From: Octopus sinensis
Lineage: Eukaryota
Assembly: GCF_006345805.1 (NCBI RefSeq)
Contig: NC_043018.1
Span: 2,666,001 to 2,730,000, forward strand
Length of the DNA stretch: 64,000 nt
Direction of reading: 5' to 3'
Position numbers and translations under genes: made by a program. The notes beneath the pieces are model-generated. The model had not been told where the DNA came from. It worked only from the letters and a program-made list of their open reading frames with translations, and made no database searches. Shown here piece by piece: positions 1-64,000 of the stretch (its first letter is position 1; each line of letters begins with the position of its first letter).

Positions 1-94
1 TTTATTGCTACATTTTCACTTTTTGTCTTTCTGTTTTTTCTGCTTCTCCATTCATCCATCCATCTTCCGCTCTCTCCTTCTTTCTCTCTCTCTC

Positions 95-139
95 TCTATC
101 TATCTATCTAAATATCTATCTGTCCATCTATCCATCTAT

Positions 140-219
<80 letters not shown>

Positions 220-443
220 TTATTCTTTTTATTTTTTATTCTATTTAAAAAAATTTTTTTTTGTTCTTTTCTTCCCTTTTACGATCCCTCTTGATCGAAA
301 ACCTACGCCACCCCCTTTTTTTCATCCCCCAAAAGAAAAGCTCTACCTTGTAACTTGTCCCATCTATGTGCAGCCCTGTGTGGCCAATAAAGAAACTTAT
401 CTATCTATCTATCTATCTATCTATCTGTCTATCTGTCTATCTG

Positions 444-507
<64 letters not shown>

Positions 508-750
508 GTTATTTATGTACCTACCTATTTATTTATCTCTCTATCTCTGTCTTCTCTTTTCCATTCAATCTTTCTTGATTTCTTTTTATGCTGAGCATTC
601 TTTTCAACACGCGTATCTGTATCATGCTTTATAGTCGAATTTTTGCAGCAACATATTCTATATACGTTTGTTTGTTTGTATGTATGTATGTATGTATGTA
701 TGTATGTATGTATGTATGTATGTATGTATGTATCTAGCTAGCTAGCTAGC
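95..750. repeat. (CTAT)n and (TATG)n microsatellite cluster
   Basis: Long ctat arrays at about 95-220 and 397-507, and a tatg array at about 677-732. These explain the spurious LSIY-repeat ORFs. Confidence 0.95.
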
Positions 751-2028
751 TATCTATGTATCTTTTCTGCTACCCTTCTATTCTTTCAATGCTTAGCGTC
801 ATTTCTTAAAAACCTTAACGTTTGAAGTTCGTATTCCACTCTGAGGGCGACTCTGCCTTTCATCCATTCGGCGTCGATAAATTAGTTACTCGTCGAGCAC
901 TGAATTCGATGTAATCAATTAAACCTCCCTTGCTTCTCTGCCCGTCCGTCTGTCTGTCTCACCCCCACTCTCTTTTTTGTGTCTCTCCCCTCCCCTCTCT
1001 AAAATTTCTGTCCGAGTCTCTCAGTTTGAAACCAGCAATTATTACTACTACTAATATTCTGTGACATGTCTTTCCTTTCGAATATGGCGATTGATTTTGT
1101 GAGAAATCTTAGAGTCTAAACGGTCACTTTGACATGTTCTAAATGTCACAAACCCGCTATTTTGAGACAGGAACCAAATACAGGATGATGTAGTGTTAGG
1201 CAATGAATGTACGCAGGCGTCTGATGGTTACAGCTGGAACGTTTTTGATCATGACTTTCATGATCAGGACTAACATTTGCAAACGATATTAAATTCAAAC
1301 CTTAATGCCAACGAATACCGCCAACGATAAATTTATTCATTGATTACTCAACATGGCAGCAATGGCAGCGGAGGCTTTCTCAGATCACGCCTGACTATTT
1401 CACGAAAGGACATCTTTGTAAGCGTACTGGGTTGTTTCCTGCTCGTAGGATAAAACGTGAATGTTACGTCTGCAAAGCATGGACGATAGTTCAGCGCGAT
1501 TAGGAATGGGCTCAACAAGAACAACAACAACATCAATGAAGCATCGACCCAGCGGGTTTGCTTCTATGTGGTCTGTTAACTTGCTTGAGATAGCAACCAA
1601 ATATCAACCAAATCACACGGTAGAAACTTTGACAAGAACATTTTCGATAATAAAGCCCTGCGTTCCTTCATATAGAAAAAGATGGAATGGACACGGATGG
1701 AGTGTATCTCTGACCAACTTATTTAGGAATAATTTGGGTGTCAACTCTACAATCGATAAAGAAAACACGTAGTTTTTAAAACAAGAAAACATCTTAAAAC
1801 AGTGATGAACATATAACATAATGCATTTCTTGATAGATTATTCCCGGATATAGATGTGACTGGCATGGTCGGAACACCTTTTATGATATTTGTTTATAAG
1901 AGCTGACATGGTGTAAACTACGAAACAAAATGCTTCTAAAAACAATATTTACACAAATCAAAAAGTATCGTTCTACATTGCTATGCAACCAAAACTCTGA
2001 GAGGAGTCTTACATTTTTAACCAATATA

Positions 2029-2208
2029 GGCGCAGGCGTTGGTGTATGGTAAAAATAATTGCTTCTCAACCTCATGGTTTCGGGATTGGTCCCACTATGT
2101 GGAACCTTGGCAAAGTGTGTTCTACTATAGCCTCTGGCCGAATAAAGCCTTGCGAGTGAATTTGTTAGATGGAAACTGAAAGAAACCCGTCGTATGTACA
2201 TACATATG

Positions 2209-2266
<58 letters not shown>

Positions 2267-2505
2267 GTGTGTGTGTGTGTGTGCGTGTGTGTGTGTGTGT
2301 GTGTGGTGTGTTTGCCCCGCTATCACTTGACCACTGCTGGTGTGTTTTTACGTCCCCGTAAGCTAAAGTTTCGGCAAAGGTGCATGACAGAATGAATAGC
2401 AGGCTTTCGAAAACAAAATACTGCGCGGTGGATTAATTTGACTAAAATGCTTCACGGTGGTGCTGCAGCATGGCCTCAGGCAAATGACAGAGACAAGCAA
2501 AAGAC
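2029..2505 (+). mobile_element. tRNA-derived SINE, family A, diverged copy
   Basis: Head ggcgcaggcgttggtgtatggt, body ...ggaaactgaaagaaacccgtcg, internal (TA)/(TG) tract and tail cagcatggcc...gagacaagcaaaaga. Homologous to the copies at 7491, 12484 and 49371. Confidence 0.85.
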
Positions 2506-3747
2506 AAAGTTAAAACAGTCGGTTTATATATTTAATGTCATCTTTAATTGAAGGAGCATCTAACTCGACACAGGAACGTTTAATTGTGATGAGAACTATT
2601 GGTACACTGGATACTGCAACATATGTAGTGTATGACCAAAGACATGAAAGACGAGTTGGTCATGGCTGGAAATAAATCTGATCAGAGATTAGATCAATCA
2701 CCCTTGTCCTGGATGTGAAAGTAATAATGCCAACGGATGCACACATGGTACAGATGGCCGTTCGCTAGAGGTTCGAATACTTGTGCATATAGGCAGCGCT
2801 TATGTATATTGTGAATCTTGTACATTGTTTTCCCCCGAAGGGAAAAGAAATCACACGAAAAATAACTTCCTTACAGCAATTAGAACTTACTATGCTTCTG
2901 TTTGCATATGAGAGTTATTGTGTCTTTCTGCGTTTGTGAATAGTTAACGTTGGATGTGCTTGGGTGTGCCTGAATAAAATGTGCTTCAACAGCTCTGGAA
3001 CATCGATCTGTACTTTTGCGAAACGAAGAAAGAAAACAAAAAAAGATTTAGAAAAAAGTAAAGAGAAAAATAATAGCATGGAGAAACAACCCAAAACAAA
3101 CACAAAATCACAAGGGGGGGGGGAACAACCCAATAATACACAAAGAGAAAACCCATAAGTGATTGCAGAAAATATGGAGACTTCCCATTTCACAAAAGAA
3201 CCAGTGAATAAGTACGAGTAAGTAGGAAATAAGGCAGCTAGGAATATGCGTTTGTGAAAATAGCTGTTAGATCAGGTTTAACAGAGTGAGAGAAAAACGG
3301 CGTAAAAGAGCCAGGAAAATCACGTCGAAGTTGTTAGACTGAAAAGATGAATGGCGTATATTTGAACTTTTGCCATCCTTTGGTTAATTGCACCAATTAT
3401 TCTGAGAAATCATTGTGAGGTTTTTTTATCATTTTTATTTGCCGTTTTTATTATTGTTTGTTTTTTCTATTGTTGGTTATTTATTTTTCCTACTATTTGT
3501 TTGGTGTATTGGATATTGTATAGTCTATATTGTTTCCATTTACGTTTATACATACTTATATACATATACACGCACACACACACATTTGTATTTAGATATA
3601 TGTAGACATATGTATGCAAATACTAATTCGTACACACAGAGACACATACAAATATATATATATATATATATATACCTACAAATAACTATGCATATATGTA
3701 TACATTAGATATACATGTATGTGCATATACCTATTATATATTTATAT

Positions 3748-3784
<37 letters not shown>

Positions 3785-3988
3785 ATAAACATATGCACTT
3801 ACAAGCACAGACACGTACATATATATGTATATATAGTATATATATATGGGTATGTATATATATATACGTATGTACATATGAATGATACAAACACGCAGCA
3901 TAAAGCCATACCCACATAAAAGCGCATAGTCGCACATACACATCATTCATGAAAACACACGCACACACATATCCATTTGTATATATAA

Positions 3989-4033
<45 letters not shown>

Positions 4034-4342
4034 TCTGTATATTTATTGGGGAGGCGCGTGTTTATCAATTGTTGAACTTTATGTATATCATTTCTTTGTT
4101 GTATTGTAGTCAACTCCCATTATTTGTTTATATATATTTTTTGTTAAGTCGTATGTTTTTATATTTCGTTTTTACACATCATGAAACAATTTCCATTTAA
4201 AGCAGCTCCATGAATGTGAAATTCCTAAAATTGGCTTCTACCGTTTGTAAAGAGAGCAACTTCTGCATACGTCCATACATATATATATATATATATATAT
4301 AGAAATGGATACATACATACAGAGTCATATATATAAAATACG

Positions 4343-4377
<35 letters not shown>

Positions 4378-4478
4378 CATATGTTTGTATCTATGCATAT
4401 ATGTATGTATCCATATATATACGTATATACATGGATACATACATATATGCATGGATACAAACATATATATATATATAT

Positions 4479-4543
<65 letters not shown>

Positions 4544-4728
4544 CATGGTTACATACATATATGTAAATGCATGAATATATATATATATATATATAATATA
4601 TATATATATATATGTATATGTATAATGATAATACTAATACTACTACTACTAATAATAATAATGGTAATACTAATAATAATAATAATAATAATAATAATAT
4701 TAATAATATAATGATAATAATAATAATG

Positions 4729-4765
<37 letters not shown>

Positions 4766-6119
4766 TAATAATAATAATAATAATAATTATGATAATGATG
4801 ATGATGATGATGATGATGATACATCTGTGTGTTTGTTTGTTAGTTTGTGTGTCTGCGTGTGTACAGATGTGTAATTCTCAATGTAAGTATACATCTGCGC
4901 ATATATGCGTACCTATTTGTATGAGAGTGTGTGAGTATGCATGCACGTGTATGTGTGTGCATATATTTATATGTCCTTTTGTGCACAGAGTCTTCTCTTT
5001 AAATTTATCTCATTTCGTGTACGTAACATATAAAACATCATGGAAAAACTTCACACATTCATACCCAACTTGAAATATACAAATATATACACATGACTTG
5101 GCATATCTCTAACTGAACATACATGCGCACTTGTGTGTTTTTCGTGTGAATATATCTCTAGGGACATATATACACAGACACGTACTCGAACACGTATCTA
5201 CAAGCGTATGTACGCATAAATATGTTTGTAAGATACTTAATGACACATGAGCAGACATACTTATATATTTAAATTGACACAAACTCCTGGATAGAATCAT
5301 AGATACACTTGTGCTAAGCCATATAAATCCATGCATTGAAGCACATAGATATTATATATACCGTCACGGAAATGGGGAAAATGTGAAGGGAATAAAATGC
5401 AAAAGACTTGCACCGACGAATTTGAATTGCTTATTATTCTAAGCAGTCTTTTCGTTGGCAGCAATTTAACAGGATGTTTGGGAGATGGGAATAACAGGTG
5501 TAGAGCTCATGACAAAAGACACATAAACTCTCGAAATAGCGATAAGAAAATCCTATGAAATTAAAGCTGTAAATGTTTTTGCACGAGTGTTAGAAGAGAG
5601 CAGCCACACCTTGAAATCTTACAAGATCTGTGTGAGAAGACCGCGAAAAATCCGTATTTAATCAATAATCTCGCCTAAAATTGGATAATATTCACGCGCT
5701 GGCTCCACATTGTAAATACTTTTCTCTTTCGAGTTTACTTTAAGTTTAAATGAAGATGGTGACAGAAAGAATAATAGCAATAACGAAGACAACCTAAAGA
5801 ATGTAAACAACAGCGGCGGCGATTACAACAAAAACAACAAATTAGGAAATGACGTTAATCATTAAAGAAATTTTTTTTTTCATAAATAATTGAAAAATAA
5901 ACAATGATACAAGACAAAAACTGTATTGATATTCGATGGATTTCATTGATTGTGATTATTTTACCGGTACATATCTATTGATTCTGGCAAGAAACAATCA
6001 CGGTAATGAACCTCGACATAACTTGCAAGGAACCACAAGGGCACGTGACCCAGATAACAAATTACTAATGTAATACTGAGTTCTATATTTGTGTATAGCA
6101 ATTGCTTCAAATATAGTTT

Positions 6120-6660
6120 ATTACTTTATTTGACTCAAATCCGGACTGCTGCCCTTTGTGCCCCAACATGTGGTCTTCCCATACAAAACAAAACATTTCG
6201 AGAATTGAATCCCCCAAAGGACATTCACTAAGGGAAGTAAAAGCATCTCTGATCTCGATTATTGGGACTTCTTTAAAGCATTGAAACACTATTCCCTCCA
6301 GCACCGCCGTCAGCGATACAAGATTTTCACAATATGAAGAATGTACCACAAGAATTGCCGCAACAGCCTTAACATTAGTTTCAGAATTCAATCAAGGTAG
6401 GATAACTTTCCACACGTCACCTAAACAATTCAAAGATGGCAACACATAAAGACACCGCAACGCATAAAGACACCGCAACACAATTTCGTTTACTCAACAG
6501 GGTCTTCCCTATTTAACATTGTTCCAAAACATTTCAAAGAGGAAAAATACCCCGTTACCTTTGAACGGAATCTGGACAAAATTCTTCAAGAGATAACAGA
6601 TAAGTTACGTATATCTAGAAACAACTCCCTCAGCATGATCTCCCTACTTGAATGGGTCAT
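6120..6660 (+). mobile_element. Decayed CR1/L2-group LINE, C-terminal RT region
   Basis: Translation across stops and shifts gives DCCPL..WSSHTKQNISRIE, DLDYWDFFKALKHYSLQHRRQRYKI and LFNIVPK...FERNLDKILQEITD. These resemble the YW.RL..L.LYSL.RRR.R and LFN.LP...FK..LD motifs of CR1-group ORF2. Confidence 0.75.
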
Positions 6661-6759
6661 GATATCAAAACATTTGACTTTAAAAGGGTTTAGCAAATCT
6701 GAACAGGATTATATTAAATTGACATGGCCTAGGCCAATCTTTGGTTGAAACAATCTAAG

Positions 6760-6823
<64 letters not shown>

Positions 6824-7212
6824 GGGAAAGTTTACGAAAAAGACAAAAGACGAAGACAGGTGATGTACAAAGCAAACAGATGTATTAGTATAACACTCAG
6901 GAATAGAAAAAGTCTTTTACGTTCGAGCCTACGCTCTTCTACGGAATGGGACACAGAGAAAGAAGGCGAGAAAAAAATGTGTGTACTCGCTAACGATCTA
7001 TCTATATGCTTGAGCATATGTATGTATATATCGATATGTGTGTGTTTTATATGTATATCTGTAATATTAGCAAACAATATATGTTTATCTTAACACGTGT
7101 TGGGTGCATGTGTGTATGTGCGTGTGTTTGCATATGTATATATATAAATCACATTTTCGGGGACTTCATATATCTGTTAAAATGTCTCTTTCATGAGTAC
7201 CGCTATTTATAT

Positions 7213-7298
7213 TCTCCCTGAAGATATTTATACAAGCTGACCATACTTTATGCTATCGGATACATTTTAGATGCGTCCATCGAAACATGTGTAGGAGA
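7213..7298 (+). ncRNA. Degenerate type I hammerhead ribozyme-like motif
   Basis: TCTCC-CTGAAGA-(57 nt)-GAAAC-ATGT-GTA-GGAGA. The core, GUA triplet and 5-bp stem I are present, but the base of stem II does not pair. Confidence 0.35.
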
Positions 7299-7490
7299 TA
7301 TGAAGATATAAATGATTTAATAGTATTTTGAGCGTTTGTTTCCATTTTCTATTTTTCATGTTTTTCTCCTAAACGCCTCTTGCTTGTCCCCGGATTCAAA
7401 TCCCAAACATACGTGTCCATTGTTTCTTAGGTCACTTAAACAAGATTTAGCTACCTTGGAATTATTCCCTCGGATCCTATTGTACACTTA

Positions 7491-7881
7491 TACTCTTTTA
7501 CTCTTTTACTCTTTTACTTGTTTCAGTCATTTGACTGTGGCCATGCTGGAGTACCACCTTTAGTCGAGCAAATCGACCCCGGAACTTATTCTTTGTAAGC
7601 CCAGTACTTATTCTATCGGTCTCTTTTGCCGAACCGCTAAGTGACGGGGACGTAAACACACCAGCATCGGTTGTCAAGCAATGCTAGGGGGACAAACACA
7701 GACACACAAACACACACATACATATATATATACATATATACGACAGGCTTCTTTCAGTTTCCGTCTACCAAATCCACTCACAAGGCTTTGGTCGGCCCGA
7801 GGCTATAGCAGAAGACACTTGCCCAAGATGCCACGCAGTGGGACTGAACCCGGAACCATGTGGTTGGTTAGCAAGCTACTT
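7491..7881 (-). mobile_element. SINE family A, body and tail of a copy split by a nested insertion
   Basis: Reverse-complement family A sequence from the (TACTCTTT)n tail through ...ccgggttcagtcccactgcgtggcatcttggg. It stops abruptly at gttagcaagctactt (7867-7881). Confidence 0.95.
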
Positions 7882-8053
7882 TATTTCAAAACATTTGCCA
7901 TAAAGGCAGTACACAGATTAAGTTAGCTTTGCGGGCTGGACGAGGACATTAATGAAGTGAATGATAATGAAAGAAAGATGATAAGGATGGGAGAAGACAG
8001 AAAGCGCCCGCCGACTTTTGCTTCTCTAAAACATTGTTCTTTTTAAGATAAAC

Positions 8054-8178
8054 ACAAAACGAGGTATTAACCTCTTACAATTTTTCCAATTTGGACTTAG
8101 CAGTCCATTATTAATACAAAACGAGGTATTAATCCTCTTACATTTTTCAATTTTTGGACTTAAGTCCATTACTAATAA
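8054..8178. repeat. Two ~62-bp tandem units, each with two small inverted repeats
   Basis: Units start with acaaaacgagg at 8054 and 8116. Each contains GAGG-N6/7-CCTC and TGGACT-N-AGTCCA. Confidence 0.9.
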
Positions 8179-8797
8179 TACATAGCTTGTGCCCGCGCCC
8201 TCCACCATCAACCACGCCTCCCTCAGAACGTAGTCAAGTTCCGAGTTCCCGTCGCCCGGGACCAAGTTATAATCTTCATTGAGCTCCTTTAGCCCTAGCG
8301 TCACGTCGAACGCCACGGCCTCCACAGCTACCTGCGGAGGCCATTCGGGGTCCTGTGTGAAGGCTAAAGGTGCTCCCTTGTAGTGCTCTTCCATCACTTT
8401 TTCAATTTCTCCTCCTCTATAGAAGAGGACCAATACATTTAGTTCTTTCGTTGGCGGCACAGTTTCCGCCAACGGTATTCCTTCTCTTGTCGGTGGCACA
8501 ACCCCAACCGACGTAGTTCCGCGACATTTCGGTGCTACACTGACTGCCGGTATGTCCCGTTTTTCTTCTTTTTCTTTTTCTTTTTTTTCCCTTTTCAACT
8601 GAGGGAGGGTGCGTCTCCTCCGTGGCTGGAAGATTCGCCTTCCTCTCCTCATCCCTATTATCCTTTGGTGCCACCCATTGTTGCTCACTTCCTCTTTCGG
8701 TCTCCTCGTTGAGGAGTCCTCTGCTTTCTCGGCCGTTATCGTTCCCTCTCTAGAGGGGTTTTACTTAACTGTTCCGGGATCCTTTTTGTTCCCGAGG

Positions 8798-8839
8798 ACA
8801 GTTCTTCTTTATGTGGCCGGACTCCAAGCACCGATGACA
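8798..8839 (-). other. CX2CX4HX4C zinc-knuckle coding motif (CHRCLESGHIKKNC)
   Basis: Minus strand tgt cat cgg tgc ttg gag tcc ggc cac ata aag aag aac tgt, preceded by EGRPPE. It lies outside the ORFs called in the track. Confidence 0.9.
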
Positions 8840-10086
8840 CTCAGGGGGGCGACCCTCAAGCATCACCGGGTACCTGCACCCGGCCATTTCAAAAAAAATC
8901 TGGAAGAACCAGATTGGCTGATTGGGTCCACAGGGTCAAAATTGCTTTTGACCCACACAAGCAGCCGCAGAAGAACTTTTACATTGAGGACTTAGTTTCG
9001 CTGTCACCCAGACCCCGGCGGATAGTCTCCTCTATCCACTCGGTTTCTATGTCGGGTGGCAGTCCCGCAGATCCAAGCTTTCATCAATTTTTTTTTTGTA
9101 CGTGGGCAGGAATAAGATTTCCTTACCCTCCAGGGGTTTGCTAGCCTCTTCAGGGGTCAAATAGCAACCACACCGTTGCATATTTGACACCCTGGAAATG
9201 AATTTAATTGTTGGCAATACTCTTCCAACTCCTTTTTCAATTGCCGTCTTTTCGAATAGGGCGATGGTGTCAAGTGCCTTGGAGTAGGTTCTCAACACCA
9301 CCGTCCTATCTTCACGGTCTTTTACCACTTTTTGGGTGGTATGATTTCCCCACTCCAAAATTTTGTTATTTTTCATTGCCATGTTTTTTTTAAAAATATA
9401 TTCAAATTAAACTCAAAAGCAGGAAGAAAAAAGTTCAAAAGTCTAAATAAAATTTGTAGATTTTTGAAAAAAACAAAAAGGAGAAAGCACAACAGAAGGG
9501 AAGAAATTAACGGAAAGTCGCAATAAGAAAAGAAAACAAAAGGGGGGGGGGTTAAATGAAGTTCAAAGAAAGTTAATAAACAGAAAAAACACAGCAAAAT
9601 ATTCTGGCCTTGCGGTACTCCCCGCCTGGGTTGAACCTGGAACGACGCAACTGCAAACACAACCTCCACAAAAATGGGTCCGAAAGGTAATCCAATAGTG
9701 GCTTATTTTTATAATTTTCTTGCGAAGTACTCTGACAAGGGAATAAATTCAGCAAACTCAAACACAGCACTGGCTACTGCCAACGGTAATTTTAACAGTA
9801 ACTGTATGAATTCTGAGTATAGACGCCCCTCCACTGTTTTTTTCTTTTTTTTTTTTCAATGAACACAAAAACGGCAGCCGCCTAGCGCAGGCGAAATTGT
9901 CTCAGAGTTGCACACAACCTACTGAAATAATAATTGGCACGCAATAAATTATGCCCAACTCACGATAAACAAAATCACTTACCTCGACAACTTTCCGTTT
10001 TTGGTCTTTTTTCTTTAGTTGGACAGAGCTTGTTACTCACGTCCACTCTAGCTCAACAAGAAGCAACCGACTAACTGCGCATGTGC

Positions 10087-10124
10087 GTTAGCAAGCGACT
10101 TACCACACAGCCACTCCTGCGCCC
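10087..10124 (-). mobile_element. SINE family A, 5' head (A box) of the split copy plus second TSD copy
   Basis: Minus strand gggcgcaggagtggctgtgtggt-aagtcgcttgctaac, the missing 5' end of the SINE at 7491-7881. Confidence 0.95.
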
Positions 10125-10155
10125 TATATATTATATATATATAATATATATATAT

Positions 10156-10187
<32 letters not shown>

Positions 10188-10443
10188 CTCGATTCAAGGA
10201 TGTCAATCTTCATTGGGGATTAATAATCCAAAAATTCCACTGGTTAATTACTATCATATAAGAAAGAAAGTCTGGACGATATGTTAGGGATTATCATAGT
10301 AATACATATCATTAATAATGAAAGAAAAAAAAATAAAGAATTATGGGTTTATAATTAATGAATTTGTATGATATTTGGTTGATAGTTTTTTTTTTATAAA
10401 ATACAAGTAAATTATAAAGGTCAAAAAAGGAATGGCAGGTGCC

Positions 10444-10569
10444 AAAATCCTACATATGTTTCGATTCATGCCTCCAAGCAATTCGTAATTCTAAGCATTT
10501 GAGTAGGGTCAAATGTAAACAATCGGTCATCCTTTTCAACTATATGGTGTAGAATCTCATCAGGGTTTT
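10444..10569 (-). ncRNA. Type I hammerhead ribozyme motif with 84-nt insertion in stem II (PLE terminal-repeat type)
   Basis: Minus strand AAAACC-CTGATGA-GATTC-(84 nt)-GAATC-GAAAC-ATAT-GTA-GGATTTT. Intact core, 5-bp stem II, palindromic stem III ACATATGT, GUA triplet, and stem I with one bulge. Confidence 0.7.
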
Positions 10570-12230
10570 ATGAGCTTATACGACAAAGGTTAACATACTT
10601 CTTGAATGGATACTGACGAAGTGCTAAGAAGTTTAACAAGTTACATCATATATATTATGCGTATGTATTTATCTTCAGAATCATAGATGTAAGTAAATGT
10701 AATCTAAAAATAACTAACATAAAAATTATAAGATAAAGTAAGAAGGTATAAAGAAACGATAAATATAAATGTATGTGAAATATAATATATATATATATAT
10801 ATATCTAATTATATATATATATATATATATTATATATATTATATATATAGGTAAAAGAAAACAAAATACTTAAATATGGAAGGATAGAAAAATTTTATCA
10901 TAAAATTAATGAAAGATAAGCTAGATAATAAAAATGTAATTAGTCGACCGTTATACATGAATCATTTTCATTGGGTGGTAACAGATAGAGTTCAGGAAAT
11001 ATATGGATGCTCAGCGTTCACATGAAATGATGTCATAATTAAAACCAAGTATAGACAAAAGTTTGAAATGCCTGAGCGTTAAGATATGTAACTTGGAAGT
11101 CTTAAATGTAAACTCGTAGTCGTCAATATATTAAGCGTATACATTTATATTTATGTATTTACACATTCTTGAACTATCACTAGCGTCCTTATGGGTTAAA
11201 AAAAAGACAATCTTTGCAGAGAACAGTTGCCGTTTAGAGAAACTGAAGAGATGCCTAGGTCACGCTACACATGAAACCAATGGGCTTTTTGTAAACTGGT
11301 ATGTTACTCCTACAAATATATGTACACACACACACACACCACATACACACACACACACCACCACACACACACCACACACATATATATATATATAATATTA
11401 TATATATATATATATATATACATACATACATACATACATACATACATACATACATACATACTACATACATACATACATATATACATACATACATACACTC
11501 ACACACAAAAAATATATTTATAACATTTATTTTCATTTGTTTATTTTCAGAAAGGCTAAGTTGTTAGAATTATTTTATAGGAAGTTTAATAATATCTAGA
11601 ATTGATCATTTAAGAGATCAAATAAAAAGAACGGTTGAACGATGGAGTGAAGAGAAAAAGAATAAAACAAAAAACATGAAAAAAATATAGTAGAATAAAA
11701 AGCAGCATACATTAGATATTTGATATAGTGTTGCATATTTTGTTTGTAATTAATAATTAGTGACTAAATAAATAATCAAAGAAGAGATTTCTTCATTAAA
11801 TGTTGGAACTGCGTATCATATATGAAGTCAGCGTAGTATTTGTATTTCTGATCGATATTTTGCTAAGGTAGATTAGAACTATTTAGTAGTTTAACTGAGT
11901 TTTGTTATATAAAGATGATCTAAGAAAGAGAAATTATATAATTTACTCTGTAAAAATAAGAAAGAAATGACACATATACTAGGAATTTATAGGTAGGGAA
12001 ATGTTATTTATATATTACGAAAGAAATGAAACAAAATGATTATTGGAATATAACCATTTATATTTATTTCATGCATGTCATAGAAATATGTATATTAAGG
12101 CAAGATATTACATATTTTATATTGTATAAAATTATAGCTATAATGATGGTTCTAAAATGTATCTAATAAATTCAGTCTTGTAAAAATATCATTCGTTAAT
12201 CAGGAATGTAACAATTAACTATGTTAATAA

Positions 12231-12460
12231 TTAATACTTAGGACTGTGTGTGAAAGCCGAGAATTGTTTAACTCTCTCATTTAATAATCGATTAATTGAG
12301 AAAAGGATATTATAGCACTCTGGTGTGCAGAGTTGGCAACTTCTATCTGGTGCTTGGTAAGGTTTTGCAGAATATATAATCTTCCATCGAATTTTAAAAC
12401 TGATATTACTCTCTATTAATTTTCCAGATTAATTTACTGAGACTGCTCCATTCACTTACC
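12231..12460 (-). mobile_element. Penelope-like element remnant, C-terminus of the GIY-YIG region
   Basis: Translation with one shift: SEWSSLSKLIWKINRE / ISFKIRWKIIYSAKPYQAPDRSCQLCTPECYNILFS..LLNERVKQFSAFTH. This resembles the PLE end motif LSK.IW.LK...W.I...AKPY....C.LC..E...I......LN.R.E..S.C.H. Confidence 0.75.
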
Positions 12461-12483
12461 ATATATGTATGTATATACGTATA

Positions 12484-12890
12484 TTCTTTTATTATTTTAC
12501 TTGTTACAGTCATTTGGCTGTGGCCATGCTGGAGCACCACGTTTAGTCGAACAAATAACCCCAGTACTTATTCTATCAGTCTCTTTTGCTGAACCGCTAG
12601 ATTACTAGGACTTCAATTCACCAGCAACGGTTTTCAAGCGATGGTGGGGGACAAACACAGACACAAATAATACACACACACACACTCACAAAATATGTAT
12701 ACGTACATATATTCATATATGACAGGCTTCTTTCAGTTTCTGTCTACCAAATCTACTTACAAATCTTTGGTCGGCCCAAGGATATAGTAGATAACACTTT
12801 CCCAAGGTTCCACGTACTGGGAGGGACCTGAACACGGAACCATGTGGTTGGGAAGCAAGCTTCTTACTACACACACCCACTCCTGCGCCC
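12484..12890 (-). mobile_element. SINE family A, near full length
   Basis: From the tail ...ttttacttgttacagtcatttggctgtggccatgctggagcacc to the head cactcctgcgccc. Confidence 0.9.
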
Positions 12891-12926
12891 CTCTATATTT
12901 ACATTTAAATATATATATATATATAT

Positions 12927-12964
<38 letters not shown>

Positions 12965-13696
12965 TTCCACGCATGGAAATTTATTCTCGTCCCCTTTGAG
13001 TGCTTCTGTTATTTTTGGGTGGATTGTCTTCTTAAATGTTAAAGCTTGATTATCAACGAGAAAGCAGCCTCGTTTCTAAAGGCGTTCCTACATTTAAGAC
13101 CCTTCCAGGTCATGTGCAGTACATCCGATTGATCCCCCTTGCAAACAGGTGTACAGTGAGATTTCCCTATTTTCATAAGATAGTGTGTGACTAGTGACTA
13201 GAACGATGACTTAAAGATGGTTAGTGTTATTGATTTTTGCATCCACTGACGTGTGTTATGAGCGGTTCCTTCAGTATATCGCCATAAACCGAGGGAAAGA
13301 TTTTGCCTCATGCATTTATTATATATATGACTATCGTTATTATATGCATTCTTTAATTCAACAGTTGGTCATATAAGTTTAGCTTTAATGCGAAACCTTA
13401 TTACGTCCCGGATTTAAAGCAATATATACATATTAACTCTGTATGAGATATTCAAGATAACACCATTTCTGTACTTTTGTTTTCACGTAGGAACTTTTCT
13501 GTATAACTCTGATGCATACATTTAATTTTCTTTTTCAGTATTTTGAGGGGGAAATATCTCGTCTCTTGAGGAACTGAGATGTGCAATGTGAAACAGATAT
13601 TTGTCACTCGCACAAATATATGTATATATATGCATACTCATTCACACACAGACACAAATGTATGTGGGTATGTGTAAATATATACATACATACATA

Positions 13697-13745
<49 letters not shown>

Positions 13746-13773
13746 TAGATATAATAGATAGATAGATAGATAA

Positions 13774-13864
<91 letters not shown>

Positions 13865-14746
13865 GATAGATAGATAGATAGAAAGATAGATATACTAATG
13901 CATTCGCATATATTTTCAGTCACTTCATATATTAATTTGCAAAGATATCCTATAAACATATTCGCACACACGCACTCGCAGATACAAACACACACTCACT
14001 CATACACATCCGCACATACACACACATATATTCGTATATGTAAATACTTATATGTGTGTGTGTGTGTGTACATGCATATCCACGCACTCAAACGTGCACA
14101 ATGCAGATTGCTTCATTCGGAGAAAACTACACTGCAATTGCGCAAAGGCTGTTAAAAAAAGCGAACTCTTTGCTGACATGTATAAATTCGTAGCAGGCCT
14201 ACCCACAACTCCTTTCCACCCCAACACTTTCAAAGAAGGAAAGGAAAAAAAAAAAATTAAATAAACAAAACTATAAGAGAGGATGTGAGTTGGATTTAAT
14301 AAATGAAAGAGAAATAAGCGATTGGATGGAGATAATTCGCTTCTCCGTATTTTTGTAAATGCATATGAAATCGCGGGTTCCTGATTCATGTAAAGAATAT
14401 CTTTTCCACGAATCTACATATACGTACTTACCATGTTAGGAAGAATATTCACCGCAACATCAATGAGTTAGAAAGATGATGGGGATGATGATGATGACGA
14501 CGATGATGATGATGTGAATGGTATATTTATATTTGTATTTGCTTTTGCATCTATGTGGGATAATATGCACATGTCTCTCTCTATATATGTGTGTGTGTGT
14601 GTGTATTCATATGTTATAATATATATACATACATATATACATACACACACACACACATATATATATATATATGTTCATATAAATATAAGTATACACTCAC
14701 AAAAACACACAGATATATTAACGATGATGATCATGAAGATATGATA

Positions 14747-14822
<76 letters not shown>

Positions 14823-14865
14823 AGTAGTAGTAGTAGTAGTAGTAGTAGTAAAAAAGAAAATAATG

Positions 14866-14922
<57 letters not shown>

Positions 14923-15320
14923 TACGATATAAATAAAGATGCCAGATAAATTGCAGAAAGACAAAAAAAAATGGGGAAAAAAATGCCCCCAAAAAATAAA
15001 GCAAAAACAAAAATAACAAAACCAACAACTTGCGATGATCAAAGAATGAATATTGATATCACAGTTCGATAGCTGAGATAATAAAATAGATGTTTCGTGT
15101 TGTTGTGAGTATTAGGAAACAGTAGAAATCAACATGCTGTTTATAACATCCTTTAAAACTCTCTTTTATCTAACAATAACGCTAACACTAAAACCGTTCC
15201 ACCAAACCAGCAGCAGCGCCATCTGCCCGACACACCAGCACGCTTATTTATTAATACTAATCCTCGTACTACTTAATAATTTCGCTTTCATTTTTTTTCT
15301 TCCTTCCTTCCTTCTTTCTA

Positions 15321-15351
<31 letters not shown>

Positions 15352-15770
15352 TTTCTTTTTCCTTCCTCTCTTTCTTATTTCTTTCTTTCTTTTGTTTCCT
15401 TCTCTTTTTCTTTCTTCCTTTTTTTCTATCGTGTTTTGTTTTTTCTTCATTTCGCTTTTTACATCTTCCGCCTTTCATTCATTTCATTCACGTCTTCATT
15501 CGTTGATTCTTTGATATCCGTATTTATGCCTTCATTCTTTCTTTCATTTATCTTTCCTTCTTCTTTTCCTTCGTTTCATTCAGTCTTTCTTTCTACCTTT
15601 TTCGTTTCTTTCCTTCTTTCTTTCTTTCTTTCTTTCTTTCTTCTGCATATCATTCAGCCGCGCGCTCTCTTTCTCTCTCTCGTTCTTTGTCTCTATCTGT
15701 ATTATCTATTATACACACACACACACACACACACATATAATAATATATTGGAGTGGGATATGTATGTATA

Positions 15771-15809
<39 letters not shown>

Positions 15810-15840
15810 AGTGCGTGTGTATATACATGTATCTATGTAT

Positions 15841-15898
<58 letters not shown>

Positions 15899-16968
15899 AG
15901 AGAGACATAGAGAGAGATATGGATGGATAGATGGATAGATAGAGAGACGAAACACAAATTGTGTACCTCTCCCCATCCCATCTACAATTTTTATCTACCT
16001 GTACACATTTCCATCTTTTTCCATATTTACTTACCTTGGTGCCACTTATCTCTGTATCGTTGTATTCCCCTACACCTCTTTCCACCTCTACATGTGCTTT
16101 GTCACGTGCCTAACTTACGAGGTTTCTGACAAATCCTTTTACGTTTCTAGCCATCATATCCTAATTTTCCGTTTGCCAAATCCTACCCCTTCTCTCTCTC
16201 TCCCTCTTTCAAGTCACTAATATTCTTTCCTTTCTCCCCTCTACGAAGCAAGCCACCATAAGGCTATTTCTTCCTGTTTTTCATACTACTCTTTCCTTTT
16301 ATATCTGACCGTTGGACCGGATAATCATCTCCTTTGGCTGTAGATTTCGTAAATTTTCTTTGCTTTCGTTTCTCTCCGACAAAGCAGAAAGAGACTTTAT
16401 CTTTCCCGTTTGCATTGCTTTTTTCTTTATTCTTAATTCTGTCGCTAAAACGAAAGATGTATGTAGGTCTGTTTCGTTTTGTATCTTTTCAAATTTTCCT
16501 CCCAACGCGTCTTTATTAAACATTCGGTCTACGAACCTCATTTTTTTCCCTCTTCTTGCTATTGTTAGTCTAATGCATCAGAACGTCGATACTCAATCAG
16601 AATATGCTGGTGACACTTCTCTATTGAACCATAACGTCGATATGTGCCTAAAATGTGTTTATATTTGGTTCAAAATTGATGAGAGAAGTTGTGACTATCA
16701 GTTCAAGATATTTCTTATTTTTATTGTCCCGCGGATTTCTTTGTCAATTTGTACATTGTTGTCGTTATACATATATTTACGTACAGCGTAGAAGTACATG
16801 TATTTGTAAATATAAATACACAAACACACATACACACCACACTCACACAACACATGTAAACAGAGAGACAGGTATATATTTAGCAGAAGCATCAAGGACC
16901 AAGTTTTTCTTGAGTTGACACAAAAGAATAAACATGCATACACACACACATATATATATTATATATAT

Positions 16969-16999
<31 letters not shown>

Positions 17000-17010
17000 A
17001 ATATATAAAT

Positions 17011-17092
<82 letters not shown>

Positions 17093-17286
17093 ATATATAT
17101 AAATAAATGAATGAAAGAATGGAGTCGAACGAAGATGTTAACAAAATTCCTTTACTCTCGATATATGTTTCGAAGACAGCATGTTTTTATTCCGAAGGAA
17201 TAAAAGTTACATTATTACCCAGGTTTCGGTTAAACGAATTTTCCATACTGACGATAAACATAAGGATAATTCATTCACCTACTTAA

Positions 17287-17318
<32 letters not shown>

Positions 17319-17502
17319 ATTTACAAATTTTGTATTTGGTTTGCAAGTTTCTTTATGTGAATTCGTGTGTTGAAGCATATTTTATCGTGTCCAGGGAGAA
17401 TCATTCTGTTTTAATCGCCTATTAATTACCACACCTACCGGTTCGTTTTCCACTCATTTCCTTATTTATTTTTTAAAGTTTCGTTGCTTCTTTCAACCTC
17501 TT

Positions 17503-17553
<51 letters not shown>

Positions 17554-17554
17554 T

Positions 17555-17599
<45 letters not shown>

Positions 17600-18411
17600 G
17601 TAGGTAGGTAGGTAGGTAGGTAGGTAGGTAGGTAGGTAGGTAGATAGACAGATAGATAGACAGATTGATAGATAGATACCTATTTCATATATTAGATAGT
17701 TTACGTGTGCCTAATGGAAATAAATGTTAAACCATTGAAGAAAAATGTCCTGTGATATTGGTTTGGTCTCTCTATGAATTTGCGTTCCACTATGTTAGAG
17801 GTCAGATTTTCCGGCCATATTTCTGACGTCCTTTCAAACAAGAATCTTATACAGGCATGAATGGAATACAGTTTCAATCCGGTCTTTGGTATCCGATTCA
17901 TAATTACGATAAGGATTACACAACGCAATAAATATTTCCTTTGTTATAGAGAAATATTAACATACACCTCAATGTACATGTGTGTATGAGTCTGTGTGTG
18001 TGTGCGAATATACAAATAGATGTGTATGTGTGCATGTGTGCGCATGTGCATGTGTGTGTATGTACATATATATATATATATTTATATGCCCACAGCTCTG
18101 CAACAAACGAAATTTTAATTAGTTGAGATAATTCTTAACGGAGGTAAATAAGGATGAAAGCAAGATCACACACGGAACAGCATTTCATTCATGTATTTAT
18201 AAATATTACTGTGATCCGAATCGCGCTTCCATTTCACATATTTTCGATGCACATTACAACATTCCATTCTGTTGCTGGTAAATATGTGTATCCTTGAAAT
18301 ATATATATATATATATTCAAGTGGAAAAAATTTACAGATTGTTTTCTCTTATGAGGTTTTTCACGCTAACTACTAGATAATTTCTAATGAAGATTTTTTC
18401 TATTTCAAAAT

Positions 18412-18479
<68 letters not shown>

Positions 18480-18499
18480 TTATATATAATATATATATA

Positions 18500-18660
18500 G
18501 GTGCAGGCGTCACTGTATGGAGAGATACCTTCATATCGACCACATGGTTCCGGGTTCAGTCTCACTGCGTGGCACCTTCGGCAAGTGCCTTCTATAGCTT
18601 CGGACCGACCAAAGCCTTGTGAGTAGAATTAGTAGACACAAAGTGAAACAAATCCATCGT
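18500..18660 (+). mobile_element. SINE family A, head and left body
   Basis: ggtgcaggcgtcactgtatgg...accacatggttccgggttcagtctcactgcgtggcacc...gaccaaagccttgtgagt. Confidence 0.8.
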
Positions 18661-18948
18661 GTGTGTATACACACACACACGTATCTATAATTATGGTCCT
18701 TCAGTCACTACAGGACTTGATAAATTCAATCGCCACTACTAATTTCAGACCACGACAGATAGAGAGGGTGCTTGAACTTTCGGAAATGGTAATTACATAT
18801 CACCTGACGAAACACAACTACAATGCTGGGAAACGATTGCATAATCAAGTACCTCTATGCTTGTTGAAATGCGTTGCGTCGAAACAATTGTAGTGATTGA
18901 AAATATATTTACAACCTTACTCCTTCTTGTGATTCCAATTTTATCGAT

Positions 18949-18983
<35 letters not shown>

Positions 18984-19299
18984 ATGTGTGTGTATGTACA
19001 TATGCGTGTATGTGTGTGTGCGTGTGTGTGCTTGTGTGTGTGTGTGTGTGTATGTGTGCGTATGTATATGTGCGTGCGTGTGTGTGTGTGTTTGTGCATG
19101 CGTATCCTTTCTGTTGAAGAGCGTTGGCTCGAAATGTAAAAGAGTTTCTCAGTTCCCGAGCGTTAAACTAATACATCTGTTTGTTTTTTTACACATCCGT
19201 CTTCGTCTTTGGTTTGTTTTTTTTCGTTTGTAAATTCCAACAATCGGTGTGTGTGTGTGTGTATGCCTGCGCATGCTTGTGTGTATAGATTTATGTGTG

Positions 19300-19505
19300 T
19301 GTAAGTTTGTGTCTTTGTCCCCAACCATCGCTTGACAACCAATCTAGGTGTGTTTACGTCCTCGCAACTTAGCGTTACGGCAAAAGCGTGAGAGAAAATA
19401 AGTACTACTCTTACAAAGAATAAGCTTTGGTGTCTATTTCTTCGACTAAAGTCGATGCTCTAGTATGGCCGCAGTTAAGTGACTGAAACAAGTTAAAAGA
19501 ATGAA
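19300..19505 (+). mobile_element. SINE family A, right body and tail
   Basis: tttgtccccaaccatcgcttgacaacc...aataagtact...cgactaaag...tatggccgcagttaagtgactgaaacaag. Confidence 0.8.
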
Positions 19506-19740
19506 AGAATAAAAGAAAATACGAGTAGAAACAACTCCGGCGAAAGAACCATTGATTCTCTATCTCTTTCAATATTTCGCCATCGATCAATGTGCCGATT
19601 GAGTACACCAATCAATAACGAACCTATAATGCCTACTGGGACCATTTGTAAGTCAAATTTGCTACAATAAAGAAATATGTGCATATGTAATGACAATTAT
19701 TTATGCCTTGTCACGTATGTATATATATATATAATATATA

Positions 19741-19787
<47 letters not shown>

Positions 19788-20259
19788 CGAGAGAGAGAGG
19801 GTGTGTGTGTATGTGTTCTGCAAATCGATGTAAAGAAAAATAATTGCCGTCAAACAAGCAGCATTGAGTCATTACATCCTGTATGGGTTGTGGCCAGAAA
19901 TCCTCTCTCAAATTGTAGTCCGTGTGGAATTACATGCTTCTACACATTTCATACACAAATACACTACTAAATATCATGATGTACTCCAAAATATTGGTGT
20001 CAAATTTTGGCAAAATACCATCAATTTCGGGGAGGCGGGGTTAAGTCAATCACATCAATCACGCTTTTCAACTGGCACTCGCAAAAGGGATGAAAGGCAA
20101 AGATGACCTCAGAGGAATTTGAACCGAGAAAGTAATGACTCACAAAATGCCATTACTTATATACTAGCGTCGGATTAGCAGAAATTCCTAGAATGTCGAA
20201 TGGGATCGTCCGCAGTATTTGTTCGGAGACACTGCATAACTGAGTTCAAAACTCGGCAA

Positions 20260-20700
20260 AATCAAATTCCCCCTCCAGACTTTTGAGGTAAAAAAAAAAA
20301 AATCTTTCCATCACGATGGCTTGTTGCGATAGGATGCCTTGCATTATTTGTTTCGGCTCCTTCCAATTTTCGCTTAAATTTACTGTCCTGATCTTCGGTC
20401 GTAAGTTCTATTTCATAATCCGGTTTAACATAAGAAGTAGCTGGCATTTCAGTTGCAATGAGTGCAAGTGTCACCTCTCTTGCTATCAATTCCAACAGGT
20501 CTCTGATCTGGGGAATAATTCCTCCACTCCCCTTGGACCCGGAAGCGCTGTAACGAGACGGGGACAATGATTTCCCTCCGGAATTTAAGATGAATTGAAA
20601 ACTGTCTTACAAAGCAAGCATGATCAGAACTGCCCAATTTTAGTCAGATCTCCATTCCAGATGTGATCCAGGTGAAAATAGCTATAGTTATGCTTCTTAA
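20260..20700 (-). mobile_element. Possible highly decayed non-LTR RT remnant (RLE class, unassigned)
   Basis: Weak motif similarity only: LNRIMK.NLRPKIR and FFFLPQKSGGG resemble the thumb-region ..LYLP.K.GG.G motif. Many stops. Confidence 0.3.
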
Positions 20701-21635
20701 TGACATGGGAAGAGTAACCATGCGGAGACTAAGCATGTTGTCTGAGCATTTGGAGTTGCAGCAAATATTTTGCGATAGTATGCGTTGGTGTTGATTGTTT
20801 GTTGAGCTTAGAGAATTAATAATTCACAACTTTTAGAATGTGAGGAAAATGTTAATTATAAAAATGCTTTTATGAGTTCTTGAAAAAAAAAACACTCCTT
20901 AGTTCTAATCTAATTTGGTCAGATAATGAAAACCGATAATTTGATTGCGGACGATGACAATGACGCTTCGAGACATCGTTTTAATTGAAAAGACCAAAGA
21001 AGGATAAAACAAATAAGAAATCAGGATATTAGCTGAAACAAGACAGAGAATGGAAATACAAATAGAACCAGCGAATATCATTTATATATTACTAATATTA
21101 CTACAATTACTATATAAATATAATCAGTTGATGAAGATGAGAAATACTTAATTTGTGATTCCAGAGAAAATAATTTTCACGGCAAAGTAAAACATATCTA
21201 ATTGGATACGAATGAGCATTGTATAAATTTCCCATGCTGGGAAACTGTAAGTGTGAAAAGTCTAGAAAGTTGACTGTTTCTTATGCATAGAGATATGACA
21301 ATGCGTTTTGCTAGCAGCCAGAGTGTTTCTCTCTCATGCATGAGATTGATTCCTGGACTGGGCACTGGGTTTTGTGCATAGAAAGGCATTTCGTTTTGCG
21401 ATGCTGCAGTCTCCTCGGCTGTATTGAATAGGAACCGAGGACAGAGCTGATCCTCCATTCAGGTTGTTTCATTGAGTCAAATTTGGAAATATCGCGAAGA
21501 ATTCTATGTCTGCTCGCTGCAACATAAGTCTCTCAAAGCAATTACCAAATGTATGGCAGATGCTATTAAATCTTCCTTGCTTACAACCACCGGCAACGAC
21601 CATGATCGGTATGACGTCAGTAGATTAATATCAAA

Positions 21636-21958
21636 TCACTGAGACCCCCTTCGGTAATGACCGTGGAATGACACCTAGAAAGTTACCTTCCCAGGAACAA
21701 GTCCAGGCAAGGTTGTTTATGGAAGACCAGCAGTCGTCCCCTCCCCATGCCTCCAGTATGATCCAAGGGAAAGGCAAAGGGGCCGATACAGCTTGGCACC
21801 TGTAAGGTTGTAACTCGTTTCTACAGCTTAGTGAACTGGAGCAAAGTGAAATAAAGTGTCTTGCTCAAGAAAACAACACGCAGCCCGGTCTGGGATTCGA
21901 ACTCACAAACTCACGATCGTAAGCTCGACGCTCTAACCACTGAGCCATGCGCCTTCAC
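21636..21958 (-). mobile_element. tRNA-derived SINE, family D
   Basis: Minus-strand head gtgaaggcgcaTGGCTCAGTGGttagagcgtcg...GTTCGAATCCcagacc with A and B boxes, followed by the cttgagcaagacac motif. Body is homologous to 31430-31730. Confidence 0.85.
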
Positions 21959-22709
21959 AAATATCAAGTGATACTGACATTATTATTAGTTATTTTATTG
22001 ATCACTGGTATTTGCTTGCAAGTCAATCGAGCTCAAATTTGTCTTCCATATCTTCCCGTTTGGAATTGCTGACACAATAAAATCAAGGGTGATGCAGTAG
22101 CGTCCTGGACTCGTACTTGCTCTCCTTTTTATCGATATGTACCACAACAAAGAGGTCTATGAGGAATGAAGAATGCAAGGTGACAAAAGAATCGAAATGC
22201 GTACACATAGAGATGCATATATATATATATATACATACATACATAAAAATGGCGGTGCCCCAGCATGGCCACAGCTTGTGAGCTGAAACTAGATAAATAA
22301 AAAATAAAAAAATAAATACATACATACATACATACATACATGCACTCGTACTTTCATATTTATACACACACACACAAACATATATAGTGTAAACAGAGTT
22401 AGCGGTTATAGTAACCGACTAAGGGATAAAATATCCGTGTGTCCTATCGGTATCTGTTACTCGTGTTACCTCCGGGCATTGGTGTGCAGATATACCATAC
22501 ACGTAGAGTGCAGGTAACAACTGGATAATCAAGAGTTCATCAGGAAACAAATTTAACAAGTTTATCAAGAAAACCACAGATTAACAAACACATCGTTTTG
22601 GATCATATTTATAGCATTTTTTTAATACAAGACATGACATATAAAATACATGACGTAACAAACCGATATGTTTGTTAATCTGAGATATTCTCCATTTTCT
22701 GATTATTTG

Positions 22710-22783
<74 letters not shown>

Positions 22784-23631
22784 TGTGTGTGTGTGTGTGT
22801 TGTGTGTGTGTGTGTGTGTGTAGTTTGTACGTATAAATATAAGCTTGCAAATTGTACCAACGTTCAATCAATTGCCTTGTAATGTCTGTTCCGGCACTTG
22901 TAATATCGTGCCAACTACGACTTATACCAATAAATGAACATATTACTCGCTCTCTGTTAAAAATAAAATAAAAAAACTCTCCATCAACCTCTGTGCCTGT
23001 ATTGAAGTAATTAACTCTAGGGAGACAGGACAGGAAGAATGACATACAAATATTACTGTAAGAGCAAAAAAAAAATACAACTAAGTTTCCATTATGTTAC
23101 TAAAGAAGTATCTACTCCGACATATAAGGTGTCTGAATTAAAAGGCAGCGTAATAGTCGTGCATGGAATGTCTTTGTTTATATGATCAGAGCTGTCTTCC
23201 TCCGATTAAATAACAATAAATAGTTAAAAGAGTTAATAATAATGATGTTGCTACATAATTAACCACTTCAGATAATTATAAAAAGCATAAGCGTCACTCG
23301 CAAGCGAAACTGAATTGATAACCTATATTATACCCGGACTGATTATAAGCCACATTAAAGACCAGGATGTGCAACTTCACAACATACACTGGATGTGAAA
23401 TAGTAGACTATTCCGCTGGTTTAACATTACATTTTAGAGAACATGAAATTTACTGATTAACGGCAGAATTTTATACCTGTGAAGGGTTATTGGATAAGCA
23501 GGTCCATCCTGATTAAAAGAGAAGAAAGAATATTGGACCTAAAGAAACCCATCGTGTAGTGGAGACATATACAAAGAAAATGCTTATGAGAAATCTATAA
23601 TATAAAAAATCCGAGGAAAAATTAAGACATC

Positions 23632-23669
<38 letters not shown>

Positions 23670-24322
23670 ATATTCACACACGTGTAGGTTATACAATGCC
23701 GAGAATATAGATTCTATATTGTGGTGCAAATATATATCGGAGGAACATTCAGTAATTACTTCTACCCGGAATATCTTTCAAAAGATGATATCTTTTCTCA
23801 ATTTTATGCAGTACTTTGGAATTAAATAATATGGAACAATGTAATGTATGCAAATTATTTTGCTCATCTGTCTGTTAATGTGTGTGTGTGTTGTGTGTGT
23901 GTTTTATATATATATATGTATGTGTGTGTGTGTGTATATGTCGGTATATATGTATGTGTCTGTGTGTATATGTTTATATACGTATATACTACATGGTATA
24001 TATATATATAATATATGTGTGTATATATATGCATATACTTATGTATATGTATGTACGTATGTATGCATGTATATGTGTGAGTGTGTGTGTGTTTGTAGGT
24101 GTGTAGGTATATAATTGTGTATGCATGTATATCTTTTTGATTTGTGCGTGCATATATGTATCCTTATTCTATACAGATGTATTTATATATGAATATAGAA
24201 ATGTGTGAGTTTATTTCTGATATACACACATACATACATACATACATACATACATACATACATAATACATACATACATACATATATTATATATATTATAT
24301 ATATTACATATTATTTATATAT

Positions 24323-24370
<48 letters not shown>

Positions 24371-24692
24371 TGTACGTTTATCTGTTGTGTGCGCGTATGT
24401 ATGGTTATGAGACTAACACGCTTATGTACGCAAGTCACTGAGCAGCGAATTATGGATATAAGGCAGGTACGCATGCGCTGTAAGTAGGAAAGACGTACAC
24501 GTAAACCAAAATACATAGGAAAGGTATCGGAGAATTGGAATAAGAAAGATTTATCTCCCCGTTTCCCTCTCCCATTCTGTATAAACATATATATATATAC
24601 GCATACCTATACATACATATATACGCACAAAGGCATATATGTGCATATAATGTATCTACACATATATATACTTATATATATATATAATATAC

Positions 24693-24740
<48 letters not shown>

Positions 24741-24865
24741 TATATATATTAATATATATCTATAATATATATAATATATATATGTATGTATATATATGTA
24801 ATATATATATATATATATGTATGTATATATATATATGTATATATTATCTATATATATAGATATTG

Positions 24866-24896
<31 letters not shown>

Positions 24897-25638
24897 GTAT
24901 ATATGTATATATATATATATAATATATGTATATATATGCATGTAGATATATGCGTTTATATATATATGTATATATATATATATGCATATATATATATATA
25001 TTCTTATATACATATACATGCGTGTGGTGTGTATAAATATATGTATGTATGTGTGTATGTCAAGTCAAAGCAGAGAATGAGGCGAGGAGGGAAAGTGAGA
25101 GATTAGTATGGAAGGAAGAGTAAGAATCTTTTGTTTAACTCAGTGTGAAAAATGCCATTAAACTAATGAAATTAGAGAAGAAATTTCTCGAAGATTTCGT
25201 TGCGAGATATTTTTGCTGTCCGTTTACCTACTCAAAACTATCTCCAAACTCCATCAAACCTAGCTTTTTGTCACATTACCTATTTACCTGTATTCCCACA
25301 TTATTACTCTCTCCCTCTCTCTCTCCTTTACTTCTTCCTGATTTACGGTCTCAATAATTTACTCTTTTATACACATTTTTTCATGTTGTTTCTTCCCAGA
25401 TCTTTTTAATCCTCTGCTGCCCCTCTTCCTTTCCGATTCTCTCTGTTCCTATGTCTGCTTTTCTCTCTGTCTTGTGTTCTCATTTGCTTCTTTCTCTCCA
25501 CTGCTCTCCAACTCTCTTTCGTTCTCTCATTTACTCTCTCCTCACCGATATCCCAATATATTTGTATTTATTTCTCTTGTGCATTATTTCTTTCTATCAC
25601 ATTCTCTCTACATCTATTCACCCTTGTCATTCTTTGCC

Positions 25639-25685
<47 letters not shown>

Positions 25686-25869
25686 GCTACCAGTCTCTTT
25701 CTCTTTCTGCGCCACAATTTATTGTTATAAGATGGTTGTTGTGGGGGTGATGGCGTTAATAGTGGTAAGCTCTTAGCTCCTAATGGATTCTTAGGAGTGC
25801 CGTCGTGTCACATAACGTGACTTAAGCTTTGAAACTCACCACCATATATATAGATAGACATGTACAAAC

Positions 25870-25905
<36 letters not shown>

Positions 25906-26149
25906 GTGCATACATAGCACAGCATATCATCAGATAAATGGATGAGAGCATTGTTGTAGAAAGCGCCAGAAAGACAGAGACAAGACAGAGTATCAAAGCA
26001 ATTTATCGCGGACCAAAACGCGATCCCTAACTGCTATTTTGAAGGAAATACATTTGCAATCCCGAAATAGGAAATAACTTCCTAATTCTTGGGACTCAGA
26101 TAAGCACCTCCCACAAGCACTTTCCCGAAATTATTGTCGGTGTTTAATT

Positions 26150-26570
26150 TGCAGATGAAACATGTGACTTTGGTCAAGACACTGTACAATGTGGCCTCTC
26201 AGAAGGATAGTCTTGAGGCCTAAGATCTAGGAAACTAGAGTCAGAGAAACCATAAACATATGAAAGAATTATGGAGGTTTATTTCATTGAAAACCTAAAT
26301 AGAATGCAAATATAAAACAGGAGGCATAGGATTTGGAAGAGGGAAGAGAAATTCTGTAGAAAATTAGAATTCGGTATCTCATTGGATGTGAATATAAAGC
26401 AGAATATCAACCAGAGGGAGAACAACTATGCTGAACAATTTAGAAATTAACAGGAACTCTACTTGGATTACAAATTCAGTTTTATACAAGTAATTGTAGG
26501 GTCACTAAGCTGCGTGACAAACTGCCTTAGCAGAAAACTTGAGAAACTACAGCTACAAGCCAGTAATGTC
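26150..26570 (+). mobile_element. Decayed R4/Dong-like LINE, restriction-like endonuclease region
   Basis: Translation with stops: KHVTLVKTLYN..KD.LEA, KELWRFISLKT, NRRHRIWKREEKFCRKLEFGISLDVNIKQ and ELYLDYKFSFIQVIVGSLSCV. Matches the RHD..A / WW / NRPD..IWD / E.SCP.D.N / F.F.P.IVGALG order of R4/Dong REL domains. Confidence 0.7.
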
Positions 26571-26838
26571 ACTGTCAAAATATGTGAAGCGTTTCAACAG
26601 TTTAGCATATAAATACATAAATACAAACGGGCTTGTCTAGTCATACAGGTGTTTGTATAAACAACAAAATATACAGATCTGCACAAGATTGCCTCCAAAT
26701 TCTTGTACATAAATATACATACAGGCACACATACCCAGTTAATTTTGGTGAATTTCCAATGAAGAAGCCTTGTTTCTGGGATAGGAGCCGAATCTTTCTT
26801 CATTCGCAAGAAATCTAGAAATAAAACATGCGTACGCA

Positions 26839-27222
26839 TGGAAGCACTCCGTCGGTTATGACGACGAGGGTTCCGGTTGATCCGAATCAACGGAACAGCC
26901 TGCTCGTGAAATTAACGTGTAAGTGGCTGAGCACTCCACAGACACGTGTACCCTTAACGTAGTTCTCGGGGATATTCAGCGTGACACAGGGAGTGACAAG
27001 GCCGGCCCTTTGAAATACAGTACAACAGAAACAGGAAGTAGAGTGAGAGAAAGTTGTGGTGAAAGAGTACAGCAGGGATCGCCACCATCCCCTGCCGGAG
27101 CCTCGTGGAGCTTTTAGGTGTTTTCGCTGAATAAACACTCACAACGCCCGGTCTGGGAATCGAAACCGCGATTCTATGACCGCGAGTCCGCTGCCCTAAC
27201 CACTGGGCCATTGCGCCTCCAC
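26839..27222 (-). mobile_element. tRNA-derived SINE, family C, full length
   Basis: Head gtggaggcgcaaTGGCCCAGTGGttagggcagcgg...GTTTCGATTCC, end ...ccgacggagtgcttcca. Closely matches the copy at 59265-59648. Confidence 0.92.
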
Positions 27223-27699
27223 ATGCAACCAATAATAAAGATACACTCTCAGTTTGACATCTATTAATACTGGGGCTACAGGACACGGGCCAGCCTGCCG
27301 GGAGCAATGTATGGCTGGACTTGGGATCTTGGGTTCTTAATTCATACACTACAAATCATCTAGGTCAATATCAATCTGCGAGACCTTCATAATATTTAAA
27401 ATTCGTCGAACCTTGCTACAAAACACGTGTCAGCTCAAAATTAACACTAAATTAAAAAAAGAGAACAAGCAAGCATATATACTTGCAGATGCACACACAT
27501 GCACGCAAATACTGTCGTGCCAGAAGTTTGGACCAATTTTTGAAAATGATAATTCTTATGTCCATAAACAATTCAATTCAAATATATACAGCGTATATAT
27601 CTGAACATGTAACATAAAAATTCTGATTTTCAAACCTCTGTTCCAATCTGTTAGCTACGATTATTTGTATCTTCTATATTTTTCTTGTTTAACTCATAG

Positions 27700-28050
27700 G
27701 ACTCTGGCTTTGCTGGGATACTGTCTTGAGAAGTTTTAGTCGCACAGCTCGACCCCGGTACTGTTTGTTAAACTTGGTACTTAGTTTATCGGTTTCTTTT
27801 GCCGAATCGCAGAGATACGGAGACTTAGACACACAAATATCGATTGTCAAGCGTTGCTCACCCGCACACTCACACATATAATGATATAAACAAGATGGGC
27901 GTCTTTCTGTTTCCGTCAACCAAATCCACTCACAAGACCTTGATCGACTCGAGGCCTTTGTCGAAGACACTTACCTAAGATGCCTCGCAGAGGAACTGAA
28001 CCAAATACTAACGTGATTTCGAACCAAAATTCTTACCCACAAAATGTTAC
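27700..28050 (-). mobile_element. SINE family A, old diverged copy
   Basis: ctcgaccccggtact...tttgccgaatcgc...ccaaatccactcacaagacc...gaggaactgaacc. Confidence 0.7.
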
Positions 28051-28110
28051 GTACACCGTTATATTCTCACTGCTGCGTACATAATTTCATAGATAATATA
28101 TATCTTCGTT

Positions 28111-28680
28111 AAGGCGGCGAGCTGGCAGAAACGTTAGCATGCAGGGCGAAACGCGTAGCCTTATTTCGTCTGCCGTAACGTCCTGAGTTCAAATTCCACC
28201 GAGGTCGACTTTGCCTTTCATCATTTCGGGGTCGATTAAATAAGTACCAGCTACGCACTGGGGTCGATATAATCGACTTGATCCGTTTGTCTGTCCTTGT
28301 TCGTCTCCTCTGTGTTTAGCCCCTTGTGGGTAGTAAAGAAATCGGTATTTCGTCTGTCTTTACGTTCTGAGTTTAAATTCCACCGTGGTCGACTTTGCCT
28401 TTCATCATTTCGGGGTCGATTAAATAAGTACCAGTTACGCACTGGGGTCGATATAATCGACTTAATCCGTTTGTCTGTCCTTGTTCGTCCCCGTTGTTTA
28501 GCCCGTTGTGGGTAGTAAAGAAATAGGTATTTCGTCTGTCTTTACGTTCTGAGTTTAAATTCCGCCGAGGTGGACTTTGCCTTTCATCCTTTCGATGTCG
28601 ATAAATTAAGTACCAGTTGATCAAATCGGCTGGCCCCCTGCCCCCAAATTTCGGGCCTTCTGCCGAGAGTAGAAAAGAAT
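28111..28680 (+). mobile_element. SINE family B with tandemly repeated ~182-bp body (about 2.5 units)
   Basis: Head aaggcggcgagctggcagaaacgttagc, then the unit tatttcgtctg...gtcgactttgcctttcatc...gtgggtagtaaagaaat restarting at about 28162, 28346 and 28528. Confidence 0.92.
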
Positions 28681-29649
28681 ATATTTCTTCATTCCCCTTA
28701 CAATATCTATTTGCCTGTGTGTCATCCTTTCTCTGTTCACTTTCTTCTGTCTTTCGCTTTATTTGTACGAAACTAATTTCAGAACAAACTGGGGTACCGT
28801 CTCCAAGATTTATTTAGTCAGTTATATCAACCCCATTATTTTCGTGCGGTGCTCGACTTATCCAATCAACACTTATCGAATGATAAAGTTTTTTCTCTTT
28901 AGATATTTCTCTCTAGCCATAATTCTCCATCAATTCAATCCTCTGTGTCTCCGTCCAACACCATCACCCTCACACACACTCACTCTCTCGCTCTCTCTCT
29001 CTCTTACAATATCTTACATTCTCATACACACCTCTAATACCCGACCTCCTGCATTCTTCTATTTGTCTTGTCTGCTGAATCAACAAATTGTTATTTTTTT
29101 TTATTATACGTTTTCCAATATTTTTTAGGTTAGTTTATATCTCCCATCCTTCACTCAATCATACTGTATTCTTTTATATATGTGTTCTTCTTTATTTTAC
29201 ATTATATTTGATCACGTTTCTATTCATATGTATGTTTTTTTATGTCTGTTACCACCACAGACCACCACACACACACATATATATATATATATACACACAA
29301 AAGGAAAAAAAAAATAAACAAAAAAGACAAGGATTTCGAATTGTGTAAGCGATGATCTCAATGGTGCAGCATAAATTTGCAAAAATCGCGCTCAACTTGT
29401 TGACTTTGATAAATTCAGACAACTGGTCGGGGAGACGCTTTGTCTCGATCGAAATATTACGTTGGCAATTTGTAATTCGTCTGTTCACAAGACTTCATCA
29501 TCGTTTGAAATCTTTATACAAATCCTTCCCCATCACTTAATGCATATTGGCGTCTTTTCTTCACTTCAATGAGAGTTAACCAGAGCGCACACACTTGCAC
29601 ACACAAACATACACATACATACACACACACGCATCACATAATCTTCAAG

Positions 29650-29700
<51 letters not shown>

Positions 29701-29973
29701 CGCACGACAAAACAAAAAATAAAATCTTACACTCACTTATACAGACATACATTACGACAGTGTGCATAATCGTGTATGTGTGTGTGTGTTTGTCTGTATG
29801 TGTGTGTGTGTGTGTGTGTGTATGCGCTATGTGTGAGCATCCAACAATTTCTCTCTTTATCTATCTGTCTGTCTATGTATGTTTGTATACACACACACAC
29901 ACACATATATATGTATGCTTATGTATATACATATATATGTGTATGCTTACGTATATACATATATATATGTATA

Positions 29974-30018
<45 letters not shown>

Positions 30019-30036
30019 TATATATGTATGCTTATG

Positions 30037-30094
<58 letters not shown>

Positions 30095-30399
30095 ATATAT
30101 ATATATATATGTATGCTTATGTATATACATATATATTATATATATATATATACATGTGTACATAAAAAAAAATATATATTTATATTTTACGTTTATATAT
30201 ATATACATACATACATACATACATACACACATATGTATTAAGTATGTATGACTTTTTCTTTGTGCTTGTGTGGGTGTCTAGGTGGGTGTGGGTGTGTGAG
30301 TTGCATTTATATACATAGAATGTCATGGGGATTGCAATTTCTCCGATTCGATTCATTCTGCCAACGTTTGTTTATGATAGACTGATGGTAGCTACGTTG

Positions 30400-30443
30400 A
30401 TGATGACGATGATGATGATGATGATGACGATGATGATGATGAC

Positions 30444-30501
<58 letters not shown>

Positions 30502-30660
30502 GTCGTAGCACTGGCAGATTTGGTGATTGTGAATGTGGTGGTGGCGGACGGCAGAGACGTTGCTCCTAGTGATGACGATGATGACGATGACAACGAGAAT
30601 GATGATGGTGATGATGATGATGATGATGACGATGATGATGATGATGATATCGGCAACGAT
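30400..30660. repeat. (GAT)n trinucleotide tract
   Basis: Source of the poly-M, poly-D, poly-H and poly-S ORFs. Confidence 0.95.
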
Positions 30661-31088
30661 AAAAGTAATCCGCAAGAAGATTGAGTAAAAAGACAAGTAA
30701 AATGAAAAACAAAAAGAAAAGAGAGAAAAGATGCTTGAAGTAAAAAAAAAAAATACATAAATAGAGGAAAAACATTCGAAAACAAAGAAAGCAAATGAAC
30801 AACAACAATAATAACAAATGAAAAAAAAATATCTAATGGAGAAAATAGTGTAGTTTATTATAACAGAAAATAAATTCATAAAACAGAAATTAGTATATTT
30901 TCGCCAAGAGGGCAACGGACAAATGAACATTGCTACAAGAGTATAAGTAAGCTTATTACATGATGTTTGGCCAAACTACATTTTGGTTAACGTCTAGTTT
31001 TTTGAGAACGAATCTAGGTCCTTAACTATTGTTGTATAGACGCTAACGAGGAACATGAACGACAGAGGTGAGTGATATTTCGAGCGAC

Positions 31089-31402
31089 GTCACTTCCTTC
31101 TGTGTTCTTTCGGGGTCGATAAATTACGTACCAGTTAAACACTGGGGTCGATGTATTCGAAACAGCTGCATTTGTGCCAAAATTTGAAGCCATTATATTT
31201 ATCATTATCGATTTGACTGAGTAGAATTAATACGGGTAACAGGTTACTACGTGTAACCTTAGGTATCCAAAAGCTTTCAGTAATCTGTCAACCTTAGTTA
31301 TGTACCGTAGTGTGTTTTGGTGCTATTATTTTTACTGATTTGAAATTGCTTAACGTAGATCGTGTGCAGTGCCTTGCAATGCTATTGTCTGTATGTCATG
31401 TA
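31089..31402 (+). repeat. Local duplication copy 1 (SINE B piece plus ~195 bp non-SINE flank)
   Basis: Collinear with 34701-35061 from gtcacttccttctgtgttc to gctattgtctgtatgtcatgta. Confidence 0.88.
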
Positions 31403-31429
31403 CCTTCACAGATAGTGAAGGTACTTGCC

Positions 31430-31730
31430 TCGGTTGTTAGTGTTTTGCGTTTGCAAATATGAGGTTGTGAGTTCGATTCCTTGACACTTTATATCATGTT
31501 CCTCCAGTTCACCTCAGCTGCAGAAATGAGTTGCGATGTCGTCACTGGTGCCAAGCTGTATCGGCCCCTTGCCCTTTCCCTTGGATAACATCAGTGGCGT
31601 GGAGAGGAAAGTCTAGTATGAATGGGTGACTGCTGGTCTTCCATAAATAACCTTGTCCGGACTTGTGCCTCAGAGGGTAGCTTTCTACGTGTAACATCAT
31701 GGTCATTCATGGCCGAAGGGGCCTCTCTTT
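31430..31730 (+). mobile_element. SINE family D, diverged copy
   Basis: gtgagttcgattcc head remnant, then ctggtgccaagctgtatcggcccc...ctgctggtcttccataaataacc, homologous to 21636-21958. Confidence 0.8.
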
Positions 31731-31964
31731 ACTACATTTTTCTCACAGATAAAGGCACGAATACTTTTGTTTTACAGCAATTTTCAAGCGTGGATCTGGT
31801 GTTACTTATTTTTGCCCGGGAAATCACGGGATACATTCACGGAGCATGAGGTGCATAGATATCAACTCGTTCAGTCCACGATGAACCGAATTGAATAATA
31901 TAGTTTTGCACGAATACATTCTATATCTGATACCTTTTTCAAATTTTTTCTCACTTGATTGTGT

Positions 31965-32345
31965 TAGGCATTAGACTGCGGCCATGCTGGGGCACCGATT
32001 TGAAGAAATTGTAGTCAGATAAATCGACTCCGACACGTATTTTTGTTTAGAAGTTATTACTTCTAAAACGCGCTCTTTACCGAATGGCCTAGTTACAGCA
32101 ACGTAAACAGACCACCACTGGTTGTCAAGCAGTGGTGAGGGATAGACACACACAAACACACACACGCACATACACGCGCGCGCACGCACACACATATAAA
32201 CAATGGGCTTCTTTCAGTTTCCGTCCACAAAATCCACTCACAAGGTTTTGGTCGATCCGAGACTATAGTAGAAAATACTTGCCACGCAGTCAGACTGAAC
32301 CCGAAAACATGTGTTCGGAAAACAGGGGTCTTATTAAACACCCAC
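31965..32345 (-). mobile_element. SINE family A, diverged copy
   Basis: gactgcggccatgctggggcaccg...ggttgtcaagc...ggcttctttcagtttccgtc...gactgaacccg. Confidence 0.85.
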
Positions 32346-33735
32346 GCCTTATTTTGTTCGACATCCATTGTTCGACTGATCCTAATTTCACAAGAATTCA
32401 TCAACCAGGAAGACCATCTCCGCTACATTCGTTTCGTAATTTCAGTTATGTTTGGTTCTTCCCGTGCCTGTTGTCATAACATTCTTTACAAAATGGCGAA
32501 TTCACTCTTCGTTGAATGTTATCTTTGTAATAACATCGGTTGTTGTGGAGAAGATTGAACCACGCATTTATTTACAACGCCATCTATCAACCTTAGACCT
32601 GAAACATTGTGTAGAATCTCAACTCTACCGTGGCCTAAATATTCTTTCATGCGGTGCTTCTGAAAGCAGCCTTTTCAATTTTATGAGATTCTCAAAGAGT
32701 CTGTAAGATCTTCTGTTCATGTTGTTTTATTCATGCGGGTAGATTAATACCCGCAGATCGCTCTCCATCAATTTATCTCTTATTTTTTTTCATAGAAATC
32801 TTCTTAAAGTAACGCGTGTTTCTGCTGAACTTTGGTTGTGTGATGTTGAAATTTTCCTTGTACTTGTTTGTGATACTATTTGCAGCAACAGTGATATTTT
32901 CTATATAAATAGCTATGTTGTTACTGATTGTAATCACACTGTACAGAGCGCGGCCTTCTCTACGATTGTTGACTGAGACTGCATGTGTCAGTCAACCATC
33001 CGTCTGCCCGTCCTTGGTGCTAAAGGCTGTGCGAATGTTCATAAAACTTCTTTTGCGCCCCACAACCACCACCTCACCATGCTTTTGTCACTGTCCGGTT
33101 TTGAATCCTGTGTTTGATGGGTTAGAGGTAGAGGCGTTTGCTAGATCAAAACGTCTTAGTCCTGCTGCCCTAAGGATTTGAAATTCGTTTGGACATTTGC
33201 TGTAGTCGTTTTGTCAAATGTATCGCCGACCAATCTTACTAGCACGTTCTTTGTAAATCATACCGGATGTACACTAAATCACTAAATTTTATTCATTTTC
33301 AAATCTAAGACAAAATTCCGAACTAAAATATTTCGGCCGTTTGAAGTAGGAAAAAGCAAAAACTGGATAATTCTCTTGTTACTTGGTTTTCCCATTTTCC
33401 TTTTTATTTTTAGACATTAATAATTTCAAATGATTTGCTATACTGGTTAATGATATTTGGCTGCCCGTCAAGCAGACGCTTCTTTCACTGGCTTAAAGAA
33501 AAAATTCTATTATTTAATATTATTAATGTCATATTATACTTGTGTAATTACTTATTAAATATATTTCCTTGTTACAGAAGTTACTTTATATAATAAGAGT
33601 TTAATAATTACAGAAGAAAACCATTCTCGCTATATATGCGATAAACACAATATGTCTATAGATGAGTGTGCGTACGTGTGTGTGCATAAGTGTGTGTGTG
33701 TGTGTGTGTGCATAAGTGTGTGTGTGTGTGTGTGT

Positions 33736-33776
<41 letters not shown>

Positions 33777-33983
33777 CGCATCCTTAATATTGTCACTGTC
33801 TTATTCTTTTATTATATCTTTGCTAATTCACTTACAGTCTGGTTAATAATATTATTGCTCAAACTCGGTAATGCCTTGTTTACCATAGTTTTGGCATTAC
33901 TTTATCTTTGGCAATTAACTAAGTCTTAAATATTAATCTAATGCGTCTAGAATATTCCTTCCAAACCATATCTTCCATGAGTG

Positions 33984-34020
<37 letters not shown>

Positions 34021-34429
34021 CTGTCTATGCGTATAGGTGCATGTGTGTGTGTGTGTGTCTGTCTATATCTTGCACTTAGTATACTTTACTCATTCCTAAG
34101 TACTTGTTAGTCTATGTTTGGTCTAATTATCTGTGTTCGTTTGTTTCAAACGAGTTTTATTGGCAATTTCCTCTCTGCAGGTTTACGTCAGTGGAATTTT
34201 TTTTTTTTCTTCTGAAATTCAATTTCCAACCAGTTTCTCTATGATGTTTTCGTACAGGAAGCTGCGCCCATTTGTCCAGTTATGTAGAGAGATGCGAATA
34301 ATGCATGCGATATCGTGTAACGATAATTATTATATAAATATTGATTTCAAATTTTGACACAAAGCCAGCAATTTCGGAAGAGAGGACAAGTCAATTTCAT
34401 CGTCTACAATGTTAAGCTGGTTCTTATTT

Positions 34430-34520
34430 TGTCGACCCTGAAAAGATGGAACGCAAAGCCGACATGGGTAGAATTTGAACTCAGAAAGAAAAGACGGACG
34501 AAATGCATTTCGTCCGACTT
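34430..34520 (-). mobile_element. SINE family B fragment
   Basis: gtcgaccctgaaaagatggaacgcaaagccgac...gaatttgaactcagaa...gacggacgaaatgc. Confidence 0.65.
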
Positions 34521-34638
34521 TCTTTCGCTTAACCAGTCAATCACTGGAGTCGATGCAATCGTCTTGCGTCGCTCCGTTCAGAATAACTGTATCGAAATTA
34601 GAAATATCATCATCATCATCATCATGATTATTATTAAT

Positions 34639-35061
34639 TAAGGCTGCTAGCTGGTAGAATCGTTAGCACGCTGGCCGAAATGCTTGGCGGCATTTCGGCC
34701 GTCACTTCCTTCTGTGTTCAAATTCCACCGAGTTCGACTTTGCCTTTCATTTTTTCGGGGTCGATAAATTATGTACCAGTTAAACACCGGGGTCGATGTA
34801 TTCGATTTATACCCTCCCCCGAAGCGGCTGCATTTGTGCCAAAATTTGAAGCCATTGTATTTATTATTATCGATTTGACTGAGTAGAATTAATACGGGTA
34901 ACAGGTTACCTATAACCTTAGGTATCAACAAGCTTTCTGAGGCCTGTCAGCCTTCGTTACGTACCGTGGTGTCTTTTGGTGCTATTATTTTTACTGATTT
35001 GAAATTGCTTAACGTAGATCGTATGCAGTGCCTTGCAATGCTATTGTCTGTATGTCATGTA
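34639..35061 (+). mobile_element. SINE family B plus downstream flank (local duplication copy 2)
   Basis: aaggctgctagctggtagaatcgttagcacg head to about 34860, then a flank shared with 31204-31402. Confidence 0.85.
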
Positions 35062-36142
35062 TATTCGTAAGGCATGGAGTTTTAGTTACATATTTCTCTG
35101 TATGTTTCTTTAACCATACATAATGCACAATTCATAATTCCGTTATACGGCTTCAGATACGTGAGGGTAACATTCTGCGCTGGTGTATTTTAGATACAGA
35201 TACTTGCCATGGTACATTATATAAGAAGCAAACAAGAGCCACCTTATCACGGACCACATTGATTTCAATACTTAATTATTTGCTCATCATAGCGATTTTG
35301 ATTCTGATATAACACGAACAAAGACAAGGTTTAGCTAAATTACATCTTGATTGAAATACCGCCGTATTTCAGTGATAAACTTTCTTACTGCCCCGTTTAA
35401 AATTTCTGTCGTTTATTTAGTTCAGTTAACGATTGCTTCTCTGAATCACATAACTGTTCAAACACGAGAAAGTTTATTAAATCGGTGAGGTTTTCATCCA
35501 CGTGCTTTCTTATTAACAAATCGCTTGAGCGTTTTCATATTTATCGCTCTTTCATCAACAACCTGCTGTGTTCTTGTACAGCTACGCTATCTAATTTGAT
35601 GTATCAAAAGAAACTGAATTCTCTAATACTTTCACAATCAGATATTTAATCTCTAAATCAGAGTTATTTCCATAACTATTGGTACGTTTATCAATTTTCT
35701 TTTTGATATAAAACCTTTTTCAAGCGTCGATTTAAATAGCGTATATCTTCGGAGCATAAGAAAGATAGTGTGTTGCGAAAATTAATCCGTCTTCAGTTTA
35801 TAGTAAGAATATGAAAGATGTTCATCTGAAACTTAAACGGAATGAAGGCTCAGAACCGATTTGCCAATTACAGTTATCTTTAATGATGTCATAATGAAAA
35901 TAAGACAAAAATGAGTTGAAACGAGGGACTCTTACATCGTATATTGCTCTTATACGTGATAATACTGATTATAGATATTGGTAACATATATTTAAGAGAG
36001 GACTTCAGGCCAAATTTATTGATAAATTGATGAGGTTGAAATTAAAATATGGAGAGATTAGTAGCAGAATATCGTTTTGAGGATCCGTATGATTCTGTGT
36101 AACATTGTTCTATTTCAACATACACACACACACACACACAAC

Positions 36143-36280
36143 TGAATATTTGTATACGCAAGTAAGTATATGTAGGTGTTATATTTTTGCGTGTGTGTAT
36201 ATAGATAGATAGACAGGCAGATAGATAGATAGATAGATAGATAGATGGATAGATAGATAGATAAATAGATAGATAGATAA

Positions 36281-36365
<85 letters not shown>

Positions 36366-36393
36366 CAGACAGATGGATAGATAATTAGATAGA

Positions 36394-36425
<32 letters not shown>

Positions 36426-36437
36426 TGGATAGATAAT

Positions 36438-36493
<56 letters not shown>

Positions 36494-36513
36494 CAGACAG
36501 ATGGATAGATAAT

Positions 36514-36557
<44 letters not shown>

Positions 36558-36569
36558 TGGATAGATAAT

Positions 36570-36650
<81 letters not shown>
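36143..36650. repeat. (GATA)n array with higher-order units
   Basis: The variant block GACAGACAGATGGATAGATAATTAGATA recurs four times (about 36364, 36416, 36492 and 36548). Confidence 0.95.
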
Positions 36651-36954
36651 GCCTTCACATAGAGAATTGGCTCGTGCAATCACATGGATGTATATTCCTT
36701 CGAATTGCTCGGGACCACTGGTTGATGCTGTCTCCTCTAGCCTAGGCCGATTAGGGCCTTATGAGTTAATTTAGTAGACGGAAACTTTACATATATCTGT
36801 ATTATATATGCGAGTTAGGGTGTATATATTTCTGTGTTAGGGCGTGTCTGTGAGTGAATATGTCGCAAAATGAGATGGAACTCTCAACTCCCTATTTTTT
36901 AAATGATGTTCCTGAACAGACAACGACAACTGTGACAGGGTCGTATATTAATTT

Positions 36955-37148
36955 CAAATTTTGGTAGAAGGCCAGCAATTTCGGAGGATGGAGCTTGTCG
37001 AGTGAATCGAACCCTGTGTTCAAATGGTATTTATTTTACCGACCCTCGAATGAATGAAAGTCAAAGTTGACCGCGGTGGAATTTGAACTCAGAACGTAGA
37101 GATAAACAAAATACCACGAAGCGTGCTAATGATTCTGCCAGCTCGCGG
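36955..37148 (-). mobile_element. SINE family B, diverged
   Basis: aaattttggtagaaggccagcaatttcgg...aaagtcaaagttgaccgcggtggaatttgaactcagaacg...ctaatgattctgccagctcg. Confidence 0.8.
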
Positions 37149-38437
37149 TCTTGACCGGGCCACATATTACTGAAAGACTTATGTTACATCATATTTTCTT
37201 ATGGATTATATATTTCATTAATTTAGAATCAGTTGAGCGCCGGGTAGGGTTAGTTAGTGTATATATTCAATGAGCCTTTATATTCTGCATCGACATATAT
37301 ATCCGTTGGTATACTTTGGGTTCGATCTTTTGCAGAACGTTGAAATATATGCCATGTACGATCGAAAGCCTCAAGAAACATACGCCACTGAACAGACATC
37401 GAAAAAACAGCAAAAAATATGATGATCATACCTGAATTGTCTTTGCACGTAGATTCAGACATTTAGGGCCGGTCTGCAACTATACAATAAATGAAACACT
37501 GATTTTGATTAGTCCATTCAAGAAGCCCCAAAAATATTAATTTCAGTTGAGAAACACATGTACCTAAACGCCATTATGAAAGCCGAGACAGAACCGCTAA
37601 GTGGACGCTCAACCTCTAAGAAGTGGCCGTAAATATTTCCATGTATATTGCGCAAGTATCCGTAGAACTTTGGGAAATAAATTGGATAACATAGTTATAA
37701 GGTCCTGAATTAGCATTATCATAGGGTATAGTGGGTTAAGGCTGGCTTTTGAAGTACATTTCCATTTAGTCTCTGGGTAGACGAATTCCAATATGGGTAC
37801 ACAACTGGGTTCTTAGTGCAAAAGTCCGGGTTGGATTTTCGGTCTGACTGACATGATGAACCCTTGGCGATGTTCGTCTAGGAAAACTAGTATTAAAATT
37901 GGCAGCGCGCTCAGCAAGCGTTTTGATCTTGTTTTGCGTCAGCGTCTGCCAGCCAAGTCCCCTGGCCGTTAAATGGAAGGCATGAAGACACCCGGCGGTG
38001 GATAGCTGTATATTGTTTCTTAACTCTTGTTACTGAAACAGGTGCAGGCGAAGTCTAAAAATTAGCAGAGCAAATGTTGTTGCTCCATCTTTATAGGTGT
38101 TGTTTCAAAGATAGAAAATATTTACGATAAAAGAGAGTAAATGTTAACTGAGAGAAAGAGGAAGTGGGGGGTCTAACAAGAATGAAAGGAATACACACGA
38201 CACATATACACGCTAAGACATACACTCGGACTCATACATACACACACACTCATACACATACAACCATTTGGATACATACATGTGTGTATAGCTGAAATTT
38301 AGTATAACGCTTGAAACTCGGAGTAACGACTAATTTGAATCAAACTGTTTTGATCCATACATGTAACTCCCAAAAAATGTGTCGAGAGTCCTTCTTTCGT
38401 TTGTCCACTCATTCTATATATATAAATATATATATAT

Positions 38438-38900
38438 AAAGTTGTAAATCTAGTCGAATTAACGGTTCCTCATGAAGATAACATGGACACCGCTCGGGCT
38501 CGTTATGTAAACCTCCTCGAGGAATGTGAAGACGCAGGCTGGAAAGCGGAGCATTTTCCAATCGAAGCTGGATGTAGAGAGTTTGTTGGACACAGTGTGA
38601 GACGACTGTTGTTATCGTTAGGCGTAACTCATCGAGAAGTCAATACCACCATGACCGATATCCAAACTACGGTGGAGAAGGCTAGCCACTGGATTTGGTT
38701 AAAAAGAGGTGATGAATAATGGCTAGAGAAATAGTGAGCTTTATTTAATAACCAGTTGATCTAGCAAGCGGGGTCTCATATCAGTGAGGGGGGGGCTTGC
38801 TCATTGTTGCCGTCGAAAGGTACGCCCCGAAACGGCGCGCATTCTCACCTGATAACCCCATACACTTGCTGGCTTTCGGTATGCGGAGTTCTCGACAGGT
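38438..38900 (+). mobile_element. HERO-like (RLE) LINE 3' end: endonuclease C-terminus and 3' UTR
   Basis: KVVNLVELTVPHEDNMDTARARYVNLLEECEDAGWKAEHFPIEAGCREFVG...VEKASHWIWLKR (ORF 38483-38719). Matches the HERO-type ELTVPWE.N...Y..L...C...GW....PVEVGCRGF...ASRWLW.R motif. Confidence 0.85.
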
Positions 38901-39634
38901 AGCACTTGTTTGCAAGACATATATATGTATGACGATAATGATGGCTGCCCACTCTTGTAAAAAGAAAACCACTTCACTGACAAAATGCCAGCCCTGCGCT
39001 TGCGCGTTTTTATTGCATCATTTGATAATCTTTTGTCTTCACTCGGAAATGAGTCCGAAACGTCCTTGCTCGCTGCGATGTTTTCAGCTCGATCGAGTAT
39101 CAAATATTTACCTCACCGGCGATTTCACACCCCCAGATATTAGATTCAATAAGGATTGCACGTCAACTCACAGAATCTTTACGCCATACTGACATGGTCC
39201 AGCGGAAAGCCTGGCAAGATATCCAGTGGTAATATGGTTCGCAGTCTCAGGAATGTAGGAGCTTCATGATCTCAAGCGCAAGTAAAGATACCCAAAATTG
39301 TCAATGCCATTCATGCGTTAAACTGGTTTTATAAAAATGTGACCCCCTAGAGACGTGTTTTAAAGGAATGTTAATGGGTTCCTCAATCCCAGTGGTCTTC
39401 CGGTACGTCGGGCACCAACCTGGAATTTTTGAGGGCACAATTCACGTTGACCCTAAAGTAGCATCATATTTCCTTTTGACAGGGCTTGTTTTTAGACCAA
39501 CTAAGTTTCTAGGAACCCACTTAGCAGGGTCAAGTTTACTGGGCGCGTGAGTCGTGGGAGGTGTTGGAACGTAACACCTGCGGAGTCAAGGAATTACTGT
39601 ATATAATATATATATATATATATAATATATATAT

Positions 39635-39832
39635 AAAGTGTTAATCCAAACAAAGAAAGCACAAAAAAACACAACACGCGAGGACGTGGAAAAATATAGT
39701 GTTATTGGACCTCAGGAAAGGAGGAGGGTATAACGTTTCGAGCGGAGCTCTTCGTCAGAAACATAGGAGAAGGAAAGATCCAGAGAAGGGAAGACAGAGG
39801 AAAAAAAATCGCCAACGGTACGCACGCGGTCA
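39635..39832 (-). mobile_element. Solo Penelope-like terminal-repeat fragment
   Basis: About 200-bp segment between (TA)n and unique DNA carrying a minimal HHR core. No linked ORF. Confidence 0.6.
39728..39762 (-). ncRNA. Minimal hammerhead ribozyme motif
   Basis: Minus strand GTTT-CTGACGA-A-GAGC-TCC-GCTC-GAAAC-GTT-ATAC. Stem II has 4 bp, stem III is the palindrome AACGTT, and stem I has one mismatch. Confidence 0.55.
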
Positions 39833-39942
39833 CGCTAAAGAATATTCGAGAAAACCAAATATGCAGAAATACATGCGTTGCTAATATTGAAGTGTATGAT
39901 ATCATCATCATAGGAAACTAGTTACGATTCACGTTTCTAAAT

Positions 39943-40619
39943 TCTTCTTCTTCTTCTTCTTCTTATTCTTCTTCTTCTTTTCTTCTTCTTCTTTTCCTTC
40001 CTTCTTCTATTCTTCTTCTATTCTTCTTCTTCTTGTCTATTATTCTTCTTCTCTTCTTTCCTCCTTTCTTCTCTTCTTTTTCTTTCTTGTCTTATTCTTC
40101 TTCTTCTTTTTCTCTCCTTCTTCTACTTTTTCTTTTTTTTTCTTTTTTTTCTTCTTCTTCTTCTTCTTTTCTTTTCTTCTTCTTTCTTATTTACGTCTTC
40201 GTTCTTCTTCTCTTCTTCTTTTCTTCTTCTTCTTCTTCTTCTTTCTTCTTCTTCTTCTACGTCTTCTCTTCTTCTTCTTTTTTTCTCCTTTTCTTTTATT
40301 TTCTTCTTCTTATCTTTTCTGCATTCTACTCTTCTTCTCTTCTTCTTCTATTCTTCTTCTTCTTTTCTCCTCTTTCTTTTCTTCTTCTTCTTCTATTCTT
40401 CTTCTTCTTCTTCTTTCTTCTTCTCCTTCTTCTTACTTTCTTTCTTCTTTTTCTTCTTCTTCTTCTACTTCTTCGTATTTTCTTTTCTTCTTCTTTTCTT
40501 TTCTTTTCTTCTTCTTTTCTTCTTCTTCTTCTACTTCTTTTTTTTTCTTCTTCTTCTTTTTCTTCTTCTTCTTCCCCCTCTTCCTCTTCATCTTCTTCTT
40601 CCAGCAGCAGCATCATCAT

Positions 40620-40660
<41 letters not shown>

Positions 40661-40681
40661 GCAGTTGCAGCAGCAGTAATT

Positions 40682-40725
<44 letters not shown>

Positions 40726-40758
40726 GGTGGTGGTGGTGGTGGTGGTGGTGGTGGCGGC
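39943..40758. repeat. Degenerate (TTC)n tract followed by compound CAG/CAT/TAG/TGG trinucleotide array
   Basis: Direct reading. Source of the 246-aa and 152-aa low-complexity ORFs. Confidence 0.95.
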
Positions 40759-41575
40759 AGAATCAGTGCTTGACAAAAATCCATGTAGGCCGCTTGTTCT
40801 GGTTCAGATAGGGTCGACGTTGAAGTGAGATGGGGCTGACAGAACGATTAAAGACGCGCAATTGATGATTTAAGATGGAAATTGCGAAACCAAACAGAAC
40901 CGTTTTCTACGATTATGCAATTTATTTCAAGTATGTATATGCAATGAGACACACACACACACACACACCAACACACACATACACACACACACACACACAT
41001 ACACACGCATTCATTTTTACGTTATTTATTCTTTTTTTGTATTTATATATCCCAAGGATTTATAATATGCTGAGTCATCTAATTATTTACACACACATGC
41101 AGATTGCGGCAATTAAATACACACATATACAAGTAATGTATGTGAATCTGTGTCTCTGTGTGAGCGTGTGCGGTGTTGTGTTTGTGCGTTTGTATATATA
41201 TATATATATATAATTATAGATATATATATATATATATATATTATATATAATAGTATATATGTGTGTTATATGTAAATGTATGTATATATATATATGTACA
41301 TAATACGTACATGCATATATATAATAAAATATACTATGTATATATATATATATATATATTATATATACATGATATATATTAAATATATGTGTGTGTATAT
41401 GTTTATGTAATAGATAGATATATATAGATGCAAACAAGCATATATATATGCACAGGTATAAATGTATACATACGGAGAGATATGTACCTATTACATGAAT
41501 ATATTACGTACTTTGTGTATATTTATTTTATATATGTTGTTATATATACTATATATAATATATAATATATATATG

Positions 41576-41611
<36 letters not shown>

Positions 41612-41613
41612 TG

Positions 41614-41648
<35 letters not shown>

Positions 41649-41817
41649 GTGTGTGTGAGTGTGGGTGTGTGTGTGCATATAAATATATGGGCATGCGTAT
41701 TATATATATGGGTATACATGTATAAAATGGTATGTGTAAATACATATGTATGTGTTGTATATATGCATATATATGTATATATATGCATATATATATAATA
41801 TATATAATATATGTATG

Positions 41818-41870
<53 letters not shown>

Positions 41871-41975
41871 ATATAAATATATGTGCATGCGTATTATATA
41901 TATGGGTATACATGTATAAAATGTATGTGTAAATACATATGTATGTGTGTATATATGCATATATATGTATATATA

Positions 41976-42016
<41 letters not shown>

Positions 42017-42434
42017 GTATACGTATGTATATATGACTATATGTATATAAATATATATACACATGTGTGTGTGCGTATATATGTATATGCATGTATGTAT
42101 TTGTAAACATATACAGAGAGAGAGAGAGATAGAGAGAGAGAGAGAAAGAAAGATAGGGGGAGAGCAAAATGGAGCGTGTGAGAGTGAAGGATGTATGTAT
42201 ATATGAGTATGCACTGATTTTATCTATGCTGGTGCTTCCGAAGTGTTTAGAGCTAATATCGTTTGCAGATCATATGGCAAAGAAGTCACGTAATTCCTCT
42301 AATGGTATGTTGATATATTCAGTGGAATATGACCCTGCACGTGATAATAGGAAATTACCCAACTGCGTATATATGCATTTACGATGCGGGTATATAAGTG
42401 TCTGTGTATTGGCGTGCGTGTGTTTACGTATGTA

Positions 42435-42478
<44 letters not shown>

Positions 42479-42507
42479 ATATAATATATTATATATATAT
42501 ATGTATA

Positions 42508-42543
<36 letters not shown>

Positions 42544-42726
42544 GTATCCATATATGTATAGTTATACATTCAAACAATTATATAATTACATATATGTGTG
42601 TGAGGATGTGTGTGACTATGTAAGTGTGTGCGTGCGTGGCGGCGTGTTTCTATACTTTAATTTCTATACTTGTATATGATAATGCATATATATGTACTAT
42701 ATATGTAGCATATATGTACATGTACA

Positions 42727-42760
<34 letters not shown>

Positions 42761-43021
42761 GTATATATACTCTACATATATATTTTTACATACATATATT
42801 ACAATACTGACACACATCTATCTACCTATCTATCTATCTATTTATGTATATATATATATATAGGTGTGTGTATATGTATGCGTGCGTGTTCGCAAAACAA
42901 TGACAGGAACAGTATATAAAGCATATTTAAATATATGTTGCGAAACTTACGCATGCTGCTATCTCTCTCTGTCTCTCTCTCTCTACCATATATAATATAA
43001 ATATACAATATATATCTATAT

Positions 43022-43057
<36 letters not shown>

Positions 43058-43194
43058 TAGATATATATATATATATTTATTTATTTATATATATACATGA
43101 TATAAAAATTATTAGAGACAAAACCACTATTTTGCAAAACAAAAAAGGAAAGACTTAATCAATACTACAATTTTATAAATAGTCAAAAAAACCG

Positions 43195-43237
43195 CCACTA
43201 CAATTGTTTCTTGTCTTGATCGACAATCTTCAGGTGG
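43195..43237 (-). ncRNA. Minimal type I hammerhead ribozyme
   Basis: CCAC-CTGAAGA-TTGTC-GATCAA-GACAA-GAAAC-AATT-GTA-GTGG. Stem I has 4 bp, stem II has 5 bp, stem III is the palindrome ACAATTGT, and the triplet is GUA. Confidence 0.75.
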
Positions 43238-43317
43238 ACTTCCAATAAGTCAGTTTCAAATACGCATGCTGCTATCTCTCTCTGTCTCTCTCTCTATCCC
43301 CATATATATATATATAA

Positions 43318-43367
<50 letters not shown>

Positions 43368-43397
43368 TTTCATAATTTGAAACTGACTTATTGAAGT

Positions 43398-43439
43398 CCA
43401 CCTGAAGATTGTCGATCAAGACAAGAAACAATGTAGTGG
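43398..43439 (+). ncRNA. Minimal type I hammerhead ribozyme (second, inverted copy)
   Basis: CCAC-CTGAAGA-TTGTC-GATCAA-GACAA-GAAAC-AAT-GTA-GTGG, one base shorter in stem III. Confidence 0.65.
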
Positions 43440-44432
43440 CGGTTTTTTTGACTATTTATTAAAATTTTATGTATGATTAAGTCTTTCCTTGTTGTTTTGC
43501 AAAATAGTGGTTTGTCTCTAATAATATTTTATAATATTTTACTATAAAATTGGATTTAATCCTAAATCTGATTTTTCCCTGTAAATTTGGATTTATTCCC
43601 TAATATTTATTAGTATCTATTATACATATATATATATATATATTATATATATGTATATATTTATTTATTTGTATATATACAATATATATATATACATATA
43701 TATATATACACATATTATAGATATATTATATATATATATAATATATATATTATATTATATATATATATATATACATATAGTGCTTTAGATACACATTTTC
43801 ATATATAAACATATAAACATGTTTATGCACGTATATGTATGAATGCACAAATATGATTATATATGCTTATTTACTGATACAATAGTATATATCTGTGTAT
43901 ACGTATATTTGAATACATTTACATAAAATTACATTCTTTGCGTTAGTATATTCCAATTTCATTTTTGTAAGCGCATGCGTGTTGGCGCATGCCTGTATGT
44001 AAGTATCTATTTACATTTGCGTGTGCCTATTTGTCTGTGTATGTATGTGAGAGTGTGTTGGCGTGTTTGTGTCTGTGTCCGTGTGTGTGTATCTGGTGAT
44101 AATTTTCTAAAATTTATTGCGTGTGGGAAACACTACATTAAAACTTGCAAACACACGAATATTATTCCATCTCTAAACACAAATAAAGTAAAAGATTAAC
44201 GTCTCTCAATCGCACATATTTTCACAACGAATCTTATAACGATGACTCTAACTGTACCCTCGGAGGCGATATACGAGTATGGATGCTACAAGGGTTGCAT
44301 TCGTGGTGTGACGGCACAATCCCCAAGACCACGCTGGAAATTAGATTTGCTGTGTAATATTATCAAACTTTCTAAAAAAGAAATAAAACTATATTTTTCA
44401 GTTTTCTTGTAAAGTAATAAGCAAGGTTGCCT

Positions 44433-44476
<44 letters not shown>

Positions 44477-44484
44477 ATATATAG

Positions 44485-44520
<36 letters not shown>

Positions 44521-44986
44521 TACGTAATATTTAGAATATATAGATATTATATATATATACATCATTATGATATATATTATATACACGTATATATATATGT
44601 GTATAAATGTATGTATATATATATATGTATATATATATATAATTTTATGTACATATATATATGTATATATACACACATATATACATTTATATACACATAT
44701 ATATATATATACATATATATGCATATATGCATACATATGTGCGTACATGTATATATACAGTTATATATATATGTGTGTGTACGTGTGTGTGTACGTGTGT
44801 GTGAGTGTGTGGCAGTAGATACACACACATATATAGATAGATAGATACAATGATAAATAGAGTGATAGGGAGACAAACGGACATACAAACTTTCAAACAG
44901 ATATAGTTACACACAGAAGTACATGTACACACACACACACAAATATATGTTTGCGCGTGTGTACGTTTGTGTGTGTGTGTGTGTGT

Positions 44987-45086
44987 NNNNNNNNNNNNNN
45001 NNNNNNNNNNNNNNNNNNNNNNNNNNNNNNNNNNNNNNNNNNNNNNNNNNNNNNNNNNNNNNNNNNNNNNNNNNNNNNNNNNNNNN
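44987..45086. other. Assembly gap (100 N)
   Basis: Run of exactly 100 N, a placeholder of unknown true size. Confidence 1.
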
Positions 45087-45860
45087 TATCGGATGCTTCT
45101 ACGATTGTGTACATCGGATCTCTTGTATACAGTTGAAAAACAAAGACAAAACATAATTTTCATTCTGCTTGTTGAGCCAATCCGGCTTTATTTGTGCTAC
45201 AAAATGAACAGTATTCATGTTAGATGAGAAGCCGCACATGGTGAGATATATAGGCGAAATATCAACTAATGTTATCTTATAGATGATAAATTACGAACCT
45301 AGTTTACCGCGTATGTCACAGGAGACCAAATTTCGGCAATTCTATGAACTGTTTCCCAACCCCCAATAAACCACAAGGTTAAAAGATTCTTGGCATGCTT
45401 GGCAAGGGGCAATGAGCAAAAAACAAATAACTATAGCTTGTTTACACAGAATTAAAAAGCATATAATAAACACGACCAGCTGGCGTTCTGCAAAATACTT
45501 TGCACATCGGACAAAATAATTATCGACTTTCCTTCCGTCTGTATAAATTCTGAGTTCGAATCTCATCGACGTGAACTTTGTCTTTCGTTTCTTCGGGGTC
45601 GATAAAATGAAATGTAAGTCAAGTACAGTTGAGCAATGTAACTGTCATGCGCTTTTCATTCAAAATTGCTGGCTGTGAACGCTGCAATTTATCGGCGCCC
45701 TGTTTAGGGCCTTTGTTTCAATCTCGGTTTCTTATACGAGATTGAAACCGTGCAACCGGGCTTATGTGTCGCAGCAATTAAGAAGACATATAAATAAATA
45801 TACCTGGCTAATTTACCGATGCAAAAATTAGCAATAGTCAAATTATTATTCACATATAAA

Positions 45861-46262
45861 AAGGTGGCGAGCTGGCAGAAACGTTAGCACGCCGGGCGAA
45901 ATGCGTAGCCGTATTTCGTCTGCCGCTACGTTCTGAGTTCAAATTCCGCCGAGGTTGACTTTGATTTTCATCCTTTCGGGGTCGATAAATTAAGTGCCAG
46001 TTACGCACTAGTGTCGATATAATCGACTTAATCAGTTTGTCTGTCCTTGTTTGTCCTCTTTGTGTTTAGCCCCCTGTGGGTAGTAAAAAAATAAAGTATT
46101 TTGACTGGTACTACATTCTGAGTTCAAATTCTGTAGTGGTCGACTTTACCTTTCATCGTTTCGGAGTCGATGAAACAAGTACTAGTTACGCACTGGTGTC
46201 GATGTAATCGACTAACCGCCTTCCACAAAAAAAATTTGAAGGCCTTGTGCCGAGAGTAGAAA
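45861..46262 (+). mobile_element. SINE family B, well-preserved copy followed by a second partial body
   Basis: aaggtggcgagctggcagaaacgttagcacgccgggcg...gtagtaaaaaaataaagtatt, then ctacattctgagttcaaattc...ggccttgtgccgagagtagaa. Confidence 0.9.
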
Positions 46263-46954
46263 TAATATTCACGTATAAAGTATAATTTCATAGAGAGATG
46301 AACAGTTATTCAAAGAAATTACACCGAATTCGGTGTTGATGTGGACACGCAGCAGTTCGGAATGTGTCTGTCACTTTCCCTAATTATTTATAGAAGTGAC
46401 GTTCTGTACATTAACTACCATTTAAGATAATTTAAGATTGTCTATGCAGACATAATTACGTAAGTTCAAGATATTTGGAGTAATCAGTTACGTAAAGAAG
46501 GATTGGGTACATCCATGGAGCATTTGTCAATCTACCTTATAAAAGAATGCCTATATCGCCCAAGACGTGAAAAAAATTCTCGTTTTAATGGAGGAAAATC
46601 TGCATCTATAAAAACCAAGAAGAATCCGTTAATGGACAAAATAAGAATATTAAGCGAAAGAAACGAATGTCACACCTAGCACCAGCTTCAGTGATTTGAT
46701 ATTGTGTAAAAAATTAATACACGTACAATCACTTCGTTCTAGAAGAACGGTAAAAGCAATAAGAACAATAACAACGGCAGAAACACCAAGACAATGAACA
46801 ATAAAGATGCAGGGAGGCGACAACGTGGTGGTGGTCGTGAGGGGCATGTTGATTATGATGTTGATGATAAAGATGAGGAGGTGTATTATGGAATGGTTGT
46901 GGTTATGGTTGTTACTGCCTTCTGAGTGTGATCGAACTAGTTTTTGCAATAGTG

Positions 46955-46958
46955 CTGT

Positions 46959-46990
<32 letters not shown>

Positions 46991-46991
46991 C

Positions 46992-47037
<46 letters not shown>

Positions 47038-47150
47038 AACTGTAGTAGTAGCGGTGGTGATGATAATAAAGACGACGATGACGACGACACTGATGAGGAT
47101 CACGTTGTAGACGACGATGATGGAGATGATGATAATAATAACGAAAACAA
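46955..47150. repeat. (GAT)n/(GAC)n tract
   Basis: Direct reading. Source of the poly-D, poly-M and poly-S ORFs. Confidence 0.95.
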
Positions 47151-47507
47151 CAAAATATCCCAACAAAACACTAATAAAAATAACTAATAAAATCTCCCAC
47201 TACGGTGATTGTGTTTCGACATGAGAACCAATATTATCGATTAGTATTACCATTAACCACTCCATGCTTTGTTTTAGATTACGTCAGATATTCTTTATTT
47301 CATGTAACCTGTATATTGGATTATTTCTAGAGAATATCTTACGACAAAATCGCCGATATTTTGTGTATTTCACATCTATATAATACGTTCACTGTATGCT
47401 GTTTACACCCAATATATTGTATTGATGCAGTGTGCGTGTATTGACAGTATTTACGCCTAAACAATAGACATACTTACATATATATGTGTGTGTGTGTGTA
47501 TGTATGC

Positions 47508-47543
<36 letters not shown>

Positions 47544-47692
47544 CATATACATATATACATATAATATTACATATATATATATATATATATAATATACATA
47601 TACATACGTATGTAAACTAAGACTATTCATATATATATATATATCTATATATATATATATATGTATATATTATAATACATATATATATCTAT

Positions 47693-47729
<37 letters not shown>

Positions 47730-47799
47730 TACATACACATACATATGTAAACTAAGTCTTATTCATATATATACATATATTCCTATATGAAGTCAGGCA

Positions 47800-47836
<37 letters not shown>

Positions 47837-48203
47837 TTTAAGTAGGTAGGTATGTAGGTGTGTTTATATGGATGCATGTATGTGTGTATGTATGTATAAA
47901 ACAAAAGACAATGTATGATAAAAGTTACGATAAAAGGAAATGCGAAAAGTAAGAAACAACGAACAGACAGCGTTAGAAAATCAATGGATTTTGCTGTGAA
48001 GGATGCTTAGAAATATCGACGTTTCGGACATATGTCCTCTGGCAATGGCAGTAGATAAAAAGAATTGGTGAGCGGAGAATCTGTTGAAGAAATTGCGCTT
48101 GTTTATAGACGTGTGTTTATTGGTGAATAAAAGAGGGGCGAATATTGTTGGCTAATATTAGCCATATATTTATGGAAGGAGTTTTGAACGCGTATTTGAT
48201 AGC

Positions 48204-48241
<38 letters not shown>

Positions 48242-48749
48242 GGCATTCAGACAGGTAGACAGATAATCAGAAAAAGAGAACGGAGGAAGGGTGAGAGAAA
48301 TACAAGCATATGTAGAAGAGAGTGGGGGAGAAATCGGTAGTAAACCAATATCAAGCGATATTGATGTAACAGATAATAGCTTATATCTGTGAGTAGCTGT
48401 GATAGTCATACAGCGTAATTGTTTGTAATATAGTCGGTTGTATGGGATAAGTTAAATAATTCCAGGTTTAAAGGTAATTATTTTTTATTCATGTTCTCGT
48501 TCGAGGAATTGGACAACGGCCTTGCTGGAGCAAGTCTTAGAAGAGCCTATTCAAACAAATAGACCCTAGTAATTAAACGTTTTCAATTTACGACTTATTT
48601 TATCAAACGCATTTCATATCCGCTACGTTACAGGGAAAGTAAACAAACCAGTAACGGCAATCACACACAAGGACAGGCACACCCCTGCATACACACTCAT
48701 CAAGCACTTTGCATGCATATATACATTTATATATTTGTTTATATTGTAT

Positions 48750-48797
<48 letters not shown>

Positions 48798-48799
48798 TG

Positions 48800-49110
48800 T
48801 ACTCTTCTCTTTACTCTTTTACTTGTTTCAGTTATTTGACTGCAGCCATGCTGGAGCACCGCCTTTAGTCGAGCAATTCGACTCCAGGACGTATTCATCG
48901 TAAGCCTAGTACTTATACTATCGGGTTCCTTTTCCTTCTACCGAACCGCTACGTTACGGGACGTAAACACACCAGCATCGGTTGTCAAGCGATGTTGGGG
49001 GGACAAGCACAGACACATAAACATGCACACACACATATATATATATATGTACGACGGGCTTCTTTCAGTTTCCATCTACCAAATCCACTCACAAGGCTTT
49101 GGTCGGCCTC
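48800..49110 (-). mobile_element. SINE family A, head-truncated
   Basis: From the tail (actcttt)n to ...aaggctttggtcggcctcg, ending in a 37-bp near-palindrome. Confidence 0.92.
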
Positions 49111-49370
49111 GATGATGGCACAACAGTTGTACCATCATCGAGGCACCGTTTAATGTGCTACTTCACCAGAATCGGTAATGAAAGAAACTGAAAGTCACTG
49201 GAAAGAGGTGCGCCAGCACAGCCCCAAACTCGGGCTGAAACCATTAAAAGAGCAAAAGAAAAAAAACAATACAATTTACATGCATGTGTATACATACATA
49301 CATACATACATACATAAATACTTATATATATATATATATGTATATATACTACGATATACATAAGTATATA

Positions 49371-49643
49371 GGAGTGGCTGTGTGGTAAGTAGCTTGCTTA
49401 CGAACCACATAGTTCCAGGTTCAGTCCCACTGCATGGCACCTTGGGCAAGTGCCTTCTACTATAGCCTCGAGCCGACCAAAGCCTTGTGAGTGGATTTGG
49501 TAGATGGAAACTGAAAGAATCCCGTCGTACATATGTATATTTATGTGTGTGTGTGGTGTGCATGTTTATGTGTCTGTGTTTGTTCCCCCAACATCGCTTG
49601 ACAACCGGTTCGGTAAAAGGAAAAGGAACCCGATAGTATAAGT
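49371..49643 (+). mobile_element. SINE family A, tail-truncated, with ~32-bp internal deletion
   Basis: From ggagtggctgtgtggtaagtagcttgc to cgatagtataagtactaggcttacaatgaataa. Confidence 0.92.
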
Positions 49644-50419
49644 ACTAGGCTTACAATGAATAAAACATTATCCTCACGCTCTTTGAAGACATCAAAATCT
49701 TTACTTCCCAGTGTTGAACAGTTGGGAACTCTTGATACCCAAGCTGTTAGAGCACTGGGTCCTTGCTTATTTATATTGCATTATGTATGTATGTATGTAT
49801 TTATGTATGTATGTATATATATGTGTGTGTTGTATGTGTGAGGTGTGTGTGTATGTGTGTGTGTGTATGTATGTGTGTGTGTGTGCGTTTATACGAGCAA
49901 TTCCTCTCAATTAAATTCATCTATAAGACATTGGCCGATCAGAAGCTGTTGTAGAAAAACATCTGCAGCTCTCGCAGATAAATGCAGGGCCATCTTCTTA
50001 GCGATACGGTTAACATTATTTCAGTTGAGAAGAGATTCCATTTGAAGTAAAAGTCAGACATCATATAAGTGGATGCTTTTTAAAAGCGTGTTTGTAAAAC
50101 CGATGATAGGCAACGTAAGTATAAAAGTGAACAATTAGAAGATAGTTCCTTTTTGACAACGGAAGGGGCACCTGCGCTCAAACAGAATATCCTGCGTTCC
50201 ATCGGGAAGATTTCGAAAACGAGAACGTCTGTAAATTGTTGCACAACTATTGAAATAAACGGAAGCCACGGGTTCATTTAGTTAATTGTGCAATAGAAAC
50301 CCAATAGATGTTCCTCAAAATATTGTTTCTGCTCGATATGCCAAAACACAGGTTTAGCATTTGTTATACCGACTGGCAAATTATGTGCTACATGTGATTC
50401 TGTCAGATAGGAAAATAAA

Positions 50420-52230
50420 TTTCACTGACGATTAGTTGGAAGTATATCACACTGTCCATGTGGTCTTCCTCTTACGGAGTTCCTACTTAGTCCAAGCACC
50501 GTTACATGCCAACTCTACAGCCCTTGATCTTCCTATTGGTGTTGCATTCTGTCTGTATCATGGCCCTTCCTCTCCCTGATGTCTGCCTTCTGCTATTGTT
50601 GGAAATCTGAAGAACCGAGATACTGTCGACCTCTGCATATAACTGCAATTATATCTTTAGCTTGAGCGACTGTAGTGCTAGTTACCCAATTTTGCCGAGC
50701 CTTGTTGTAATACCTGTATATCTGACAAGCTCATCATGCGAGTCCTTGTACATCATTACAAAATTACATATCCCCTACAGATAATATAGTGCTTTGTATC
50801 TGTCCAGATCTTATGTACCGGCCTATTAAAGTGAAGCTTGTGGTCGTGGTTTTGTGGTAACTCCTTGCAACCTGCGGAAGTATTTGTTTACTTTCCTCTT
50901 CTCCTTCTCACGCTTGTCACTGGAATTTCATACACTGTCAATAACCATATGAGTCCGTGTTGGTAGAACCACGCCCTCTATTTTCTTGGAAGCCCTGATC
51001 TTTGAATCCTCCTCAGCCCCTCTTCTACCTGGTTCACAGTACTGGTGACATTGTTTCTGTCCGAGAGCGAATTGTTAAACATCTTTGCAAAACATCTAAT
51101 AGGATTTTTCTCTGTTGATGGAATGACCTCTCCTAGAAATGTCAGCTTGATTTGTGTTTGTTACTTTGCCCGTTCTGATCACCATACACTTGGATTTGAT
51201 GGGGTTCAAATTTCATTCTAGCCCCATTTTACCATGTATTCAAGTGAAGTCGGCTACCTTTCTGGCTCCACATCGGTTGTAGTTGTTACCGTGATATCAT
51301 CTACGAAGCCCCTTTTTCGGTGCTGACGGTTGCTGATTCCTTTGTTGGTCCTTGGGCTTCATTATCAGCAGCTGATATGACGAGATTCATTCACATGATG
51401 AAAAGGATGGGCGAAATTGTGCAACCAGTTATGATTACATTTTCAAGGTTTTGGCACCGTGTTGGCTGTTCTGAAGTGTAAGTGGATGCCTCCAGAGTAA
51501 CTGGTAATTATTCCCATATTATGCAGAGGAATATGGAAGTAGTCTAGAGCTAAAGGAAATTGATGTCAAGTCACCTTACTTTTTTGGGGCTCCAGTATGT
51601 CCCACACATCCTAAGAAACGTCGAATAGAGGTGTTTATATAAAAAATCTCAGTCATATATGCGGTCATCCTGTTGGCCAATACGGAAAGAATGAGATGGT
51701 CCTGAATTGGTTAATGGCCGAAGAGTTTTCTTCTCGGCACATAACATCCTTTTGCATTTTTTTAGCATGGTGAAATGATATCCTTTCCCAGATCTTTCAG
51801 AACAGCATCCACATCATCCGAAGGAGACGTGGACATTTCGTGTACACCTTATAATGCATATCACTTGGGTCAGGAGCTGATCCTGATCTGGTCTTTTTAA
51901 CCACCTTTTCACCTTCTCTTTAGGATTGATATTGTGGCTTCAACTTGTTTCGTGGGATCTCATCTCTACTGACATTTGGGTTAAAATCAAGGGCCTGATT
52001 TCTGAAGTTCCCCCTCATAAATGTTTCTACCTCTTCTCTGGAGCTGATCGATTCCCCTGAGTGTGTCTCTACTCTAAACTGTTTGGGTGAACCTAAAAGG
52101 ATTCTTCATAAATTGCGTCCATTTGGCCTCGCTCGCTTTCTTGCGTTTCCAGGCTGCTTTTTGCCATCCTAAACCACCTGCTCAGACGTTAACGGTTCTG
52201 TCAAATCCACAATGCCTTTCGTCAGCAAGG
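50420..52230 (-). mobile_element. Decayed HERO-like LINE, RT domain and downstream region
   Basis: Minus-strand translation through stops gives LSVLANRMTAYMTE, NLENVIITGCTISPILFIM.MNLVISAA, GFVDDITVTT and GEVIPSTEKNPIRCFAKMFNNSLSDRNNV. This is the HERO-type RT motif order (GI.TGCTIS.ILF, F.DD). Confidence 0.85.
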
Positions 52231-52462
52231 GCGCTCTTATACTGCTTATTGAGGGTCTTGATTTCTCCAAATATGAACAAAGAGAAAACACAAACAACGC
52301 AATATATATAATTAAAACAATAAATAGAAATAGCTTTTGTGATAATTTTTCCACTTCAATAACTGGATGTTTATACAGGAAAAATTATCAGAATAGGCAT
52401 TTATATGCATTATTTTTAAAACTATAATACTGTGCCAAGGATATGCCATTTCTTATTCTACA

Positions 52463-52514
<52 letters not shown>

Positions 52515-53736
52515 ATACATATAAGTCTAAGACATGCATGTAGCATTACAACGGTAAGTAAAAAAACATCGGCGAATTACCTCAGGAACTTTCAAGAAAT
52601 AATTAGCCGTAGTGCAGAATAAGCGAAGTAACGAGAAGATTAATAAATGGCAATATTCAACAATTAACAGAGTTATTCGCAGTAAATATCTTAACGAAAT
52701 TTTCCAACAAGGGAACTACAACACCTACAAAGTAATAGATACGAACCATATTAGCTTTCCTGAAAATTGATGTTGTGGAGTTGTTTAATTCGTTTTAAGT
52801 AGAAAAGTGGATGCTTTAATTAGAAAATATGAGCTGAGATGTTTTTGAACGGCAATCTCTTGTGTAATGTGTTTCTAGCGTGAAATTCGAAAGTGTACCT
52901 GGTGTCGAACGTTCGATAAAAACAGTAATTAACAAAATTTGATGAAACTTTGGCCTCATGCTGGTTGCTGGGATACATTGCAAGGAAAAACTTTTGTGCA
53001 CTTATCAGCATACAGCAAGTGATATATGTAACCTCATCTACTTGTGCATAGAAAATTACATACACCCATCAAACACAAAGTTATGTACAACGCACAATAT
53101 ATACATACATAATATATATATACATATATATATATATATTATATATTATATAGAGGGCATTATTACACATAAATGTCACACGCTAGGAGAGGCTTTCAAA
53201 GTCATTACTACCAAAAATAAACGAATCGTACCGAATGCAGCTCTGGAAGCAAGACATTTAAAAACAGAATTTAGCTCCAGATCACCTGTGATTTCGCAAT
53301 TAACGTATTATCTACGTCTTTTGTTCAACAGTGGAACGAATTCAAAACATATCAAGAATGAACAAAACCAACATACCCGGCAGAACCAAACAGACAACCG
53401 TCGCTTCCATCGTAGCACATAGAAATGTTCATTCATCATATATTTATGTAATTGGCGGGCTTTTTCGAACTGCATTTCGGTAGGGAACGTGTTTCTTCGG
53501 AACAAATTTAACAATTAAGGATAAAATCTTAATAAGAAATCTTAAGAAATTATCAGGTAGTTAGCGTGATAAACCTCATAAGAGAAAAAAATCTGAAGAT
53601 TTTTTCACTTGAAAATATTTATTTATATTATATAGAGGGCATTATTATACATAAATGCCACACGCTAGGATGGACTTTCAAAATCATTACTACCAAAAAT
53701 AAACGAATCGTTTATATATATGGGTGTATATATATA

Positions 53737-53774
<38 letters not shown>

Positions 53775-54234
53775 CTATACTATACATATATATATATATA
53801 TATACTATAGTATATATATATATAATATATAGAATGTGTTGTGTGTGTGTGTTGTGTGTGTGTGTGTACATATATATAACAATGATTCCCAAAAATATGT
53901 CTCCGGATTCAGTCTGAATGTTATTTTTACGAATTAGAATATTTAACTATGAAAATATGTTACAAATACAAAGTATCAGAGATTAGTTACACTAATTAGT
54001 TTTCCTAGCTGTTGACATCTCCAAAAACATTAACCTGAAAATAGCCCTGTTTTGGAAACGGGGAGTGACATGTCTGCTACTTATTGTTGTCGGTGATGCA
54101 TTCTTTAGCTTCATAATGTTTAGTCCCGTGTCAAGTACGGTCGGGTAGAATTACTGGTATAGGAACAACAATCGGGATAACGCTGTTATGTATAGAGTTA
54201 TCGCAATTCGTAGCGTATCTAATAATGTTTTCAC

Positions 54235-54455
54235 AATTTGTCACAAAGTTAGCAATTTCGGGGTAGCAGGTAAATCGATTACTTCGACTGGTCCCTATTT
54301 TTTCGAGCCGGAAAGGATGAAAGACAAAGTCCAACTCGGTGATCTCAGAATGTACAGACGGTCTATACAGAATGTTTAGACGATTTTCCCAACTCACCGC
54401 CCTTTGACGGACGAAATGCCATTAAGCATTTTACCCGGTATATTTAGTATTGTGC
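54235..54455 (-). mobile_element. SINE family B, diverged
   Basis: gcaatttcggggtagcagg...tcgagccggaaaggatgaaagacaaagtccaactcgg...gacgaaatgcc...gccagcacgcc. Confidence 0.7.
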
Positions 54456-54891
54456 CAGCACGCCGCATTTGTTATGTATTAAATATTACAAAAATGTATT
54501 GTGTCCTTACTTTCATTCCCAGCAGGTAGTTGTGATTAGAATTGAACAATATAATCATTTTACGATAGAAAGATTTCCTTTTTCTGATAACTTCCATAGA
54601 GTATGTTTTTAGGTCTAGATCAAATATGTTTTACAAAGCAATGAATAGAAGCATTGGATTTGCAAATAACAATTTCTTTTTCACTAGACATAGGAAATTA
54701 GGACTTCAATATCTATATTTGCAACAGAAAGTAAAGTGGTATTTGACTACCATTTTTCAAACAGGTAAACTGTCATGGAAGTTGCATCATATAGATCGTA
54801 AACAATTTTTCCCAAACAATTTACCTTTGCCTATACACACAAACGGAAACTCACGCATATATGTACCCACAGAGAAGAAAACGATTTACAA

Positions 54892-54949
<58 letters not shown>

Positions 54950-55262
54950 CTGTGTAATAGATACGTCCATATACACACACCCGCCCACATACGCACACAC
55001 ACTAATATATATGTATATGAATGTACATATGTATGTATATATGTATATATGAATACATATATATACATATATATCTGTGTGCGTTCATATGTATATGCAT
55101 ACATATACATACGTATATATGTCAGTATGCATATATATATATATATATAAAATTATGTGTATATATATATATATATTTATGTATATATACATACATATAC
55201 ATACATACATATATATATATTATATAGATACATACATATATATATGTATATAGATATATATA

Positions 55263-55301
<39 letters not shown>

Positions 55302-55305
55302 CATA

Positions 55306-55355
<50 letters not shown>

Positions 55356-55986
55356 ATAGTGTGTGTGTGTGTGTGTGTATATATGCATATGGAATAAATG
55401 TACGTACAGGTAGAGCGCTGCTTTCATTTTTATGATGATTTGCACATTTCATATGAATCAAATCTGTACCAGTTTCCTGATTTATTTCAAATCACTTCGC
55501 CAATAAAATACCTATTGCTTCTATAAACTGATTTATTTCTCTCGCCTTTATGATGTATTCTGTGTTACGCTATATACCATTTAAACGATTCTGAAGCTAT
55601 CTTTGGTCTTCATGGTCGACATTGATGAACTTCCTATCAACAATAACTTTTAGATTATATCAACTTATCAATAATTTATTTTGACACTTCTGGTCGTGAA
55701 TTGAATCTCTCTTTTATTTTATTTACTTATATATTTATTAACTGTTTCATTTTTTGTTTCTCTTTTGGTTCTGGCATTCGCTATTTTCGAAAACTGTGAA
55801 AAATTATGATCGTATTTGATATTTATATGTGTGTTTATTGGTGATTTGTTTTCACTCAAAAAGATGATGGAAAGAGAAAATTGAAATGCATTTAGTTGTT
55901 TCACTCACTGGCTTTTTCGTTCCCTTTCTCCCTCTCCATCTTCTCACTCACTCTCTATTGTACACATATATATCCGCATGTATGTG

Positions 55987-56023
<37 letters not shown>

Positions 56024-56025
56024 TA

Positions 56026-56072
<47 letters not shown>

Positions 56073-56475
56073 AAGTATATGTAGCTATATATATATGTAG
56101 CTATATATATATATATATATTTATAGATGTACGTTCGTATGTATTCATGTATGTAAAAATATAAGTGGGGTTATGTAACTTTGTATATATTCATATAGTG
56201 AAAATATGGCAGCTTCAGTATGAAATTATTACGTTACATCTTAACACGTGTTTCTGTGGCAATTACGTAAAGATACCATAATATTTAGTGATTCCTAACT
56301 CTTCTTATGCGGTGACTTTCCAGCAGCATTGAGTGCGATGAATCGCCGCATACAGCGTCATAAGCCTCTAAGCAGTTGCACAAACATTACATATTTCGGT
56401 AGCATTATACACTTTTATCTCATACTTACACACATTACACACACACACATATTATATATGTATATATTATGTACG

Positions 56476-56521
<46 letters not shown>

Positions 56522-56565
56522 CATATATATATATATGTATGTATGTAGTATGTACGTGTATATAT

Positions 56566-56598
<33 letters not shown>

Positions 56599-57902
56599 CA
56601 TATTATAATATATATATAATATATATATTATATATATATATATAGTATTATATATAGGATATGTATATAGATATGTATGCATGTATTATGTACGTGTATA
56701 TATGTATATATATGAATTTATAAATAAGAATAATATCGATATTTAAATATCGGTATTATCACGTGGCCCGCATGGGAATAAATAAAGCTAGAAATCTACG
56801 ATCTTGAATCATTCAGTAATATCTTTTTGCTAGTCTATTTTGTCCCTCTGTCTTATCTCATGGTGCGATATGAACATTTAAGGTGGTTCTCAGAGACAGT
56901 GATTTGACTGCTATTTCGGCATGGTGGTGTCTCTCAGACACCCTTATTTTTAGTTATGTATATAAATATATATATATATATAAAATGCACCATAGATGCG
57001 TCATTATTCATAGGTACTGCAGCTAGGTGCAATGAAATACAAGTGACAGGAATATGAATATCATATTCATAATCATATAGCGATGCCCGAAGAAATCTTG
57101 ACAATAAAGTCCTATTTACAGAACAACGGGCGGTCCTCTTCTACAGCACAGCACCAAGTCTATCGATTCTCTTTATATTTCTTTCTATCTGGGTGCAATT
57201 ATTGCATAAGTGATTTGGTCAAACGCGGAAAAAAAAATCTGTTGTTCATTCGTCACATTTTTAATAATGATTTTATACGATGTAATAATATAAAACATTA
57301 GTTGATGTTGAATTTTTCAATTTGTTTATCATTTGTTTTTGTTTGGTTTTTCTGTAGAAAATTATGATGGTGTTGAAATATCATAAATATGTCTTGCAAG
57401 AATATATCCTGAAGAAATAATTTTTCAAGAAAAAAATTTCTATACTGTTATGAATGAATGAAATATTTATAGTTTAAAATTGTTTTTTACACTAAAAACA
57501 GCACATGCACACAAGCACACACAGAAAGAAGCAAGCAAATACAATACATACGGATAATACAAAAATATTGATATATTTATAAATTGATAGAAAAATAATA
57601 AAACATCGAAAGTAGAAGAAAAAGATAAAATAAAAGATTGCATTAAAGACAGACGAAAGAAAAACCAAAGCAGAACAGCAACAATAATAGGAAGACTAAA
57701 ATTAACGACAAAAACTAATAGAAATTTCATGTAAAGAATATTTTTCAATGTAATTCAGCGTTTCCTTTCTTCCACTGACTGCGGCCTTTCGATTTCTGTT
57801 CTATTATGATTCTCTTACTTTCGATTACGATATCTTCTCGTCTACTGCTCTCTGTCAGCGTGTATATATACACACATACATATGTATGTAAACGTGTATG
57901 TA

Positions 57903-57939
<37 letters not shown>

Positions 57940-57941
57940 GT

Positions 57942-58006
<65 letters not shown>

Positions 58007-58029
58007 TATATATATATAATATATATATA

Positions 58030-58082
<53 letters not shown>

Positions 58083-58799
58083 GTATATGTACGGCCACAA
58101 ATATATGCTTATACATGCTTACATACACATGTACCTGCATATCTGTATGTTTGTGTGAGTGTGTGCATGCGTGTTTGTGTGTATATAGTTACATACACGC
58201 ACGTGGAACAGAGAGAAATAGAGGGAGAGAGAATGAGAGAGAGGGAGAGAGAGAGAGCGAAAGAGAGAGACTAATGCAGTTCTCGAAAATAACGCTTTGT
58301 TTATGTATATCACTCCATTGTTATCTTTCAAGTTTTGCGCATTTTCTTTCATGATGCTCTGTTTTGTGTCACATATATGTGCAATTACCAACCTGAGCTG
58401 TTATACTTTAGTGCCCTCTGTAATACGACCCTAATCAATACTCTACTCTTAGGGTCTCTTCATCCTTTTCGTTGCAGACTGAATTTGACACAGGTTGTTC
58501 GGTTTAAATCTGACGATTTTTTTTATTCCTTTGCATTGGTGAACAGTCAACAATGGTGGAAAATCTCAAAGATTAATGTTGCAGTTAAGAAAAAGCTTAA
58601 GATGACGTGTTGACTGGAAATCATTTCAACGTTCGAAACGAGTTGTTTGTATTTTAATGTTTCACGTTGCGCATGATAATAACTGCTTCTCAATGCTCTG
58701 TGAGCACAACAACGGCAGTAGATTGTGGCATGAATAGCTACGATTGAGACTACGAAAACAATGCCAGCAGCAAGAGACACATCAGGCGTTCTTATTAGG

Positions 58800-59215
58800 T
58801 CCAGTTTCCTGTGTCCCACACGACATCTTTGAAGAATGCTCTTAGTCTCAACTAAGATGGCTACGTGAAGCCGCGAGACACTGTGGTCAATTTCTGGCTG
58901 GAGATGGCTGCTGCTCGAAGAACATATGTGTGGCAACAGGTTTCGGTTCCTTGCCAAACATCTGGAAGGATTCAGAAGTGTAGTCAGAGAATTTCTTCGA
59001 CTTTACCGACGCGGATTTCTGGCCTCCAAATTTACCAAGTTGCAATCCGATGGGTTGCTAACCTGGGTTACTAACTGTGGGCCACTATTCCTGCATAACC
59101 AAAGTTGAGAGTGTAGCCTAAATCAAGGAGATGATAGATGATCTTTCCAGGGTCACAGCGAGGAACCTATGTACCAGGCTGCTGAATAAACTTGAGATCC
59201 TGGTTGAAGCTTAAA
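58800..59215 (+). mobile_element. Tc1/mariner transposase remnant (catalytic C-terminal half)
   Basis: DGYVKPRDTVVNFWLEMAAARRTYVWQQVSVPCQTSGRIQK / ENFFDFTDADFWPPNLPSCNP / DDLSRVTARNLCTRLLNKLEILVEA. These are degenerate WQQD.AP.H and WPPNSPD.NP motifs. Confidence 0.85.
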
Positions 59216-59264
59216 AAGACTAGTATGAGTTACCTGTTTTCTCACAGTTATAATATAATTGACA

Positions 59265-59648
59265 GTGGAGGCGCAATGGCCCAGTGGTTAGGGCAGCGGA
59301 CTCGCGGTCATAGGATCGCGGTTTCGATTCCCAGACCTGGCGTTGTGAGTGTTTATTGAGCGAAAACACCTAAAGCTCCACGAGGCTCCGGCAGGGGATG
59401 GTGGTGATCCCTGCTGTACTCTTTCACCACAACTTTCTCTCACTCTTACTTCCTGTTTCTGTTGTACCTGTATTTCAAAGGGCCAGCCTTGTCACTCTCT
59501 GTGTCACGCTGAATATCCCCGAAACTACGTTAAGTGTACACGTGTCTGTGGAGTGCTCAGCCACTTACACGTTAATTTCACGAGCAGGCTGTTCCGTTGA
59601 TTCGGATCAACCGGAACCCTCGTCGTCGTAACCGACGGAGTGCTTCCA
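59265..59648 (+). mobile_element. tRNA-derived SINE, family C, full length
   Basis: From gtggaggcgcaatggcccagtggttagggcagcggactcgcggtc to ccgacggagtgcttcca. Matches 26839-27222. Confidence 0.92.
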
Positions 59649-60184
59649 GTCCAATATAATAGACAAGTTTTGGTTCTTTAAAAATCCTTTCATTTTTGTG
59701 TTCCTTTACTTTTATGCAAAACATCAAATTTACACCAAATACTCGGTATATGCTATTTAGTTATTTCTCTACCGTAGTATTTTCTATCTCTTTCAATGCT
59801 GCAATCACAGATAATTCTTTACGCATTAATTACGTTATCACCATGAATTCATAATTACATAACAATTACATAACTTCTACTCATCTTAATGCTTGTCAGT
59901 GTATCTGTCGCCATTCTTTCCTCCCTCCAACAGGATATTTAAACATTTTTTCCCTTCATTTCCGTCACTTTTACAATAAGTAATTTAGCAATCACATTGA
60001 GCTCTTTTTATAACTCTTTCACTTTCTTGCATTAATACCAAAATCGCCATCTTTCCTTTAAACTTTTGAATACTATCACTGAAAGTGGACGATACTTTAA
60101 AAAAATAAGTCTTGTGAGTGTGAAGGGATTTAATGAAAGAAATAAACGAATAAAAACATTGAATACGCGAAAAAAATTAAAATG

Positions 60185-60384
60185 TCACTACTACCACCAC
60201 CAGCGCCATCACCTCCACCATTGCCGCCGCCACCTCCACTACCGCCGCCGCCACCTCCACAATCACCGCCGCTACCACCACCACCGCCGCCGCCGCCGCC
60301 GCCGCTGCCGCCGCTGCCACCTCCACCACTACCGCCACCGCCGTCGTCACCACCACCACCACCACCAAGGCCACCACCACCACC

Positions 60385-60429
<45 letters not shown>

Positions 60430-60445
60430 GCTGCAGCTACAGCAA
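60185..60445. repeat. Compound (CCA/CCG)n-(CTA)n-(CTG)n trinucleotide array
   Basis: Direct reading. Source of the poly-P, poly-G and poly-H ORFs. Confidence 0.93.
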
Positions 60446-60985
60446 CAATAAATTAATAACATTAGTAAAAAAATGGTTGATTAGCAAGTGCCACAGATAT
60501 ATTTAACGCATCCAATACAGTCTCCTTCGTTCATAATCTTGGCATTGAGTTCCTCACGAAATTCAGATTGTTACGCAAGTCCTAAACATTACATTATAAG
60601 CGTTAATTCATGTTTGTCTATAACCACAAAGGAACAGAACGAGATCCGTCTACGTGATGTTCTCCTGTTTTGTTTTTTTCCTCTTTGCAGACAACTGCCG
60701 CTCACAACATCAAGCAAAACATTTCTGTTTTATGCGTTTGTTTCACGGTCGGAGCTGTTTGCAAAAAACCTTTATGTAAACCAACTCACACACGCGCACA
60801 AAAACACTTGCGTTAATACTATAATATACATCTATATACACGTGAATGCGCAAGTTATACCTGTGTATATATATATATATATAATATATATGTGTGTGTG
60901 TATATATGTATACATATATAAGCATATATATACATACATACGTACATACATACATACATACACACGCACACACACACACACACAC

Positions 60986-61028
<43 letters not shown>

Positions 61029-61069
61029 CATGGCTACTGAATAATTGTCACACATTAATTTTACACACG

Positions 61070-61106
<37 letters not shown>

Positions 61107-61699
61107 TATATATATATATATATATTCATACATATACATATATGTATGCATATGTATAAACATTTGTATTTATAGAGGTATGTAATTGAGTCTATGCGTA
61201 TCTACGAACCTGTCTCTATATATGTTGAAAGCAATTTCTCTGTGAGTCTGAGACAAAATGTAAAGAAACCAGGATGCACGTGTTGTGATATTCCTTTACA
61301 GACTGTGTTTTTTTATTATTTCTTGTTTTTGTTTCTAACAGTGAAGCCGTGACAGATTTTAGAGACGACCATCACGCATACATTGTTAAATAGAACGGCC
61401 AGAGGCAGTTTGGGATGGAATGTTCTTTATGAAATTTTAAAACACAGACATAACCAACACAGCGAGTATCTCCAGCATCAATGCCATTTCCGTCAAAAAG
61501 AAGAAAAAAAAAGAAACAAAAAAAATGTTAAAAGCGAAAGTAGAAAATCAAAAATCCATTTGCAAGAAATGGTTTTAATTGATGTTGACGAACTTTGCTG
61601 GTTGTTGTGAGAGACAACAATGGAAACGGTTGGCAACGGCCATATTCTTGCTGTAGTCGTTGTTGTTACTGTTATGTCTGTCGCAGATGCTGTAACTGT

Positions 61700-62215
61700 T
61701 GAAGATGATGATGGTGATGATGATGATGATGACAATGACGAAAACAACAACGAATCGGCTGCGGCTATTGCTGCTGCCGCTGTTGCTAGTGTTGCTGCTG
61801 ATATGACTGTTGCTGTTGCTGTGCTGTTGTTGTTGCTGCTGTTGCTGCTGCTGCTGACACTACGGTTGCTGATGTTGCTGTTGTTGCTGTTACTGCTGGT
61901 GATGCTGCTGCCGCTTTTGCTGCTGTTGCTGCTGTTGTTGCTGTTGCAATTGCTGCTGCTGCTACTATGGTTGCTAATGTTGCTGCTGTTGCTGTTCTTT
62001 TGCTGCTGCTGTTACTGCAGCTGTTACTGTTGCTGTTGTGGCTGCTGTTTTTGTTGCTATCGTTGTTGCTGCTGTTGTTGCTGCTGCTGCTACAACGGTT
62101 GCTGCTGTTGCTGTTGATGCTGTTACTGCTGCTGTTTTTGTTGATGTCGTTGTTGCTGCTGCTGTTGCTGCAGTTATTGATGATGACAGTTAAGCTGAAG
62201 ATAACGATGACGGTG
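61700..62215. repeat. Degenerate (CTG/TTG)n low-complexity tract
   Basis: Direct reading. Source of the poly-L, poly-C and poly-S/N ORFs. Confidence 0.93.
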
Positions 62216-62656
62216 GTGTTCATGATGATAGCAATTGCGACTAGTCTCGATATCTAGACATATGAATGAAAAGACATACATAAAACAAAGCGTACAAATC
62301 TGCACGTATACATATAAACATATATACATACACATGATGATGAAGATGATTATCGGAACAATGATAGAAAACTTGAACGGTCACTAATAAGAGGATCACT
62401 ATCGGAAACACGGAGGACAAACATTTCCTGTGAAAACATTGAATGCGCAAAGCCACGCAGATTTCCGCGATAGGCGTATCCACACAAACTAATGCCTTCC
62501 TTCTCGAATGTTTGGAATTTAGATACAAGATCATATGTACGTCTATAAGTGAATGTTTAACGGAGAATGATGCGACAGCTTCTGATCGCGACAATGTTTT
62601 TTTCATCCAATATGATTAAGCATTTGTGATAAATGCTAATGCATTTGAATATGTAT

Positions 62657-62691
<35 letters not shown>

Positions 62692-62694
62692 TTC

Positions 62695-62898
62695 TTTAGT
62701 ACCCACAAGGGGCTACACACAGAGGGGACAAATAAGGACAGACAAACGGATTACGTCGACCCCAGTGCGTAACTGGTACTTAATTTATCGACCTCGAAAG
62801 GATGAACGGCAAAGTCGACCTCGGCGGAATTTGAACTCAGAACGTAACGGCTACGCATTTCGCCCAGCGTGCTAACGTTTCTTCCAGCTCGCCGCCTT
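62695..62898 (-). mobile_element. SINE family B
   Basis: From tttctttagtacccacaaggggctacacacagagg to gctaacgtttcttccagctcgccgcctt. Confidence 0.92.
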
Positions 62899-62950
62899 AT
62901 GTATATATGTATATATATATATATATATAATATATATATATTATATATAT

Positions 62951-62996
<46 letters not shown>

Positions 62997-63777
62997 TATG
63001 TGTGTGTGTGTGTGTTTGTGTGTGTGTTTGTATATCTTATGCTTTTATCTCTCAATTGTTAAAGTCGCTGGGGTACGGTGATATTGAGGTACGTCTTTAA
63101 AGGGAATAATTGAAAATATCGCACCCTGATCTTATTTTTAAGCTTCTTTCTTAATCTATCCGATCTTCCGCCAAGTCAGTAGCTCACAGGGACGTATATC
63201 GACAAATGCAGGTTTTCAAGCGTCGGACAAATATTAGGAACAGAGATTCTAACAAACACACACTCACCGTACATACATATGTAGGTATGTACATATATGT
63301 ATGCGTATATGCATATATTTATATATTATTTATTTTATTATATGATCGAACACCATGCGTCCTTTTCCAAGTAAGTTTTATCTTAATAATTACGATGCGC
63401 ACTCTTTTCCTATCTCTTCTATCTCTTCTCTGTCTCTCTCTCTCTCTCCCTCTCTTGTTCTTCATCCTTTCTGTTTTTCCCTCCCACCCTTCCCTATTCT
63501 TCTCCTCACTTCTTCATGTGTTTATGTTGATTGTTAAAGAGTTAACTTTTCCTGCAACTTCAGTTGCAGTAAACACAACACTAATAATATACGGAGATCA
63601 TTTGATTTGGTTCCTCTGTGACATTATTGTTTTCAATAAAAATTTCCTGGAAGCGAATGAACATGAACGTGCAGATACTGATATATATATATACTTACAG
63701 AAACACACACACACACACATATACACACAGGCACTTATATATGCATACACACATACATACATGCCTATATATATATA

Positions 63778-63818
<41 letters not shown>

Positions 63819-63821
63819 CAA

Positions 63822-63965
63822 GATGGCAAACTAGTTGCCGCTTAGATCAAAATGCTTAGTGTGTTTCTTCCGGCTTTAGGTTCAAATGCCGTCGCGGTCG
63901 ACTGGAGTTGATGTAATTGATTTAAACTCAACCCTTGCCATGTTGTTCTTGTGCCAAAATTAGAA
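63822..63965 (+). mobile_element. SINE family B, old internally deleted copy
   Basis: agatggcaaactagttg...aaatgcttag...gttcaaatgccgtcgcggtcgactgg...cttgtgccaaaattagaa. Confidence 0.55.
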
Positions 63966-64000
63966 TCCTGTAAATGTGTGTATATGCGTAAGTTGGCAGT

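What the first reader, a model, noticed from the sequence alone, without database searches (positions are those of the whole stretch)
7867..10101. Both-ends-defined, 2.2-kb gag-only retroelement nested in a SINE (candidate HAL1-like family)
Seen in sequence: a SINE A head is split by 2,205 bp flanked by a 15-bp duplication (gttagcaagc[t/g]actt). Both repeats carry 'gctaac' (minus strand), where the intact copy at 49381 has 'gcttac', so the target itself was duplicated. The insert has a ~700-nt 5' UTR, one gag/ORF1-like frame with EGRPP-CX2CX4HX4C, and a ~145-nt 3' UTR ending GAAATAA next to the TSD. No APE, RT, integrase, LTRs or TIRs are visible. Established knowledge: TSDs of 7-20 bp and an A-rich 3' junction are typical of L1/Tx1 target-primed reverse transcription. 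5'-truncated LINEs lose ORF1 first rather than ORF2, and ORF1-only 'half-L1' (HAL1) elements are known from a few lineages. Inference: this is a non-autonomous retrotransposon that keeps its own RNA-binding protein and borrows RT in trans. I am not aware of one described from cephalopods, but cannot search.
Basis: partly seen in the sequence, partly recalled or inferred. Interest (0 to 1): 0.88.

Follow-up and report, generated by a model that had tools for sequence, protein, structure and literature searches.

The report
Protein-only LINE remnant inside octopus SINE
A decayed 2.2-kb jumping gene that carries only the RNA-binding protein of an L1/Tx1-type LINE (no reverse transcriptase) sits inside an octopus SINE, and it matters mainly because every known copy of its small family is joined to the same nucleotide of that SINE.

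Summary
A 2,205-bp insert (7882-10086, gene on the minus strand) splits a SINE head and is flanked by a 14/15-identical 15-bp duplication. Joining the flanks restores a colinear SINE.

The insert has a 704-nt 5' UTR and one ORF1-type gene: two RRM folds plus one CX2CX4HX4C knuckle. It has no APE, RT, LTRs or TIRs. The gene is not one frame. It is broken by at least six frameshifts and two stops.

The 'gag' is a Type I LINE ORF1p. Distant octopod relatives sit directly upstream of APE-RT-zf ORF2s that align along most of their length with human L1 ORF2p. The only two close relatives, both in O. sinensis, also lack ORF2. Third codon positions diverge about twice as fast as first and second positions, so ORF1 was under selection while the family diversified.

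A second ORF1-only family exists in O. vulgaris.

So the HAL1-like reading is largely supported, on three old, dead copies.

One new finding: all three copies abut SINE nucleotide 37. That points to Tx1-style target preference or an inherited SINE-derived head. These tools cannot separate the two.

This is a new variant of a known kind, of moderate interest.

The parts
7882..10086 (-). The 2,205-bp insert: an ORF1-only element derived from an L1/Tx1-type LINE.
   Evidence: It is bracketed by the 15-bp duplication, and the joined flanks restore the SINE. It is 75% identical in DNA to O. sinensis copies L001 and L002.
10087..10101 (-). Target-site duplication, copy on the element's 5' side (AAGTCGCTTGCTAAC on the minus strand). 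It corresponds to SINE nt 23-37.
   Evidence: (D9)
7867..7881 (-). Target-site duplication, copy on the element's 3' side (AAGTAGCTTGCTAAC on the minus strand).
   Evidence: D9. It shares the private TAAC variant with the other copy.
10087..10123 (-). SINE head nt 1-37 (GGCGCAGGAGTGGCTGTGTGGTAAGTCGCTTGCTAAC) directly 5' of the element. The same 37 nt precede the element in L001 (9453-9489) and L002 (15704-15740).
7560..7866 (-). The rest of the host SINE (nt 38 to about 345), including its internal (TA/TG)n stretch. The 3' limit is approximate.
   Evidence: Alignment to other SINE copies.
9383..10086 (-). 5' UTR, 704 nt. Its first bases hold a GCACATGCGC palindrome-like motif (10086-10072) that is kept in all three copies. 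A 61-nt intron-like segment GT...AG lies at 9982-9922.
   Evidence: The L002 5' UTR is 698 nt (15741-16438; measured 701 nt from 15738), but only about 51-66% identical.
8786..9382 (-). ORF1 core: the start codon at 9382, two RRM-like domains and one CX2CX4HX4C knuckle (8839-8798). It is broken by at least six frameshifts and an in-frame stop.
   Evidence: After frame correction it is 67% identical to P0001. AF2 pLDDT is 87.6, and Foldseek top hits are tandem-RRM proteins. Pfam zf-CCHC scores 18.1 bits, below the 20.8 cut-off. Frame map.
8552..8785 (-). Charged K/E/R-rich linker after the knuckle. It contains stops and a frameshift in an A-run.
   Evidence: It aligns to the C-terminus of P0001 and to L002.
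8179..8550 (-). Family-specific C-terminal region (124 codons, open in the window). It is conserved in L002 (55% aa identity, all indels in threes) and begins in L001. Its fold and function are unknown.
   Evidence: No homologue was found in 5.8 billion proteins. There is no codon-position bias and no profile match to the C-termini of relatives.
7882..8178 (-). 3' UTR (about 297 nt). It has a 62-bp tandem duplication (8048-8177) and the terminal motif GCCTTTATGGCAAATGTTTTGAAATA (about 7907-7882), which resembles the 3' ends of related autonomous LINEs. AATAAA lies at 7885-7880. There is no poly(A) tail.
   Evidence: The motif was compared by eye with L003, L005, L004 and L002.

Best explanation
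This is a dead copy of a small, old family of non-autonomous non-LTR retrotransposons in octopods. The family descends from L1/Tx1-type LINEs and keeps only the first gene.

**Structure.** That gene encodes a Type I ORF1p: two RRM domains, one CCHC zinc knuckle, a charged linker and a family-specific C-terminal region. The element has its own roughly 700-nt 5' UTR and a short LINE-like 3' end. It has no endonuclease or reverse transcriptase.

**Shown.**
- The copy entered the head of a SINE, in the same orientation, and generated a 15-bp target duplication (SINE nt 23-37).
- Other family copies also lack ORF2.
- The RRM-CCHC part evolved under purifying selection while the family diversified.

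**Inferred.**
- The RNA was coated by its own ORF1p.
- It was copied into DNA at a nick (window plus strand ...GCTACTT|ACCAC...) by the ORF2 protein of a related autonomous LINE acting in trans. The two terminal A's of the RNA paired with the TT of the primer.

**The SINE link.** The element is not randomly associated with the SINE. In all three known copies its first base follows SINE nucleotide 37. Two explanations remain:
- The partner enzyme prefers that site, as Tx1 elements prefer fixed positions in other transposons or small-RNA genes.
- The family carries a 37-nt SINE-derived head as its own 5' end, and that head annealed to a genomic SINE when the window copy integrated.

**State of this copy.** It is now inert, with at least six frameshifts and at least two stops. 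It is roughly 20-45 million years old by a rough published octopus calibration.
For: **Insertion**
- TSD and restored SINE.
- The private TAAC variant is present in both TSD copies.

**Protein identity**
- The only close relatives in 5.8 billion proteins are O. sinensis P0001 and P0009.
- The AF2 model of P0001 residues 1-205 has pLDDT 87.6. Its top PDB matches are all tandem-RRM proteins: SFPQ/NONO, hnRNP A1 UP1 and raver1.
- The CCHC motif is seen directly.

**LINE ancestry**
- An exhaustive HMMER search gave 68 relatives at E<=1e-3, about 25-30% identical. The seven of these whose source organism was looked up are all octopod; three others looked up came from unnamed metagenome or Logan assemblies.
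- In L003 and L005, ORF1 is followed by APE (Exo_endo_phos), RT (RVT_1) and zf-RVT.
- The intact 1,132-aa ORF2 of L005 aligns over residues 3-868 with human L1 ORF2p at E=2e-71.
- L1-Tx1 families are annotated as recently active in O. vulgaris (PMC13282606).
- Type I ORF1p means RRM plus CCHC, as in Tx1 and plant L1 (PMC5203782).

**ORF1-only as a family trait**
- There is no ORF2 similarity in the window or next to the L001 and L002 copies.
- L002 has a complete ORF1 followed by about 110 nt and then (GT)n.

**Selection**
- Mismatch rates at codon positions 1/2/3 are 0.19/0.15/0.38 (L001-L002, p=2e-8), 0.18/0.14/0.38 (L001-window, p=5e-9) and 0.16/0.14/0.24 (L002-window, p=0.009).

**Precedent in the same genomes**
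- A second ORF1-only family exists in O. vulgaris (L004, L007). The two copies share ORF1 and 3' UTR and lack ORF2. There are 70-77 stops per frame in the 4 kb downstream of L004.

**SINE link**
- The junction is identical in three copies, while the upstream flanks are unrelated.
- Tx1 elements are known to target fixed positions in other transposons, and some carry U1/U2-derived heads (PMC4494074).
Against: - Only three family copies could be examined, because no octopus genome can be searched by DNA here.
- Only the window copy has two defined ends. No TSDs were found around L001 or L002.
- The 3' UTRs of the window and L002 copies are not significantly alignable. A shared ORF2-deletion junction, which would be the direct proof that the ORF1-only form itself multiplied, has therefore not been shown.
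- No autonomous partner with a matching 3' end has been identified. The 3'-terminal motif similarity was judged by eye.
- The C-terminal region shows no sign of protein-level constraint.
- L002 has the SINE head but no SINE downstream. A simple 'always inserts into the SINE' model does not predict this.
Confidence: 0.72

Rival explanations
1. This is a one-off internal deletion. The family is an ordinary autonomous ORF1+ORF2 LINE, and each ORF1-only copy seen here lost ORF2 independently, during or after insertion. On this view the ORF1-only form never multiplied as such.
For: - The window and L002 copies lose similarity right after the ORF1 stop, and their 3' UTRs do not align. No shared deletion junction is therefore demonstrated.
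- Only three copies were sampled.
- Purifying selection on ORF1 would equally arise inside autonomous masters.
Against: - Both copies with a complete ORF1 end (window, L002) lack ORF2 and end within 110-300 nt.
- Among 5.8 billion predicted proteins and 1.84 billion representatives, no ORF1 close to this family is attached to or found beside an ORF2.
- An unrelated ORF1-only family with two concordant copies exists in O. vulgaris.
Confidence: 0.15
2. This is a retrocopy of a host gene. On this view a domesticated ORF1-derived cellular gene produces mRNA that LINE machinery occasionally retroposes, and the window insert is one such processed pseudogene.
For: - The element looks gene-like. It has a long 5' UTR with an intron-like GT...AG segment and AATAAA at the 3' end.
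- The ORF shows purifying selection.
- NCBI annotates the O. sinensis copy as gene LOC115225585.
Against: - All three copies are pseudogenes or truncated. In P0001 the first two knuckle cysteines are replaced (FHLC).
- No intact gene was found in any database searched.
- The intron-like segment is retained rather than removed.
- There is no poly(A) tail.
- The 5' end is full-length and joined to the same SINE nucleotide in unrelated loci.
- L001 is not orthologous to the window.
Confidence: 0.05
3. This is the gag remnant of an LTR retrotransposon or endogenous retrovirus, which is the literal 'gag-only retroelement' reading.
For: A CCHC knuckle also occurs in retroviral nucleocapsids. Pfam gives only a weak zf-CCHC hit.
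Against: - There are no LTRs.
- The fold is tandem RRM rather than capsid.
- Every relative with a neighbouring gene has an APE-RT LINE ORF2.
- A 15-bp TSD is not of the integrase type.
Confidence: 0.01

Closest known systems
HAL1 ('half-L1') of mammals (Smit 1999; Bao and Jurka 2010, as summarised in PMC5753468)
   Same: Both are non-autonomous derivatives of an L1-group LINE that encode only ORF1p and must use ORF2p in trans. HAL1 arose several times independently. Here too, two separate ORF1-only families are seen in octopods: this one and L004/L007.
   Different: - HAL1 ORF1p is the Type II coiled-coil/RRM/CTD protein (Transposase_22). This one is Type I (2 RRM + CCHC), with no Transposase_22 hit.
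- HAL1 has poly(A) tails and thousands of copies. This element has no tail, and only three copies are known.
- The host is a cephalopod.
- This element is linked to a fixed site in a SINE.
Tx1-clade LINEs with target preference: Tx1L into Tx1D, Tx1-Mar into Mariner-N4_AMi, Keno into U2, and Kibi/Koshi into microsatellites (PMC4494074)
   Same: - The ORF1 type is the same (RRM+CCHC).
- In relatives, ORF2 has APE, RT and a zinc finger.
- Relatives are flanked on both sides by one microsatellite: L003 by (ATT)n and L004 by (TA)n.
- Tx1 elements insert at a fixed position of another transposon.
- Some Tx1 families carry small-RNA-derived heads at their 5' ends.
   Different: - This element has no ORF2 of its own.
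- A SINE as the target or head donor was not mentioned in the papers read here.
- Clade placement by RT phylogeny could not be done. Only similarity to human L1 ORF2p and the zf-RVT domain were shown.
Non-autonomous LINEs made by internal deletion, and SINEs built from a small-RNA head plus LINE ends: Bov-A/Bov-tA and SINE2-1_ACar from Vingi (PMC4494074)
   Same: These keep LINE 5' and 3' ends without the enzyme gene. If the 37-nt SINE piece is an inherited head, the layout 'tRNA-like head + LINE-derived body' is the same idea.
   Different: Those elements are short and non-coding. This one keeps a 1.2-kb protein gene that was under selection.

Membership tests
LINE Type I ORF1p (RRM + CCHC) | At least one RRM fold. 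| tested here: met
   The AF2 model of the 67%-identical relative P0001 (residues 1-205) has pLDDT 87.6 and two beta-alpha-beta-beta-alpha-beta units. Foldseek top hits are all tandem-RRM proteins. The model is of the relative, not of the broken window copy.
LINE Type I ORF1p (RRM + CCHC) | A CX2CX4HX4C zinc knuckle after the RRMs. | tested here: met
   CHRCLESGHIKKNC at 8839-8798. Pfam zf-CCHC scores 18.1 bits, just under the 20.8 cut-off. The motif EGRxPxCxxCxxxGHxxxxCP is shared with the relatives.
LINE Type I ORF1p (RRM + CCHC) | Encoded upstream of an APE-RT ORF2 in a non-LTR retrotransposon. | tested here: met
   Met for distant relatives L003 and L005. By definition it is not met in this element, which lacks ORF2.
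HAL1 (half-L1) | An L1-derived element that encodes ORF1p only. | tested here: met
   No APE or RT in the insert or in the other two family copies. Relatives' ORF2 aligns to human L1 ORF2p.
HAL1 (half-L1) | ORF1p of the mammalian L1 type (coiled coil + RRM + CTD, Pfam Transposase_22). | tested here: not met
   No Transposase_22 hit. The architecture is 2 RRM + CCHC.
HAL1 (half-L1) | Many copies sharing the same ORF1-only structure, each with its own TSD and A-tail, which proves the half element itself multiplied. | tested here: inconclusive
   Three copies are known and one has a TSD. There are no A-tails, and the 3' UTRs are not alignable.
Tx1 clade of non-LTR retrotransposons | Placement of the RT domain inside the Tx1 clade by phylogeny (RTclass1). 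| not testable with these tools
   The element has no RT. The relatives' ORF2 was only shown to be L1-group: E=2e-71 to human L1 ORF2p against 1e-24 to R2, with a zf-RVT domain present.
Tx1 clade of non-LTR retrotransposons | Target-sequence preference. | tested here: inconclusive
   Relatives are flanked on both sides by one microsatellite: L003 by (ATT)n and L004 by (TA)n. In this family 3 of 3 copies join SINE nt 37, but only the window copy has the SINE on both sides.
Processed pseudogene / retrogene | A poly(A) tail and loss of introns relative to a parent gene. | tested here: not met
   There is no A-tail at 7882, and an intron-like GT...AG segment is retained at 9982-9922. No parent gene was found.
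LTR retrotransposon / ERV gag | LTRs, a capsid fold and a short integrase-type TSD. | tested here: not met
   No terminal direct repeats apart from the 15-bp TSD. The fold is tandem RRM.

The most novel reading that the evidence does not exclude
The element may be a 'SINE-homing' protein-coding parasite of a parasite.

On this reading, an ORF1-only Tx1-like retrotransposon has RNA bounded by SINE sequence at both ends. The 5' end carries head nt 1-37. The 3' end carries read-through past the terminal AATAAA into SINE nt 23 onward.

Integration would then be guided to one fixed position in the tRNA-like head of the most abundant octopus SINE, through enzyme preference plus annealing at both ends. 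Off-target events would carry the head along, as in L002.

This would be the first LINE-derived element known to use a SINE as its landing pad. It would also be an invertebrate, Type I-ORF1p counterpart of HAL1.
Probability: 0.25. Interest if true: 0.7.

Novelty: new variant of a known kind. Interest (0 to 1): 0.5.

Why it matters
ORF1-only 'half LINEs' are described from mammalian L1. The literature searches run here found no invertebrate, Tx1-like or cephalopod example.

Finding two independent ORF1-only families in octopods, one with a signature of selection on the protein, has two implications:
- Loss of ORF2 with retention of ORF1 may be a recurrent evolutionary route.
- A cis-acting ORF1p can be worth keeping even when the enzyme is borrowed.

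The fixed junction with a SINE head, if confirmed genome-wide, would extend the Tx1 habit of targeting other repeats to SINEs. SINEs make up about 12% of the O. vulgaris genome.

It would also give a natural case for studying how flanking homology guides target-primed reverse transcription.

For annotation, it warns that gene models such as LOC115225585 and XP_029639579 are decayed transposon ORFs.

Tried and rejected
Searches and tests that gave nothing:
- **Pfam on the three raw ORF pieces:** only a sub-threshold zf-CCHC.
- **First homologue search:** It was repeated without the linker.
- **C-terminal region:**
  - PDB sequence search gave only noise.
  - There was no hit in 5.8 billion proteins.
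  - hhalign against the C-termini of relatives gave probability 0.2, so my by-eye 'FPxDVG' parallel is rejected.
  - The AF2 single-sequence model had pLDDT 36 and was uninformative, so no fold search was made.
- **Rfam at E<=1:** only a SCARNA7 hit at 20.7 bits against a cut-off of 65, which is noise. No HDV-like ribozyme was found.
- **ARAGORN:** no tRNA anywhere. The SINE head is too degenerate.
- **TSD search around head plus element in L001 and L002:** only chance 9-mers.
- **SINE remainder 3' of L002:** not above shuffles.
- **Shared upstream flank of L001 and L002** (a CTTTTCAT 8-mer caught my eye): not above shuffles.
- **Window versus L002 3' UTR alignment:** not above shuffles.
- **Exact-protein look-ups:** the window 220-aa ORF and P0025 are not on record.
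- **Metagenome scan for a 28-nt conserved coding stretch:** 0 hits.

Hypotheses rejected:
- **The window locus is the source of the O. sinensis copies.** Its SINE carried TAAC before insertion, whereas their heads carry TTCC.
- **L001 is the orthologue of the window locus.** The flanks share no similarity.

- L004 and L006 were never available to scripts, so L004 was handled with the sequence tools only. L006 (Argonauta) was not analysed.
Full report
**1. The observation**

Read on the minus strand, the sequence runs in this order:
- a SINE head, GGCGCAGGAGTGGCTGTGTGGT;
- the 15-mer AAGTCGCTTGCTAAC (10101-10087);
- 2,205 bp of foreign sequence (10086-7882);
- the 15-mer again, AAGTAGCTTGCTAAC (7881-7867);
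- the SINE continuing as CAACCACATGGTTCCGGGTTCAGTCC...

The repeat finder reports the pair as D9, at 93% identity. With one copy of the 15-mer removed, the joined flanks align without a break to the intact SINE at 49527-49370 (92.4% over 158 nt). They also align to four more SINE copies in the window.

Both 15-mers carry TAAC where other copies have TTAC or TTCC.

The insert has no terminal inverted or long direct repeats.

**2. What the insert encodes**

The only gene starts at ATG 9382, after a 704-nt leader. It is not one frame. Guided by its relatives, the reading path changes frame at least six times and meets in-frame stops near 8980 and 8767.

After correction, the first 200 residues are 67% identical to P0001, an O. 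sinensis protein (LOC115225585).

An AlphaFold model of P0001 residues 1-205, built on 32 relatives, is confident (pLDDT 87.6). Its best matches among solved structures are all two-RRM proteins: SFPQ/NONO, hnRNP A1 UP1, raver1 and IMP3 RRM12.

The RRMs are followed by EGRPPECHRCLESGHIKKNC. Pfam sees this only just below its zf-CCHC cut-off.

Next come a K/E/R-rich linker and a 124-codon C-terminal region (8550-8179). That region is open in the window. It is shared with the L002 copy (55% aa identity, all indels in threes) and with the start of L001. It has no other relative and no predictable fold.

Two RRMs plus a CCHC knuckle is the Type I ORF1p of non-LTR retrotransposons, typical of Tx1 and plant L1 (PMC5203782). 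It is not a retroviral gag.

**3. Relatives and what lies next to them**

The word-indexed search of 5.8 billion proteins found only P0001.

The exhaustive HMMER search of 1.84 billion representatives found 68 proteins at E<=1e-3. One is P0009, a chimeric O. sinensis gene model whose residues 83-128 belong to this family. The rest are about 25-30% identical. Of the ten looked up, seven come from Octopus sinensis, O. bimaculoides, O. vulgaris and Argonauta hians; the other three come from unnamed Logan, ENA or JGI assemblies.

Their loci fall into two groups.

*Autonomous LINEs:*
- In L003 (O. sinensis), ORF1 is followed after about 60 nt by an ORF2 with Exo_endo_phos, RVT_1 and zf-RVT domains. 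The whole element sits between two runs of (ATT)n.
- In L005 (O. vulgaris), ORF1 and ORF2 alternate in a head-to-tail array. One ORF2 is intact at 1,132 aa. It aligns over residues 3-868 with human L1 ORF2p at E=2e-71, against 1e-24 for R2 proteins.

The superfamily is therefore L1-group. Given the Type I ORF1p, the zinc finger and the microsatellite targets, it is most like Tx1. A recent O. vulgaris repeat annotation lists L1-Tx1 among recently active families (PMC13282606).

*ORF1-only elements:*
- L004 and L007 (O. vulgaris) share ORF1 and 3' UTR but have no ORF2. There is no ORF2 similarity within 6 kb of L007.
- The 4 kb downstream of L004 has 70-77 stops in each forward frame.
- L004 lies between two (TA)n runs.

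This is a second, independent ORF1-only family.

**4. Is the missing ORF2 a family trait?**

The two other copies of the window's own family are L001 (element from 9490) and L002 (element 15741 to about 17766). They are about 75% identical in DNA to the window copy, over the ORF for L001 and from the distal 5' UTR to the ORF1 stop for L002.

Neither copy has APE or RT similarity beside it. L001 is cut inside the C-terminal region by another repeat at about 10976. L002 has the whole ORF1, with two frameshifts and several stops. About 110 nt and then (GT)n follow it.

Mismatches between copies are not spread evenly over codon positions:

| Pair | Position 1 | Position 2 | Position 3 | p |
|---|---|---|---|---|
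| L001-L002 | 0.19 | 0.15 | 0.38 | 2e-8 |
| L001-window | 0.18 | 0.14 | 0.38 | 5e-9 |
| L002-window | 0.16 | 0.14 | 0.24 | 0.009 |

Much of the divergence therefore built up while the RRM-CCHC protein was under purifying selection. The copies stem from separately evolving, functional lineages. They are not the decay of one insertion.

The C-terminal region shows no such bias (0.29/0.18/0.21). The 5' UTRs keep their length (704 versus 698 nt) but are only 51-66% identical.

The direct proof is missing. No deletion junction shared by copies with their own TSDs was found. The 3' UTRs of the window and L002 copies do not align above shuffles, and no TSDs were found for L001 or L002.

I therefore rate the ORF1-only-family reading at about 0.72, and independent deletions of an unseen autonomous family at about 0.15.

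**5. The SINE is not an incidental target**

In all three copies the element's first base follows SINE nucleotide 37:
- window: ...GTAAGTCGCTTGCTAAC|GCACATGCGCAG
- L001: ...GTAAGTAGCTTGCTTCC|TGTGCATGCG
- L002: ...GTAAGAAGTTTGCTTCC|ACTGCGCATGTGCG

In each case the SINE piece starts at its own nucleotide 1. The sequences upstream of it are unrelated, and L001 is not orthologous to the window.

SINEs make up 11.6% of the O. vulgaris genome and the SINE is about 345 nt long. A random insertion would therefore hit this nucleotide in this orientation about 2 times in 10,000.

The window locus cannot be the source of the other two copies. Its SINE had TAAC before the insertion, and theirs read TTCC.

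The L002 head carries variants (GGCGTTG, AAGAAG) that also mark a second SINE subfamily seen elsewhere: window 2029, window 12889 and L003 6890. This leans towards independent SINE copies, but 37 nt is too little to be sure.

L002 argues against a simple 'inserts into the SINE' model. It has the head, a complete ORF1 and what looks like its own 3' end (...CTTATGGATATTTGAAT; compare the window's ...CTTTATGGCAAATGTTTTGAAATA). It has no SINE sequence downstream.

Two models remain, and both have precedent in the Tx1 clade (PMC4494074):

- **(i) Target preference for a fixed position of another repeat**, as with Tx1 into Tx1D or Tx1-Mar into Mariner-N4_AMi. Off-target copies would carry a co-transcribed head.
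- **(ii) A SINE-derived 37-nt head inherited as the element's own 5' end**, as with the U1/U2 heads of some Tx1 families. The window copy would then have been resolved by annealing of that head to a genomic SINE. In that case the 15-bp 'TSD' is simply the distance from the nick (after SINE nt 22) to the end of the head.

Model (ii) fits L001 and L002 best. It needs the window nick to have fallen in the first 37 nt of a SINE, which is about 0.6% a priori. Model (i) fits the window best. A copy census would decide between them.

**6. Mechanism (inferred)**

The element ends without a poly(A) tail. Its last bases, GCCTTTATGGCAAATGTTTTGAAATA, resemble by eye the 3' ends of the related LINEs:
- L003: GCCCTTGTGGCCAATAAAAAG
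- L005: GGCCCCTTGTGGGTAAATAAAATAAAA
- L004: GGCCTTGTGCCTATAATAAAG

These were seen.

The AATAAA signal is completed by the first two bases of the target copy (7885-7880). Transcripts would therefore run some way into the flanking SINE before cleavage.

The first-strand nick is at ...GCTACTT|ACCAC on the window plus strand, which is a TT|A step.

I infer the following sequence of events:
1. The element's own ORF1p coated the RNA.
2. An ORF2p from a related autonomous LINE nicked the target and primed on the TT.
3. It copied the RNA to its 5' end.
4. The second strand was joined 15 bp upstream.

None of these steps was observed directly.

**7. Age and state**

The copy is dead, and so are its two relatives. 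In P0001 the first two knuckle cysteines are replaced (FHLC).

I applied the calibration in PMC13282606 (JC 0.2 is about 56 My) to per-lineage distances of about 0.08-0.15, derived. This puts the insertions very roughly 20-45 My ago. The estimate is order-of-magnitude only.

**8. Comparison with known families, and verdict**

The element works like HAL1, the mammalian half-L1 that encodes only ORF1p and arose several times (PMC5753468). It is not a member of HAL1. The protein type differs, there is no A-tail, and the host is a cephalopod.

By its relatives it belongs with L1/Tx1-type LINEs. The papers found here on octopus repeats (PMC9115989, PMC13282606) do not mention ORF1-only elements or SINE-directed LINEs. 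This is not an exhaustive literature or Repbase check.

The added finding is the fixed SINE-nucleotide-37 junction.

I rate this a new variant of a known kind, with interest 0.5.

Noticed in passing
L005 2058-5456 (O. vulgaris OX597840.1): An intact 1,132-aa APE-RT-zf ORF2 sits in a head-to-tail array of ORF1/ORF2 units (ORF2, ORF1, ORF2, ORF1...). It looks like a recently active L1/Tx1-type LINE. It is a candidate source of reverse transcriptase in trans for ORF1-only elements.
   Followed up: partly
L004 about 7640-9720 and L007 about 5830-7750 (O. vulgaris): This is a second ORF1-only family, unrelated at the DNA level to the window element. It has ORF1 (P0007/P0012) plus a shared 3' UTR and no ORF2. 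L004 lies between two (TA)n runs, and its ORF1 is intact at 389 aa.
   Followed up: partly
L003 about 7780-13345 (O. sinensis CM016872.1): A full-length LINE (ORF1 + APE-RT-zf ORF2, decayed) is flanked on both sides by (ATT)n. This suggests a microsatellite-targeting lineage.
   Followed up: partly
window 9982-9922 (minus); L002 about 15840-15896; L001 about 9585-9660: An intron-like segment sits about 105 nt into the 5' UTR (GAG|GTAAGT ... TTATTTCAG|T, 61 nt in the window). GTAAG/GTAGG donor-like sites occur at the same place in the other two copies. Whether it is spliced is unknown.
   Followed up: no
window 10086-10072 (minus); L001 9490-9500; L002 15741-15755: The first bases of the element hold a GCGCATGCGC-like palindrome (GCACATGCGCAG / TGTGCATGCG / ACTGCGCATGTGCG) in all three copies. 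It may be a promoter or start-site element. The SINE has CACATG five bases beyond the junction, which could be microhomology.
   Followed up: no
window 8048-8177: The window copy's 3' UTR has a tandem duplication of a roughly 62-bp unit (76-86% identical). It is absent from L002. The mechanical 220-aa ORF runs through it by chance.
   Followed up: partly
window 10124-10190, and the 5' flanks of SINE copies at 2029, 12889, 18500 and 49370: SINE copies are typically preceded by TA-rich or (TA)n sequence ending ...TATA(G)|GGCGCAGG. This suggests that the SINE's own partner enzyme prefers TA repeats, as the L004-type element does.
   Followed up: no
L002 10001-36638 (gene model XP_029639579, P0009): The annotated 'K02A2.6-like' protein is a chimera. 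It joins 46 residues of this ORF1 family to an integrase (rve) fragment from an unrelated LTR element about 20 kb away. LOC115225585 (P0001) is likewise a decayed transposon ORF.
   Followed up: partly
window 44987-45086: A run of 100 N marks an assembly gap.
   Followed up: no
window 10019-10239 (minus): A weak Rfam SCARNA7 match (20.7 bits, cut-off 65, E=0.03) spans the (TA)n, the SINE head and the element start. I treated it as noise.
   Followed up: no
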